Shown piece after piece: positions 1-64,000 of a stretch of 64,000 bases of DNA (its first letter is position 1; each line of letters opens with the position of its first letter). The stretch comes from Savitreella phatthalungensis. Its lineage: Eukaryota. Both the position numbers and the translations under genes were made by a program. The DNA lies in contig AP039689.1 in the NCBI GenBank assembly GCA_051599415.1, positions 372,001-436,000 on the forward strand, written 5' to 3'. The notes under the pieces were generated by a model. It was given only the letters and a program-made list of their open reading frames with translations, was not told the origin of the DNA and made no database searches.

Positions 1-689
1 GCCAGGTGTCTGCCGTCAGGCGACAAGATCGCACGCGTCAAATACTTGTTGTGCGCCCTGAAAGTGGTGACAGGAGTCAACGAGGTCACATCTCGATTTG
101 CCTGGACGCGCCATACATAGCAGTTGCCCTTGTTGTTGCCGGCGACAATCATCCCGCCATCGCTTGCCACAGTCACGCTCGACATTGGTGTGTCTTGTTC
201 CGGTACGAGTTCGTGAGTACACGTCGATTCTGATAGATCCCATATCCGAACTGAGCCTCCGTAGTCGACACTCAGCAGCTCACCCTGATTTGGGTGAATG
301 ACAACATCGCTCACAGGCGCTGCATGGGTGTAATTTCGTTGTACCACGGGGGACCGTGTATCCCAGACTTTCACTGTGCCGTCCTCGCTAGACGAGCACA
401 ACCATTTGCCGTCGCAGTGCCATTGTACCGCCGTGACGTTCCCCGTGTGTCCTTCAAATGTCATGATTGGACTGCCATCGTTCGAGTTGATATCGTAGAG
501 TCGGATGTGCTGATTGCCGGCAGCCGCGAGGAATCGTTTATCTGACGAGATGGCTAGTCTGTTGACCTGTGAATCTGCATGCTGGATCGTGCGCGAGCAT
601 ATACCGCTCAATGCCTCCCAGAACCGAATCGTATGATCATAGCCGCTTGTGACTAGCAGAACGCTGTGCTGTTGAGGATTCGGCCGCAT
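1..689 (-). CDS. LST8: TOR complex subunit LST8 (WD40), 3' end runs off the window
   Basis: Manual translation from ATG 689: MRPNPQQHSVLLVTSGYDHTIRFWEALSGICSRTIQHADSQVNRL...FEGHTGNVT...VIHPNQGELLS...THELVPE, the LST8/Wat1 signature. No stop inside the window, so absent from the ORF track. Confidence 0.95.
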   Translation of the reverse strand, partial: MRPNPQQHSVLLVTSGYDHTIRFWEALSGICSRTIQHADSQVNRLAISSDKRFLAAAGNQHIRLYDINSNDGSPIMTFEGHTGNVTAVQWHCDGKWLCSSSEDGTVKVWDTRSPVVQRNYTHAAPVSDVVIHPNQGELLSVDYGGSVRIWDLSESTCTHELVPEQDTPMSSVTVASDGGMIVAGNNKGNCYVWRVQANRDVTSLTPVTTFRAHNKYLTRAILSPDGRHL

Positions 690-1355
690 TGCCAGCTGAG
701 CTCAACAGCAAGTGACCCTTTTAGTCCGCTTGTTCGACAACTACTTTCACCGTGATTGGGTTCTGATGCAGGAAGAGGTCGCCGTCGGCAGTCAGCACAA
801 GCTGATCTCGAGCCTTATCTAGTAGATAGTCCAGTAGCGTGCAACACTATACGGGCAATGACTCTCGCTGTTTTCACCCCGGTCGCCGTAAGGCTGTATG
901 CACGGCAGGATACAAAGGCTACTCGCTGCCTTCCTGTACTGTACGTACTGCTCTGCCCTGATGCTTTCCCCCCTTACAAGGACCACTTGAACCTGCTTTT
1001 GTATTGATAGCGACACCCTGCTCAGGCTAGTCCACCTAGCTTCGGTAGCACTCATCAATATGTGCATACGATCACATACAATAGAATCTGAAGCTGCGGT
1101 TGGTTTAAGCGACTGCGTCATTCCTGTCAAAAACTGGAAAGCAATAAAACCACATATGCAATCCACCTTCAAGCGCTCCTTCACCTCCAAAGCCCCCCCT
1201 CTGCCAAGTTCAGAACCTCCCCACCCCACTACACGCACCATCCCTCCCCCAAACGACAGTCACCCACAAGCTCTTCAAGCTCTTCGACCTGATTCTCTCA
1301 AGATACTCTGGATCTAGCATCGACTAAAAGCTCTTGTCATTTCTCTCTTTCTTCG

Positions 1356-3041
1356 ATGCTCAGTCTCTTTGTTCTCGTCATCGTGTATGGCGCGCTGCTT
1401 GCAGTGTGTGCGCTAGGCGCCATCGGATGGGTTCGTCGAATGCGCGATGCACAAGAGAGCTCTGCACCAGCTTCCGTCACCACCTTCGTCCTCTTTGTCG
1501 CAACTGCAGGACTCGTCCTTCTGCCGGCACTCGACACTGCCCTCGTCGCATCCCTTAATGACCGATCCACAGGTGCGCTCAAGTCCTGGGCTTCATCCCG
1601 CGTCGTCAACGCTACCACAGGCGCTGTCGCCTGGACGTATGTCGGATTCGCAATCCTTTCGGCTGTCTTGATTCTCTTTGCTGTACCATTCAGCTATGCG
1701 TTCTTCGAAGACGGCGACTATGAGCTCATTGAGGACGGCCACCGCACAAGCCAGAAGACCGGTCGTGCACTCAAGTACGCGATCGGAATGACTGTAACCG
1801 CTGGCATTATATTCCTTCTCGGCCTCTTTTTGCCCAGCGCAAAGGAAGTACATGGTCCGGTCGACGGGGATTACCTTAAGGGTCTGCTAGAACACGCTCG
1901 CCCGATCAAGGCTCTTCTGTTCGTGCTCGGCATTGTCTTGATCGGCGGTGCTGCATCCTTTGCAGTCTACGGAGGCATTGGACTTGCTGCTCTGCCGATG
2001 GGACTCATCCGCGCGGCATCTCCTCAACGGCGCTTGGCACTGGCAAGTGCTAGCCGCGACCTCGAAGAACTCCGCATCGACCTCGATCTCAACCGCCGCC
2101 GTCAGAGACATCTCAACCTTCGTGCTAGCCGCACAGAGCGGGAGGACAACGATCTCGAGCGACTTCGCAACGAGGAGCGCGACATCGAGGGCGCCATCAG
2201 ACTTGCTTCTGAACCCGCTGAAGGCCAGGCTGGACCTGCCAAGGTCGTTGTCGGTCTAGCACACGGTCTTGTCGGTCTACTGAGCCTAATCTTTGCTGCA
2301 CTGCTCGTATGGTCTTTCCTCGCAACGTGGCTACGCACCCTGCTCGACTCGCGTGCTTGCGGTCCAGGCTGCGGCTTCCTCGACCGCGTCCCAGCTTCCT
2401 TCCTCGCAAACCCGCTTCCGACCTTCCTGAACGCGTTGCCCAAGCCTGTAGCCTTCGCCACCCACCTCGTCGTTGCACTGGTCGTCGTCGCTGCGCTTCT
2501 CTCGGGCCTTGCGACCTACGGCGTTCGCTTCCTGTTCTTCTCGTTGTTCCCAGTGTCAGCCAACGCCACACCGCCACAAGGTCTGCTTCTTGGCGGCACA
2601 CTCTTGCTCCTGGCTGCTTACGGCTATGTCTGGAGCGGACAGAACTTGATCTTCTCAGGCTACGCACGCTACGGCGGACAGATGTTCTGCTCAGGCATCT
2701 CCCTCGAAGCCTGCGCCAAGGACAGGTCACTCATCCGACCGTGCAGTGAGCTCATCACCGTCACAGCCCAGTCACTCCTGTTCAGCAAGCACGGAGGTAA
2801 CAAGCCAGACTTCTCAGCTCGTAACGTCTGCATCGAGTCTGTCACATCGCGCATTTCGACCACTCTCGCAGCCAACTATCCAATTCTTAACATTGCGGTC
2901 TACTGGGTCCAGCCTGCCGTCGTCGTCGTCTGGTTCCTCAGCCTGTTCTACACAACCTGCAGCCGATCTTTCGGCAGACCTGCGCCAACAGCACAACAGC
3001 AGCGTTCCGGAGCTCCCGACGAGCGCACTCGTCTCGTCTAA
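1356..3041 (+). CDS. LMBR1-family multi-pass membrane protein (LMBRD1-like, 'probable lysosomal cobalamin transporter')
   Basis: 561 aa with about nine hydrophobic segments, a central coiled region, and PFSYAFFE, GLAALP, TPPQGLL and YARYGGQMFC motifs typical of fungal LMBR1-like proteins. Confidence 0.75.
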   Translation: MLSLFVLVIVYGALLAVCALGAIGWVRRMRDAQESSAPASVTTFVLFVATAGLVLLPALDTALVASLNDRSTGALKSWASSRVVNATTGAVAWTYVGFAILSAVLILFAVPFSYAFFEDGDYELIEDGHRTSQKTGRALKYAIGMTVTAGIIFLLGLFLPSAKEVHGPVDGDYLKGLLEHARPIKALLFVLGIVLIGGAASFAVYGGIGLAALPMGLIRAASPQRRLALASASRDLEELRIDLDLNRRRQRHLNLRASRTEREDNDLERLRNEERDIEGAIRLASEPAEGQAGPAKVVVGLAHGLVGLLSLIFAALLVWSFLATWLRTLLDSRACGPGCGFLDRVPASFLANPLPTFLNALPKPVAFATHLVVALVVVAALLSGLATYGVRFLFFSLFPVSANATPPQGLLLGGTLLLLAAYGYVWSGQNLIFSGYARYGGQMFCSGISLEACAKDRSLIRPCSELITVTAQSLLFSKHGGNKPDFSARNVCIESVTSRISTTLAANYPILNIAVYWVQPAVVVVWFLSLFYTTCSRSFGRPAPTAQQQRSGAPDERTRLV

Positions 3042-3229
3042 TACTCTTCTATGTACCTGGACCGCAATATCCCTGTCTTTCTCCAAGGAAACCTTCGTAC
3101 TAGTGTCTTCAGGCACATCTCGTGGGAATGGATCACTTATTCCTTCCGATGTTTCTCTGCTCAGTCGTCATGAATCATGCGATATCGATGTCACCTGTCG
3201 TGCTCTCGTTTTGAGTTGTTCAGTTGTCC

Positions 3230-3591
3230 TCAACCAAGAGCAACTAGGTATATGATCACAATTGTGTTGACGATAATCAACGGTGCTCGCAGGACGATCC
3301 GAACCGAGTTGACAAAGCCAATCAACTTGGACTTGATGCTTTGATCTTGTGTGCCGAAGGATGGATCTGCGGTAGCATGCCAGCCGACTGATGAGGTCGT
3401 GTGAGTCAGTGTCCCTTATGTGAATGGTGATGGCAAACTTACTGGGCGCGAGGAACCTGTCTTCCGAGAGAATAGCTACTGCATTTACAAGTAGCAGAGC
3501 AACTGCACATGGACGTCAGTCATCGTTCGTCAACTTCATCAGACAAGCAGCTCAACATACCGTAGAAGAGCGAGCCAAGGCCGAAGAACAT
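3230..3591 (-). CDS. YOS1: Yos1 / IER3IP1 ER-Golgi transport protein (3 exons: 3591-3561, 3502-3443, 3387-3230)
   Basis: Spliced translation MFFGLGSLFYVALLLVNAVAILSEDRFLAPIGW...SIKSKLIGFVNSVRIVLRAPLIIVNTIVIIYLVALG*. Introns 3503-3560 (GTATGT..CTGAC..CAG) and 3388-3442 (GTAAGT..CTGAC..CAG). NAVAILSEDRFL is the Yos1 motif. Confidence 0.93.
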
Positions 3592-3926
3592 TGTTCGATG
3601 CAATAAATAAGAGGATCGATGACCCAGAGGCGACGAAGAGACTGACTCGCCAAGTCGACGAAACCTTAACACGCGTTTAGTCGAGTCTGTAGATTTGGCT
3701 TGGCTGATTTACGAGTCCTGGGTTTGGCTGCATCGGCTGAATTCAATCACGATGTCACAGGATACTGTACACAGACATACGTGTAGATGACCGTGGGGTT
3801 CAAACTATCCACTCATCACACTGCAAGGAAGAACTGAACAAGACTCCGTGAGGGCATCACAAAGCTGTCATAGTGCTGCAGTCGGCGCACGCTTCTATAT
3901 AAGACCATCGTTGAGCGCAAGGCGGC

Positions 3927-4269
3927 ATGTCCACGCAGCAGTCACAGAATGACGGTCGACTGGACGACCTGGCCAGCAAGATCTCTGCCCTCCGTGGCGT
4001 TACTAACGACATCTACGCGCAAGCATCGGACTACAGCTTGATCGATGCAAATGTGAGTGTTTTCATGATGCAGGATCTGATACCGAACGGACACTGACTA
4101 CGGGCTCCAGCGAGAACGATTCTCTAAATTCAGCGACGACATCAGGAAGACTGCAGGAAGACTCGGTCGCGTTGCTTCTTCCGGAGGTTTCAAGCAGCAG
4201 ATGAAGATGGCATTGGCAATTGTGGCCGTTGTCATCGGACTTTGGTTCCTCTACGGACTGTTTACTTGA
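3927..4269 (+). CDS. SFT1: Golgi Qc-SNARE Sft1/Bet1-like (2 exons: 3927-4052, 4111-4269)
   Basis: MSTQQSQNDGRLDDLASKISALRGVTNDIYAQASDYSLIDAN|RERFSKFSDDIRKTAGRL...MALAIVAVVIGLWFLYGLFT*. SNARE heptad plus C-terminal TM anchor; intron 4053-4110 GTGAGT..CTGAC..CAG. Confidence 0.85.
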
Positions 4270-4789
4270 GCAGAGGTCCAGACTAGGACGATGGCGCTCG
4301 CAGGCGGCACGTATGCACCGACTGCTCCCGCCTTGGGCGTCTACATGTGTATGAGAAGTTGTCCCGCTGCTATTTCCTTAACGGCTGCATACAAAAGCAC
4401 GTACACCTCAGACGGTAATGCTTGGTTGCAGACACGCACCTGGTGGATGAAAAGGCAGCGGCAAGCCTTGATGCGCTATTCGCTCGTCCTCCGTTTTTCG
4501 GAGCTCAGAACGTGTCGCATCGGAGCTCATAGCTCCCTGAACCTGTCGAACAGATTGTACAGTATTTATAATGACCTTCTCTTCACCTCCAGCGCACACT
4601 GACTTCATCGACATATGTGTGTACTGAAAAGCCAAACGGTCGTACTGTGCGAGACCACCCCACATGACGAATTTACTGCACCTTAATTGACGTACACGCA
4701 TATGTCAGATCAAATTCGATGCAGCGTGGATGAACGCGTACGTGGAAATGACGATCTGAGCTACCACTCTCATTCCGAGTGGCCAGAAG

Positions 4790-5563
4790 ATGGACTCCGA
4801 TGTGCCGGACTCTAGATACGACGATGAACGGGACAGAATCCTACTAACAGACTACAGCTGTCGAGGTATCGTTGGACGGAACGGCTTTGGCCAAAAGGGT
4901 AGATTGTTACCGCTTTTAGTCTCAGTGGCGGTTGAAGTACCATGGGTTCGATACGACGACGCAGCGGATGCGTTCTCCGTTTCTTATGGTGATCTTGCAC
5001 GAGCAGTCGAACGTGAACTCGATGGCCGGCAGTATGAAAGTATTGCAAAATTGGCGCAGCATCTGCAACAACACGTTTCCCCAAAACCCGACAGATTTCC
5101 TGTGACGTATGTCTGCGTCAAGTCACTGGAGGCTTCACTATGCGCAGACTACGTGTCTGTAGAGTATAAGAGCGGAAAATACTCGACAACCTTCAAGGGC
5201 ATTACAGTCCAATGCATCATTGGAATCTACGATCACGAACGAGAATACCAGCAGCCTGTTGTGATTGACCTCAATCTCGAAAGCGATGAGATCCTCAAAG
5301 ATACCGGCTCATACGGCCTACTCGAATGGTATCCGTCTCTACAGACACATTTGGTCCAGACAAAGTTTTTGACACTCGAAGCCTTGGCTGTAGAGGTGGC
5401 ACGGAAAGCGGCTCTTGAAGCACACGCTTCACACGGGTCGATCATTGTCAACGTCAGTAAGCCTCGAGCGGTCGCGTTTGCCGCTCACGCAGGCGTGCGC
5501 ATCAAGAGGAAACTAGATCACAGGCTCTGGACTCATGAAGCTGATAACGCACGCACTGCATGA
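4790..5563 (+). CDS. Stand-alone tandem dihydroneopterin aldolase (FolB x2) protein
   Basis: Two FolB-like repeats: DRILL..GIVG..SVSYG, and CIIGIYDHEREYQQPVVIDL..FLTLEALA..VSKPRA. No HPPK or DHPS domain follows. Confidence 0.8.
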   Translation: MDSDVPDSRYDDERDRILLTDYSCRGIVGRNGFGQKGRLLPLLVSVAVEVPWVRYDDAADAFSVSYGDLARAVERELDGRQYESIAKLAQHLQQHVSPKPDRFPVTYVCVKSLEASLCADYVSVEYKSGKYSTTFKGITVQCIIGIYDHEREYQQPVVIDLNLESDEILKDTGSYGLLEWYPSLQTHLVQTKFLTLEALAVEVARKAALEAHASHGSIIVNVSKPRAVAFAAHAGVRIKRKLDHRLWTHEADNARTA

Positions 5564-5921
5564 CAACCTTCGCGGACGCCTGACTTCGGGAAAGAGGCAA
5601 AGAATCACGACATTATTACACCGAAAACGAGACAAGATATATAGAGATGATGAGCTACTTTTGTGCATTTGTCAGTCACACCTTGAGTCGGTGGCGTTTT
5701 CCATGGAGATTGTCGAATCTGGACTCCATTGTCGATCCGTGACCGGATCATCAGGCGGTCGACTCGGATGCTTTCATGCTGTCAACCGGAGGTGAAGTCA
5801 ATTGCCGAAAACGCGGCTTCCATAAATGAAACCCAAAACAAATTAATTTCCATACCACAAAAGACCGAACGGGAATCGTGCCAGCCTGGCAGACGACATT
5901 GTCAAAGCAGACAAGCTAGCC

Positions 5922-7055
5922 ATGTCTGGAAGAATTGGAGCAGGAGCTAGATCGTTCTGGCGGGCTGCTCGGGCCAGAGGAGCCGTCGCAGGATGGTCAG
6001 CCATTGCTGTCGTCGGCACAGTGACGTTGCACTACCAGACCGGGCTACTTACCCCGCATCTGCTCCAGCAGGACGGCGGTCTCACGCCATCCAAGATCAC
6101 AGATCCTGGATCGCCGCAATCAGGTGTGCCTGTGCCGATGCGTGCGAGGATGGAGCAGTTCGTCAAGGAGAAGCAGTCAGAGATTGTGGCCGCACTTGAG
6201 AAGATTGATGGGCAGCACTTCCGCGTCGATCAGTGGCAGCGTAAAGAGGGCGGCGAGGGGATTTCGTGCGTGCTGCAGGATGGTAACGTGTTTGAGAAAG
6301 CCGGCGTCAACGTCTCTGTCGTATACGGGCAGCTGCCGCCGGCGGCAGTCAAGAAGATGCGTGCCGACCACAAATCACTCGACAATATCGATTCCGCCGT
6401 CCCATTCTTCGCAGCAGGTCTCTCACTAGTCGTTCACCCTCACAATCCTTTCGCGCCCACGGTTCACTTGAACTATCGCTACTTCGAGGTGATGAATGAG
6501 GACGGTACGCCAAGGGCTGCCTGGTTCGGAGGAGGTTCAGATTTGACTCCAACGTATCTTTTTGACGAAGATGCAATCGCATTCCACGCAGCACTCAAGC
6601 GTGCATGCGACAAGCATGACCGTGACTACTACGCTACTTTCAAGGCTTGGTGTGACCGCTATTTCTTCATCAAGCACAGAGGGGAGTCTCGAGGTATTGG
6701 TGGTATCTTCTTCGATGATCTTGAGGACAAAGATCCGGAAGAGACCTTCAGCTTTGTACGAGACTGTGCAGACGCCTTCCTTCCAGCCTACGTGCCAATC
6801 ATGCTCAAGCGCAAGGATTTGCCCTTCACAGAGCAAGAGAAGCAGTTCCAAGCGGTTCGACGTGGCAGGTATGTCGAATTCAATCTCGTCTACGATCGTG
6901 GCACCGCTTTCGGTCTAGCTACTCCAGGCGCCCGGATAGAGAGCATCTTGATGTCCCTTCCGCTACACGCAAGCTGGATCTATCAGCACGTGCCCAACGG
7001 ACCTCGTGAAGAGAAGATCATGAGCGTTCTGCGCGAACCGAAGGATTGGGTTTGA
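5922..7055 (+). CDS. HEM13: Oxygen-dependent coproporphyrinogen III oxidase
   Basis: FEKAGVNVSVVYG, HPHNPFAPTVHLNYRYFE, WFGGGSDLTP, RGIGGIFFDD, RRGRYVEFNLVYDRGT motifs. Confidence 0.97.
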   Translation: MSGRIGAGARSFWRAARARGAVAGWSAIAVVGTVTLHYQTGLLTPHLLQQDGGLTPSKITDPGSPQSGVPVPMRARMEQFVKEKQSEIVAALEKIDGQHFRVDQWQRKEGGEGISCVLQDGNVFEKAGVNVSVVYGQLPPAAVKKMRADHKSLDNIDSAVPFFAAGLSLVVHPHNPFAPTVHLNYRYFEVMNEDGTPRAAWFGGGSDLTPTYLFDEDAIAFHAALKRACDKHDRDYYATFKAWCDRYFFIKHRGESRGIGGIFFDDLEDKDPEETFSFVRDCADAFLPAYVPIMLKRKDLPFTEQEKQFQAVRRGRYVEFNLVYDRGTAFGLATPGARIESILMSLPLHASWIYQHVPNGPREEKIMSVLREPKDWV

Positions 7056-7098
7056 GAGCGCTAATTAAGACCGCGCTTGACAACTATCTGTTCGTCCT

Positions 7099-8214
7099 TT
7101 ACGCCAAATCGCCAGAGAGCAGCGGCTCGACCTTGTGTTCCTTAGTCGACAGACCGAGCTCTGTAAACACCTTGTCGAGATCGGCCCGGCGCGCATCCTG
7201 GTCGTGGATGTCCTGGACGACATGGTGGAGTTCCTCCTTGTCGAGTGTCTCTGCCTTCTCATCAGACTCGCCGATCAGCAGGAAGCTCGCGTCTGCGTAG
7301 TCCAGATGGACCGGTTTTGTAGGCAGCCAGCTTCGGCTTCCAAACTCCTCCTGCACATCAGCTGGGAAGTCTGCATTACCCGGCAGTTGATTTCCACCAG
7401 ACTTAGATTCCGGGTTCTTGGTCGAGAGGACGAATGCGCCTTTCTCCTGGATGCCAAATTTCTCCTGTGTTTCGCCAAGCTCCTCGGGCAACGTTAGCTG
7501 ATATACGAGATGCGATGTATTCTGAATGTGAGCAATTGCATACACGCCTTCACCCATAGGCCTTGCTGCAGGGAGGACGCGCTCGCCTTGAGTCTTTGTC
7601 GAGTACCTATCCTCCGCGAGACGCTTCCGGACTGCGTCAAGTGTATTGTCCCCAGTGACAAAGGCAGCAAATCTGTCGCCTGAACTGGGAAGCTCCTTCT
7701 TCGGCAGCTCGATGAATCGGATCGGCTGCTCTTCCGCGACCGATTTCGACTCAAGCTTTGCACCAACAGGCAGCGGTCTCAAGATCATGTATGTACGCTG
7801 CGCATCAACGACTGATTCGATCTTGTCAAGATCAACCTTTGGACGGTAGAAGAAGTAGATCAAGCCCTTTTCGAGGACGGGTGATTGTTCCTCTTCCTTC
7901 TTGGCCTCTTTGTCGACCGGGATGTCATTTGTTGTGGACTTCTGGGATGTGGTAGCCTTTGCAGTGCTATCACCATCATCTTCCTGCTTTGTATGCTGCT
8001 GCTTCTCGGCAGACTGCTGCTCGGAGCGCGTCTCCTGCTTATCGTCATCAGATGGTTCTTCGTGCTCGTGTTCTTGCTCGCCTTCATGATCAACCTTTTG
8101 CTTCTTTACATCGTGATTCGGCTGTTGATTGGATTCGACTGCATCGTCAAGTGTCGTCTGACGTTTTTGTCCTGCATGCTGGTGCTCCTGCTGTTGCTGT
8201 TGCTGATTGACCAT
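7099..8214 (-). CDS. Conserved fungal hypothetical protein (acidic low-complexity N-terminus; LEKGLIYFFYRPKV domain)
   Basis: Long ORF; first ATG at 8214 (MVNQQQ). The domain LEKGLIYFFYRP...Y.TKT.GER....ARP.GEG.Y...SHLVY.LTLP...STKNP resembles an uncharacterised family I recall from other fungi. Confidence 0.7.
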   Translation of the reverse strand: MVNQQQQQQEHQHAGQKRQTTLDDAVESNQQPNHDVKKQKVDHEGEQEHEHEEPSDDDKQETRSEQQSAEKQQHTKQEDDGDSTAKATTSQKSTTNDIPVDKEAKKEEEQSPVLEKGLIYFFYRPKVDLDKIESVVDAQRTYMILRPLPVGAKLESKSVAEEQPIRFIELPKKELPSSGDRFAAFVTGDNTLDAVRKRLAEDRYSTKTQGERVLPAARPMGEGVYAIAHIQNTSHLVYQLTLPEELGETQEKFGIQEKGAFVLSTKNPESKSGGNQLPGNADFPADVQEEFGSRSWLPTKPVHLDYADASFLLIGESDEKAETLDKEELHHVVQDIHDQDARRADLDKVFTELGLSTKEHKVEPLLSGDLA

Positions 8215-8817
8215 GATTGCTATTTCTCTCCCGAGGATCCGGTCTGCCAGATGAGATGAGGAATGTGTAGTATAAGTGCGTGGATGTAAGTGGTTGTATT
8301 GACCCTTCGAGGAGAGTGGCAAATGAAGGTGGGTGAATGTTTAGACGCGTCTCTTTTGCAATAATTGCTGCTTTGACGTCATGGAAGTCAATATTGACAT
8401 TTTGCTCGAGATTGTGCTATCGTATGCAGATTTATGTGTTTTAACATAGGCATATAAACTGTACACACGTAAGGGCTATATATGGCATTACTGATTTCAT
8501 TCGAAAAAGACGTGGAACTTTAATAAATGAGACGAAGATGGAATAAGAAATCGATCAGTATACTCACATTTGTCTGTAATATGTTCGGTTGAGCAATCGA
8601 TGATCAGGTGGAAAATCACGCACATCATATTGCTGGGCAACGATGCACGCACGTGTGATTCCATAGCCTAAGAACACAGATTACTGCAGCTGATATATAC
8701 ACGATGGTTTACACTGTACTGGCACAGCAGACTCCATTAACGTGCTCAAGGATCGTTTGAAGCTTAACATTTCGATGATGCTTTAGGTGAACTGTCTCAC
8801 GCTCTCGTCCTTGTCCA

Positions 8818-10110
8818 ATGGCGAAGCTATCGAGGGATGTCGTCGTTGTTGGCGGCGGCATTGCTGGCCTGTCCTTTGCTCAGGCAATTCTTAAAAGCCC
8901 CGTGAGTCGGCATCTCAGAGTCTCCGTTATCGAGGCCTATCCGCCAAAGCTGTTCAGCTCGAGTAGTCCTGTCAGCAATCGTACGGTCAGTCTGACGCCG
9001 TCGTCCTATGCCTTTCTGCAACGCATTGATGGCTTGAGTATGGCGTCCACGCAACGTCTGCAGACTTACACAGACATGCATGTCTACGACGGAGTCTCTG
9101 ATAAGGAGATCCAGTTCGACAGCGGTAGCGGCATTGCTACAATGGCGGAGAACAACAATGTACAATCCGCCCTCTGGGAAAGTCTCAGAGAGAAAACTAC
9201 AGCAGACATTCATACTGCGAAAGTGGCTACGATCGAGCGCACGGGTGACGTCGAGGCTGGTACAGCTCGACCGAAAATCACGCTCGATAATGGCAGTGTG
9301 CTCGAAACTGCTCTGCTTGTTGGCGCAGATGGCATCAACAGCCCTGTGAGGACATTCGCTGGCATCGACTCCCGCGGCTGGGACTATCCACACCACGGCG
9401 TGGTTGGTACCCTAACACATGCCGGTGATGTCGACTATCGGACTGCACATCAGCGCATGCTCCCGTCTGGACCGATTGCTTTCCTACCCTTGCCACAGGA
9501 ATACGCCAGCCTGGTCTGGTCTATTTCGCCCATCAAAGCAGCAAAGATCAAGTCGCTTTCGCTAGAGACGGTTACGAAGCTTGTGAACGCCGCGTTCAGA
9601 CTGAATCACGTTGATCTTGACTATGTCCTCTCGCTAGAGGGTGACGCCGTAATTGCAGACGAGCTAGCCTGGCGCCTTGCCCAACCATCTTATTCGTCGC
9701 ACGCACCGCCTCTCGTGACGAGCGTTACGGGTGTAGCGTCATTCCCACTGCGCTTTAGACACGCAAATACGTATCATTCGCTCGAGCACAGATGCTGCCT
9801 GATTGGCGACGCCGCGCACACCATCCATCCAATGGCTGGCCAAGGTTTGAATTGCGGTCTCGGTGACGCCGAGACACTTGCAACGCTGATCGAGGAGGCC
9901 TGCGTGCTGGGAAGTGATCTGGCCTCTGTCGGCCCACACCTGACGCGTGATCGATACTGGGCAAACGCTCGCGTCCATGGCGTCGTAGACAAGCTCCACA
10001 AGCTTTACGCGGTCGAGAGTGGCCCGCTTGTCGCCGCTCGATCCATCGGTACAGGTCTCTTGGACTCCTTGGGATTTGTGAAGCGCACGATGATGAATGC
10101 TGCTGGCTGA
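8818..10110 (+). CDS. COQ6: Ubiquinone biosynthesis FAD monooxygenase Coq6 (UbiH/COQ6 family)
   Basis: VVGGGIAG FAD motif, SNRTVSLTP, LLVGADGINSPVR, QRMLPSGPIAFLPL, LIGDAAHTIHPMAGQGLNCG, VDKLHKLY. Confidence 0.9.
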   Translation: MAKLSRDVVVVGGGIAGLSFAQAILKSPVSRHLRVSVIEAYPPKLFSSSSPVSNRTVSLTPSSYAFLQRIDGLSMASTQRLQTYTDMHVYDGVSDKEIQFDSGSGIATMAENNNVQSALWESLREKTTADIHTAKVATIERTGDVEAGTARPKITLDNGSVLETALLVGADGINSPVRTFAGIDSRGWDYPHHGVVGTLTHAGDVDYRTAHQRMLPSGPIAFLPLPQEYASLVWSISPIKAAKIKSLSLETVTKLVNAAFRLNHVDLDYVLSLEGDAVIADELAWRLAQPSYSSHAPPLVTSVTGVASFPLRFRHANTYHSLEHRCCLIGDAAHTIHPMAGQGLNCGLGDAETLATLIEEACVLGSDLASVGPHLTRDRYWANARVHGVVDKLHKLYAVESGPLVAARSIGTGLLDSLGFVKRTMMNAAG

Positions 10111-10199
10111 GGAGCGCCTTGATGTAAGAGCAAGAAACGAGGAATTGCCAACCATTATACTGTACATACATGAATTCTATTCTTTTGGAGGTGTCAGCA

Positions 10200-13100
10200 T
10201 CACACGTCGTCGAGGACTTGTGCGAGGATGAAGACATTGGCCGCGAAGAAGCAAATAGTGGCGATCCACATTTGCTGGAAGACTTGCTGACCTAGCATTT
10301 CAAACTTGTACGCGTAGCTGAGCCACAATCCTTGACCACCGACCCAAAGCGCAAGGCACATCAGCGGCCGCCAGTACCAAAGCCCTCGTGACTTAAGCCC
10401 AAGCAGCTGAGATCCCGGTAGCCAGAGAGGGATGAAAACCAGGTACCAGAGGAAGTACTGCGACGTGACAACTTTGTTGAAAGTCACAAAAGCGAATGTC
10501 TGAGCGAAAAAGCAGGTCGTCGTGGCGTGCCGGGCGTCCGACTGCGGATTGTTCCACAAGAATGTGAGCGGGATGATCACCAGTGTCAGCAGGAGTTGCG
10601 GTACGAAGGCGACGAGTGAAAGAAAGGAAGAGCCAGTGACAGCGGTGCCTGTGGCAGCTGCTGCGGACGACATGTAGAGCGCGAGATGGTATGGTGAGAA
10701 ATTGTGCCGATGGTCCGTTCGAGAGATGTGGTAGAGGAACGTGTGGCGGATGAAATCGGCACCATACACAGCGTACATGATCAGGGAAAGCACGCCGAAT
10801 GTTCCAGCGCTGACCAGCGCAAACATGATGGATGTGCTCGACACGATCGAGCGCAGTCTACCGCGAGCAAGCGCCAGCAAGATGCTCGGCACGTAGATAA
10901 TTGGGTACACCTTGAAGTGAACTGCCAAACCTGTCCAAAGACCGAGCCAAAAGACTGAAGACTTGGAAGAGAGATTGGCAACCTGATGGACATGTACCTC
11001 GTCGATGTAGTAAAGCATCGCAATTGCCAGAGCTCCCAGGAGACCTTCACAATTGCCGCGAGTAGAAATCACGGCCACCATGGGATTGAGTAACCATGCA
11101 GCAGCCCATTCGATTGGCAGATTGCGACGACGGAGCAGCTTGATCATCAGCCATCCTGCAACTACATCACCGAGGGAGAATACGACCTTACCCCAGTTGG
11201 CATAGAAGCCCGTGGGGATGAGCAGCCAAGCGAGAAGCGGGGTATAGCGATAGGTAGCTCGTTCATAGGGACTGCCGCCGGCTTGAACAAATCTGGCCGC
11301 GTCGCAGAAGACGTCGTAGTCGACATCAGTGAAGCGGACGGCATGGCCCCAGCTATCTTGCCAGTTGCCATAAAGCATAAGCACGAGACGCAGGACGAGG
11401 CCGCCGGCAAGCAGCATGTCGGTCTTGCTCGGAGCATACACGTGCTTGATGACGAGTGACAAACGCTCTGACATGGGAAGCTTGGCGCGCATTGGATAGG
11501 TGCCAGTCTGGCAGAGATGCTTGAGTCGTTGTCCGATGGCAAAGTAGCCGTCTGTCGCGATCTTGATGCCGATCTGAGCCTCGGACGGCAGATCAGCGAT
11601 CGCGCCAGTGCTATGAGCGTGTCTGTCCTTGGCCATTTCAAGCAGATGCAACGCATGCTGGCATAAATTTGTGTCTGTCGTGTCGATGCCTTTCGGATCC
11701 TGCCCGTGCATTGCTCCGAGATCATCGAGATCGCCCGCATTGAGCCATGTTCGTGGCAGATAGATGCGCCCGTTACAGGCATCCGTGACGATATCGCGCG
11801 CAATATTTGTCAGCTGGAGGACAACACCCATTTCTCTAGCAGCCGCGAACGTCTGTTGACTCTGTTGGCCGGGCAGGACGGCAAGACACATCTCTGCAAC
11901 ACTGCTTGCCACATGCTCACAATACTTGAGCAGGTCTTGTTCTGTCTCGATGCGGGACTTTGCCTCATCGATGCGTATATCCCAATCATAGCCGTCCAAG
12001 AGCTCAAGCATGGCTGAACGAGGTACCTTTGGCACGATATAGCGCATGACACTGCGTCTGATTGCGTCATCATCCGCGTGAGCGGCAGACAGTGCTGGTG
12101 TCTTGCCTGATGGTGTATCAGAGAAGCGCTGCTGAACAAATTTCCTGAGCTGCTGCAATCTGGCTCTTCTTACTGTCGACCTGACTTCTGTGCTGTCAGC
12201 GATGTCGTCACTAGCACGGCAGAAAGCATATAGCACAATGAGATCGCGTCGAATACCCTCGTTGAAGAAGAAGGAAGAGCTGTAGAAGCTGGAGGAGCTG
12301 CTCTGGAGCAGTTCGACACATTCGGACAAATCCTCGACGACCGAATCGTCCCGCTTGAGCAGCAGCGCTCTGCAAAGTGAGGCGAATGAGAACCCGACGC
12401 TCTCATCGTATGTGTAGACGATAGATGCTGCAAGATCGTAGCCTGAGCAACCGAGGACGACCATGATATTGGTAACGAGGAAGAATACAGCTTCCTCGAG
12501 CGGAAGACCGCGCGTGAGGAAGATTTCCAGTGAAGTGGCTTCAGTGATATGCCAAGTCCCGGCGACGATGGCGATCGAGTCGACCCAGCAGAGATATAGC
12601 GTGGGGACAACGATGGAAACGACGACTGTGGGCATTCTGCCAGAAAGGAATGCCGTCTGGATGGCAGAGATGAAGAAGAGGAAGAACATGACGGGACTAA
12701 CCCAAGAGATAATCGCCCCGAGATAGAATGTCTTTTCATTCGGAATGACTCGTGTGAATGCGAATGCCCCGAGCGCTGGCATGGTCAACCAGATAGCGCC
12801 TAGAAGCCATGGTACACCTGTATGCCGTCGCAGACTGAGGATTGGCAGCTCGGCGAAGCAGCGAGTAGTCAGAGAATAGAACAGACATGCGGTCAAAGTC
12901 TGCGTTACGAAGAAGACGTATTCCTCCACGGGAACGTAGCCGATCACACCCATGACACAGGTGGGACAATACGTCCATGCTTTGTGAAAGATGATGTAGT
13001 TGTCCCATGGAGTGGTGTACAGCACGGCGATCGTACATAGGAACAGATATTTCCGAAGATCGTCCCGAGTGAAAAATGGTCTGTAGAGCAGGCCCAGGAG

Positions 13101-13206
13101 TATTAGCGGCGGCAAATTGTAGAAGATATGTCTTTTGAGGAGGACGTCAGCGCTGCCTCTCGGAGGCTAAAAAGGGCTCTGCTTACACTTGGAGATACGT
13201 CAGCAT
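10200..13206 (-). CDS. Fusion: bifunctional lycopene cyclase/phytoene synthase (CrtYB/CarRA/Al-2) + GPI mannosyltransferase I (Gpi14/PIG-M); exons 13206-13187 and 13131-10200
   Basis: Exon 1 MLTYLQV, intron 13132-13186 (GTAAGC..CTGAC..AAG), then HIFYNLPP. Cyclase motifs YTTPWDNYII, VPVEEYVFF, PTLYLCWVD, LPLEEAVFF. Phytoene synthase motifs LYAFCRASDDIAD, LQLTNIARDIVTD..GRIYLP. PIG-M motifs FTDVDYDVF, SPYERATYRYTPLL, NPMVAVISTRGN, HFKVYPIIY, RTDHRHNFSPY, FVTFNKVVTSQYFLWY. No stop between the domains. Confidence 0.92.
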
Positions 13207-13666
13207 GATAGCACCGTTACTGCAGACTCGTGATGATAAGACAGGCTAGCACATGGTCTATGAGTGCTCCAGACAGCTCATAATGAAACCTGTTGCTGTT
13301 GATGACATGTGCCCAGCATGATGAAGAGCCGTACTGTTGTGTTATAGGCCGCGGTTAAAAGCTGTCAAAATTTGCCGATGACAATTCATTAGAGCAGTCG
13401 AATGCAATTGGAGGCCGGATGGCTGGCGGGACGTGGGCAAATCCTGGACGAGCACGGACGTAGCTGTTCCACCTCTCGAACACAGGAAGCAGGTCGAAAC
13501 TCACTCGTAATCGATGAGCTCAAGGTTCGCCATCAGACCTGCATTGAAGCTGTCACAATGACTTGGAGATATCGAGACTACCTTTCTTCGTTATACTACA
13601 TGGATGTTCTCTAATTAGATCCTTTGGGCCCTCGTGGTGGCATTCTAGTAGACGTTTAGTTCATGT

Positions 13667-14233
13667 CTATGCAGCCGTGCTGGGGGCTGCAGCATCAGCA
13701 TCAGTAGTAGTAGCAGCAGTCTTTGAAGTCTCTGCTTGACCGTCCACCTCGGTCTGTGTTGTCTCGCGCAAAGCCTGATCTTCTGCCTCGATCATCTGCT
13801 GCATTTGGCGAGTAAACAGGATTTCTGCACGGAGTTCCTCACCACGCAGTCCAAGTGTCTTCTGGATGCCTTTAGATTCTGCTGTAAGATATTCGTCCAG
13901 GCCGCCGTACTTCTTGATCGTTCGCATGACTCGAGTAGCGATGCGAATCCGGATTGGACGCTGGAGCGTCTTCGAATAGAGTGTATGCGGATGAACATTC
14001 GGCAAGAAACGTCGACGGGTTTTCACCTTCGATTCTGCAACACTGTTGCCGAATTGAATATGTGCTCCTCCATAAAGACCGGTCTGCTGACGACCGTATG
14101 TGTGTGCTAATCGAGAAGGCGTGAAGCTACATGTCTGTGTCTGTACCTGTGTACTCGTGTTCCCACCAGTGAGTGCAGAACATGTTCGCCTTGCCCCTGC
14201 AGAAAGCGATCTCAAAGCGTCTCCAAAGATCAT
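13667..14233 (-). CDS. MRPL24: Mitochondrial ribosomal protein bL28m (Mrpl24)
   Basis: GLYGGAHIQFGNSVAESKVKTRRRFLPNV...MRTIKKYGGLDEYL; Arg/Ser-rich presequence-like N-terminus. Confidence 0.9.
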   Translation of the reverse strand: MIFGDALRSLSAGARRTCSALTGGNTSTQVQTQTCSFTPSRLAHTYGRQQTGLYGGAHIQFGNSVAESKVKTRRRFLPNVHPHTLYSKTLQRPIRIRIATRVMRTIKKYGGLDEYLTAESKGIQKTLGLRGEELRAEILFTRQMQQMIEAEDQALRETTQTEVDGQAETSKTAATTTDADAAAPSTAA

Positions 14234-14580
14234 GCTGGGCTATACCGAGGACAATAACAGCGATGAGCCGTGGTCGCGCGAGCAATGAAGCCTCGAGTAC
14301 GTATGAAGGCTATGAGATTGTCGTTTCGTATTCTTTCACTCGTTGCATATCCGATATGGGCTCGGCTCTGTGCATTTAGCACATTCAAAGATTTCTGAGT
14401 ATGCACGTACGTAGGGTTGTCCGTACTTTGTCAATTTTGCAGGACGGCAGTTTTACTCTCCAATGCATGGCAAACACATTCTGATGGCTGCCCATGAGAC
14501 AACAAGTAGAGAGTTTGTCATCGAAGCGTCATCGATAGCCGGCTGTAATTCGGCCTTGTGGGCAGGGCAAACGAATCGAG

Positions 14581-14907
14581 ATGCCAACGACTACCTTGAG
14601 AAGTGCGGACTCTGCCTTCGTTAAAGTAGCTTTTACCCAGACTGAGGCTGACGGAGAGGTGGATCTACTGACCGCCCGCCATTTCGTCACAGACGCCTTA
14701 GCAGCTAATCATGGTGTCATGGGCTCTTCGGTCAATATAGATCTGCTCAGTCTGACGCGCGTAGATCCAACGACCTATGCAGCCGTCTTTCGTTGTAGCC
14801 TGAGGGACCTCGCCATCGTTCGAGACGCATTGGCATCTCGCACGGACAAGAGCAAAAGACTGCATTCTCGCGTGCTCTCGGCCGCGCACTACCTCTCGGC
14901 CTTGTGA
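14581..14907 (+). CDS. POP8: RNase P/MRP subunit Pop8-like
   Basis: 108 aa; DLLTARHFVTDAL...GVMGSSVNIDLL...FR..RDLAIVRDAL pattern resembles fungal Pop8. Confidence 0.6.
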   Translation: MPTTTLRSADSAFVKVAFTQTEADGEVDLLTARHFVTDALAANHGVMGSSVNIDLLSLTRVDPTTYAAVFRCSLRDLAIVRDALASRTDKSKRLHSRVLSAAHYLSAL

Positions 14908-15106
14908 TTAGGCTCCCCAGCGGAAATTTGAAAGCTGGATTGTACAGTACATACAGTCGACGCCTACATTATGGCGAGAAGCGAATGACGTTGGACACGA
15001 ATGAAGGAACCAGACCAAACGAATGACGGATGAATCACACAATGGCGTATAGAACATGAAGAATAAGAGGATCTTATGTACAGCATATAGCCTTTGGATG
15101 AGCCAA

Positions 15107-15604
15107 TCACGAGTGGAAAGTGCCAGGTGCAAGGCTCATTCGAGCTTTCCGACCTACTGCTTCCATCTGGATCCGGTTGAGGGAGTATTGTAAACGCTCT
15201 TTCTTGCGGCGCAGGACTCTAAATTGCTCAGCAAGCGCAGGATCCTCCTCATCTGCATCTTCATCGGCCTGGACAGGTGCTGTATGTGCGGCGGACGGGC
15301 GCTGCTGGAGTCTGACTGCCTGGAGATCCCGCTTCGATTGTAGACTGTATTCGATTCTTTCAAGCTGCGCAAGCGCCTTGTTAGCCCGATTCACGAGCTC
15401 TTCACGTTGAGGGCCAATCTCATCCTGCAGGTCGCGCTGTGCGTCAAGGACTTCTGCTTCTGGGATGAGTTCAAAGTGCCGTGTATTTTGAAGGACTTGA
15501 CAAAGTCGAGGAAAGTCGGAAATCCCTTGATTGAGAGTCGCCAAAGATGAATTGAGGATCTGACATGATGCTGAAAGCGATTGAACGCATCCTGACAGAG
15601 ACAT
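15107..15604 (-). CDS. SPC19: DASH/Dam1 complex subunit Spc19
   Basis: LSGCVQSL..S...L..S...L..GISDFPRL..VLQNTRHFELIPE; C-terminal KKERLQYSLNR. Confidence 0.9.
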   Translation of the reverse strand: MSLSGCVQSLSASCQILNSSLATLNQGISDFPRLCQVLQNTRHFELIPEAEVLDAQRDLQDEIGPQREELVNRANKALAQLERIEYSLQSKRDLQAVRLQQRPSAAHTAPVQADEDADEEDPALAEQFRVLRRKKERLQYSLNRIQMEAVGRKARMSLAPGTFHS

Positions 15605-15960
15605 AATGGTGTGTACTCACCGAATGGCTTGTTCTCAAGGGTGCTTGTTTATGTGTTAATGTTATTTTGGCGTCATGCGCTGACAGTCGTGGATTACTGT
15701 ATTCGATCGTGAATTGATTGAGACCAAGTCAGACAATTGTGACATGCATGACTTCGAAATAGGCGCGCGTAACAAAATAGTACTCGCCAGATCTGATTGA
15801 ATGCACGATCCATTTAGCACACAACATATGCAGCTCATGTAGTCAGCCCGCAGGCAATGATGACGTCGATGTAGATTGACCTGCAGAGGCACTAGTCCTT
15901 GAGCAGCTTACCTATAGAAACAAATATCGCAGTCAAGGTCTATCACAATCACATTCACAA

Positions 15961-16773
15961 ATGACTGGCGTCGGACATGTGCTCTGCTCGCCCGGCTCAT
16001 CAGGGATATCGCTTGCATTGGCGAGGCACTTCCTGCGTCATACAGATCTGCACCTGTTTGCAACTTCACGGCCAAAGACATCAAAGGATGAGGTACTCGA
16101 GAGGCTTTTGTGCTCGGAAGGTGAACAGTCAGAAGTCAGCGATTCTTCTAGAGTCACCATACTTGAGCTAGACTTCACAGAAGAAGGATCTGTTGGACAG
16201 GCAGCTAAGGATATCAAAGCAAAGTTCGGAGACAAGGACTACCTTCGCCTGGTCACAATCACGCCTGGAGTGCTTATCAAGCCGGAAAAAGCGCCTGCGC
16301 AGATCGACTACGATGACGCACTGCAGACCTTCAAGATAAACACACTTGGGCCCATGCTCGCCATGAAGCATTTTGCAGATCTTCTGCCGCCACGAAAAAG
16401 CGAGCTTCCTCATGTAGAAGGTCTACCAGACGGTTTGGCTGTATGGGCGACCATGTCTGCGCGTGTCGGCTCTATTGGGGATAACCGCCTCGGTGGATGG
16501 TATGCATACCGCGCAAGTAAGGCTGGCGTCAACCAGCTCACTAAGACATTTGACAACCATCTTCAGCAGCAAAAACGGCCGTGCATAGCAATCGCACTTC
16601 ACCCTGGAACTGTCAAGACACACCTGTCTCGAGACTTCTGGGGAACAACTCCAAAGGAAAAGCTTTTCACACCGCAGTATTCAGCTAGCAAGCTTGCCGG
16701 GGTGATACAAGCCTTGACGACGGAGAGTAGGGGTAAGCTATTTGATTGGAAGGGCGAGCAAGTTCCTCCCTGA
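15961..16773 (+). CDS. Short-chain dehydrogenase/reductase (CsgA/C-factor-like)
   Basis: PGSSGIS Rossmann motif, INTLGP, SARVGSIGDNRLGGWYAYRASKA (YxxxK), LHPGTVKT. Confidence 0.88.
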   Translation: MTGVGHVLCSPGSSGISLALARHFLRHTDLHLFATSRPKTSKDEVLERLLCSEGEQSEVSDSSRVTILELDFTEEGSVGQAAKDIKAKFGDKDYLRLVTITPGVLIKPEKAPAQIDYDDALQTFKINTLGPMLAMKHFADLLPPRKSELPHVEGLPDGLAVWATMSARVGSIGDNRLGGWYAYRASKAGVNQLTKTFDNHLQQQKRPCIAIALHPGTVKTHLSRDFWGTTPKEKLFTPQYSASKLAGVIQALTTESRGKLFDWKGEQVPP

Positions 16774-16883
16774 GCAGCGAGCAGGTCGATGTATAGGCTT
16801 TAAGTAATTAGAGAGGTTAACGGGCAATGCGGATCGTCATGAGGCTGTACAGAGGGCTAGTTGTATATGAGGTGGCATCAGTC

Positions 16884-17181
16884 TCATAGTCCAAGAGCTG
16901 CGCCGCCACCAGGCACGAGCATGACTATTCCATTGCCGTTGAGTAACAGCTCTGAATGCGTGCCAATCTGCTTCGCATTCGCAAATTCAGCAACATCGCG
17001 CAATACGACGTTGACGTAGTCGTCGAAACCTACCAGCGTGCCAACAAACTCCTGGTGACCCTTCATCACAATGTGAATTTTGCTGTCAATGCACTTGTCG
17101 ACAAGCCTGAACGGTCAGCAGATCTGTCAATTTCCAACAAGTCGATGACATGACTCACTCGAGCGGCAGTACTGATGTCAT
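16884..17181 (-). CDS. LSM5: U6 snRNA-associated Sm-like protein Lsm5 (exons 17181-17159, 17106-16884)
   Basis: [43 protein letters not shown]...[15 protein letters not shown]; intron 17107-17158 GTGAGT..CTGAC..CAG. Confidence 0.93.
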
Positions 17182-17487
17182 ATTGCCCCAATGGCTGCTC
17201 AAGACGTGCTCTGGAACGTGCTAGTTCTGCACGTTAATGAAGTGCGGTTTGCGCGTGCTGTTTAACCTGGTAGGAATCGTGATTCTCACTGCCCAGACGA
17301 AGACACCAGATTTCGATGCAAACCCATGATCAAATATCCGTACCCGACTAGGACAACTTACAATACGGCTCCGCAGAATCCAGGCAGCCGCGTACGTCTC
17401 ATCGCTAACATCAAGTTGTTTGTCGTGATCCCCCCTTCTAGGTCGCGTGCACGCTCTCTCCGGCTCGAGGACTGGCGACATGCGGCT

Positions 17488-18750
17488 ATGGATGATGAAC
17501 AAGGAGCAGAGGAATTTGACTTTGATCTCGAGCTGACGGAGAGCGAGTACGACTTCGGGAGGTTAGATGCACTCGACTCGGACAACGACGATGATGTGCA
17601 AGCCCAGGCGAAAGACGATTACGATCCGGATGACACGCTCGATCCTTTTACAGCAGCGCAGTTAGAGGAAGCAAAAGAGCAAAGAGCTCAAGGACGAGGT
17701 TCAGACGATCTGCAGAACGATCGAAGTTTCCAAGACGATGCTGATACTTTCACACAACGTCTGCTGACGAATGCGCGGACGCTCAAGCAACTGCGACCTG
17801 ATGGGCCAAAAGTCGAGCTCGAGCTGGATGAATCGCGGGAAGGGGTTCCAGGGAATAATTCAGCGGGTGGTCGGCCTGCATTGGAAAGAACGGCACGACA
17901 ATCCTTTAGCGAGCGATATCGTGAGCTCTCCCAAGAACATGCCATTAACCAGCTTCCGTCGTTCTCGGACTATCACCCAAGCCAAACGACGCCACTGAAA
18001 AAGCCTGTCAATCAGTTCTCACAGGTGTATATGGGCGTTGACAAGCAGATATTTCAGACCTGTCGCTACCTCGGCCCTGACGAAGAGGTAGTCGGAAAAC
18101 ACGAGGTCTTCCCAGCACGACTACTCCAGCCGCTGTCCTATGAAATCTTCAGACGCGTGCTTGACAGGACACGCAGATATCGTTTCGACGAAGATGAAGT
18201 AAGAAGTAGTTCGGGCCGGGCGATGGCTATGGATCCGACCTGCCTGTACAAGCTCTCGAGAGGAGTCGACGCCTCTGGACCGCCGGTATTCGAAGTCACG
18301 AGTCGCCACGGTGCAAATCTCCTTCTGGTGGACGAACATGAAGAGCCCTGCGAGATCGTGGCAACCTTACTCGCTCAGCAGGATGGACCACATTCAACGG
18401 ATGACTGGGAGACGCTGACAGGTGTGCAACTGCTCGACTTTCACTTCGACTACGCTTGTTTGCAAGAGACCTTGGATCTACAGCAACAGCAGCGACAGGG
18501 ACAATCGCCGGCTCGGCGCACGTTTAGCCAAGCGTCAATCCCAGACGCAGACTTGCCATCGCCGCAACTGGTGATCGTCCGTGGTGCGCCTGTGAGCTGG
18601 GACGCATTCGTCCAGCAGAGACAGGCATTCAAAGACTCACGCAGCAAGGCATCCGAAGCTTTCGAAGTCTCTGACAAGCTCACTCGTCACGAAAGCATCT
18701 TACTGGAAGCCGTCGAAGACTTCCCCGTTCAGCTCTCAGACACGTTGTGA
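17488..18750 (+). CDS. Hypothetical protein with acidic N-terminus
   Basis: Long open frame (17326-18750); the likely start is ATG 17488 (MDDEQG). No family recognised. Confidence 0.6.
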   Translation: MDDEQGAEEFDFDLELTESEYDFGRLDALDSDNDDDVQAQAKDDYDPDDTLDPFTAAQLEEAKEQRAQGRGSDDLQNDRSFQDDADTFTQRLLTNARTLKQLRPDGPKVELELDESREGVPGNNSAGGRPALERTARQSFSERYRELSQEHAINQLPSFSDYHPSQTTPLKKPVNQFSQVYMGVDKQIFQTCRYLGPDEEVVGKHEVFPARLLQPLSYEIFRRVLDRTRRYRFDEDEVRSSSGRAMAMDPTCLYKLSRGVDASGPPVFEVTSRHGANLLLVDEHEEPCEIVATLLAQQDGPHSTDDWETLTGVQLLDFHFDYACLQETLDLQQQQRQGQSPARRTFSQASIPDADLPSPQLVIVRGAPVSWDAFVQQRQAFKDSRSKASEAFEVSDKLTRHESILLEAVEDFPVQLSDTL

Positions 18751-18852
18751 CATCTTAGTGCCTATTCTTGATCATGCTGTGTGGAATGCCATTATTGTAC
18801 ATCGTGTCGGTCTGTGAATCTATCCTGCTGCCTCTCGTGCGCCTTGCCGGTA

Positions 18853-19176
18853 CTACTTCCGCTTGCCTTTGGCTGCTCTGCGGCCTTCCCCTTTCTTCGG
18901 TGCTCCCTTACCACGTCTCTTGAGGGCGTCGACGTCGGACAGACGTTGCTCCTCTTCCTGATCGACGAGCTTGAGCTCAGGGAAGAGCTTGTTGACCTCG
19001 GTCAGCTTGACGTGCTGTGCCGGGTAGTAGTCCAGCAGCGCTGGACCTCGTAACCGACGACGCAAAATCTTGTTACCGTTCCTCAGAGCTTCCGGATTCC
19101 ATGTCTCACCAAAAACCCTTGCGGAAAGCTGTTTCAGTGCGCGTTGGCGAAGCGCGAGCGCTGGCGTGTGCGGCAT
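18853..19176 (-). CDS. RSM27: Mitochondrial ribosomal protein mS33 (Rsm27)
   Basis: ARVFGETWNPEALRNGNKILRRRLRGPALLDYYP...KRRGKGAPKK; start at MPHTP (19176). Confidence 0.9.
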   Translation of the reverse strand: MPHTPALALRQRALKQLSARVFGETWNPEALRNGNKILRRRLRGPALLDYYPAQHVKLTEVNKLFPELKLVDQEEEQRLSDVDALKRRGKGAPKKGEGRRAAKGKRK

Positions 19177-19485
19177 CGAGGCTGCGTGCTGTGCTGTGCA
19201 GTGCACAAATGGAGGTGTGTTTTAGATACAATTTACAGTATGTCTTGACGTCTTTTTGCTTGTGCCCGTTTGTGCATCCATGTATATCGATTGGCGTTCA
19301 ATGAATCTGAATCCATGCACAAGCAAGAATGACGCCTCCGGATCACAATCTCTGGTTTGAGCACACAGCAAAGTGCGAGCATATTCTCAACGAGGAGTCT
19401 CATCAGCCTGTGTCTCATCTACATTTGTGCTTGACCTCGTACGACGCTGTAGACTTACACAGACGATCGAGGCAAGTCTCAAGCG

Positions 19486-19835
19486 ATGTCGAATTTCGCC
19501 GTGGAGCTGTGGAACTCGATCTTCACGCCAGGCGTGACTCCGACATTGCTAAAGGCGACTTACGGCTCGTTCGCACTACTCATTTGCACGCTTTCGACAG
19601 TCCTGTTCTTCACGCGTAACGTCCATGTTCTGGCACTGCTGATTCTAAGCTGCGGACTCGTGGCGAGCTTGAGCTGGTAAGATTGTCGATATTGTTTGTT
19701 ATAGAACAGGCTGACTGACACATTCACAGGTTTCTGGCAGAGGTTGATAAAATGAAAGCTGCAGAAGCGGCGCAGAAGGAAGCAGACAGCTCGAAGGGAG
19801 CGTCAGGCGGGAATGAGGCGAAGAAAGATCGGTGA
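19486..19835 (+). CDS. PKR1: V-ATPase assembly factor Pkr1 (exons 19486-19676, 19730-19835)
   Basis: MSNFAVELWNSIFTPGVTPTLLKATYGSF...NVHVLAL...GLVASLSW|FLAEV; intron 19677-19729 GTAAGA..CTGAC..CAG. Confidence 0.9.
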
Positions 19836-20352
19836 CCATGACTTACGCAGGGTTCTGTACTCTGCACTTGCGAGATCCCGCCCACGGGAGGATTCTATGA
19901 TGAATACATGCACCAGACGCTCGATGCAGGCGATGGACGCAATCGATGACCGAGACACCAGCAGAGAGACACTTCATTGCCTCTCTTGTCATTGGGATAC
20001 CTCTAGAAGAATGCATAATTGAGTCAAGCTTCATAATTAGAAGCATGCAACGAATGAACGATTTAAATTCTCTTATAATTACTAGGAAAGCACGGCAGAC
20101 ATTGGTTACCGCCTTTGTGCTTTGAGGGAAAGCTTTTGAATCTGTAATTCGTGCATCCGCATGCAACCTTTTTACTGAGCAGGGCCGAATGAGGGAGGAT
20201 TGAGTCCGACTGACCCATCGAACCAACACAGGGCGCGACACAACCCGAACGGAAACTCTTGACTGTCTGCACAAGCCTCATCGTCAGCGAGCGGAGAGCG
20301 CACAAAAGTAGACTTCATTACCAGACATACATCTCCTATACACTTATATACG

Positions 20353-20730
20353 ATGGCTATCGCTCCGATTACAGGTAAGTCCCCTTGAGTCTTCTTCTCC
20401 CGTGTCTGCGCAAAAATGTCGACGAACGACCGCAACGGACAATTTGCTCTGTGCGCCGGCCGACTCTGTGGCCGCTCGGCATGCGATGGCACCCAGCGAA
20501 ACAGTCGAGCAATCGAGGGGGAAATAAGGATGACGATCACTGACTCGGATTTTCTTCATGTAGGCAAGCTTCGTAAACAGTTGATTGTCGACCTGTCGGT
20601 CGCTTTCGGACTCGGCATCACGGGCGGATACGCGTGGTGGTTCGGTTACCATGTGCCTGCAGTGCGCCGTCGTGACGCTTTCTACGCCAAGCTCGAGCAG
20701 GAAGGTTCTGGTGGCTACGGACAGGCATAA
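20353..20730 (+). CDS. COX9: Cytochrome c oxidase subunit 9/VIIa (exons 20353-20374, 20564-20730)
   Basis: MAIAPITG|KLRKQLIVDLSVAFGLGITGGYAWWFGYHVPAVRRRDAFYAKLE; 189-nt intron 20375-20563 GTAAGT..CTGAC..TAG. Confidence 0.92.
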
Positions 20731-20950
20731 GGCGAGTCAACTCTAATAAGGCTTTCCACCCCGACTAAGTGCGATGATGGTGATAATCATGCTTCGTACA
20801 TGTTCCACACCGTCTACCACATAAATATCCTTCAGGTTCAGAAGCACTACTTTGCAAACAAATGCATTCATCGCTCGCTTCGCTCTATACATTGTCAGGA
20901 AGGATTTCGTTGTTTATCTCAGTGTAACAGCTTGCCGGGAGAAAGAGGAC

Positions 20951-22129
20951 TTAGATGGCGCCTGCGACTGCGGTCGTAGTGCCTTCTCCGCCCTGCTGAT
21001 TCCAGGTCAGGTAGCGGTGATCGCCAAGCTTTCTCGGCTTGATCAAATGTCTGGCTGTGAAGAGGAGGCCGAGGAGAATACAAAGCGAGCCGGTGACGAT
21101 ATAGGCGATGCCGAGGAAAGGGTTCTTGCCGCCGATGACCGTGCGTGTAGAGATTATGAGTGACTTTGTGCCGCCGAATGAGTCGACTGGGAATGATGAG
21201 GTGATGTTGATCTGGTAAGTTCCAGCAGTCATGGCTGTCTGACCCTGACGTCGGTAGAGCTTGGAAAAGGTCGGCAAGCCCGCCGTACGCATCCAGTTCT
21301 GAAATTCGTAGTCATGCTGCAGGTCAGGGAGGTTGTCACTCGTGTAGCCATTTGGGTATCGCTTTGCCCAATTTGGCGGCGGAACGATCTGGTCAGCTGT
21401 GTATTTCGTGGGCTTATAGAGATTACGGTCAGATGACCAAGCGATGCCATCCATGGTCATTGTGTATGTCTGGTCGCCTGAAGGACCGCCGACCAGAACA
21501 GGACTCGAAATGGAATCGTTGAATTGAGAATTGGCGATCAAACCACATGGATAGATTGCCTTGCCATCAATCGAACCGAGCGGGTCGCAATTTGAGTTCG
21601 CCTCGGAAACTGAAATGGCATCACCGCGAAGCTGATTCTCACTAACGCTCTTGACATAGCGACGATGATTTTGGTAGAAGTTTGTTAGCTTGTAATACAG
21701 CAGGACAGGTGGCTGCAGGTCATCTGGAATCTGGAATTGAAGCTGGCAGATTGGGGAGTCTGCGTCCGATGAGTTGCTGTAGCGAATCCAGGTTGCAGCC
21801 TGCTGAATGCTGGATGAAGAACCGGAGCTATTTGACTTCTTGAAGGAAGTAGAGATTAGATTGCTGGGAATCGTACCGGGCGTATCTGTGGGTGCACGAG
21901 TTGCGCAATTCGAGTAGTCAATCTCGATCTTCTGAATCTCCTCTGATGCGTAAAGAAGACCTCCTCCCAGTGGGGCTAGAACGATGCCAATTGCGAAGAA
22001 GAGAGGCAAGACTGATTTTGGGGTGAGCAGGGGTAAGAACGCCTGCAGACGTTGCTGACGAAAGGCTGTATTTGCTGGCTTGCGCGACTTTGGTGTTTTA
22101 TCATCCTTTTCCTTCTTTGAGCGTGCCAT
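20951..22129 (-). CDS. CDC50: P4-ATPase flippase beta subunit (Cdc50/Lem3 family)
   Basis: NTAFRQQRLQA, YYKLTNFYQNHRRYVKS, YPCGLIANSQFND, WMRTAGLPTFSKL, GGKNPFLGIAY. Confidence 0.93.
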   Translation of the reverse strand: MARSKKEKDDKTPKSRKPANTAFRQQRLQAFLPLLTPKSVLPLFFAIGIVLAPLGGGLLYASEEIQKIEIDYSNCATRAPTDTPGTIPSNLISTSFKKSNSSGSSSSIQQAATWIRYSNSSDADSPICQLQFQIPDDLQPPVLLYYKLTNFYQNHRRYVKSVSENQLRGDAISVSEANSNCDPLGSIDGKAIYPCGLIANSQFNDSISSPVLVGGPSGDQTYTMTMDGIAWSSDRNLYKPTKYTADQIVPPPNWAKRYPNGYTSDNLPDLQHDYEFQNWMRTAGLPTFSKLYRRQGQTAMTAGTYQINITSSFPVDSFGGTKSLIISTRTVIGGKNPFLGIAYIVTGSLCILLGLLFTARHLIKPRKLGDHRYLTWNQQGGEGTTTAVAGAI

Positions 22130-23248
22130 TGTTTCCCTCTAGCTCGACCGCGAGCACAACAACAGGGGCGCTGGTTTAAGAATGACGCGTCAAGCCTGTT
22201 GATGAAGGACGCGCGATGCTACCGCTGATTGTGACAGGTGGTGTTGAGGGTACTCAGTGTTGTATGTGGTGCCGGCACTGTATGATCCAGCTGGAGATGA
22301 GGTGTGCCATCAATTCCATATGCAAGCAAAGGCAGATGCAATGCAGCACATGTAGACACACGCTGAGATGATCTGTCCCGTGCTGGAAAGAAGATGCATG
22401 GATCGATCTCAATATAATCAATTGCTGAGAATATGCAGATTCATATTGTAAGTTCTACAGAATCTCTGCCAAGAAATATATAAAATTTACATTGTCAATC
22501 GATTCATTGAGCTTGTATTCTATTGTCCGCTTGTAAGGAATACCAGGAGTGTCGAGAGAGATGATTATATTCGCGTACTGTTCTTTACATTGCTCTTGTC
22601 AATTTGCTCTTTCGCAAATCTGAGAAAGAGCAAAAGACGAATTGGCTTGCTTTGGCATCACTCGATCGAATATGCAACCTTAACGCGGCCGGATGTATCG
22701 CTGTTACCAAACAAATTGATTGTTGAATCAAAGCTGTGTTAATGAATTCTCCGTGGACTGATTGCTGAATTGTGCCAGGAATATCTCTGAAGCCCCATTG
22801 TATCTCTCAGATAATTTAATCTAAATTATAAATTAGATCTGGAGGATTGAATATTGAAATTTCTAACATTTCATCATTTTCAAATCCATCGATGATGAAT
22901 GCACTGTCTGAATTCGCTCAACATGCATAACTATGCACAGATCGATCAAAATCCATATAGCTAGACTATCTAGCTTTGCACGGATATATGTGCGGTTTGC
23001 GAGACCAAGGTGATCGACTGATTCAGATCTCAAACTATCCGTACTACATCATCGGCATCTTCAACCTTGGGTAAGTCAGACTATCTTACCCCACGCCAGT
23101 AGCACATCCACCCAGACTACCACGGATCGAGTTCTCGTTTGCATCGACCTGCCTGGTTCGCGCATATAAGAACTAGCATTTAGCTTACCCATAGGCTCAT
23201 TCCTGTCTTTGGCGCAGATCCGTTCCCCGGTTTGTGCGCTCAGCCATC

Positions 23249-23935
23249 ATGTCACAGCAGAAACCACACCAGACTCGTGAAGGACTTCCTGATGGATGGC
23301 TTGCGCAGTGGGACCCAAATTACAAGACCTATTTCTACGTCAACGAAAAGAGCTCTGACCGGACTCCCACCTGGACACATCCAACAAACAGCTCTGCGCC
23401 CCCGCCGCCCTATGACGCGTCCGCGGATCACTACAGCGCACCGGGCGGTCCACCTCCCGGTCAGCAACAACAACAAGGAGCGCCACAGCAGCAACGCACA
23501 TATGGTTCTGGACCAGGCGTCTCCGGAGGCAATTATCCTCCTCAGCAGGGTGGTTATTATTCCCAGCAACCGCAGCAAGGTGGGTATTATCCCCAGCAAG
23601 GCTACCCTCCTCAGCAAGGCTACCCTCCTCAACAAGGCTATCCACCCCAGCAGGGATACTACCAGCAACAGCAGCAGCCTCCGCGCAAGAACAATCGATT
23701 CGGAGGTGCAGGCGGCATGATGGCCATGGGTGCCGGTGGACTTCTGGCCGGAGGATTGCTTGGTGGCGCCATCGCCAACCATGAGAACTACGAGCAACAA
23801 CAGGCCTACGACCAGGGATACATGAACGGTGCAGACGGTGGTGGCGGTGACTATGGAGGAGATGGTGGTGGCGATTTCGGAGGAGACGGTGGCGGCGACT
23901 TTGGAGGCGGTGACTTCGGCGGAGGTGACTTCTGA
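23249..23935 (+). CDS. WW-domain protein, Wwm1-like, with Q/G/Y/P-rich low-complexity region
   Basis: LPDGWLAQWDPNYKTYFYVN...TWTHP WW domain, PPPPY motif, QQGYPP repeats, GAGGLLAGGLLG, (GGDF)n tail. Confidence 0.85.
   Translation: MSQQKPHQTREGLPDGWLAQWDPNYKTYFYVNEKSSDRTPTWTHPTNSSAPPPPYDASADHYSAPGGPPPGQQQQQGAPQQQRTYGSGPGVSGGNYPPQQGGYYSQQPQQGGYYPQQGYPPQQGYPPQQGYPPQQGYYQQQQQPPRKNNRFGGAGGMMAMGAGGLLAGGLLGGAIANHENYEQQQAYDQGYMNGADGGGGDYGGDGGGDFGGDGGGDFGGGDFGGGDF
23585..23665 (+). repeat. Coding 18-bp tandem repeat (CAGCAAGGCTACCCTCCT-like; QQGYPP)
   Basis: Directly visible imperfect tandem units within the WW-protein gene. Confidence 0.8.
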
Positions 23936-24341
23936 TAAGTCTTCGACTAGTCCGACCGTGTCTGTAGTGCTTCTATCAATGTCCATTAGTCATATCTAGA
24001 TGATTTGATTCGACAAAGCTGTGACACGCTTCTAAGTGAAGAACATATCACGCGGCGTACAGATGTGCCAAGACTTTGCCTGGTTGTCACTCCAGGGAGA
24101 TAACAGACTGGCTCGTGATTCTGTGGAGAACTTTAGAGTTGCTAAAATTAGCGAACTTTTTGAGGCTGACGCGCCAATTTCACGCATGCCAGCACCGCGC
24201 CCACTCAACTCTGCCTGGATATAAGCTTCAGAGATTGACATCATATTGGTCTTTGACCCATATCCATCATTAGAGATCAAGCCAACAAGACACCGGACGC
24301 CTTTGGCACACGTCTCCGATAGGTTTTAACTATCAATTGTC

Positions 24342-25583
24342 ATGGCTTCGAGGCCGCCGTCCTATGAGTCTGCCACGGGCATAGTCAACCCAGGATCATC
24401 ACCAAGGCGACAAGACTCTGCGGGTGGCATGGCGACAACGCTTCTCGAGATTCCCAATGTGAAGATCAGTCAAATCTATGAGGGTGAGACGACAGAGCTC
24501 GGTTCAGCAACTCTTGAGCTTTCAATGATCGCCGCAGATCCGGAGCCGTTTCTCATTGTCAAATGTGGCGAGTGCGAAGTGGTGCTTGAACCGGAGGCGC
24601 GCATCTACCACCGTGGCGAGGGACTCATCATTCCGTGGCTTGAGGTGCCTGGAGCTTTGTTACTCGTGGATCTCGCATCAGCGTCGCGCGAGCACCGCGA
24701 AACGCTCGACACGTACCTCGTTAGCTATACATCCATGCCCGCCCCGGAGAAGGAGCTCCGCAACCAGCTCGCCCTCGTGGATGACCAGGGCGCCGTGGTC
24801 GGAGAGCTCGATGTCCAGCCACCACCGCAGTCGATCGCGGAAAGTGGCAGCAGTACCGGAGGCGGCAAGGATCCCGTCTATGTCGACATCAAGCCAGATG
24901 GCAAGGTCGTGGTCGAGGCATTCAAGGACTCGAAGATCGTGTCGTCCGCGGACTATGTGTCAAGCGGAATTGTCTATGCTGGCGACTTTCTCGGTAAATC
25001 CATGCTAAAGGGTTCTGCATGGCTACAGGAGCATACGAAGGCCGCAGAGACGGACGTGCAATTCTCTGCCAATACACACGCGAACGTGCGTCGCATTCAC
25101 AGCTATACAGGTCATGCCACCAAAGTATCTGCCAAGACTCTGGGCTACGTAGCGAGCCTAGCAGAGCGAGCCGGTGGGCGCGTTCTTGGAGGCAGCAAGA
25201 AAGCATCATCCGCAGACGCGCCCTCGACAGCCACGGACGCAGAGAAGCAGAAGAAGAAGCCCGGAGTCATCGCTCAATCAGCCTATGCGATCCACAACGT
25301 CTGGGAAGCTCTGGACAGCACAGGTAAAGCACTCTTGCGAGACGCATCGACTGCCAGTTCTTCTGCAATTCGCCACAAGTACGGCAGCGAAGCTGGCAAT
25401 ATCGCGACTGAGCTTACCGGCAGCGTGCGTAACGTCGCGCTAGTTTACTTTGACGCTCGTGGCGTCGGCCGAACGGCGTTGCTCCGCGGCACGATCAAAG
25501 GTGGCATCAAGGCTCGCTTGTCAGACGGCAGCACCGTCGTCCTCAAGGGAGAAGATCAGAAGTCGAAAAGCGAGAAGAGCTAA
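24342..25583 (+). CDS. Senescence-domain / spartin-like protein
   Basis: C-terminal senescence domain pattern: ADYVSSGIV..., H.YTG...KVSAKT, IRHKYGSEAG, RNVALVYFDARGVGRTALL; N-terminal PPSY. Confidence 0.75.
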   Translation: MASRPPSYESATGIVNPGSSPRRQDSAGGMATTLLEIPNVKISQIYEGETTELGSATLELSMIAADPEPFLIVKCGECEVVLEPEARIYHRGEGLIIPWLEVPGALLLVDLASASREHRETLDTYLVSYTSMPAPEKELRNQLALVDDQGAVVGELDVQPPPQSIAESGSSTGGGKDPVYVDIKPDGKVVVEAFKDSKIVSSADYVSSGIVYAGDFLGKSMLKGSAWLQEHTKAAETDVQFSANTHANVRRIHSYTGHATKVSAKTLGYVASLAERAGGRVLGGSKKASSADAPSTATDAEKQKKKPGVIAQSAYAIHNVWEALDSTGKALLRDASTASSSAIRHKYGSEAGNIATELTGSVRNVALVYFDARGVGRTALLRGTIKGGIKARLSDGSTVVLKGEDQKSKSEKS

Positions 25584-25651
25584 AGCCGAGCGTCAGATGG
25601 CCATCGGATAGTAGAAGAACGTAGTCATGCATGAATCGTCTCCTTCACCTA

Positions 25652-26308
25652 TCAGTGCGTCTTGATTCGTACAATCTTTTGCCTGCGTCCGTAGATGGTG
25701 CGGTGAATGATGGTGATGAGGATTGGCTGAACGACCCTGAGCGCAAACGCCGCCGACACCACCACTAGCAGCACCGTCCACACAATTGACCTCGGCAACC
25801 CACCAAATAGCAACGGATCCAAGACCAATTCGAAATCGACGCGAACATCCTCCACCAGATCCTTGCACGGTACGAGTTCCGGAAACGCGTCTAGTCGCAG
25901 TATTACTCGACTGGTTGGATGATCCACTTTGTATTCCTTGACAGGCGCCGTGACAGTCGTCAGGGTAAATATCGTCGGCATACTGGCTGGCCAACATACT
26001 CTGACTTCGTACTTCCGTCCACTTGACAACTCATCCAAGAGATACCAGCGCGTATGCGACGCCCCATCGATTGGCAGCGGAAACACAATCGCGTCACGGA
26101 ATGTAGCGAACCCTGATCCGTGTGAAGCGCCAGATATCCGGGTCAGATTGGAGATATTGTATCCGTTGCGGCCCTTGTGATTGTCCTCGCCTGCGGCTGT
26201 GAATGAGGCGGGAGGTGCTGTAAAGATAGTCTTCTCGGTGTTAGCGCTACAGATCCCGAAGAGCCAAGTGACTGCCAGCCAGCAGAAGCTGAGGAAAATA
26301 TGCTTCAT
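25652..26308 (-). CDS. PGA1: Pga1-like GPI mannosyltransferase II co-activator (signal peptide + C-terminal TM)
   Basis: Signal peptide ending ..SANTEKTIF, YEVRVCWPASMPT, VLDPLLFGGLPRS followed by a TM helix; resembles the fungal Pga1 family from recall. Confidence 0.6.
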   Translation of the reverse strand: MKHIFLSFCWLAVTWLFGICSANTEKTIFTAPPASFTAAGEDNHKGRNGYNISNLTRISGASHGSGFATFRDAIVFPLPIDGASHTRWYLLDELSSGRKYEVRVCWPASMPTIFTLTTVTAPVKEYKVDHPTSRVILRLDAFPELVPCKDLVEDVRVDFELVLDPLLFGGLPRSIVWTVLLVVVSAAFALRVVQPILITIIHRTIYGRRQKIVRIKTH

Positions 26309-26610
26309 GCTCGAACCGTCATTCTTCCATAGCAGTCAGCGAGAGCTCTCTGACAGCAATGTAAGTTGTCAAGCTCGGCGTCCGTGCCATTTTACACGTT
26401 CCAACCTCAGCTCACATGATGTCAAACTCAGAGACAAGATGTTCAGCCAAGCCAACCATGCATCTAAAAGCATGAACATTTTACTGAGGAATCCAATGCA
26501 CAATAAAGTGACTCTAGATAAAAGGAAAAAACACTACAGCAGACGCGTTCCAAGTGAAGTGACGTGAAAAAACAGCGGCAGAAGGGAAGCAGTCGCGGAG
26601 ACTGAGATGC

Positions 26611-27408
26611 ATGCCTGATAATCTTATCAGGCGGATCTACCTCCAGCTGCACTACCTCGCTGACAGAGCTGCTGCTGAAAGGCTTCGCTCGCAGGTGCGA
26701 TGGCGATTAGATCGGTACAAGTCTACTGGAAGGCTTGAAAGTGAGAAAGCTGTCAAGGTGGCAAAGAGCTTTCTGACATCTCTTGAAAAGGCTAATGTGG
26801 GTGACGACAAAAGTATCAGAAAGCTTGCAGAGCTAGCTTATGGCTTCCGAGGTAGAGGTCGACGAACATCTCTTGCACACTTGACTCCAACGAAAGACGT
26901 CGAAGAGACAATACCCGGCCGATCGAGCTCACGACGACCTGTCGTCTCGCCGGTGCTCGAAGCACTTTGGCAATCTGCGGACAATGTCAAGCGGATCAAG
27001 TTCGAGCCGCCGACGCCGACCACCGGTTCAGGCGAACATGCTAAGCCGCTGGATCGACGGCGGCTTGTGAACGCGCATTGGCGTCATGTGGCTGACCTGA
27101 TGCGACGAACGCCTGCACTGATCGATGAGCGAGCGGTGCTTGCCATGGCTGCTGTGGTGGACGGGCGAATTGCCTTCCGGAGTTTTCCAGCGTGGCGCAA
27201 GACAGCACTCCAACGGAAGCAGGAGCAGACTCAACGTCACACAACCAATCCCCATCGTTTGACAAAGCGGTTCTTGTCTCGTATCTACATTCGGCTACTG
27301 GACGAGGTGCGCATGCAGGTCACACAGGATGGCAAATCACAGATCCTCGCTGGCAAAGATGCTGTTCGATATGCCCTAGCTCGTGCACAGTCAAGTCCAC
27401 GAAGGTGA
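26611..27408 (+). CDS. Basic hypothetical protein, possibly LYR-motif mitochondrial (Cup1-like)
   Basis: 265 aa, Arg/Lys-rich; LAYG..G..R, RR.VN..WR and PH.LT.RF..RIY motifs resemble a fungal LYR-like family. Confidence 0.5.
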   Translation: MPDNLIRRIYLQLHYLADRAAAERLRSQVRWRLDRYKSTGRLESEKAVKVAKSFLTSLEKANVGDDKSIRKLAELAYGFRGRGRRTSLAHLTPTKDVEETIPGRSSSRRPVVSPVLEALWQSADNVKRIKFEPPTPTTGSGEHAKPLDRRRLVNAHWRHVADLMRRTPALIDERAVLAMAAVVDGRIAFRSFPAWRKTALQRKQEQTQRHTTNPHRLTKRFLSRIYIRLLDEVRMQVTQDGKSQILAGKDAVRYALARAQSSPRR

Positions 27409-27582
27409 ATCTGCTGAAAACCAGTTGATCTCTGTCACTGGAATCCTGCATCTTTTACATTTCATTAGGGTAATATCTATCTCCGTAATCCTAGCTAGAA
27501 TTATGCTCTTAAATCACTGGACTTTGCTCTGTTGTCGCTTATCCTCGCTCTGTGTCTCTGGTTAGCACTTGCCCCTACGACA

Positions 27583-28122
27583 ATGTCGCTGGCATTGATC
27601 ACACAGACGCTCACGACGACGCATGTTCCCATTGATGCCGATTTGATCATCGCCTGGCGTGACTGTACGGCGAAGCGGCGGACGGAATCGGGTCAGGCGG
27701 CTGGAGCAGTCGCGCCGTTGGGACCTGCTACAACACCAATCATCGATGCTACCCCATTGAAACTGGATCAGGTGATTGCTAAGGTGTTGGCCGCCAGTGG
27801 TAGAACGGCACTGGTCGGCCTGGATGTCCTACTGGCACAGCGTCGTCATTCGGCTGCACGACTCTTAGCGCTTTGCCGTGGTCTCGCAAGTCAAAGAAAA
27901 CACATTGTCGTCGTGCTGAATGCAGACACGGCGGTTCGACAGGATCCCGAGCATGAGTATTTTCTACAACAGATCCTTCACTCGGCCACGGAGCCTGTAA
28001 TATCAATCAGGGCAATTCCGAGTGGTCGTGACAAGGACTTTGCCGGCATGGCAAGGGTCAGCCGTCCTTCTAGCTGCAAGGATATCGACGACGAAGGAGA
28101 GAGACTAGTGGGCTATGTCTGA
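27583..28122 (+). CDS. Elongator subunit Elp6-like (RecA-like fold, divergent)
   Basis: GLDVLLA, EHEYFLQQILH, ISIRAIPSGRDKDFAGMARVSR resemble the Elp6 'R.L.TG.A.DV.G.L.V' region; ATG at 27583. Confidence 0.55.
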   Translation: MSLALITQTLTTTHVPIDADLIIAWRDCTAKRRTESGQAAGAVAPLGPATTPIIDATPLKLDQVIAKVLAASGRTALVGLDVLLAQRRHSAARLLALCRGLASQRKHIVVVLNADTAVRQDPEHEYFLQQILHSATEPVISIRAIPSGRDKDFAGMARVSRPSSCKDIDDEGERLVGYV

Positions 28123-28349
28123 AGGGGGTAATGTCCACTGCTCTTGCCACGCTTTCCAGGGTGACCTTTTGAATTCTGTACAATCTTCCGCGGCATTAGC
28201 ATTTATAATGATAATCATGACTCGAAGACGTAATCTGCGCATGTGAGAAATGTCCTTGTGATCGTTCTGCATACGGCCTTATCTTGAGACCTCATCGTTC
28301 AAGACCTAGAACACAGTGCTCGACGTCAAAGTACTAGGCGAGCAGGCAC

Positions 28350-29222
28350 ATGGACAATCTGTCTGGCGTGCGGCATATCGTTCTAGTCCTTTCTGGTAAA
28401 GGTGGAGTTGGCAAATCGAGCGTAACCACACAGCTTGCACTCTCACTCGCTCGACGTCCCATCGATGGCGGGAGCCGGAAGCCGCGAATCGGGGTGCTCG
28501 ATATCGATCTCACTGGGCCATCACTACCTCGGATGTTTGGTCTCGAGGGATGCGCCATACACCAGGCACAAGGCGGCTGGGTGCCCGTAACGATTGACCG
28601 AAATGACGTCTTGATCCGATGCATGTCCATCGGATTCCTCTTGAAGGACCGCGGTGATGCAGTTGTGTGGAGAGGCCCAAAGAAGACAGCCATGGTGAGA
28701 CAATTCCTGACAGACGTTGTCTGGGGCGATCTCGACTACCTTCTTGTCGACACGCCTCCCGGCACATCAGATGAGCATCTCAGTATTGTCGAGAAGCTTC
28801 GTGATATTGGAATTGACGGCGCAGTTTTGGTGACCACCCCTCAAGAGGTATCTTTGGGGGACGTAAGACGGGAGTTGTCCTTTTGCGAAAAGGTTGGCGT
28901 CAAGGCACTCGGATTGATCGAGAATATGTCCGGTTACAGTTGTCCATGCTGCGGAGAAGTCACACATGTGTTTGCGCGTGGCGGCGGGGAGAGGCTTGCC
29001 GAGGAGCGCGGCGTACCATTCCTTGGGAGTGTTCCGATCGATTCAGCCTTTGTCGAGCGCGTCGAGACGCAGCCACAGGGCCCAACTCCAACAGAGCAGA
29101 CCCTAATCGAGTGGTATCCCACATCACATCTTGCGGAGACATTCGCCAAGGTCGCTCGTCGGGTTGCAGAGACTATTGAGAGAAATATACAGCAACCCGC
29201 GTCGACCGCTAATGCAGCATAA
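28350..29222 (+). CDS. CFD1: Cytosolic Fe-S cluster assembly factor Cfd1 (Mrp/NBP35 family)
   Basis: [50 protein letters not shown]; lacks the N-terminal 4-Cys motif of Nbp35. Confidence 0.93.
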
Positions 29223-29346
29223 GACACGAATGATACCACTCTACGTAACGACTTCCAGCATGCCCGTCTTGAGGGAGGATCATAACGAAATAGATCTTCC
29301 TCGTTCTCATCATCATTGTCATCATCATACTTCTACACAGTTTTGT

Positions 29347-30897
29347 CTAATCGAAGAATCGCTTCAGAATCCCGATGTCACCGATGCCACGCAGGATATC
29401 GATCTCGGCGACACCTAGGATGACGCGCATTTCGATCGCGCTAGCAGAGATCAGGCCGATCGGGCGAGACCGGCCGGCTGTCGCGTGACCGGTCTTAGAA
29501 CGACCGGGCAGAGTGAGAACACCCTTGTCGACCATGGCGGAGACGACGGTGGCAAACTCTGCGCGAGGTAAAGCGGTGAGCATTTTGTCGCGCTTGCATA
29601 GCTCAGAGTATGCCTGGAATAGATCAGCTACACAGACGCCACCGGCACGTCCTTTGGCGTTGCCGGTACCGCCGGTCAGCCGGGATGCTGCCATCGAGGC
29701 TTCCGCCAACTGCGACTTACGGACGAGCATGGTGCACAGAGCAGCCTTCTCATGCAAGCTCAGGTGTTCGATGAGCTGTGCAGTCGATGTGACGGGGGCG
29801 ACGGCCACCACCTTGTCGTTAAGTGATGTTTTCTTTGCGGCTGACGGTGGGGTAGCGAGCAAGGCAGATGCGTTGCTCGCGTGAGCCGCTCCACCCATCG
29901 CTGCTGCCGTTACACGAGACACGTGCTTAATCGTGACAGGACTGATCTTGCGTGAAGGAGAAGCGGCGTTCATGCTGCTATTGCTGACTGGGGACAGCGG
30001 TTGCAGAGCTGCCTCAGAACGGTACTCCTGCTCGGCAAGCTCGACCGCAGAGCGCAGAATGTCGAGCGCCTTCCGGATGTCACCTGTCGCGTTGGCCATC
30101 TTCCGACCGAGGAACACCAGAGCGGACCTGTCAACCACGACGGGCATACCGGACTTTTGAGAAGCAGTCGCTATACGCGCCTCCAAGATTTGTGTAACCG
30201 CTGATGCAGAGTAAGGCTTGAAACGCAAGATCTCTGGCTCGCAGCCAGAAGCACGCAGCATTGGCAACAAGGTGTCTGTCAAGTTGAGCGCATTCGCGAT
30301 GCCAATCACTTTGACCTTGTCAAGTCTGTGGAGCTCGAAGAGGGAATACAGGACTGGAGAGTCGGCGGACAGAAGAAAGTCAATCTCGTCCAGAACGAGA
30401 ACAATCTCCTTCTCATGCGCCAGCGTTTGCAAGCAGGTTTGCAGATCTGAAAGTGTGCTGCCCGGAGTGTCGAGATGCTCGAGCAAAGCCTCGTAGACAT
30501 GCTGCGGGCGCTTCAGAGACACGCAGTTGAGCTGAACGATGCGTCTTTTGGGATGAGTCTGTGCAGTCTTGTCGAGGAATTGTGATGCGGTTGCTGATTT
30601 GCCAGTACCCGGCGGTCCGCAGATATATAGCAGATCGCTTTGCGGATCGCCGAGAAAAGATTGAAGTGCAGAACACTCCTCGTCGCGTCCGATGACTGCA
30701 GCATCGGCACTCCGTCTCAGAGCAGACTTTGCCGGCGAGTAAGGGCTTAGTCGGGCTCGTGAAGGCGTACCTGCGACAATTTGCTTTGTTGGTGTCTTTG
30801 TTGGCGTAGGCAGAAGTTGGACCACACGTCTCTTCGACGGTGTCTGCGGCTCTGGCACCTCCCTTACTCGTTTTCCGAGGGCAGATGCTACAGGCAT
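29347..30897 (-). CDS. CDC6: Replication licensing AAA+ ATPase Cdc6/Cdc18
   Basis: N-terminal TP/SP CDK sites, YICGPPGTGKS (Walker A), VLDEIDFL (Walker B), GIANALNLTD, GDIRKALD; ATG at 30897. Confidence 0.92.
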   Translation of the reverse strand: MPVASALGKRVREVPEPQTPSKRRVVQLLPTPTKTPTKQIVAGTPSRARLSPYSPAKSALRRSADAAVIGRDEECSALQSFLGDPQSDLLYICGPPGTGKSATASQFLDKTAQTHPKRRIVQLNCVSLKRPQHVYEALLEHLDTPGSTLSDLQTCLQTLAHEKEIVLVLDEIDFLLSADSPVLYSLFELHRLDKVKVIGIANALNLTDTLLPMLRASGCEPEILRFKPYSASAVTQILEARIATASQKSGMPVVVDRSALVFLGRKMANATGDIRKALDILRSAVELAEQEYRSEAALQPLSPVSNSSMNAASPSRKISPVTIKHVSRVTAAAMGGAAHASNASALLATPPSAAKKTSLNDKVVAVAPVTSTAQLIEHLSLHEKAALCTMLVRKSQLAEASMAASRLTGGTGNAKGRAGGVCVADLFQAYSELCKRDKMLTALPRAEFATVVSAMVDKGVLTLPGRSKTGHATAGRSRPIGLISASAIEMRVILGVAEIDILRGIGDIGILKRFFD

Positions 30898-31078
30898 GGT
30901 AGCGTTCCTCTTGAAGAAAAAGGTAAGGATACTGGGTGAAAGTTTGTGATGAATGAGTGACTGATAGTGATGCAAAAGCACGAACAGGAGATTTTAGTCT
31001 TAGACCAGGAGTAATTTGAAGATGAAGAAAATGTTGTCGTGCTGGGGATGGTGTCAAGTACTCATCTTCCTAGTGGTT

Positions 31079-31189
31079 ACGCGTGTAGACTGTGTTTGTA
31101 CAATGTTGTAGGCATGACGGTGGCTGGTGGGATAATTCAAGCGCGGCTGAACGCGTCTTTTGCTAAATTGCATTTACAGCTTGACGCGT
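31079..31189. promoter_or_regulatory. Three MCB (MluI cell-cycle box) elements upstream of CDC6/cdc18
   Basis: ACGCGT at 31079-31084, 31151-31156 and 31184-31189, 180-290 bp upstream of the ATG. cdc18/CDC6 is an established MBF target. Confidence 0.8.
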
Positions 31190-31539
31190 TTACTATGATC
31201 AATCGCAGAGTTCAATCTGAACTGCCTGCAATGTCCATCTTTAATTAGGCTCAATAAGTGCATGGTCAATTCAAATTGATTTCGCGTACGTAAATTCCAA
31301 TGATCTTGCTGAATCTAAATTTAGCTCTACAAAAGATGCGCAAAGAGTTGCAGCAAGCTTCATCGGCGGTTCAGTGAGTACACGTGAGAGGATCCACAAC
31401 ATAAAGATCCAAGAGATGTCACCCGGAGCACAATGGCCTTCGACAATGGAGTTGCTTCTCGGCCTGGCCTAGTCACAAGAGGGCGGAAACGATGCGTCAC
31501 GACATCATCCTGATTGTCTGAAAGTCTACGTCCTTCAGT

Positions 31540-32637
31540 ATGACTGTGCCAAGCTCTCACGTGGAGCGGCAAAAAGATCTTCCTGCCCTGCTGCGGTTTC
31601 ACCAAGCGCTTTATACTGAATCGCCGATCGACACAGATTGCAATGACGCGCCTTTACCGAAGAGGTATAGCTCTGTCGCCAGTAAGGCTGACAACCGGGA
31701 GCCACATCGCACAGCTTTGCAAAGACTATCTCATACGATTGGAGATGTCTATGCAGACGGCGTGCTGTCGCTCGCAGCCTACTGCATCTTGCCGTTTCAT
31801 GAATTCAGGAAGACGATCGGAGTTGCACAACTGCAGGTTTTGGACATGAGGGTGCTCGAGTATCTGCATGATCACTGCGCAGTCAGCCAGGAGAACGAGA
31901 ATTTCCGTTTCTTCCTCATGTGCTGCCTTGCTCGTGGCCGGGCATTCGATCGCAGGTGGCACGTTCAAGCACATGGGTCGCGACTGCCTTCGGTAGCTCT
32001 CAGAGACCTCAAGATCTTTGAGCTGACACTTGACGACTCTGCCATGTCCGAATGGCTCGCTCACCAGGGCGGCATCTTACTCCAACTTGGTCAAGGTCTG
32101 GAAACGTTCACAAGTCTTAAAAGCGTACGAGCAATCACACTATTGTGCCCGGCAGAGGCGGCTACGATGTTGTACCTAGCTCGCGCTCTCTGCTCGGAAT
32201 ACACATTCAAGCACCTCGAGCAACTTGACATCACGAGAGCCGAACTGATATCGCAAGCTGACTTTGATCACTTCTGGGCTCTTCTCCTCGAGGCCAACCG
32301 CCCTCGTTTCGTCTCGCTGAATTCCGAGCAAGAATGGCAGCTTGGCCAGTATCTGGCTGAGCGTCAATTCATGCATTCCTCTCCACGTCCATACGGTGTG
32401 CCAAAAAGCCCCCCATATGGATACAGGATCAAAATCACAATTGGCAAGAAATTGCCAGCCATGCGATCTACCAGGTGGGTTGACATGCAACTCATGAGAG
32501 AGGCAGCTCGATCATCTGATGCTCTTGATTCGATCAGTCACGGAGAAATCAAGACGGCTCTGACCATGGGCCGACTTCGACGTAAAAGGCAGTTGAAAGA
32601 TGTTGAGACTGAGGCATTCCGTCCAAAATCATCTTAG
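31540..32637 (+). CDS. Hypothetical protein (leucine-rich central region)
   Basis: 365-aa ORF; LxxLxx-like stretches (FTSLKSVRAITL, FKHLEQLDIT); no family confidently recognised. Confidence 0.6.
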   Translation: MTVPSSHVERQKDLPALLRFHQALYTESPIDTDCNDAPLPKRYSSVASKADNREPHRTALQRLSHTIGDVYADGVLSLAAYCILPFHEFRKTIGVAQLQVLDMRVLEYLHDHCAVSQENENFRFFLMCCLARGRAFDRRWHVQAHGSRLPSVALRDLKIFELTLDDSAMSEWLAHQGGILLQLGQGLETFTSLKSVRAITLLCPAEAATMLYLARALCSEYTFKHLEQLDITRAELISQADFDHFWALLLEANRPRFVSLNSEQEWQLGQYLAERQFMHSSPRPYGVPKSPPYGYRIKITIGKKLPAMRSTRWVDMQLMREAARSSDALDSISHGEIKTALTMGRLRRKRQLKDVETEAFRPKSS

Positions 32638-33688
32638 CGAATTAGTACGGTGATTCACGAATCAATGATTATGAACTGACTCTGATGTTGGCTGCTTGTC
32701 TTTCATGGCTTCAACTTGTCACATGCGTGGAGAGCATGCTGCACAGCACTGATAGTTACATTAACAAAGGGTAGCCTTGACCAACTTGAAAGTTGTTCAA
32801 TGATCATTTACAAACAAAAAGTTAATGCTCATTCAGAGTGAGCAGGGCGGTGGCCATGATGTGAGTCGGCGACGAGTCGTGAAGCTATGATGTGAGTGGT
32901 CGATGGCAATACACCTCTGATGACGGAAAGACTTGTTCAAGAATATAAAGAGGCAAAATGCCGCTGTGTTTTAGAATTAAGAGCATTCGAACACCGTTAT
33001 ATGCAGTACATACCGCGCTCTACACAATACGATATATTGATACTTGATGCTTTATACTGTATACCTATAGCCAATTGCAATTAATCCACTAGCTCGGGAG
33101 TTGACATGCAAGCAAGCTTGACAAACAATTCCATATATTATTGACGCATTCGGGGCTTTCAGATTCGCGCCATGCATCAGTAAAAATTTATGCAAGATTT
33201 CAAGTGCTGTAAATAGCCTGAAAGTATCCTAAATTATAATTTTATATGGTAAGATATCAATATCCATACGGACCTCAATTAGAGTACTTAACACACCTCG
33301 GTGAACTAGAGCTGTCAAAGCCTGGCTGATGTCAAGCTCATGAGCAGCACATTAGCCACCACCAGTAGGAGCAGGAAAGTGAAACGAGGACGTAGTGCCG
33401 TGGACAACCTTAAAGTGTCCAGTGCACGCGCAAAAACCTCGACTAAGGCAGAGGAAGCGAGGAACTACGTATATCGTCCTCTTTCTCACTCTCCTCTGGC
33501 GAGCTGGACAAATTTAGAATCTCGAGAGGAGAATTCAATAAGAGAGAGAGAGGTGTTGGGCGACACAATCCTCGCTATGCATCTCCGCTAGACCTTCGCT
33601 CCATTCCCACCAGGAGTATGCCCGTGACAGCTGCATCGGAAGCAGGAGACGACACCAGAGGAAAGTCAGAGATCGTTAGGGCTGTGCG

Positions 33689-34846
33689 ATGGTCAAACCG
33701 CAACAGCGCAAGTCGCATCACAATATGGAGACCCGAGGCAGACGGGCACGGCAGGGTGGACCTCGTCAATTCGCATTTGCCTCGGACGCCTCTGACTTTG
33801 ACACACGAAAGCTACAGACTCAGCTTGCACGCAAGTCACTGTATATCAAGGATATCTCCGGTGACGGCAACTGTTTGTTCCGAGCGCTAGCTGACCAACT
33901 CGGGGAGGAAATTGACAAAGATCGTCATCGACAGATCCGCTATGATGTCGTTCAATACCTTCGAGATCGACCCGACGAATTCAGTTTCTTCGTTGAGGAA
34001 GATTATGACGGGTATCTAGACAGAATGGGTAAAGACGGTGTCTATGGCGACAATCTCGAGATTGTTGCTTTCGCTCGTCGCTATGTCAAATATGTAAAGA
34101 TCTATCAGCCGGATCTGGTTTACGTCGTCACACCCGCGGGAGAAGACCAGTGCGATACTGCGAGCGAGGTCTCAGACGCAGAGATGCTCCACATTGCTTA
34201 CCACTCCTGGGAGCACTATTCATCGGTCCGCAACCTGGAAGGGCCACATTCAGGACCACCATTGATTAAACCAGAAGCTCGAGATATACCTGACGAAGCT
34301 GAAGCCAAGTCTGGCAGCAGCAGAGGTGGGGCTTCTGGAATGGAGAAGCAGCTCATCGCGAGTGTTCCTGGCTTAAGTATTGAGCAAGCCAAAGAGGCGC
34401 TCAGAAAGTTTGGCGGGAACATCAATAGGGCTGTGGATCACCTGCTCGAGGAGCGCGAGCTGCAAGAGCAGCTGGCCGCCATTGCTGGCGATGATGCATG
34501 TCCGAGCTCACCTGATGAAGTGAGCAAACCGGCTACTGACGCTGACGAGTCAGCTAAGAGCGAAGACCACGGGGAAGCCCCTTCTCATAAGGATGGCGAA
34601 CAGCGTGAAGCCACGAGTCCTGAAGTGACAAGCTCTCCGAAACGGAAAGCAGGAACGAACAAGCGTGTGCCGGCAAGGCAACGCAAAGAAGACGCCAAGC
34701 GTGCCCAGAAAGCCGCCACCTTGGTTCGTAAACGACAAAATAAGGCCCTCGCAGGTGGGCTTCACCTCGACAAAACTGCCAAGCTGAATGGCGGTTCTTC
34801 GCCTAGTGAAGGGATCGCGTCGGATGTCCGGACTCTCAGGATTTGA
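33689..34846 (+). CDS. OTU-family deubiquitinase (OTUD3-like) with UBA/CUE-like domain
   Basis: GDGNCLFRALADQL catalytic Cys, YGDNLEIVAFAR, HIAYHSWEHYSSVR catalytic His; EALRKFGGNINRAVDHLL UBA-like segment. Confidence 0.88.
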   Translation: MVKPQQRKSHHNMETRGRRARQGGPRQFAFASDASDFDTRKLQTQLARKSLYIKDISGDGNCLFRALADQLGEEIDKDRHRQIRYDVVQYLRDRPDEFSFFVEEDYDGYLDRMGKDGVYGDNLEIVAFARRYVKYVKIYQPDLVYVVTPAGEDQCDTASEVSDAEMLHIAYHSWEHYSSVRNLEGPHSGPPLIKPEARDIPDEAEAKSGSSRGGASGMEKQLIASVPGLSIEQAKEALRKFGGNINRAVDHLLEERELQEQLAAIAGDDACPSSPDEVSKPATDADESAKSEDHGEAPSHKDGEQREATSPEVTSSPKRKAGTNKRVPARQRKEDAKRAQKAATLVRKRQNKALAGGLHLDKTAKLNGGSSPSEGIASDVRTLRI

Positions 34847-35497
34847 AGCGAACAATCACAGAGGATCACAAGGCACTGCCAGAAGCAGCGAGGAGAGCCA
34901 AGGATATGCGACAGCGACGATGATGCCTGATTTACGATACGAAAGCGTCCTATGAAGACGACCTAGCTATGTTGTACGATTTTGGACACGTGCGAAGAAG
35001 CAGCGATGATGACGCAGATGACGCAGATGACCCTAGATGAAAGCATGAGCATTGTTCTGTTGACCGGTGACGTTGAAATCTGCATACGTATCGACAATGA
35101 TGTGAGTTGTCCGCTCGACGTCCCTCGAGTACTTGCCTGAGCCGTTCCTCGCCACCTTCCACGTCGCTCCAAACCTGTTGCGTGTATGCGTTACTGAGAA
35201 CTATGTACTGCATGAATTTAACCAGCATCCTCTCAATTTAGATCGGATCAATTAAATCGATCAGGCACAGCACAAATATTGACTCTCCGACAGTCGAGCA
35301 CTTTGCAGGATCACCAAAAAAGGGATCACACACAAGTGTCTTGGGATACCAGGTCAGGACCACAAAAGGTTGTCCAGGGCAACGCGAGCGACCAGGTACA
35401 AGTCTAGGAGAAAGGGTCGGTTGCGCAAGCTCATTTTGAAAGGGTTTGAGAGAATCGAAGGTCGCGGTCGACAGGTGCTGATAAGAGAGCGAGCAGG

Positions 35498-36085
35498 ATG
35501 CGCGTACACACATGCTACTTCTGCAGCGGTCCCGTGTACCCTGGACACGGGATCATGTTTGTACGGAACGATGCTAAGGAGTTTCGATTCTGCCGATCCA
35601 AGTGCCACAAGAACTTCAAGATGAAGCGAAACCCGCGCAAGGTCCGGTGGACCAAGGCCTTCAGAAAGGCCGCCGGCAAGGAGATGGTGGTCGATGCGAC
35701 TCTGGCATTCGCTGCCAGGAGGGACGCGCCTATCAAGTACAACCGGGAGACTGTGGAGAAGACGGTGGCTGCGATGGAGCGCGTGGCCGAGATTCGGAAC
35801 CGCCGCGAGAGGGCTTTCCACCGGAGCAGGATGGCAGGCAACAAGGAACGCGAGCTCGCGGCTGCCAAGAAACTTGTCGCTGCCAATGTTCCGCAATTCG
35901 CAGGAGTGGTCGGAAACGAGGACGACGTGGACGAGGAAAGTTTGGCAGACGAGGATGTGTCCATGGACGAGGACGAGCTCATGGAAGAATCAGAAGACGA
36001 GCAAGTTGTCAAGCAGAAGAAGAAGACAAAGATTCCGATCCTTCTCAAGAATCAGCAGCGCAAGCGCCAGACTCAGCGCGCCTAG
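35498..36085 (+). CDS. RLP24: Ribosome biogenesis protein Rlp24
   Basis: [57 protein letters not shown]. Confidence 0.97.
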
Positions 36086-36254
36086 AATCTGTCTTCAGTC
36101 GAGCGCTGCCGAACGCGAGTTGCCTTTTGTACCATATTTATCGAGCAATTTTGTTGCTTCCCTCCCTACGTGTCCGGCCGGGTTTTTGCTTGTTGGTCAT
36201 CTCTGTTTTACTCATTACAAATGCAGGGCGCGTGGACGCCTGCTTCGCTATGTG

Positions 36255-37691
36255 CTATCTGATTGTCATGCCTGTCATCTCCTTCTGCGCGTCGGCCTGA
36301 CGTCGCTTTGGTTGGAGAATCGGCCACATCTTGAGGTTTTCGTCTGCGGATGTGGTGGCGAGGGTCGAGCCATCGGGCGACAGAGCCGAATGGAGGATTC
36401 GTGACTCGTGGGCCTCGAAGGTGACAATTGGTGAGATTGTGTTTTGTGCACTGTATGAGAAGACAGAGATGCTGTTGTCCGGGAAGCCGTGGGTGGACAC
36501 GATCTCACGGTGAGAGTGCGACCAGGTGAGCGACGTGACTTGGGATGCGCAGACTTGCGTGGCTAGACGGGAGCCAGAGGTAGAGCTGAACATGTGAATG
36601 GTCTTGTCAGTCGAGCCACCGCCGGTTGCGAGCAACGAGTTGTTCCATGGGCACCAAGCAAGTGCTTTGACGGCAGCTGTGTGATTTGTCTTTGTGAATT
36701 TGGGAATGCTGGAACGTGCATCCCAGATGTTGACCAGGTTGTCATTGCCACCGCTCGCAAGCTGCTGTCCGTCGGCGCGCCAGGTCAGTCCGCACACCTC
36801 TGCCACGTGCTTATCGAAGGAGGAGACATGGTGTTTGGCGATTCGGACATCGCTGTTGTGGATGTGACCCGAGCGGGAGCCGCTCGTGAGGAGGTGGTTG
36901 TTCCAGGAAAGAGACGATACACGGGCTTGATGTCCTAGCAAGGATCGCATCTTCTGTCCGGTCTCTGCATCGTAGATTGCCATGGTTCCGTCAGTCAGAC
37001 CGACGCCCAAGTGAGCGCCGTCTGGAGCCCAGCGTACAGAGGTGATGTATTCTGATTCGTCGCACTCCAGCAAGGAATTGACGGAGCCCGAATCTGCGTT
37101 CCAGACATAAACGTTCTTGTCGAGTGCAATTGCTATGCAGTTTGATGAGGACCAATCGAGGAGATTGAGATAATAGTCGTCAACAATGCCAGGAGCGTCG
37201 AGGACCCGTTCTGGGACTGTGTTGATCTTCCGCTTTTGTGCCTGTACAGCTGGCCGCAAGGGCTTGTTGTACTGTGTTGTGAGCATGACAGGCTTCGAGC
37301 TTTCTGGCGCTTCAGGCTTGAATGCGAGAATGCGTTGGTTGATGGCAAGACCGCACGCCTCTGCGACCTGCGCAGAGTAGTCGCCAGATGAAGATTGGCA
37401 CTTGGCGTTTGCAGTGTTGACCCGAGGCATGAACCGATCTGCTTGTCTGAAAGTCTTCTTGCGCTTCTGTGGCTGTGGTGTGCCAGTGAGAGTCCATTCA
37501 GAAGTGACCTTGTCAAGGTTGAATGGCGTTCTCCGGGCGTTCTTTGAGATGCTCTTGGGACTCGACCTGCGAGATCCCTGTTGCTGCTGAGCAAACTGAA
37601 GATTCAAGTTCAGATTTCGGGGTGTCAGGGGAGATGCTGCAAAGGAGCGCGAACCAGCGGGCTTCTGAGGTGTGAATAGAGACGACGACAT
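36255..37691 (-). CDS. CDC20: APC/C activator Cdc20/Slp1 (WD40)
   Basis: C-box DRFMP, RILAF, PERVLDAPGIVDDYYLNLLDWS, ASGGNDN, AAVKALAWCPW, C-terminal IR tail. Confidence 0.95.
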   Translation of the reverse strand: MSSSLFTPQKPAGSRSFAASPLTPRNLNLNLQFAQQQQGSRRSSPKSISKNARRTPFNLDKVTSEWTLTGTPQPQKRKKTFRQADRFMPRVNTANAKCQSSSGDYSAQVAEACGLAINQRILAFKPEAPESSKPVMLTTQYNKPLRPAVQAQKRKINTVPERVLDAPGIVDDYYLNLLDWSSSNCIAIALDKNVYVWNADSGSVNSLLECDESEYITSVRWAPDGAHLGVGLTDGTMAIYDAETGQKMRSLLGHQARVSSLSWNNHLLTSGSRSGHIHNSDVRIAKHHVSSFDKHVAEVCGLTWRADGQQLASGGNDNLVNIWDARSSIPKFTKTNHTAAVKALAWCPWNNSLLATGGGSTDKTIHMFSSTSGSRLATQVCASQVTSLTWSHSHREIVSTHGFPDNSISVFSYSAQNTISPIVTFEAHESRILHSALSPDGSTLATTSADENLKMWPILQPKRRQADAQKEMTGMTIR

Positions 37692-38392
37692 TGTTCAATG
37701 ATGCTGATAGATGAAAGAGTTGTTGTGCGATGATGGATAGATGGGAAGTTTCAAGGTAGATCAGATCAGAGACCAGCTCTGCAAGAAGGATACGAGAGGA
37801 GAGGAAGGGAGGGTGGAGGACGAAAGGGAGGTTGAAGATGAAGGGATGACAAGGTGAAGAAGAATTGTGGTGGGTGGGAAAGTGCATCTTAAAAACAGCA
37901 ACGGCTGAGTGAGTGTGACACTCTCAAGTGAACGAATAGGTGATGTAAATGATCATCAGCGAATGACCAGCCACCAGGCATAAATTCAATAAATTCAAAT
38001 CAATTACCATATACTGCATGGAGGGTGATCAAATGGATAAAGTAAAACAGATCTAGACTTATCCTTGCAATGATTAATTTCGTTTGAATTGTGTAATTGA
38101 ATTGAGCTATATATAGCTATCGAATATATTTATTCGTTCGAGTGTAATGTGGATATAACTTATGTGACTGAATCAATTGATTATAAGATATCCTGTACAT
38201 ATACGTATACATTCTGCATTCACATCGAACTGAGTGTCAGGCTCCAGTTGGTCCACACACATGTGTATTAATCCACAGAGCACCAACACAACATGCACGA
38301 AAACAACGCGCTTCCTAAGACTTGCACAAGAGAAGGAGCGTCATCACCGGGTTGAGTATTCGTAGTGTCCGCGCAGGCTATCGTCTTCGTCG

Positions 38393-38854
38393 ATGTCACG
38401 CATGTCTAGGCCATCGGCGCTCAGCGCACGTGCTAGCGGCGCTCATGCAACAGGATCCTCACAATCACAGCTGGGAAATAGTACCCATGGGGCCAGCAAT
38501 AACACTGGAGGCGGCGGTGGTGGCATAGCTGCAAGGATTGCCGCTAAGCAAGCAGAGTATGAAGCCCTGCTGCAGCTGAAGCAACAGTCTGATGCTCTTC
38601 TCAAGGGAATGCGCCAGCTGGAAGGCAAGTTGTCGACCTTGAACGACGGCACCGCCCAGGTCGCAGGAGTTCTCGCAAATTGGGCCAACGTCTTCCGGGC
38701 CATCAACCTCACCACGCTAGCTCTCCAGCATAATAACGATGACGACGATGATGGCGCGGGCGGTGAGCCGGATAGGAATCTTCAGATGCCCGAAACACTC
38801 GTCAGAATACCTGTTGAGACAGGAGCTTCGACCACAACCGGAAACAGCTCATGA
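38393..38854 (+). CDS. DAD2: DASH complex subunit Dad2
   Basis: RIAAKQAEYEAL.QLK..S..L......L..KL..L.DGT..VA.VLANW..VFRAI ... PETLVRIP. Confidence 0.9.
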   Translation: MSRMSRPSALSARASGAHATGSSQSQLGNSTHGASNNTGGGGGGIAARIAAKQAEYEALLQLKQQSDALLKGMRQLEGKLSTLNDGTAQVAGVLANWANVFRAINLTTLALQHNNDDDDDGAGGEPDRNLQMPETLVRIPVETGASTTTGNSS

Positions 38855-38981
38855 CCCTCATTGTAAATATACTCACGCCATAGCGTTTCTCGGTAGCACA
38901 CGTCATCTCTTATTCTCATTGTACATTCACTCGTGTAAAAAGGGCCTTTTAGACCGAAAGGTCTGAAGAGATGCCGCCGCT

Positions 38982-39949
38982 TTATTTGTAGCCGTATTGC
39001 TTCTCCGCGAACGCCCACTGAGTTGCCACACTTTGATCTTTCTCGAACGTGACGGCGATACCGGTGGAAGCGCCAGACTCGTCTGTAGTCGAAGCTACCT
39101 TGGCGACAGTGAACTTGTTGAGACTGCGCGCATCACGGTAGAACAAGACTTTCATGCATTCGTCAAGCACCTTTCGTGCATCGTCGGCCTCCAATGTCTT
39201 CCACGCATCATTGTCAGTGGCCTTGCGGAGGAGTGGAATCGCCATCGCCGACCCCATCCCGGTTGCAATGACCGGAGCAGAGTATGTGGTGCCTAGAAGG
39301 TCAACAAAGCCGAGGAACGCACCCTGACGATTCTTCTGCTCCAGCGACGGCGTCATGGCAGGAGTGACTATACGCCGTGTCACTGGATTGATGCCAGCGA
39401 CGACGATTGCGTTCCACAGAGGATTCATCTTCGAGCGGCGGTTGTACATGACCCGGCTCAAGTACTCGTAGATCTGCTCTGGCCCGAGAATATGACCATC
39501 CGCAGCATCGCGCTCGGAGATCGTCAGCTGGTTAAGCAAATTTTCGATATACTGCAGGTCACTGATGTCTCCGCCGATGCCAATGATCGTGTGGTCGCCG
39601 ACCTTGAGAATTCGCTCAATATCGCGGAAACGCGCCATAGATCCGTAGCTGGCTAGATTATCTGCTGCCAGCATGACTCCATCCTTGTATTTCAGACCGA
39701 TGACAGAAGTACCCGTGACGATCGGTGATGTCGTGTGCGTTCGCGGATCTGAGGCTACATCATGATTATAACTTACAGCAGCGGCAGAGCTACTGGCCGG
39801 CACGAAGTTGCGGTCGGCAACATATCCCTGCCGAAGGTCTTCACCTTTATGTGACCATGGCCTAGAAAGGTGTCAGTCATGTATTCCTCGAAGCGCGTGT
39901 GAATTTTAGCCTTGACTTACTCAGTGAAGGTGAGATGGTTGAGTGACAT
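38982..39949 (-). CDS. PRE4: 20S proteasome beta-7 subunit (exons 39949-39921, 39861-38982)
   Basis: HTTSPIVTGTSVIGLKYKDGVMLAADNLASYGSMARF, MYNRRSKMNPLWN, MKVLFYRDARSLN; intron 39862-39920 GTAAGT..CTGAC..TAG gives MSLNHLTFTEPW. Confidence 0.95.
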
Positions 39950-40371
39950 GTTCGAGCACACTAGTCAGCTGCCCGTTGTCCACTCAAATGGCTGTCGACT
40001 GTATAAATTACCTGTTGGCTTATGTGTCCTCCGAGAGAGTGCGTACGTGTGTACGTACGTAGGCAATTGATACACAGCGTAGTAGCGGCATACGGGACAG
40101 GCGCACTCGAAATTGATCATGGGGCCGCATCGAATGCACGTCAGCCACGCAAAACTAAGCCGCGTCATTTCTTTCAAGGAAATCAAGTTTGATCGATTGA
40201 GCACCATGCAGCACGGGTAATTGGAATCACGAATATCTGTTCGTCGATGCTGGTCATGCGTTGTTTTGTAGAATTACTCTCGAGTCAGTGTGCCCTGGGA
40301 TTCCGTCGATGTGTTCGTTCTGTAAGAGTGCATAAATCGTGTCATTCATCACCTAGTACTTGAGGTCTATT

Positions 40372-41601
40372 CTACTGCAATCCTTCTTCATCCGTCAACA
40401 GATCATCCTCCTCAACCTGGGAGTCCAGTCTATCTGGAAGTCCTCCGCTGCTCGATGGTGGCGAACACTGTCGAGCTGACTGGATCTGATCCTGCGTGAC
40501 CGTTCTTCGGGTCCTCAAAGGCGGTCTCGAGCCACTGACGATTGTCAGTACGCGAGCTCGTCGCTCTGTTTCGTTGCAATGGTCTTTGAATCGTGTCCAC
40601 TCGCCCTTGTTCAAGAAAAGCAAACCCAACAGCATGCTCGGATCCGCATCGGAGATATCCATGCAGCGCACTCGTCTTGTATGAACAGATGTAAGCTCCT
40701 CATTTGTATACAGATCGTCTGTGTCTGATCGAAGCGGCAACGCCGGCTTCGGAAGATGTGGATCCAAGTAGAAGATTGAAGATCCTTGTCGCGCGAAGAA
40801 GAAATGCGCAGAAGCCGGTCGTCCGCCCGCCACACCGATCAATTCCTCGCGATTGAAGAGCCCAAGAAACGAAGCCCGATACTGCTCATGAACTCCACTT
40901 ATGCCGAGACGATGTGGGACCAATAACAGGAGGGCAGAACTTGAACTCCCCGCCCATTTCTGCAATAGATCACCCTCGTAAATTGTGCCCGCACTGTCGG
41001 CATCCAGATACACGGTCAGTGGAGAGTCGGCGCACTCGTCGTTGAGTCTTTCGATGCAACGAGCAGCAGCTGACGGACCGAACCACTGACCTTCCGCAAC
41101 GCCGCAAGCTGCAGCGCCGTTCGCAACGAAGCGGTGAATGCCGAAAGGTGCGCGCTCATCGTCAGCGAACGAGCGTAACAAGTCCTGTTCGAACGTTCTA
41201 TCAACCTCTGCCTGTCGACTTAATCGCCAAGTGCGGCCGACCCGCTTGGCGACTAATGCATTTGCGAGCAGCGTCTGCGCCGATCTAATCATGCAGCCGA
41301 AGCCCGTATCACTTGTCAGCGCATCGAGTCCAAAGCGGCTCGTAATTGAACGTGCTCCGGTCGATGAGGTTGAGGCGCGAGCAATCTGAGAGAATCCAGT
41401 ACGGTAAGTGAACCAGAAGAGCGATTCTTGGTGCCGCAGAAATTCTTCCGGCCAAGATCGAGACTGGGTTTCGGTGCTGCTATCTACATCGCTGCTCGTC
41501 CCGTAGCGCTGTCCTAGACAGATGATGGGCTCCCGCGGACGCTCGTTCATAGGCTCTGGATCCCACAAATACCTTCGTACAGCGCGACTCAGAGAGTCCA
41601 T
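40372..41601 (-). CDS. ATG4: Autophagy cysteine protease Atg4
   Basis: WFTYRTGF, TSDTGFGCMIRSAQ (catalytic Cys), GQWFGPS, GGRPASAH, YLDPH (catalytic Asp/His), DPSMLLG. Confidence 0.93.
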   Translation of the reverse strand: MDSLSRAVRRYLWDPEPMNERPREPIICLGQRYGTSSDVDSSTETQSRSWPEEFLRHQESLFWFTYRTGFSQIARASTSSTGARSITSRFGLDALTSDTGFGCMIRSAQTLLANALVAKRVGRTWRLSRQAEVDRTFEQDLLRSFADDERAPFGIHRFVANGAAACGVAEGQWFGPSAAARCIERLNDECADSPLTVYLDADSAGTIYEGDLLQKWAGSSSSALLLLVPHRLGISGVHEQYRASFLGLFNREELIGVAGGRPASAHFFFARQGSSIFYLDPHLPKPALPLRSDTDDLYTNEELTSVHTRRVRCMDISDADPSMLLGLLFLNKGEWTRFKDHCNETERRARVLTIVSGSRPPLRTRRTVTQDQIQSARQCSPPSSSGGLPDRLDSQVEEDDLLTDEEGLQ

Positions 41602-41711
41602 GTATATCCGTTCAAACCTGAGCTGGCTGAGGAGGCTCGGTCATGCGACCTCGCGCGCTGCGTTGAAACGCTTGCACGGGCAGGCTGTCGAGCTGTATGG
41701 CCTGTTGACTG

Positions 41712-41749
41712 CTGTGACGTACACTGTGAAGTACACTGTGAAGTGTACA
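41712..41749. repeat. 12-bp tandem repeat x3 in ATG4/PSF1 divergent intergenic region
   Basis: CTGTGACGTACA CTGTGAAGTACA CTGTGAAGTGTACA. Confidence 0.75.
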
Positions 41750-41885
41750 AAGAGATCAATATTGATCTGTTTGGCGCGTCTTCCCAAATTGGCCATGGAA
41801 CGAACCCCAATATCACTCACTACAAGAAAGCGCGCTGCTGAGACCGAGAGTGAAGCACACCCCTTGACTACCGACTGCAAGGATC

Positions 41886-42518
41886 ATGTATGGCGACCTG
41901 GCAATGAAGCTGGTGGCCGATGCCAAGCGGACGGCAAGTCTCGATCATTTGCCTGCTTACCAGAGTGAAGTGGTTCGCGGAGTCGTGCGGGAGATGAAGG
42001 CGCTCGAGTCGGAACAACAACGATTACTCGAGGCACATGGCGGGGCAGCTCATTTCGACCATACAGAGCATCCAGAGGCAGCGGTCCAGATTCTCGTACA
42101 ACACATCAGTAAGCAACGGAACAAACGCTGCCTCCTCGCCTATCTCAAGCAGCGCACGAAACGAATTGAGAATCTATGCTGGGCAGAGACACTAGACCTT
42201 ACAGCAAGCGCCAGCGGTAGCGGCGCGGAAGAAATTGTATCGAGCTCGCGAGACCTGCTTGGCCCCGAAGAGCAGGACTACGCACGGCGATACACTGAGT
42301 TGCTTGCTGCCTTCAAGGGGCAACTGACGGATATTGATCTGACCGGGTCAGTAGATCCGCCAAGGGATTTATACGTCGACGTGCGCGTGCTTAAAGATGC
42401 GGGCGAAGTTCAAACTGAATATGGCAGCATGCTCCTGACTAAGGACTCGACATTCTTTGCCCGATTTTCTGATGTCGAGCGCCTGATTCGACAAGGATTT
42501 CTGCAACGGATAGGCTGA
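41886..42518 (+). CDS. PSF1: GINS complex subunit Psf1
   Basis: MYGDLAMKLV, RNKRCLLAY, DIDLTGSVDPPRDLYVDVRVLKDAGEVQTEYG, DVERLIRQGFL. Confidence 0.96.
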   Translation: MYGDLAMKLVADAKRTASLDHLPAYQSEVVRGVVREMKALESEQQRLLEAHGGAAHFDHTEHPEAAVQILVQHISKQRNKRCLLAYLKQRTKRIENLCWAETLDLTASASGSGAEEIVSSSRDLLGPEEQDYARRYTELLAAFKGQLTDIDLTGSVDPPRDLYVDVRVLKDAGEVQTEYGSMLLTKDSTFFARFSDVERLIRQGFLQRIG

Positions 42519-42541
42519 AGCCTGGATCCGTTCTCGATGTT

Positions 42542-43159
42542 TCACGATAGCATAAGGTCAGCGAGTTCCTCCATCTGACGATCTCGTACGTCTGGCAGAT
42601 TCGCTTTCCAGGTCGTCAGCAGTGCCGGAAGCTGATCAGATCGGCACGATTGCCACTGCATCTTCTTCAGCCGCACTTCGCGCTCAGCCTCGACGACAGC
42701 ATTCTTGACGGTCGCTTGTGCTCTAGAGAACGATGTAAGTTCGGCGTTGCCGACCGGCTGTGCGCTGTGAAGACGCTCACTTGAAGCGCTGAAGTAGTCC
42801 GACATCATTTGCTCGTGCAGGTTATTCAGCGCGTGGACGCCTCCGACGAGTTCGCTAAGAAGATGATCGATCTGTTGCCGACAGCTTGTGACACGCAAGT
42901 CAGCAGCTTGGAGCGCTCTGCTCGGTGTTGTCTCCGCTGACATAGTCACGGGCGAGCCATGTCCCATAGCAGCATCAGCGGCAAGATTTCGCCGTTGCCG
43001 AACATTTTCCATCCTACGAGCGTTATTCCGCTGCTGTTCGGCATTCAAAAGCATTTGCAAGGTATCGACCAGATTCTGCCTGAGTGCATTGCTTCGGGCG
43101 GTGATGGCGTCTGCATGATGCAGATGTCTCGTCGCTAGGGCGTTGAGACTCGCGCTCAT
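42542..43159 (-). CDS. Hypothetical coiled-coil protein
   Basis: About 205-aa helical ORF from ATG 43159 (MSASLN) filling the gap between PSF1 and RPL9; no family recognised. Confidence 0.55.
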   Translation of the reverse strand: MSASLNALATRHLHHADAITARSNALRQNLVDTLQMLLNAEQQRNNARRMENVRQRRNLAADAAMGHGSPVTMSAETTPSRALQAADLRVTSCRQQIDHLLSELVGGVHALNNLHEQMMSDYFSASSERLHSAQPVGNAELTSFSRAQATVKNAVVEAEREVRLKKMQWQSCRSDQLPALLTTWKANLPDVRDRQMEELADLMLS

Positions 43160-43710
43160 GCACCTTTGACGGAGAAGAGGAGATAGCGGTGACGTGCACA
43201 GCAGGTATATACTGTATAAATGATAGCATATGGATAGGTGTCCCGTGTGGAGCCGCCCCACTCGATGATTGCACGTGCCGACGCAGTGTTGTGCATCCGC
43301 AGGCTGATATCCGTTCACTTGGAGTTCTCAGTGTTCTCTGTCTCTCTCAACCTTGATATGCGCTTCGATGCACATACCCCTTTAACATGTTGATATATGA
43401 GGAATCTCAAATCTCAAGTCTGTATCTGAATCCAGATCGGGATTTCCAAGCCTGCATCAGCCACTCGCAATAATTCTTTCATTCAGTTAAAACTGTATCC
43501 TTGATCAACTTCCCACGCTTTCTTTCACAAGCATTTTCTACTCTCAATTCACTCACGCACACACTGGCATGCACGGGTTGCATGGCACACAGCACGGTCA
43601 CCCATAGCCGTAGCTTGCACTAATCGTCCTCATACACCACCACCACCGCAGGTCCAGTACAATAACTAAAGACGTACGTCAACATCAACTGAACTAGTAA
43701 TTCGTACATC

Positions 43711-44280
43711 ATGCGTTCCATCCAGAACTCCGAGGTCCTTTCAATTCCAGAGGGTGTCACCGTTGACATCAAGTCTCGCATCGTCAAGGTGTCCGGCCCT
43801 CGCGGTCAGCTCACCAAGAACCTTCAGCACATCTCCATGGTGATGCGCAAGGTTGATGCAAAGACCCTTCAGTTCCGCGTCTACCACGGAGACCGTAAGC
43901 AGAATGCTTGCCTTCGCACCGTTCGCTCCATCATCGAGAACATGATCACCGGTGTCACTCGTGGCTTCCGTTACAAGATGCGTTTCGTGTACGCTCACTT
44001 CCCCATCAACGTCAACTTCATCGACGACGGCAAGACTGTCGAGATCCGCAACTTCCTTGGCCAGAAGGTTGTCATGAAGGTGCCAATGCTCGAGGGTGTT
44101 ACGGTCGAGCACTCCAAGGCACAAAAGGACGAGCTGATCCTCGAGGGCAACTCTCTAGAGAACGTTTCCCAGTCAGCTGCTGCTATCCAGCAGTCGTGCG
44201 CCGTCCGCAACAAGGATATCCGTAAGTTCCTCGACGGTATCTACGTCTCCGCCCGTGAGACCATCGCTGCCGACGAGTAA
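43711..44280 (+). CDS. RPL9: 60S ribosomal protein L9 (uL6), intronless
   Basis: [46 protein letters not shown]; strong C-ending codon bias. Confidence 0.98.
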
Positions 44281-44612
44281 ATTTCGACGCTTTGATGAAC
44301 CCATTATTACACGGCCATGTACTTATACGACCCACACTTCCATATCTCCTTCAAAAAGCACCACCACGATCTCATGATCCTAGATCTGCCAGCATAGCTC
44401 GACCGCCCTTATACGCGATGATGCTTTCTTGGGCACATCAGAACCTTCTTTCATTGCGAGACACAAACATCGTCCGAAAGAAGCTCCTCTTGTCCGTGTC
44501 CCTGATGTCTTCGCCTTGAATCGTCTCGATGCAACCCTTCTTGTCCATTGCTCTCCATTCGCACGCCCCAAGTCGTGGTAGTACAATGCATTTCAATCTA
44601 ACTCATCTAATC

Positions 44613-45251
44613 CTACATAAGTACGCCCTTGGTGCTCGGCACGTCATCCTTGCCCGTCGATGAGATGGCGTCTTTCAAAGCAAGCGCCATGGCTTTGAAG
44701 GCACTTTCGGCGCGGTGATGATCGTTGAAGCCCTTCAGACAATCGACGTGGAGTGTGATGTGGGCTTCCATGGCAAAGGATTCCATCACGTGTGGAATCA
44801 TCTCGCAGCTCAGATCCCCAATCTTCTCCCGCTTCAGGCCCAAGTCGATGCTTGCGTGCGGCCGGTTCGAAATGTCGACCACGCACCGGGACAAGGCCTC
44901 GTCAAGAGGAGCAAATCCGGTACCAAAGCGTTTTATACCCTTTACCGCACCGAGCGCCTGTTTGAAGGCGGCGCCAAGGGCAAGCGCGCAATCTTCAGCT
45001 GTGTGATGGTCGTCAATGTGGAGATCTCCTTGACATGTCAAGCTCAAAGACCAGCCGCCGTGCTTTGCTAGCGCATGCAGCATGTGATCCAAGAAGCCGA
45101 TGCCAGAATTTACTGAGATCTCCTGCCCGCCTGTCTTCTGTGAAGCGTGCTCAGAGCTCACCTGTGATGCAAGCGAGCCGCCGTCGAGAGACAGACTGAT
45201 CTCGATCGATGTTTCATTCGTCTTGCGAGAGACCTTTGCCGTGCGAGCCAT
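44613..45251 (-). CDS. HIS3: Imidazoleglycerol-phosphate dehydratase
   Basis: [53 protein letters not shown]. Confidence 0.98.
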
Positions 45252-45471
45252 TCTTATCGCGAGAATCTTCTATCTCTATCTTGACTGACTGCGTGCGTAG
45301 GGTTGGCCTTTGTGCATTTCCTGTCGCCGATCAGGACCACAGTACATTTCCAATGAGCTCCACACTTCTTTGACATCATCCGTGTGTACCTGTCTTTTAA
45401 CTTTAGCCAAACAGAGCTGCCCGCGAGGATTCGACGCAGACCCCTGCGGGTGACCAGTCCCTTCACAATGC

Positions 45472-47208
45472 ATGGCTCCGCGTCCAAAGAAGCGTGTGCG
45501 TCTGTCTCGCATCGATACAGACACGCCTGCCCGGAGTGATGTAGATAATTCAACTGGCAGGGATGAGTTTGATGACTTCGAAGCTGCGCCCGGCCCGCTT
45601 GCGTCACGCACTGCAGGACCTCAGAGGCTTGCGACAGGGTCCTTCCATACAGGCGCTATACGAGGTGGACCTTTGGTGTCGCGACAGCGACCCACAGACA
45701 GGAGCGAATCAGAGCGCCTCGATGAGCCGCAGAGCACAAGAACACCCTCAACAGCACGGAGGTCAGGTACGAGGTCATCAACAGCGGCTCGAATCGCAGC
45801 TTCTCGATCTACAAACCCTGCACGAGCACGAGGGAGACGACATGCAGATGACGTTGGAGCTAGCACAGCTGCGCAGAGCACACCCTCAACCATCTCTCAC
45901 TCGCCGCCCGAGTTCGACACAGAGGCAGTAAGCATCGAAGCACAGCCTGACATCGACACTGATTCTGTCGCAAGCTCCAGCACGTCCGACACAGACTTCC
46001 AGGATTCCGAGCGAGGATTTTCTGATGGCAGCTCGATAAGTGCGGATGGTAGGCTCGTGGACACACCATCGGATGATGATGTTGACACTCGCCATTCACT
46101 GAGTGAGGATGAGAGTGAGGCCGACGAATCCGCCGCAGGACCTGTGCACAAGCCGGTCAAGCTGCGACACATGAGTCTGTGGGACTGCATCGCGGGAAAT
46201 GCTCGAGTGCAGCGATTCCGCAGCAGACAACTAGCCTACGATGTCCATGACACCACGTTTGACGGAGCCGCCGTAGGCGATGCAGACTTCGAATTCGAGC
46301 AGGCCAATATGCGGGAATCAAGCCGATCTGGAAATTCAGCACGAATGTCCCGAGGGATCTCTGCCAAAGATATGCGCCGTGCTGCGGTCTGGCACCGGTT
46401 GCTGCCCGCGGAGTTCTTGGCCTCGAAGCAAGGCGTGGCACTTCATCATCTGCCAGATGTTGATGCTCATCTGCGAAGGCAAAGTTCCGGGCAGACGCGG
46501 ATCGATCATATGCTGCCATCTTCTGACTTACTCAATGCCGTCCACGGCGTGGCCAGCCGCATGTATGCTGAGCGTGCAATTGTGTTACGACAGCAGCAGG
46601 TCGCGCTTGCTCGTGCTCCTGACAACCGCAAATCGTCTAGTGCGAATGCGGACGACAATACTCAAAAGGGAATAGAAGGCGTCGATAAGAAGCGAAAATC
46701 TTCTGCTGTCACGAAAACAATTCGCCCGATCGACCAGGACTTCAGATTCCTTGACGAGACCGTCCTTCTTGGCATTGGCGTGCTCGTAGAAGAACTCTGC
46801 CACGAGGCACTAGGTCTCACAGGGTCTACTGCTTTCTCCGAAGATCAAATTGGGCAAGCACAATCCCAATCAGAGCAGATGACTGCCCCAGAAACGCTGG
46901 CTACGAGGCTTCAGCGTGTCTCACGCGAAGTTTGCTCGCCGCGTTCGCCGACGAGACAGTCTCAACCAACGACTCCTGAAAGGATTTCTCGACAGTCATC
47001 ACCAGTAGGCAGCAGATCTAGAAGCGTGTCAAGAGCACGAACACCTGTCGAGCCGCCTGAACACATTCGGCCATTGACTCCGCTCGAAGCGGCGAGAAGT
47101 GAAGCTGTCGAATCTGGTCACACCATTCCTTCTCAGGCGCCGCCACCGCGACTTCCTTTATCACCGGCACGGAGACGTCGTACTAGTATTCGGCCTGGCT
47201 TTCGATGA
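45472..47208 (+). CDS. RNA polymerase I UAF subunit Rrn10-like domain within a long disordered protein
   Basis: SLWDCIAG..., LPSSDLLNAVHGVASRMY and FLDETVLLGIGVLVEE resemble the Rrn10 motifs (PDSDLL.ALH.YAS; DET.L..LG.L.E). Confidence 0.6.
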   Translation: MAPRPKKRVRLSRIDTDTPARSDVDNSTGRDEFDDFEAAPGPLASRTAGPQRLATGSFHTGAIRGGPLVSRQRPTDRSESERLDEPQSTRTPSTARRSGTRSSTAARIAASRSTNPARARGRRHADDVGASTAAQSTPSTISHSPPEFDTEAVSIEAQPDIDTDSVASSSTSDTDFQDSERGFSDGSSISADGRLVDTPSDDDVDTRHSLSEDESEADESAAGPVHKPVKLRHMSLWDCIAGNARVQRFRSRQLAYDVHDTTFDGAAVGDADFEFEQANMRESSRSGNSARMSRGISAKDMRRAAVWHRLLPAEFLASKQGVALHHLPDVDAHLRRQSSGQTRIDHMLPSSDLLNAVHGVASRMYAERAIVLRQQQVALARAPDNRKSSSANADDNTQKGIEGVDKKRKSSAVTKTIRPIDQDFRFLDETVLLGIGVLVEELCHEALGLTGSTAFSEDQIGQAQSQSEQMTAPETLATRLQRVSREVCSPRSPTRQSQPTTPERISRQSSPVGSRSRSVSRARTPVEPPEHIRPLTPLEAARSEAVESGHTIPSQAPPPRLPLSPARRRRTSIRPGFR

Positions 47209-47582
47209 CGAACAGATGATCTTGACTCCTCGCGCCGAGACCTTCACAATAACTTAATGACAAGACACATAGACAGCGATGGGCGGCTTTCATGAGACGT
47301 TGTTGATCCAGGCAGCCATGATTCTTTCCGAACCGTGCATACGAGTGAAGCCTTTATTGTTTTCAGCGCCCAAAAAAAAGTTGAACAGGATCGTAGCTCG
47401 ATCCAGGATCATTTGACACTATACTACACTGTGTACTATATACTACACGCTGTTACTAACACAAGTAGGGTGAACACGTTGAGGGGAAACACCCGACGAT
47501 CATTGCTCATCACCCTAAACTCAACGGACCTAGAATTGTCTCTGCTTGTTTTTGACACGTTACCGGCACACACCTAGCTGCT

Positions 47583-49019
47583 ATGCTCGATCTATTGAGC
47601 TTTATCCAGGAGAAAGGTGGAGACCCTGAGGCCATTCGGGAGTCTCAGCGGCGGCGTGGGGCGCCAGTCGAGGCAGTCGATCAGGTCATTGAGCAGTACA
47701 AGACCTGGACTTCGGAGAAATTCGTGCTTGATGGAATCAACAAGGAGATCAACGCGCTCCAGAAGCAGATCAGCCAAAAGATGCGTGCAAAGGAGGATGC
47801 ATCAGAGTTGCTCGCAGGGAAGCAGAAGCTCGAGGCCGACAAGCTCAAGCAGACTGAAGTCGAGGCTGCTGCAGAGACGAAGCTCAAGCGCACCGCAATC
47901 TCCATTGGTAACTTGGTCCACAGCTCTGTGCCGGTCAGCATGGACGAGGACAACAACGAGATCATTCGGACCTGGACGCCTGAGGCAGAGACTGGCAAAG
48001 TGACCGCGACCGTGTCTCGTAAGATCAAGGCTGAGGACGGTACGGAATCGACACAGGATGAGTCGATCTCAACGGACATCTCGCCAGAAAAGAAGCAGTG
48101 TCTATCACACCACGAGGTCTTGACCCGCATCCACGGTTACGACCCAGAACGCGGTGTGAAGATTATCGGTCATCGCGGTTATTTCCTCCGTCAGTACGGC
48201 GTTCTCTTCAACCAGGCTCTGATCAACTACGGACTGACATTCCTCGGCAGCCGAGGTTACATCCCATTGCAGACACCTCAGCTGATGAACAAGGACGTGA
48301 TGGCCAAGACGGCACAGCTCGAGCAGTTCGACGAGGAGCTCTACAAGGTCATCGACGGCGACGAGGAGAAGTACTTGATCGCTACTTCGGAACAGCCAAT
48401 TTCTGCATACCACGCAGACGAGTGGATCGACAACCCTGCAGACCTACCAATCAAGTACGCAGGCTTCTCGAGCTGCTACCGTCGCGAGGCCGGCTCTCAT
48501 GGCAAGGACGCTTGGGGCATCTTCCGTGTGCATCAGTTTGAGAAGATCGAGCAATTCGTCCTGACTGCGCCAGACAAGTCTTGGGAGATGTTTGACGACA
48601 TGATTGGCCATGCAGAGGCTTTCTACCAATCGCTACGGATTCCATATCGTGTTGTCGCGATCGTGTCTGGCGCGCTCAACAACGCGGCCGCGAAGAAGTA
48701 CGACCTCGAGGCATGGTTCCCGTTCCAAGGAGAATACAAGGAGCTTGTATCATGCTCTAATTGCACAGACTACCAATCTCGTCGGCTTGAGATCCGATTC
48801 GGCCAGAAGAAAGCCAACGAGAGGGAGAAGAAGTACGTGCACTGTCTGAACTCGACCTTGTGTGCAACGGAGCGCGCACTCTGCTGCATCCTTGAGAACT
48901 ACCAGACACCCACGGGAGTAGTAGTTCCTGAGGTTCTCCGTCCTTTCATGGGTGGCGCCACCTTCATTCCTTACACGAAGGACTTGCCGAAGAACACGAC
49001 AAGCGCCAAGCGCAACTAG
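47583..49019 (+). CDS. SES1: Cytosolic seryl-tRNA synthetase
   Basis: IGNLVHSSVP, LSHHEVL, YLIATSEQP, SSCYRREAGSHGKDAWGIFRVHQFEK, ELVSCSNCTDYQSR, HCLNSTLCATER. Confidence 0.98.
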   Translation: MLDLLSFIQEKGGDPEAIRESQRRRGAPVEAVDQVIEQYKTWTSEKFVLDGINKEINALQKQISQKMRAKEDASELLAGKQKLEADKLKQTEVEAAAETKLKRTAISIGNLVHSSVPVSMDEDNNEIIRTWTPEAETGKVTATVSRKIKAEDGTESTQDESISTDISPEKKQCLSHHEVLTRIHGYDPERGVKIIGHRGYFLRQYGVLFNQALINYGLTFLGSRGYIPLQTPQLMNKDVMAKTAQLEQFDEELYKVIDGDEEKYLIATSEQPISAYHADEWIDNPADLPIKYAGFSSCYRREAGSHGKDAWGIFRVHQFEKIEQFVLTAPDKSWEMFDDMIGHAEAFYQSLRIPYRVVAIVSGALNNAAAKKYDLEAWFPFQGEYKELVSCSNCTDYQSRRLEIRFGQKKANEREKKYVHCLNSTLCATERALCCILENYQTPTGVVVPEVLRPFMGGATFIPYTKDLPKNTTSAKRN

Positions 49020-49054
49020 GCCATCGCTTTGACGGCGTGCGGGAGATTAAAATT

Positions 49055-50287
49055 CTAAACCATGGTTGATGCATCATCAGCTGTCCCTTTGATCCCTGTT
49101 TCGGATATCAACACAGCCTTGTCCTTCTCTTCCATATCGGTGTCCGCGTTCACGCTTGTCTTCACCGTAGGTGTATCCCCAGTCGCTCGCTCGCTAGCAT
49201 GAGCTTTCATGAGCTTGTGTAGCTCTAGCAGGGCGTCGATCTTGTCATCGTCCATCGTCGCCGCATCAGAAGGACCTTTGCCAGCTTGCTTGAGAACAAT
49301 CCGGCGCTTGTGTCCGTCGACGATGCGCGTCCACGACGGCGTTCCGCCGGATGCTGTTGTGAATGGTCGGGAGATGGGAATAGGGACCACAGGGACCTGT
49401 GCTCTTTCGAGCGCCCGAATTGACCGTCGCAGCGCGACTGTCGCGGCCTCGAGCGCATCGAAATACCCCTGTGCGTGTGCCTTGAACCCTGCCGCCCTAC
49501 CCTTCTGTGTCGACACGTTGTCAGTCATTATGTCAGGAATCCCTCGAAAGTCTCCATCTCCGTTGGTTCCAGCATCAGCATCATCATCATCAAATTCTCC
49601 ACGGCCATCGAGGCCGGCCTCTTCGTCGTCGCGCTCGACATCAACAGCATTCCGCGGCTCACTTCCGGAGTGCTCTTCTTTGCCGCCGACGCCACCTTTG
49701 ATTCCCAGGGAGTCGACCAGCGTGTTGAGCGGAATCCGCGCTGCTGGATGTAGGCATGCGATCGCAGCTCCGGCTTCCGAAAGACATTGCGATAGCAGCA
49801 GTTCGACAGTGTCGAGCTTCGCCAACCGGTCAGATAACGTAACCACTCGCCGCCGCTTCGCAGGCCGATCGTCACTTTCGTCGTCGTCATCGTTCTCTTC
49901 ACCTTCTTGCTCTCCCTCGTTCGCTTTCGGGCTGGCGATCTCGTTATCAGAGATATCCATGGCGTCGTCTGCTGTGGTCGGTGGAACAGGGCTCGGAACT
50001 GCGCCTGATGGGTCTTCAGGTCGCTCATCCAACTGTGATTGCGACTGCGGTTGCGATTGAGACTGGGACAGTGAAACTGCGGCGGAAGTGTCGTCCAAGG
50101 GAACGTCGGCAAATAAGCTCTCTGGTGATGCATCCGACTCTGCGGCTACAGACGCGGCTGCAGGGGACGTTGTTGTGGTTGGATCCTTGAGGTTGTCGTC
50201 ATCGTCGATCTCAATCACGGCAGCCGCCGGTATTTGCTGGCTTGCTCTCTCTTGCCCTGAGGCTGATGAACCCCCGGGCGTTGACAT
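49055..50287 (-). CDS. MED11: Mediator subunit Med11-like, with long acidic extensions
   Basis: LSDRLAKLDTVELLLSQCLSEAGAAIACL...FKAHAQGYFDALEAATVALRRSIRALE matches the Med11 two-helix pattern; ATG at 50287 (MSTPGG). Confidence 0.65.
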   Translation of the reverse strand: MSTPGGSSASGQERASQQIPAAAVIEIDDDDNLKDPTTTTSPAAASVAAESDASPESLFADVPLDDTSAAVSLSQSQSQPQSQSQLDERPEDPSGAVPSPVPPTTADDAMDISDNEIASPKANEGEQEGEENDDDDESDDRPAKRRRVVTLSDRLAKLDTVELLLSQCLSEAGAAIACLHPAARIPLNTLVDSLGIKGGVGGKEEHSGSEPRNAVDVERDDEEAGLDGRGEFDDDDADAGTNGDGDFRGIPDIMTDNVSTQKGRAAGFKAHAQGYFDALEAATVALRRSIRALERAQVPVVPIPISRPFTTASGGTPSWTRIVDGHKRRIVLKQAGKGPSDAATMDDDKIDALLELHKLMKAHASERATGDTPTVKTSVNADTDMEEKDKAVLISETGIKGTADDASTMV

Positions 50288-50501
50288 CCCGACTTGCCTA
50301 CAGCGGGCACGCCGGGCTTCTCGCGCTTCTCGCGCGTTAATAACTTCTGCGCTCACTTGACTTGACTTTTCCGTGTGGAGATTTTCGTGGCGATTTCGAG
50401 CCCACAGCAACCTCGATGTCAATGTCTACATATTTCGAGATTGCACGAATGTTGCTCAATTGATGGCAAGGGCGAGGGCTAGTGGGAAGAATCTCGATGC
50501 T

Positions 50502-50556
50502 CTTATGCTCATACTCATACTCATGCTGATGCTGATGCTGATGCTCATGCTCATAA
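50502..50556. repeat. Hexanucleotide microsatellite (CTCATA/CTGATG/CTCATG)n
   Basis: cttatg ctcata ctcata ctcatg ctgatg ctgatg ctgatg ctcatg ctcata, between the NGL stop and the MED11 start. Confidence 0.85.
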
Positions 50557-50620
50557 CTACTAATCCAAGATTAGTCTGAAACGTAATCGCTCTTAGACCA
50601 TATGCTTGAAGGCTGGGTCA

Positions 50621-52135
50621 TTACAGGATTTCAAACTCCGCCATGATACAACAATGGTCGCTAGGGAACTGACCTTCAATTGGCTGTCCTTTCTCGATGC
50701 TGGAATCCAGGGGCAACTGTAACAAGCCGCTGCATCTGATTCGCTCAGACATCCGCTTCGAGGGCGGCTTAGACGACTCTGCCGCACAAGAAGCGGAGCC
50801 ATGGTCTGCCTCAGCGAGCTCAACTGCCGCTCGATCTTGCCCTCTGCCCAAAGTATGTGGATGAACGGACTCGACAGTGTAAATGTAGTCAAGCGTGCCA
50901 CGATACTTCGGAGCGAAGTTTGTGCATTTAGGCTCGCCACACTCCCGAGTATTTTCAGGATGGATGTTGCGGTAGTGCTCTCCGTATTGGCTCTGGAGTC
51001 TCGGCAGCTTGACGATATCGTCGATAAGTCGCCGCCAGGCAGGCTGTCCGTCCACTGAACTTTCCTCAAATGGATGAGGCGCACTGTTAGAGCTCCAAGA
51101 TTCGTCCATGATTCGTGTGCCCTGTTCGTTTAGCTGGAAGGGTTTCTGATCTCCTGATTCTGCTTCATCGGGCATCGAAGTCGAAGTACCCCGATCTACC
51201 GCTGTGGCTGCCAGGTAGGTTGGATCGATCGGTTCAGTATTAAAATCTCCTGCCATAATGATGTTGCCACCATTGTCAGCTTGCTCACGATCTGTGGCAA
51301 GCGTCTCTTCGATGAAAAGACGCATCTGCCGAGCGCGCTCTGTTGTACCTTTTGGATGCCAGAAAAGATGTGTGGTGGCAAGCGTGATGGCCGTGTCCGT
51401 CTGCTTGTGCTTTAACACGGTGAATAAGCCACTGTTGTTGGTTGGCTCTGGTTTCTGATTCTTCACCTGCTTGTTCTGTGGGAGATGCAGATCATATGCA
51501 AGCGTATGCTTGTGCACGAGCTCGAATGCGTCCCTCTTGGCACCGATCAGCAGCCCGTGGGTTTTATCCTCGGCCTTGTAGAAATGATGAACGTAGCCAC
51601 GCGAGTCGAAGAAGTCTCGAAATACAGGGTCGTACATCTCTTCGCCGCACTCTTGCATACAAATTACCACTGGATCGTAGTGTGCCAGCTCAGCCTTGAG
51701 AACCTGCTGGCGATTCTTCCATTTGAGAGCTTCGCCAGAATCAGGATAACCCTCCCGGCGGACGAGTGACTGAGCAAGAACATTGTAAGTCATGAGAGTA
51801 AAGCAGGCGCGAGATTTCAGTGTTTGAGATGTGGCATTCGCAAGCTTGACAAGGTCACGCTTGATGAAGCTGACGTTGAAACCAAATGCGTTCATACCTT
51901 CGGCTGGCACCGTATCTTCACCTCTAGCTCGCTTCTCCGCCCTCTCCCTTTTCTTTGCCTCTCTCTCTGCTCGTTTACGTGCTATCTCGTCATGGGATTG
52001 ATCTTTGGTAAGTTTGTCAGGACCGAGATGATTGACTTTATCCTTTTGTGATTGAGCAGGGTTTTGTTGATGAGAGCTGTTTGGGGTTGTTGTACCGCTG
52101 GTGAATGGCGTGTGTGCCTGTGAGCCTTCACTCAT
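50621..52135 (-). CDS. CCR4/nocturnin-family exonuclease Ngl (EEP domain)
   Basis: MTYNVLAQSLVRR, ICMQE, TTHLFWHP, AGDFNTEP, GTLDYI, FPSDH. Confidence 0.9.
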   Translation of the reverse strand: MSEGSQAHTPFTSGTTTPNSSHQQNPAQSQKDKVNHLGPDKLTKDQSHDEIARKRAEREAKKRERAEKRARGEDTVPAEGMNAFGFNVSFIKRDLVKLANATSQTLKSRACFTLMTYNVLAQSLVRREGYPDSGEALKWKNRQQVLKAELAHYDPVVICMQECGEEMYDPVFRDFFDSRGYVHHFYKAEDKTHGLLIGAKRDAFELVHKHTLAYDLHLPQNKQVKNQKPEPTNNSGLFTVLKHKQTDTAITLATTHLFWHPKGTTERARQMRLFIEETLATDREQADNGGNIIMAGDFNTEPIDPTYLAATAVDRGTSTSMPDEAESGDQKPFQLNEQGTRIMDESWSSNSAPHPFEESSVDGQPAWRRLIDDIVKLPRLQSQYGEHYRNIHPENTRECGEPKCTNFAPKYRGTLDYIYTVESVHPHTLGRGQDRAAVELAEADHGSASCAAESSKPPSKRMSERIRCSGLLQLPLDSSIEKGQPIEGQFPSDHCCIMAEFEIL

Positions 52136-52912
52136 GGCATGAGACCTGGTCTCTGCGTATGGATCGAGAGATGATGAAAAGAGTGATTTGTGTAAGATGA
52201 AGCTCTGTAAGAATAAAAGGAGGAACGTGTAGAAAGAAGGCTTGGGGGGTGTTGTATGAATGTAAATTAAGTTTATTTGATCAAGTGTATGACGTTCATC
52301 GACCTTCGTTCAGTCAGTCATTCATTCATTCGAACATGATCAATGCATGATGATGATATCCTCGTACGTTCGTGCGTTCATGCGACATACCTGCATGGAG
52401 AACAAAAGTGCTGTATGCATATAAATTTGAGTTTTGAACTTTTATAAATTTACTGTAGTTTCAATTTCTGGTCAAGATTGAGGTATTATAAGAATTCATT
52501 TATCAATTAATTTATATAAATGTTGGTAGGTACCATGTGTGTGCACGTGTGCATGATCAGGTTTCCAATTTCAACTACGTACAGATCTATGCACATATTA
52601 ATTCATACAGTATATTCTGTCCAGCATACAAAGTACAGTACAAACTGTACAGTACAGACGCAGCTCATCCAGATCAATTTATGATACTGCCTGTGCATCG
52701 TCTGCCAGACTTGCAATCATCACATATAATGACATGACACGATGGGTTCCACACCACGTAACGTGTACACACACCAAAAGGACAGAGCTTTGATTCCACA
52801 GAGTCAATTACGCAAGCGCATATACACACTAGCATACAGTAACAACAACATTCATACCGGATACATCACTTGAGTTGCGCAGATTCTTTGATTTCTCCTA
52901 TTACCTTCAGTC

Positions 52913-53785
52913 ATGTCAGAAGCAGATCAGCTCATGGCAAAGGCCGACAAGAAGGCAAACTCTTCCGGAGGTATGTCTTCCTGGTTCTCAGGCGGCATGA
53001 CATCCAAGTACGAAGAGGCAGCGGAGATGTATACTCGCGCTGCCAACCAGTACAGGCTGGCTAAGCGGATGCTGGAGGCAGGCGCGGCATTTGAAAAGGC
53101 GGCAAGCATGCAGCTCAAGACTGACGAAGCTGATGATGCAGCCAACACCTATGTCGAAGCATCAAAATGCTACAAGAAGGAAGACCCTTCAAAGTGTCTA
53201 CAGGTACTAGAGCTCGCAGTTGACCGATTCACAGCCAGGGGCAACTTTCGCCGCGCAGCCACATACCGGCAACAGGCGGCAGAGATCTACGAGCTCGATT
53301 TGCAGGACGCGCAGAAGGCAATGGCCGCATATGAGAGTGCTGCAGACTGGCTTGCCAGCGATAACGCAGAGTCGCAAGCAAACAAGTTGTACCTCAAGGT
53401 GGCTGATATTGCTGCGCTCGAGGGAGAGTACGACCGGGCGTGCGACAAATACGAGGCGGTCGCCACCAACTCCGTCACGAACGGACTCACGAAATGGTCT
53501 GTGAAAGATTACTACCTCAAAGCAGGCATCTGTCACATGTGCAAGAACGACATCGTCGCCGTCAAACGTGCCTTGGACAAGTACGCAGATCAGGACATGA
53601 CGTTCCCGAGCACAAGGGAATTCGAACTCCTCCAGCAGATGACACTCGCCCTCGAGAACCAAGACCCGGAAGAACTAACAAACTACATCTTCAAGTACGA
53701 TCAGGTTTCGAAACTTGACAAATGGAAGACAACCTTGCTGCTACGGATCAAGCAGCAGATGGACGAGGAACCTGATCTGACATAG
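52913..53785 (+). CDS. SEC17: Alpha-SNAP vesicle fusion protein
   Basis: KYEEAAEMY..AAN, AGAAFEKAA, GNFRRAA, KWSVKDYYLKAGIC, F.STRE, LDKWKTTLLLRIK. Confidence 0.96.
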   Translation: MSEADQLMAKADKKANSSGGMSSWFSGGMTSKYEEAAEMYTRAANQYRLAKRMLEAGAAFEKAASMQLKTDEADDAANTYVEASKCYKKEDPSKCLQVLELAVDRFTARGNFRRAATYRQQAAEIYELDLQDAQKAMAAYESAADWLASDNAESQANKLYLKVADIAALEGEYDRACDKYEAVATNSVTNGLTKWSVKDYYLKAGICHMCKNDIVAVKRALDKYADQDMTFPSTREFELLQQMTLALENQDPEELTNYIFKYDQVSKLDKWKTTLLLRIKQQMDEEPDLT

Positions 53786-53999
53786 TATCCTGCTTGTATG
53801 AAATTCGAGGAGTTCGAAAATGGACTGGCAGACAATCAAGTCGCACAGAAGGTGACGCAATACACGATGATACGCGTGCGCGCGCGCGCGAGAAAGATGA
53901 GTGGCTGGTCAGTGATATATACATGAACTACTGGCTCTCGCTCGTGACTAGACTCGCTGTGCAATCTCCTGTCGCTGTAGGTCCCCGCTGCGACAGACC

Positions 54000-55427
54000 T
54001 CATACATTCCAGTTGAAACAGTCGACACACTCATCGGTGCGAACGGCTGTGGGCGTGGCGTTGTACTTGAGCAGGACGTCAGAGATGACGTTGATGATCC
54101 GGTGAGTGGCAACGCCCGTCCGCCAGCCAAAGTCTTGGACCGTGTCATAGACCATCTCCAGCCCGGAGTGGCAGTGTGTCTCCATCGCATACCCTGTAGC
54201 CCAGCAAGATGACGTCACACCGTTGCACACACCCATGAAAATCGGATCGGCCGTGTGACCGATATGCCAGATATTCGCTGCGAAAGGCACGTCGCGTTTC
54301 TTCGCCTGAGGCGTGCCGGGGAGAATGGGCTTCGCGTCTTCACTCTGTTGACGCGACGGTGCATTCGAGATCAATTGTCTTTGCTGTTCCGATAGTGCCT
54401 GGCGATCCAGAAGCCGCGTACCAATAAGCTCTCCAGGCCGGATAGGCAGCCCGAGACGCGTGGATGCCAGGCGCTCTGCTGGAGACTCGAAGGCTACGCA
54501 CGGCAGCGAGTAAGTCTGCGCGACAAGTGACGCGACTGCTCCTCCAAGTGAGTGACCTATGACCCAGATGGTCGCGCGGGGATACTCCTTCTGAACGGCG
54601 TGGTAGACGTCAATTGCAGCCTTGTAGTAGTGCTTTGGGCTGCGCAACTCGTTTTCGAGGCAAGTAGCGTTGCAGGTGAAGGTGTCTTGGTAGCAATCGC
54701 AGACTGTACGCCAGAGCGCACTGACTCGACCGCAGCAGCAGCTGAAAAGCAAATTATCCATCTTCTTGTCATGCTGATATGTATCTCCGACAAGACTCGT
54801 GCCCTTGTACGAGATAACAACCGTTGAGTTGTCGCGGTTCGCAAAGACGTGACCACGCAGGCCACTTTCATCCCAGCCGAAGCGCGTCGACGAATTGAAG
54901 TTTGCCTTTAAATCGATCCAGTCGCCCGTGTGCGGCTCTTTCGTATAGGCGTTCGAGGTCATCGCCGCCAAGTTGACTACCGTCGGCCGTGAGTTGACAT
55001 CTGGCACAGCGATGGATTTGCCAATGAAAAGCTGCTCAAAATCGTCCAGTATGATGCGATCGGCTTGCGTATGTGAAGATGCTTGAAGGCTCTCGATCGC
55101 GCGTACACGCGCAGATCGCTCGTGGTATGCATCGATGCCGTCATAGCTGTGGTCTTTGAGCTGCCAAACCACTTCGTCCGCTGGTGAGCGCTGCAAGCTG
55201 AAGGATTGTTGTTTGACGCGACTCGGCGATTCCCCTTCCATGATATCAGCACGCCTATGCACATCGGCATGAGCGCCTGTGCCCCGATGATGTACAGCGC
55301 GCAGGTAGAATCGTTCGCCTCCATCCAGAGTCTCTGGCGATCTCGGCAAGTCTGCTAATGCAGCTGGCACAATGACAGCTTGTGTGTATTGCGCCAGAAA
55401 AGCGAATGCGACTAGCATGAGCCTCAT
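54000..55427 (-). CDS. ATG15: Autophagy lipase Atg15
   Basis: N-terminal hydrophobic segment, FGWDESGLRGHVF, KGTS, DNLLFSCCC, GHSLGG nucleophile motif, GHTADPIFMGVC, METHCHSG; ATG at 55427. Confidence 0.93.
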   Translation of the reverse strand: MRLMLVAFAFLAQYTQAVIVPAALADLPRSPETLDGGERFYLRAVHHRGTGAHADVHRRADIMEGESPSRVKQQSFSLQRSPADEVVWQLKDHSYDGIDAYHERSARVRAIESLQASSHTQADRIILDDFEQLFIGKSIAVPDVNSRPTVVNLAAMTSNAYTKEPHTGDWIDLKANFNSSTRFGWDESGLRGHVFANRDNSTVVISYKGTSLVGDTYQHDKKMDNLLFSCCCGRVSALWRTVCDCYQDTFTCNATCLENELRSPKHYYKAAIDVYHAVQKEYPRATIWVIGHSLGGAVASLVAQTYSLPCVAFESPAERLASTRLGLPIRPGELIGTRLLDRQALSEQQRQLISNAPSRQQSEDAKPILPGTPQAKKRDVPFAANIWHIGHTADPIFMGVCNGVTSSCWATGYAMETHCHSGLEMVYDTVQDFGWRTGVATHRIINVISDVLLKYNATPTAVRTDECVDCFNWNV

Positions 55428-56355
55428 ATTAACGCGCGCTAGTGAGCGGCTCGTGTCAATGTTGAATTGCTGGTCTGATGTCGTCAGGGAGTTGCGTGAA
55501 TCATTGCCTCGACAGACAGAATTTGTCGCAAGAGAGGCTTTGGAGATCAACTCTCAAAGCGCTGGTTAACAGACTCGCCTGGTCTCTGCCTGTTGCGCAC
55601 GTTGTATCAGGTAAGCAAGACTCGGACTCGCCTTGTTAGAGAGAGCGCAACGGCTGGACGTGTAATGTGGGAGAGATGTGTTATGTCACTCGAACGTAGT
55701 CGTGCATGCATCCTTATACTGATGAGGCTGCGGCAATAAACATCGATCTATTTATCTATGTATGCACAATGCTCCCTATTCGTTACATATCCCGAGATGC
55801 ATGTACAGCTACGTGTGTTCGTACGTGCGTACGTATTTATGTACACTCAGTGGATATGCATATACATACGTACGTCAGTAATTAAGCGAGTTTTACCACA
55901 ATTAATCGATATCAGCCCGACAGATCAATCTTCGCGCAGATATGTCAATGTGGAGATTGATTGATCAACTGGTAAATGAGGTCGTAAATAAATATTTAGG
56001 ATCATCTATCGATGACATGAGCCTTGAGGCTAATCAAGCTCTACTACGTCCAACACGCCCGGTAAGGTGATCATCCCATCGGCACTCGATGCTCCTGCTA
56101 CAATGCCAGATGTTCGGCGAGTCCTGATATAGTCCGTCGTACTCGTAGGAACTAGAAAGTATACAGATGTGGAGACGTCATACGTATGGATGCCATTATG
56201 AATGCGGCACGAAGACCCAGAACCCCTCAATGGGCGTGAGCATCATACGTCTCGTGCCATCAGCAACCATGATTGTACATGCGCGAGAGGCACAAAATAA
56301 GAGAATTGAATTGTACATCCATATAAGTGTCCAACTGTACATGCGATATGCACTT

Positions 56356-58818
56356 CTACAAGTCGTCCAGCACGTCATCTCTCAAGCCTTTGTTCCAGTC
56401 GAGCCGAAGCATCAACGATAGAAGTGAGGCCGTCTCCGTCGATGCATAGTAGTTCAGAGTGTCGAGCAAGACCTTCAGTGTGCGGTCAAAGTGCGCTTCG
56501 TATGCGGCTAATTTATCCATCATAGCCTTTATGATCTCGGGTGCTTGCTGCTGCTTCTGTGACAAGCCTGCTTCTTCAAGCTGTCGCGTCACGGAGAGTA
56601 CAAATTGCGCAAACGCTTGACAGGTTTTCAACAGCTTTGCGTACACACGGAGGAGGCGCGCATTTGTCAGCATGCATTCCTTCAAGCACGTATTGAGGAA
56701 ATCGAAATGATCGGACATGAGTTCGTCCACCGTGTTCACCGTATTCCCGCCGTTGGCACTGTCTGGAGATAGTCGGGCAACGAATCTGGCAAAGCGAGCT
56801 CCAACAACCTCGGTCGTGCAGTAATAGTTCACCTGAGCGACAAAGCCAGCCATGCGCGATCGCAGAGTCCAACAACGTGCTTTGAATTGTTCCAGCTGAC
56901 GATCTCCTCGCGGCCGGCCCCGCCAAGCAGGTGAACGGACGCTCTCGAACCAGCTGATATTCAGTGAGTCCTCCGTCTGGCGCAACGAGTACAGGTGCCG
57001 GAACAGTAGCTGGTAGAGGAAGATTGTTTTTCGCGAGATGACTAGGGAGACCGGGAACGGAACCACGTAGTCGAATTGAAGCCCCTGGTAACCGAGAATG
57101 GGCTTCGATGAAGCGTCTTCTGCTGCACCTGTCGAATTCGCCACAGGTTTACGCCACGTGCCTGTCCGTAGAGCTTCCTCCGCACCAACCCCTGACACGT
57201 TATTAATCTCGGTCAGGACATCGAACAGCGGCTGATGTGCGAGGTCGATCCGAATGTCATCCTTGAAGCGATCTCCGCGGATCGTCGATCCGGCCATGTT
57301 TACACTCAATTCGAGCAGAGATTGCAATCGATCGTGGTTCACATGGCGACTGTCCCGGAGAAGTTCCCGGGCAGCAGAATCTTGAAAGCCAGTAAAGAAG
57401 TCCGAGTGAGCAAGGAAGAAGAAATGCTTTAAGCTGACCAATCTTGCCTGGATTTCATGCTTGTCGAGCATCAGATGTAGCAGCGTCGTGTTGGCATGAT
57501 TATATGCTTTGTCGATGTTGATGAGAAAAGATGAATCACCAAAACGGCGCACAGCTGCCGCTCGCAGTGGGTCGGCATCGGTCTGCAAGGCGACTGTCCT
57601 TGCAGACCTACCCTCACACTCGCGAACGACGTTGAGATATTTACCAGCAATAAGGACCTTTTCGCTCACGTCGATCAGCTGATTAGGTATTTCGTCATGT
57701 CTCAGAGTATATCGCTTCTGCCAGTACTCTGACGTGTAGTCTTCCTCGAGCCGCTCCTTCCGGATATTTGAGTGCTCCTTTACCATGAATTCATCGTGGC
57801 CATCGTCAATGACACCATCGTGTATCCAATTATTGAGCATAGACACATAAGGTACTGAGGCCTCGCGCAAGACATGCGAGAGGATCTCCTTCGCGGCGGG
57901 ATCACCACTGTGAGCCTCGAGGCGTGAAGTGATGAGCTTGAGCGTCGAGCCACCCTTGACCAATTTGGCTTTTCTGTTCGGCGCTTCTGCCATGGTTCCT
58001 CGCTTCAGTCGCTCGAGCAGCTCTTCCATATCCTGTTCGCCGTAAGGGTCGTCTGCTATGTTAGCCTCGTCGATCGACTTCGGGCTGAATTCCTGAATGA
58101 GATCGTAGATAATTTGGAGAGATTGCGCAGTGGATCTCGTGTGCAAAATCATCGCATACAAAGTGAATGCTGCATTGCTCATGAACTGATGCTCCAGCTG
58201 CGCTATCAGCACGAGGTAGTCGGACGTCAAAGAGCGGATGACGGAGGCCAGCGCATTGTTGACAGTGCCGTGGTCAGCGCGAGAAAACCGATCGATGAAA
58301 TGCTGTACAGCGACGTAGTTTCTGGCGACTCGCAGCATCTGCTCTGTCAAGTCGCGCAAGGATGGATCGAGTCCTGGTGCCACACGAAACTCTGGCCCAC
58401 GCATCGCTGCGTCTTCATCCACCGCAGGTCGCGCTTGTACGTAAGTTCCTGGCTGCCCCATCAACACGTAGAGCAGATCTTCTAGCATATGCGCCTCTTG
58501 CAGGTCTTTTGATAGTGCCGATAGCGGTGTGACATCGAGTACAAGTGATGTTTTACCGAGGTCGATTGTACATTCCAGCGGTGCAGCAGTGGTCTCACGT
58601 AAAGCGACATCGAGATTTGTCGTTGTGCGGGAATCTGCGCGTCGCGTGTGCATTGGACTTGTAGCTGGTGGACGTTTCGATGCGCCAGACACATGCCTAT
58701 AGTCAGAGTGTACGCCTGCGTTGAGGTCACTTGCACTCATGGGAGCGCCCAATGGCGCGTTCCCTGTTGTGCGAGATGAGACGGATCGTCGCACGCTCGA
58801 GACCGTCGATGCTGACAT
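56356..58818 (-). CDS. Gamma-tubulin complex component GCP2 (Spc97/Alp4)
   Basis: QEAHMLEDLLYVLMG..G.Y, LDPSLRDL, WIHDGVIDD..EFMV, YWQKRYTL, AGKYLNVVREC, VPFPVSLVISRK..YQLLFR, FLNTCLKECMLTN. Confidence 0.9.
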   Translation of the reverse strand: MSASTVSSVRRSVSSRTTGNAPLGAPMSASDLNAGVHSDYRHVSGASKRPPATSPMHTRRADSRTTTNLDVALRETTAAPLECTIDLGKTSLVLDVTPLSALSKDLQEAHMLEDLLYVLMGQPGTYVQARPAVDEDAAMRGPEFRVAPGLDPSLRDLTEQMLRVARNYVAVQHFIDRFSRADHGTVNNALASVIRSLTSDYLVLIAQLEHQFMSNAAFTLYAMILHTRSTAQSLQIIYDLIQEFSPKSIDEANIADDPYGEQDMEELLERLKRGTMAEAPNRKAKLVKGGSTLKLITSRLEAHSGDPAAKEILSHVLREASVPYVSMLNNWIHDGVIDDGHDEFMVKEHSNIRKERLEEDYTSEYWQKRYTLRHDEIPNQLIDVSEKVLIAGKYLNVVRECEGRSARTVALQTDADPLRAAAVRRFGDSSFLINIDKAYNHANTTLLHLMLDKHEIQARLVSLKHFFFLAHSDFFTGFQDSAARELLRDSRHVNHDRLQSLLELSVNMAGSTIRGDRFKDDIRIDLAHQPLFDVLTEINNVSGVGAEEALRTGTWRKPVANSTGAAEDASSKPILGYQGLQFDYVVPFPVSLVISRKTIFLYQLLFRHLYSLRQTEDSLNISWFESVRSPAWRGRPRGDRQLEQFKARCWTLRSRMAGFVAQVNYYCTTEVVGARFARFVARLSPDSANGGNTVNTVDELMSDHFDFLNTCLKECMLTNARLLRVYAKLLKTCQAFAQFVLSVTRQLEEAGLSQKQQQAPEIIKAMMDKLAAYEAHFDRTLKVLLDTLNYYASTETASLLSLMLRLDWNKGLRDDVLDDL

Positions 58819-59397
58819 TCAAGCGATCTGTTAGCTCATGCGGCAGCTTGTTCCTATTGATCGCGAGCGACTTGTTACCGCGTGGACCGCGCGCTGATAT
58901 GCCAGACTTCCTTACTGCTTCAGGACACGCGCTTCGCTGCTAAGGATCTTCTTGTATTTTGATATGTGCGAGATGAGCGCGAACCACGCAGGGTTTGTTG
59001 ACGATTTGGCAGAACCAAACTGCTTACACGCGCACGGGACCCCACCAGGAAATTGAGAATTGAATTCGATGCAAGGTTTCAACTGCGCAAGATTACAGAC
59101 AGATCAATGCACGAAATGAAAACACGAAGACTCAGGCTTTCGTCACAGAGGTCAGACACTTCGAATATGTTGTCAGAGTTCTTCCCTGCACGCGTCGTCG
59201 GTTTAGAGGTCTGATGGAGTGACACCGAACATTCAGGGATCACGCACGATAGTTCTCGCACGACAAGACCGGCTATCGGACAATAGTCTCGTGCAAGTTC
59301 AGACACCTTCGATGCTTTCTATTCCATAGTATGGATGACCCAACATTAGCGAGCCCATAGTGCGTATCTTGCAACATAGAAACCGGTTTCCGGCTCC

Positions 59398-59968
59398 TTA
59401 CGATAGCTTCGAGATTATCTTGGCCTGCAAATTGATCAGTGTCTTTGTCAAGGTAGTAAACGATACGAAACGATATCTGTGTTGTCTTACGATGATATGC
59501 AAAGCGAAGACCGAGCCCACGAATGCCACAGAGAGAACCATGATGACGAGCGGATCACTAGTGCCATGTCAGTAAATGTGGATGTTTAGACGAATCGCGA
59601 GATCCTGTTGCATCGCAAATAAGCCACGAGAGCGTGCAATTGCGATGGTACGGTCTCGCGAGCTCTCTGTAGGGCAGAAACAAGCCTCCAGGTCGGGCCT
59701 GTGATGCCTGACGTAAACTTACACTTTTAGACCTGGGGCATCATCTGTGTAGAGCTTGAGCATTGTCGCGTTTGAGCCGCCTGCTCCAGCAGCGCGTGTG
59801 CCGAGCGGTCGCATAGCTGCCTCTTTGGCGGATTGATCTTTTGCTGCGCGCCGGCGGATCAACGATCGGACGCCGCCCGGCGGCGCTGGCGACGATGGTC
59901 TCGACGAGTCACTCTGAGCTGATGTCAGTCAAATCACAACCAGGATCATTGCCAAATGCACTCACCAT
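59398..59968 (-). CDS. SBH1: Sec61 translocon beta subunit (exons 59968-59966, 59913-59723, 59557-59491, 59424-59398)
   Basis: Spliced: M|SDSSRPSSPAPPGGVRSLIRRRAA...RAAGAGGSNATMLKLYTDDAPGLKV|DPLVIMVLSVAFVGSVFALHII|AKIISKLS*. Three GT..AG introns of 52, 165 and 66 nt; not in the ORF track. Confidence 0.93.
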
Positions 59969-60651
59969 GACTTATATGAGGCTTGAGTCGAGATCTGAAG
60001 AGCTGACTGTCCTGTTAAATGAATGGGGTCTTTGATCACGATTCGACACACAATACTGCAATCCTGCAGCTCACGCGCTCGCGTCGCAGGCTTCGTTGGC
60101 TTGTCACGTGGACTTCCACTTCCTGCTTCCAAAATTGAAATATGTGGCAATCTGTGGCGTCCGTGAAACATTGAATTGGACTGGACTCCAGACTACAATT
60201 CAAATTGATTTGATTCGTTGAATCAGTCCAGATCCACATTGTGATCTTGTGACTGATCACTGGCTTCAGCCATAGGATACTTGGATCATGATGGCATGGT
60301 CGGTTGGATGAGTCCTGATACAGTACAGTATCTATCCATCGTCAATGCTGGTCCGCATCTGTGGGCGGGTACATGAACGAGGTTTCGTACCATGAAGCTT
60401 CCCTTGAACGATGCTCTATAGAGATTGTGCAATGAACCCTCATGTTCAGCATTAAGACAAAGCTGCTAAGTCCCTTGGACCTTGTTTTCTCAGCACAGAC
60501 TTAATTGGAGATTGACTTGAGTGCTTCTTCCGAGCTGTTATCTCTAAAGGCTGGCCCGAGGGAAACGTTCGCGCAGAAGGGCGTCCTGCAGGGAGTCCTC
60601 AGTGGAACCCTCGTCAATTATCGGCTCAGGCCTGCCGGGTGCGCACTCAAC

Positions 60652-61230
60652 ATGATTGAGCCTCTGCGGCAGCTGTTCCGCCGCGTGAAATGTCAGCGCT
60701 TGAATGTGGCAGACAATCAACAAATCCTTTGTTTGTCCGGAGGCTGTTTTTGGGGATTAGAAGAGCTGTTCAGCTCACATTTTGCCGCCAGAGGCGACGT
60801 TACAATATTGAGTGCCTACACCGGTGATGACAGTCATCCATATCCTATTTACAATGATTTAGGGGGACACGCTGAGACGGTCCTGCTTTTGTTCACCGAT
60901 GATCATGTCATCGAGGACGCCGTCGATTGGTTCTTCCGGTGCCACGACCCTGTGCAGCGGAACGGTCAAGGGAATGATGTCGGCGAACAGTACAGATCTC
61001 GCATATGGTTCTCCACGCCCGTACAGCACAGTATTGCAAAAAGAGTTCGGGACAGATATGCGTTATTTTACAAGACTTCCGTTGATGGCGTCGGGCATTT
61101 TGCCACAAAGATCCTCCCCCTCGGGATATGGTGGATTGCAGAGACTCATCACCAACGCTATCTTCGCAAACACCCAAATGGCTATAAATGCGCTACCCAT
61201 TGGGTCAGACCACAAGCCTCCACAAAGTGA
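60652..61230 (+). CDS. Peptide methionine sulfoxide reductase MsrA
   Basis: GGCFWG catalytic motif, GHAE, HDP...GQGNDVGEQYRS, HQRYL; likely start ATG 60652. Confidence 0.88.
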   Translation: MIEPLRQLFRRVKCQRLNVADNQQILCLSGGCFWGLEELFSSHFAARGDVTILSAYTGDDSHPYPIYNDLGGHAETVLLLFTDDHVIEDAVDWFFRCHDPVQRNGQGNDVGEQYRSRIWFSTPVQHSIAKRVRDRYALFYKTSVDGVGHFATKILPLGIWWIAETHHQRYLRKHPNGYKCATHWVRPQASTK

Positions 61231-61270
61231 CGACGAGGATAAGCTTTCAGTAAACATCTCGATCAGGATA

Positions 61271-63790
61271 TTATTCTTGCTCTTCGTGCAGATCCTGCAA
61301 AGCCCTGGCAAATCCCGCAGGGACGGTATGCGCTGATCCAGGGGTTGTTATGACAATGGGAGGCTCTTCACCAGGGTACGTAGTGAAGGTCTCTTCATCG
61401 ACGAATCCGTCATCCTCATCGATTGCGTGTACTGAAGTGGGACGAATGACAGATGTGCGGCGCCGCCGAGCCTGCTCTTCTTCCTCATCCGGCTCTTCGA
61501 TGAGATCGGCCTCTGTCATCGAAATGCGTCGACGGGAAGGCTTGTCTTTGCGAATCACAGCGCTGCTTCGTTTCTTACGCGATGCATATGCCGTACCAGT
61601 GATGTTGGTGCTGAAATTACTGGTAGATGGTGAAGCGGTCCCGCTTGGGATCGGCGCAAGCGTGCTCTCGAAGACATTTCGCTCCTTGAGCTTACCATTG
61701 TGGGAAATCACGAACGGCGGTGGTGTTGCGGGCATACGTTTCAGCGAGCTATGCCTGGGGCTGCGAAGGGAGCGGACGGATGACTCGCCAAAGGTCGATG
61801 CAGAAGACGTGCTAGACGCTTTCGAGTGGGTTGTCCTGCCTCGAGATATGCTCGCTACTGAGGAATGATTGGACGAGAACGAGACGCTCCGCAGTACATC
61901 TGGACGTAACGTAGACGGCCCTGCAGCATTGCTGCTCTGTTGACTGCCCGACCGCTCGGGTACAAACTGATAGCCTGCAACAGCTGTGTTCACATTCAAC
62001 GCGGGTGGTCCGATGCCAGATCGCCGCCGCGCTGTGCTCGGACGTGTGGTAGTTCGTATTTTAGACGACGTAAAAGACGATCTACGCGAGGATGCGGGCG
62101 AATAAAAGCTGTTGGGCCGAAGGGCAGTCGGTGCTTTAATGTCACTGCTGTGAGATGGAGTAAGGGCTGCGCGTGGACTGGTCGGTCTGTCCAGCGTGGC
62201 ACCAGAGATTCGACTCTCCTGCCGCGCTTCTTTGCCGTGCTTTGTCTGCGTCGCCCACCACGTTTTGAAAGCCTGAACGATGCTTCCCTTACGCTGCAAA
62301 GACGATGTCTCACGTCTATCGTCGATATGTCCATTCTGCCGAGCACGATCGTTCGCTGGAGAAGACCCTGCATCTGTTACAGGCTTATTTTCTGCGTCTT
62401 CCGGAAGCGTCTTTCCTTTCGAGCGAAGATGCGGCCGAAGGTGCTCGAGAAGTGACTTCGTGTCGATAGAATTAGTCCTCAATCGGTTTCGCATGGCCGC
62501 AGCGAGTGCTTCAGCGGCAGCCGCCTCTTCCTCCTCAGTCACTGTCTCTGGCACCAGCATACCTTCGAGTCCAGCAAGAGACGAGATGCTGCCGCGCTTG
62601 GGAGTATGCCGGCCACGGAAGCGCGTCTCCGGCGCCCGACTATTCGAGCGACTTCGGCTGCGATAGCTCCGTGAAGGCACATTACTGGAGTCTTCAAGCT
62701 CATGGCTCTGTTCACTCCGCCTTGCGCTGGCGCTACGATACTTCCGCTCGAGTCTGCGCTCGCGCTGAATTGATAGCCACCAAAGACCAGCAAGCGCGTC
62801 ACAACGGTAGTCAATGACGGACCGCTGCATGCGCTCCGTGTCAAAGCCTAAGTCACGCAGACGGTCGATGAGAGACTGCTCCATCGGCGTCTTGAACGTC
62901 GGTTCGTAATGGTCGCCAAGAGCTGTGAACTGCTCTGGTGCATGATCACGCAAAAACGGGTGGGACAGGATCTCGACTGCTCGCGGTCTTTTGCTTGAAT
63001 CCTTCTCCAGGAGCAGCCTCAACAGGTCGCGGGCCTCAGCAGTGAAGTGGTTCGGAATCTGCGGTTCCTTCTCAAGAATGGCGGTCTTGGTCATTGCGTC
63101 GTCATCATAGTCGAAAGGTAGACTTCCAGCCAGCAAGGTATAGAGAATGACGCCGAGACTCCATATGTCGACAGCTTCGCCTCGATACCGCTCGCCACGA
63201 ATCATCTCGGGCGATGCATACAATAGCGAGCCGCACCAGGTCTCGAGCAAGGCGCGGTCATTTTCTCGCGTGAAACCAAAGTCTCCAAGCTTGGCATTGC
63301 CTTTATAGTCCAGAAAGATGTTCTCAAGCTTCAAATCGCGGTGTACAACACCACGCGAATGAACATAGGCCACAGCACCGCAGATTTGAGCAAAGATTCG
63401 TGCGGACTCATTGCATGAAAGACGCTTCTGTGCGATGAGGTGCTCGTAGAGCTCACCTCTTGAGCAATACTCAAGCACCAGCCAGACCTTAGACTCCGTC
63501 ACAATAACCTCATATAGCTGCGTGATATTTGGATGGTGTAGCCGACGGTGATGATGAATCTCTCGAGCAAGATTAGCTGCTTCGCTCTTGGAAGTAGACT
63601 TAAGCGCTACTTTCGACCCGAGAAATTTGTGACGACCGAGATAGCATTTGCCGTATGCGCCTGATCCGACCAGCTTTCCAAGAGCGTAATTGCCAACGGT
63701 CTCCACTGACAGGGCTGTGAACGAGCTTATGAGCTCGTTGTAGCTTGCAGTTAGACTGGCTTTCGCGTTGCGATCAAATTCGCTGTGCAT
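61271..63790 (-). CDS. CAMK/AMPK-related Ser/Thr protein kinase (Ppk16-like) with long Ser/Arg-rich tail
   Basis: GKLVGSGAYG, VALK, HRDLKLEN, DFG, TWCGSLLYASPE, DIWSLG; first ATG at 63790 (MHSEF). Confidence 0.9.
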   Translation of the reverse strand: MHSEFDRNAKASLTASYNELISSFTALSVETVGNYALGKLVGSGAYGKCYLGRHKFLGSKVALKSTSKSEAANLAREIHHHRRLHHPNITQLYEVIVTESKVWLVLEYCSRGELYEHLIAQKRLSCNESARIFAQICGAVAYVHSRGVVHRDLKLENIFLDYKGNAKLGDFGFTRENDRALLETWCGSLLYASPEMIRGERYRGEAVDIWSLGVILYTLLAGSLPFDYDDDAMTKTAILEKEPQIPNHFTAEARDLLRLLLEKDSSKRPRAVEILSHPFLRDHAPEQFTALGDHYEPTFKTPMEQSLIDRLRDLGFDTERMQRSVIDYRCDALAGLWWLSIQRERRLERKYRSASARRSEQSHELEDSSNVPSRSYRSRSRSNSRAPETRFRGRHTPKRGSISSLAGLEGMLVPETVTEEEEAAAAEALAAAMRNRLRTNSIDTKSLLEHLRPHLRSKGKTLPEDAENKPVTDAGSSPANDRARQNGHIDDRRETSSLQRKGSIVQAFKTWWATQTKHGKEARQESRISGATLDRPTSPRAALTPSHSSDIKAPTALRPNSFYSPASSRRSSFTSSKIRTTTRPSTARRRSGIGPPALNVNTAVAGYQFVPERSGSQQSSNAAGPSTLRPDVLRSVSFSSNHSSVASISRGRTTHSKASSTSSASTFGESSVRSLRSPRHSSLKRMPATPPPFVISHNGKLKERNVFESTLAPIPSGTASPSTSNFSTNITGTAYASRKKRSSAVIRKDKPSRRRISMTEADLIEEPDEEEEQARRRRTSVIRPTSVHAIDEDDGFVDEETFTTYPGEEPPIVITTPGSAHTVPAGFARALQDLHEEQE

Positions 63791-64000
63791 GAGTGCTAGC
63801 CACGCAAGCAAATCCTCAAATAGTCATCATGAATGGGGTTGTCGACAGCTCTGCCGTGGTTCGCGTCTAAAGAGCTGCGTGTATGGACCGATAGAGGAAA
63901 CAGCGGTAATCCTGGTGTTATCAAAGTCCTCACAAGTCCGATCAGGCAATGATGCCGCAGCTGTGACTGAAACCACTGGTACTTGTGCGCACTCCTCGGG

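Follow-up and report, generated by a model that had tools for sequence, protein, structure and literature searches.

Can an essential glycosyltransferase of the endoplasmic reticulum (ER) share one encoded chain with a pigment enzyme that is dispensable, and can such a chain be kept in lineages as far apart as Neolecta and Taphrina? The question is raised by a gene on the minus strand of the window, by which we mean the whole 64,000-nucleotide stretch of Savitreella phatthalungensis DNA analyzed here. Gpi14, the catalytic subunit of GPI mannosyltransferase I, starts the addition of mannose to GPI anchors; it is essential and is normally a separate enzyme. A first-pass annotation had read the locus as a CrtYB-type protein joined to a full Gpi14 in a three-module fusion, a reading that is borne out by the frame, by the domains and by 13 other fused proteins. 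The explanation we consider likely is that the gene stems from an ancient end-to-end fusion of crtYB and GPI14 and that its product is one ER-membrane chain in which three activities are retained.

The Gene and Its Reading Frame

The minus-strand frame 10200..13166 of the window DNA is open over 988 codons, stop to stop. Read as a gene, positions 10200-13206 (minus strand) hold an ATG, a 55-nt intron and then an uninterrupted frame, with a predicted product of 983 aa; the earlier claim of a single frame of about 983 aa once a 55-nt 5' intron is removed is thus upheld by the window sequence. Exon 1 (13187..13206, minus strand) is 20 nt long, starts with the ATG at 13206-13204 and codes for MLTYLQ, followed by two bases that open a Val codon. 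The predicted intron (13132..13186, minus strand), which reads GTAAGC ... CTGAC ... AAAAG, is followed by exon 2 from 13131 on the same strand. Taking out this predicted intron affords an N-terminus that is conserved among relatives: the predicted product begins MLTYLQV|HIFYN..., as in Protomyces P0013, and MLTYLQVH is also found in the fused proteins P0005, P0006, P0008, P0009 and P0012. The stop codon at 10200-10202 (minus strand) ends the Gpi14 module.

One in-frame stretch of 36 nt, VHVHQVANLSSK (10962..10997, minus strand; residues 724-735), is private to the window and adds 12 residues that none of the 13 other fused proteins has at this place in the alignment. Because its DNA (GTACAT...CCAAG) is bounded by GT...AG, the stretch may be a very short intron; if not, it is a loop insertion private to the window. 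With the stretch spliced out, the protein would have 971 aa. Two other window-private insertions in the Gpi14 module, residues 871-880 and 928-934, were also considered as introns and were ruled out, as they have no GT...AG bounds.

The CrtYB Part

Judged by its sequence, the N-terminal part would belong to the CrtYB/CarRA/AL-2 proteins, with the cyclase repeats and the C-terminal synthase present and the modules in the right order. The lycopene cyclase module (12402..13130, minus strand; residues 13-255 of the window protein, P0001) contains two CarR repeats and is matched in two stretches by the lycopene-cyclase domain TIGR03462, with an E-value of 8.5e-29, a match above the TIGR03462 cut-off; the Pfam cyclase model PF18916 gave no match in the window protein at E<=0.01. 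The N-terminal PxEE motifs of the cyclase, one per CarR repeat, read VPVEEYVFF and LPLEEAVFF, and the second of them (LPLEEA; P222, E224 and E225) is invariant in 14 of 14 fused sequences. In the AF2 model the module folds into seven long helices (8-31, 34-60, 80-104, 120-138, 147-170, 174-201 and 223-253).

The phytoene synthase module (11478..12305, minus strand) is defined by the PF00494 SQS_PSY span, residues 288-563, with an E-value of 8.8e-50. It carries both Asp-rich motifs, DDIAD at 12209-12195 and NIARDIVTD at 11807-11781 (both minus strand), whose residues D320, D321, D324, D458 and D462 do not vary in any of the 14 fused sequences. In a Foldseek comparison the module resembled CrtM-type synthases (target TM-score about 0.82). 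A CrtYB-type protein ends soon after the synthase, at about 590-720 aa; here 404 more residues follow.

The Gpi14 Part

These additional residues make up a complete Gpi14/PIG-M (GT50) module (10203..11414, minus strand; residues 585-988), in which the PIG-M domain PF05007 matches residues 700-985 with an E-value of 5.3e-71. Solved GPI mannosyltransferase I chains align over residues 590-988, among them PDB 23gx_B (E 1.2e-77), and the alignment spans residues 12-388 of a chain of 390. Foldseek placed the module on 9wno_A with a target TM-score of 0.83 and 39% identity. The catalytic DxD lies in the first lumenal loop as TDVDY (11330-11316, minus strand; residues 613-617), and its D614 and D616 are invariant in 14/14 fused proteins; the catalytic role of the Gpi14 DxD is treated in a section of PMC12653191.

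Further along the minus strand are the motifs YRYTPLL (11252-11232), STRGN (11066-11052), DHRHNFS (10715-10695) and NKVVTSQYFLWY (10478-10443), so that all of the motifs named by the first-pass annotation were found where it had placed them. The Gpi14 hallmarks DxD, YRYTPLLAW, NPMVAVISTRGN, DHRHNFS and NKVVTSQYF are all kept. The module is 41-48% identical to the stand-alone fungal GPI14 proteins listed, many of which are annotated as GPI mannosyltransferase 1. With a PIG-M domain of whole-enzyme extent, a 12-helix GT-C fold and the DxD, it would qualify as a genuine Gpi14/PIG-M. The one departure is at its start, where 580 CrtYB residues precede the first transmembrane helix (TM1) in place of the free N-terminus, a few residues long, of a typical Gpi14.

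The Junction

The fusion junction (11355..11498, minus strand; residues 557-604, YPMR...WQD) comprises the C-terminal tail of CrtYB, a 3-residue turn and TM1 of Gpi14. The natural C-terminus of CrtYB is joined end to end to the natural N-terminus of Gpi14 with no stop, spacer or linker between them. The spacing from YPxR to WQD is exactly 48 residues in 13 of the 14 fused proteins (62 in Saitoella), and the junction aligns without gaps among fused proteins whose sequences are only about 41-66% identical. In stand-alone proteins, in contrast to this fixed length, the same termini vary by 20-40 residues: CrtYB tails extend 23-66 aa past YPxR, and 24-44 residues stand ahead of xQD in 14 of the 16 stand-alone Gpi14 proteins examined, the other two (S. 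pombe and Pneumocystis) reading WHD and being missed by the search pattern.

The full-length AF2 model has a mean pLDDT of 91.1 and a pTM of 0.85, and its junction is confident: a helix at 565-577, the 3-residue turn and a helix at 581-604 (TM1 of Gpi14), with pLDDT 93-95. The membrane helices were taken from this model, since a simple hydropathy scan left them unresolved. According to the part of PMC12653191 that deals with the solved C. glabrata complex, the N-terminus of Gpi14 is cytoplasmic, and its attachment to a cytosolic domain is therefore possible. Together with the confident junction, this placement agrees with the compatible topology that had been claimed earlier, to the extent that this part of the paper describes it.

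Distribution and Origin of the Fusion

Fourteen of the 45 proteins that match the junction region carry both PF00494 and PF05007, namely the window's own model and 13 others. They include proteins of T. deformans, P. lactucae-debilis, N. irregularis and S. complicata, as well as nine further database sequences, under the labels ‘lycopene cyclase/phytoene synthase’, ‘PIG-M-domain-containing protein’, ‘GPI mannosyltransferase 1’ or ‘hypothetical’. Across the fourteen, no variation is seen in the catalytic Asp residues of the synthase and of Gpi14 or in the PxEE of the cyclase. Exhaustive searching with the CrtYB half gave fused forms as 3 of the 150 representatives listed, and PIG-M was absent from the 11 other long or odd representatives tested. 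The domain-architecture check proposed in the first-pass annotation went against the notion of a fusion peculiar to the window genome, since 13 other database proteins have the same architecture. Taphrina, Protomyces, Saitoella and Neolecta all retain this join, which is therefore an old and real fusion and not an error; at the level of sequence, the gene is confirmed as a conserved, genuine three-module variant of CrtYB.

In the CrtYB tree the 14 fused sequences fall on one side of a branch with an SH-aLRT of 99, apart from 30 stand-alone representatives, in a tree built by the ‘quick’ method and with a single group also expected from species relatedness alone. The grouping of the 14 CrtYB halves thus fits a single old origin. 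In the Gpi14 tree, whose deep branches are weak and in which the S. pombe branch is long and of odd composition, the fused sequences do not form one group; three changes are needed, and a tree constrained to hold the 14 in one group is disfavoured by a narrow margin (p-AU 0.035). The fused PIG-M module branches with other ascomycete Gpi14 proteins, where orthologues are expected. This tree appears compatible with a later loss of the CrtYB part in fission yeast and Pneumocystis. A single origin in an early member of the Taphrinomycotina, followed by such losses, is the probable history that we infer.

The proposed course of events is a simple one. Two once-separate genes, crtYB and then GPI14, would have been joined end to end with loss of the stop codon, the intergenic spacer and the start codon, and it is because of this loss that the last synthase helix would enter TM1 of Gpi14 through a 3-residue turn. 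The gene most likely gives rise to one protein of the ER membrane, about 983 aa long and predicted to consist of about 7 cyclase helices, a cytosolic synthase and a 12-helix Gpi14 whose DxD faces the lumen; each of the three activities would be retained in it. The fusion would have been kept by the carotenoid-producing lines (Taphrina/Protomyces-like fungi, Saitoella and Neolecta), and the unpigmented lines (fission yeasts and Pneumocystis) now have Gpi14 alone. A passage of PMC7912804 reports carotenoid pigments from Taphrina, Protomyces and Saitoella.

One Protein or Two

Translation as one chain and the retention of every activity are what we infer for the fused gene. We consider it unlikely, but worth weighing, that the DNA frame is fused and two proteins are nevertheless made from it, either by an internal start of transcription or translation or by a cut at the junction after membrane insertion. 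Met 584 of the window protein stands exactly at the junction, just before TM1 of Gpi14, where it could start a separate enzyme; an inter-domain cleavage of CarRA-type proteins has been proposed in Mucorales; and it would seem awkward for an essential enzyme to be placed under the promoter of a pigment gene. The Met is not conserved, however: one is comparably placed, 16-28 residues ahead of the W of WQD, in only 6 of the 14 fused proteins, and in four of the 14, Protomyces included, the 48-aa junction lacks Met altogether. A junction of fixed length in 13 of 14 proteins at such modest identity is also at odds with free termini, which vary widely, and the tight helix-turn-helix of the model is not a flexible linker.

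Quite improbable, in our view, is a PIG-M module that was an extra copy repurposed as a glycosyltransferase for another substrate, such as a carotenoid or another lipid, with the real Gpi14 encoded elsewhere. Against it stand the full set of hallmark motifs, the identity to stand-alone fungal GPI14, the end-to-end match to the solved enzyme and the orthologous position in the tree. In addition, none of the best 120 of 3179 matches that bear a name is a stand-alone Gpi14 of a genus with the fusion, and the same holds for the best 120 of 3550 when the T. deformans Gpi14 module was the query. The absence of a stand-alone copy rests on these best matches, and a divergent copy could exist in the fusion-bearing genomes; the fused copy would otherwise be the organism's only Gpi14. 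Least probable is an artefact of assembly or gene modelling that falsely joined two adjacent genes: chimeric gene models are frequent in compact fungal genomes, and other long PIG-M proteins (e.g., Pneumocystis P0029 and nematode entries) do resemble merged models, but the window DNA itself contains no stop or spacer, the gap-free junction is common to 13 independent sequences drawn from NCBI genomes, ENA and Logan assemblies, and GC3 is even over the three modules (0.63/0.60/0.65).

The surroundings of the gene were also considered. A carotenoid or GPI gene cluster was ruled out by a scan of 29 window ORFs, in which no carotenoid-pathway domain (CrtI-type oxidase, polyprenyl (GGPP) synthase, opsin or carotenoid oxygenase) was found; the flanking genes encode an FAD-binding monooxygenase and a mitochondrial-type L28. 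A metagenome scan with the fused alignment matched 592 stretches, 438 of them confirmed. None of the 80 metagenomic loci kept was fused, all being of the stand-alone GPI14 type (query residues from 502 onwards, identity <=50%), and tblastn of the CrtYB half over these loci (439,631 bases, E<=1e-3) revealed no unfused crtYB-GPI14 tandem of the kind supposed to be the precursor.

Returning to the single fused chain, the simplest view of its linkage is that of an accident frozen in a compact genome. The fusion would be hard to undo because Gpi14 now relies on the crtYB promoter, which would need to be expressed constitutively. A functional benefit of the linkage is possible; that carotenogenesis is anchored at GPI-assembly sites, that two isoprenoid pathways are linked or that a pigment gene is tied to an essential one is speculation. 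A broader reading can be put forward only tentatively: all carotenoid-producing Taphrinomycotina may have Gpi14 only as the C-terminal module of a carotenoid synthase, the fusion going back to the base of the subphylum, gpi14 of fission yeasts and of Pneumocystis being a fission product that dropped the CrtYB part along with the pigment, and the rigid junction of fixed length being kept for side-by-side work in the ER, where the membrane modules might, for example, share an isoprenoid-lipid environment (GGPP, dolichol-phosphate-mannose). If it is true, the join can serve as a rare genomic marker where the deep branching of the Taphrinomycotina is disputed, and it is an example from nature of a dispensable pathway that is locked in place by an essential gene.

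Comparison with Known Systems

Full-text literature searching found no published description of a CrtYB-Gpi14 fusion, which is apparently described here for the first time. The first-pass annotation knew of no described fusion, and this holds for the literature searched; it does not hold for the public protein databases, where the architecture is already present in at least four species of Taphrinomycotina. In the paper on the T. deformans genome, TAPDE_005571 is given the name lycopene cyclase/phytoene synthase and no other, and papers that list such carotenoid genes leave the fusion unmentioned. There is a warning for annotation here, as the fused proteins are at present named for one half or the other. 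As a rare genomic change, the fusion is informative on the relationships of the Taphrinomycotina and on how fused genes separate again, and, if one polypeptide is made, it would place fungal carotenoid synthesis physically in the ER beside GPI assembly.

In a passage of a review (PMC8879039), crtYB is given as the typical fungal fusion gene. CrtYB of Xanthophyllomyces, CarRA/CarRP of Mucorales and AL-2 of Neurospora have the same module order as the N-terminal 580 residues here, and stand-alone CrtYB-type proteins of 586-613 aa, such as Cokeromyces P0166 and Paraphysoderma P0167, can be aligned with these residues from end to end at 33-38% identity. These known proteins end 3-25 residues past the point that aligns with residue about 577-581, whereas here a Gpi14 of about 400 aa continues. 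Residues 585-988 match the whole enzyme and the lumenal DxD of the Candida glabrata Gpi14-Pbn1 complex (9wno) and of chains 23gx_B and 23gf_B; a known Gpi14, however, has a Met and 5-25 residues before TM1, where this fusion has 580 residues of CrtYB. A third module in one frame is likewise seen in P0275-like fusions, which combine an amine oxidase (CrtI-type), a phytoene synthase and a cyclase. All the enzymes joined there act in one pathway, while the module added here serves the unrelated and essential assembly of GPI anchors.

Gene Model and the Three Modules

The fusion gene (13206 to 10200, minus strand) contains an open frame of 988 codons, used here for residue numbering, which runs from 13166 to a stop codon at 10200–10202. 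Upstream of this frame, the DNA of the same strand reads as a start codon ATG at 13206–13204, a 20-nt exon 1 that starts with it, a 55-nt intron at 13186–13132 (opening with GTAAGC, closing with AAAAG, and carrying a branch-like CTGAC), and an exon 2 that starts at 13131. After splicing, the product has 983 amino acids, and its N-terminus, MLTYLQV/HIFYNLPP, is common in the alignment to the Protomyces lactucae-debilis protein P0013 and several other fused relatives; the gene model of the first-pass annotation is thus correct, and all of the motifs it had listed are where it placed them. The public model of the locus, P0002 (917 aa), begins at an internal Met (MGVIGYVPVEE...) and leaves out exon 1 and the intron; compared with the spliced 983-aa protein, it is 66 residues short at the N-terminus and lacks the first two helices of the cyclase.

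The lycopene-cyclase domain was matched twice by NCBIfam TIGR03462 (E 8.5e-29), and the cyclase model of Pfam itself gave no match on the fusion protein within E 0.01. SQS_PSY (Pfam PF00494) covers residues 288–563 (E 8.8e-50) and PIG-M (Pfam PF05007) residues 700–985 (E 5.3e-71), the latter model being without the N-terminal third of the enzyme. Among solved structures, residues 590–988 align to 12–388 of the 390-aa GPI mannosyltransferase 1 chain 23gx_B (E 1.2e-77), and the Gpi14 part is therefore complete. The full-length AF2 model, built from a 58-row alignment, has a mean pLDDT of 91.1 and a pTM of 0.85. Its Gpi14 part resembles the cryo-EM structure of C. glabrata Gpi14, 9wno_A (target TM-score 0.83, 39% identity), its synthase part resembles CrtM-type synthases (target TM-score about 0.82), and its cyclase part has seven long helices, so that the free N-terminus would lie on the lumenal side.

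None of the 13 other fused proteins contains the in-frame 36-nt stretch (VHVHQVANLSSK; 10962–10997, minus), which has GTACAT...CCAAG as its ends. It is a loop insertion private to this sequence or, alternatively, an intron of unusual brevity; the model folds it confidently in either case. Two more insertions private to the window in the Gpi14 part (10527–10556 and 10365–10385, minus; the WNNPQSDARH and GLWYWRP regions) are probably real loops, since neither has GT...AG bounds.

Conservation of the Junction

Sequence comparison shows a genuine fusion of old date that has been conserved. Residues 480–760 were searched against proteins of 543–1729 aa; both PF00494 and PF05007 are present in 14 of the 45 matches, and the other 31 lack the synthase domain. 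The 14 are P0002 and 13 others. Species names are attached to four of these 13: Taphrina deformans, Protomyces lactucae-debilis, Neolecta irregularis, and Saitoella complicata. These fused proteins sit in the databases under misleading single-function names. Identity to the window across the set is 41–66% overall, and other loops differ in length. The junction is free of gaps in 13 of the 14, in each of which YPxR and WQD lie exactly 48 residues apart; Saitoella has a 14-aa insert. All 14 keep the second PxEE motif of the cyclase and the catalytic Asp residues of the two enzymes unchanged, and GC3 is even across the three modules.

The 48 residues between YPMR of the synthase and WQD of Gpi14 in the window contain no spacer, and correspond in length to about one natural CrtYB tail followed by a natural Gpi14 N-terminus that lacks its first few residues. 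Compact stand-alone CrtYB forms have a tail of 23–28 aa; when the CrtYB half was searched exhaustively with HMMER, stand-alone proteins of 586–613 aa end 3–25 residues past the point aligned to residue about 577–581. In stand-alone Gpi14, 24–44 residues precede the xQD motif (14 of 16 sequences; those of S. pombe and Pneumocystis read WHD, unmatched by the pattern). The AF2 model places here a helix at 565–577, a 3-residue turn, and a helix at 581–604, which is TM1 of Gpi14 (pLDDT 93–95). The compatible topology claimed earlier is sound for a cytosolic synthase attached to TM1, since the solved C. glabrata complex is described with both Gpi14 termini cytoplasmic and the DxD lumenal (PMC12653191).

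An internal transcript start or a cleavage could yield a separate Gpi14 product, which we consider the less likely outcome. The window does have a junction Met (residue 584), but it is not conserved among the fused sequences: a Met 16–28 residues before the W of WQD occurs in only 6 of 14, and 4 have no junction Met. The fixed length and the confidently modeled helix-turn-helix also speak against a separate product, and suggest that a continuous chain is under structural constraint. A single tri-functional polypeptide, as sequence and model suggest, is probably what is made. An erroneous join of two genes is ruled out by the gap-free junction, the invariant motifs, and the even GC3, because such an error cannot give this pattern.

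Origin of the Fusion

In a CrtYB tree made by a quick method from the 14 fused sequences and 30 stand-alone representatives, a branch with an SH-aLRT of 99 sets all fused halves apart, and the window clusters with the fused proteins P0004 and P0011 in a group that is Taphrina/Protomyces-like. The tree of the Gpi14 part (33 rows) has a strong clade of 12 fused sequences (100/98) with the S. pombe stand-alone Gpi14 as its sister (85/83), and Neolecta, Saitoella, and Pneumocystis on weak deep branches. In AU tests, constraining the 14 fused sequences together was marginally disfavored (p-AU 0.035), and holding the Taphrinomycotina together (fused, S. pombe, and Pneumocystis) was not rejected (p-AU 0.151); the Gpi14 tree and these tests are weak evidence because the S. 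pombe branch is long and its composition odd. The identical junction of 48 residues suggests that the two genes fused once, long ago. A phylogenomic study, in the sections drawn on here, groups Saitoella with Neolecta, gives Taphrinomycetes, Pneumocystis, and Schizosaccharomyces plus Novakomyces as other, partly unresolved clades, and lists Taphrina, Protomyces, and Saitoella as having carotenoids and Novakomyces as lacking them (PMC7912804). The CrtYB part may have been lost later in unpigmented lines. The S. pombe Gpi14, P0130 (371 aa), has an annotated start, MRLVLLNYGIWHD, that aligns within TM1 of the fused forms (LRLVLMLYGNWQD), and the initial half of TM1 is therefore missing from the database protein. 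Either the start was placed wrongly, or this is a remnant of the gene's shortening.

The Gpi14 part of the window gave 3179 matches among proteins of 222–707 aa (best 120 at 41–48% identity), and that of T. deformans gave 3550 among proteins of 30–447 aa (best 120 at 49–55%). No stand-alone Gpi14 named from Taphrina, Protomyces, Saitoella, or Neolecta is among the best 120 of 3179 or the best 120 of 3550, some listed entries carrying no species name. Since no listed match is named from the fusion-bearing genera, the sequences fit, but do not prove, a fused copy that is the orthologous, sole Gpi14.

The gene's neighbors are a FAD-binding monooxygenase (FAD_binding_3; 8791–10110, plus), which looks Coq6-like, and a mitochondrial-type ribosomal L28 (13670–14239, minus). 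The genome is compact, as only about 90 bp separate the convergent stop codons of the monooxygenase and the fusion, and in such a genome tandem genes could plausibly have fused by losing a short spacer. Next to 80 metagenomic GPI14 loci, no tandem of unfused crtYB and GPI14 was seen. No carotenoid-pathway domain (for example that of a CrtI-type oxidase, polyprenyl/GGPP synthase, opsin, or carotenoid oxygenase) was found when 29 ORFs of the window were scanned. An ORF at 25655–26335 (minus), which lies about 12 kb away from the fused GPI-MT-I gene, matches Pfam's Pga1, 'GPI-Mannosyltransferase II co-activator' (E 1.8e-7); this proximity is probably a coincidence.

Relation to Known Carotenoid Enzymes

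Long relatives of the CrtYB half in the representative library (P0275, P0298, P0209, and P0242) have other partners. Some combine a CrtI-type amine oxidase with synthase and cyclase in a single protein. In two, a raffinose-synthase domain lies N-terminal to CrtYB, perhaps through merging of gene models. P0168, among the closest stand-alone relatives, is annotated from the mite Dinothrombium tinctorium; mites and aphids have acquired fungal carotenoid genes.

A full-text literature search, with subscription journals outside its scope, found no paper describing a CrtYB-Gpi14 fusion. In the text available for the T. deformans genome, TAPDE_005571 is lycopene cyclase/phytoene synthase, and the words 'Mannosyltransferase' and 'GPI' do not occur (PMC3648899); the portion of a Protomyces preprint consulted mentions only albino-2 homologues (10.1101/594028). 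The analysis neither favors nor contradicts the functional roles suggested in the first-pass annotation. The simplest reading of the linkage is a frozen accident that locked a pigment gene to an essential one, and the fusion bears on both fungal evolution and carotenoid biology. The pertinent part of a review of fungal carotenoids presents crtYB as the typical two-part fusion (PMC8879039); the protein described here is most fittingly classed as a three-module variant, new to the CrtYB family, whose third module is probably the organism's Gpi14.
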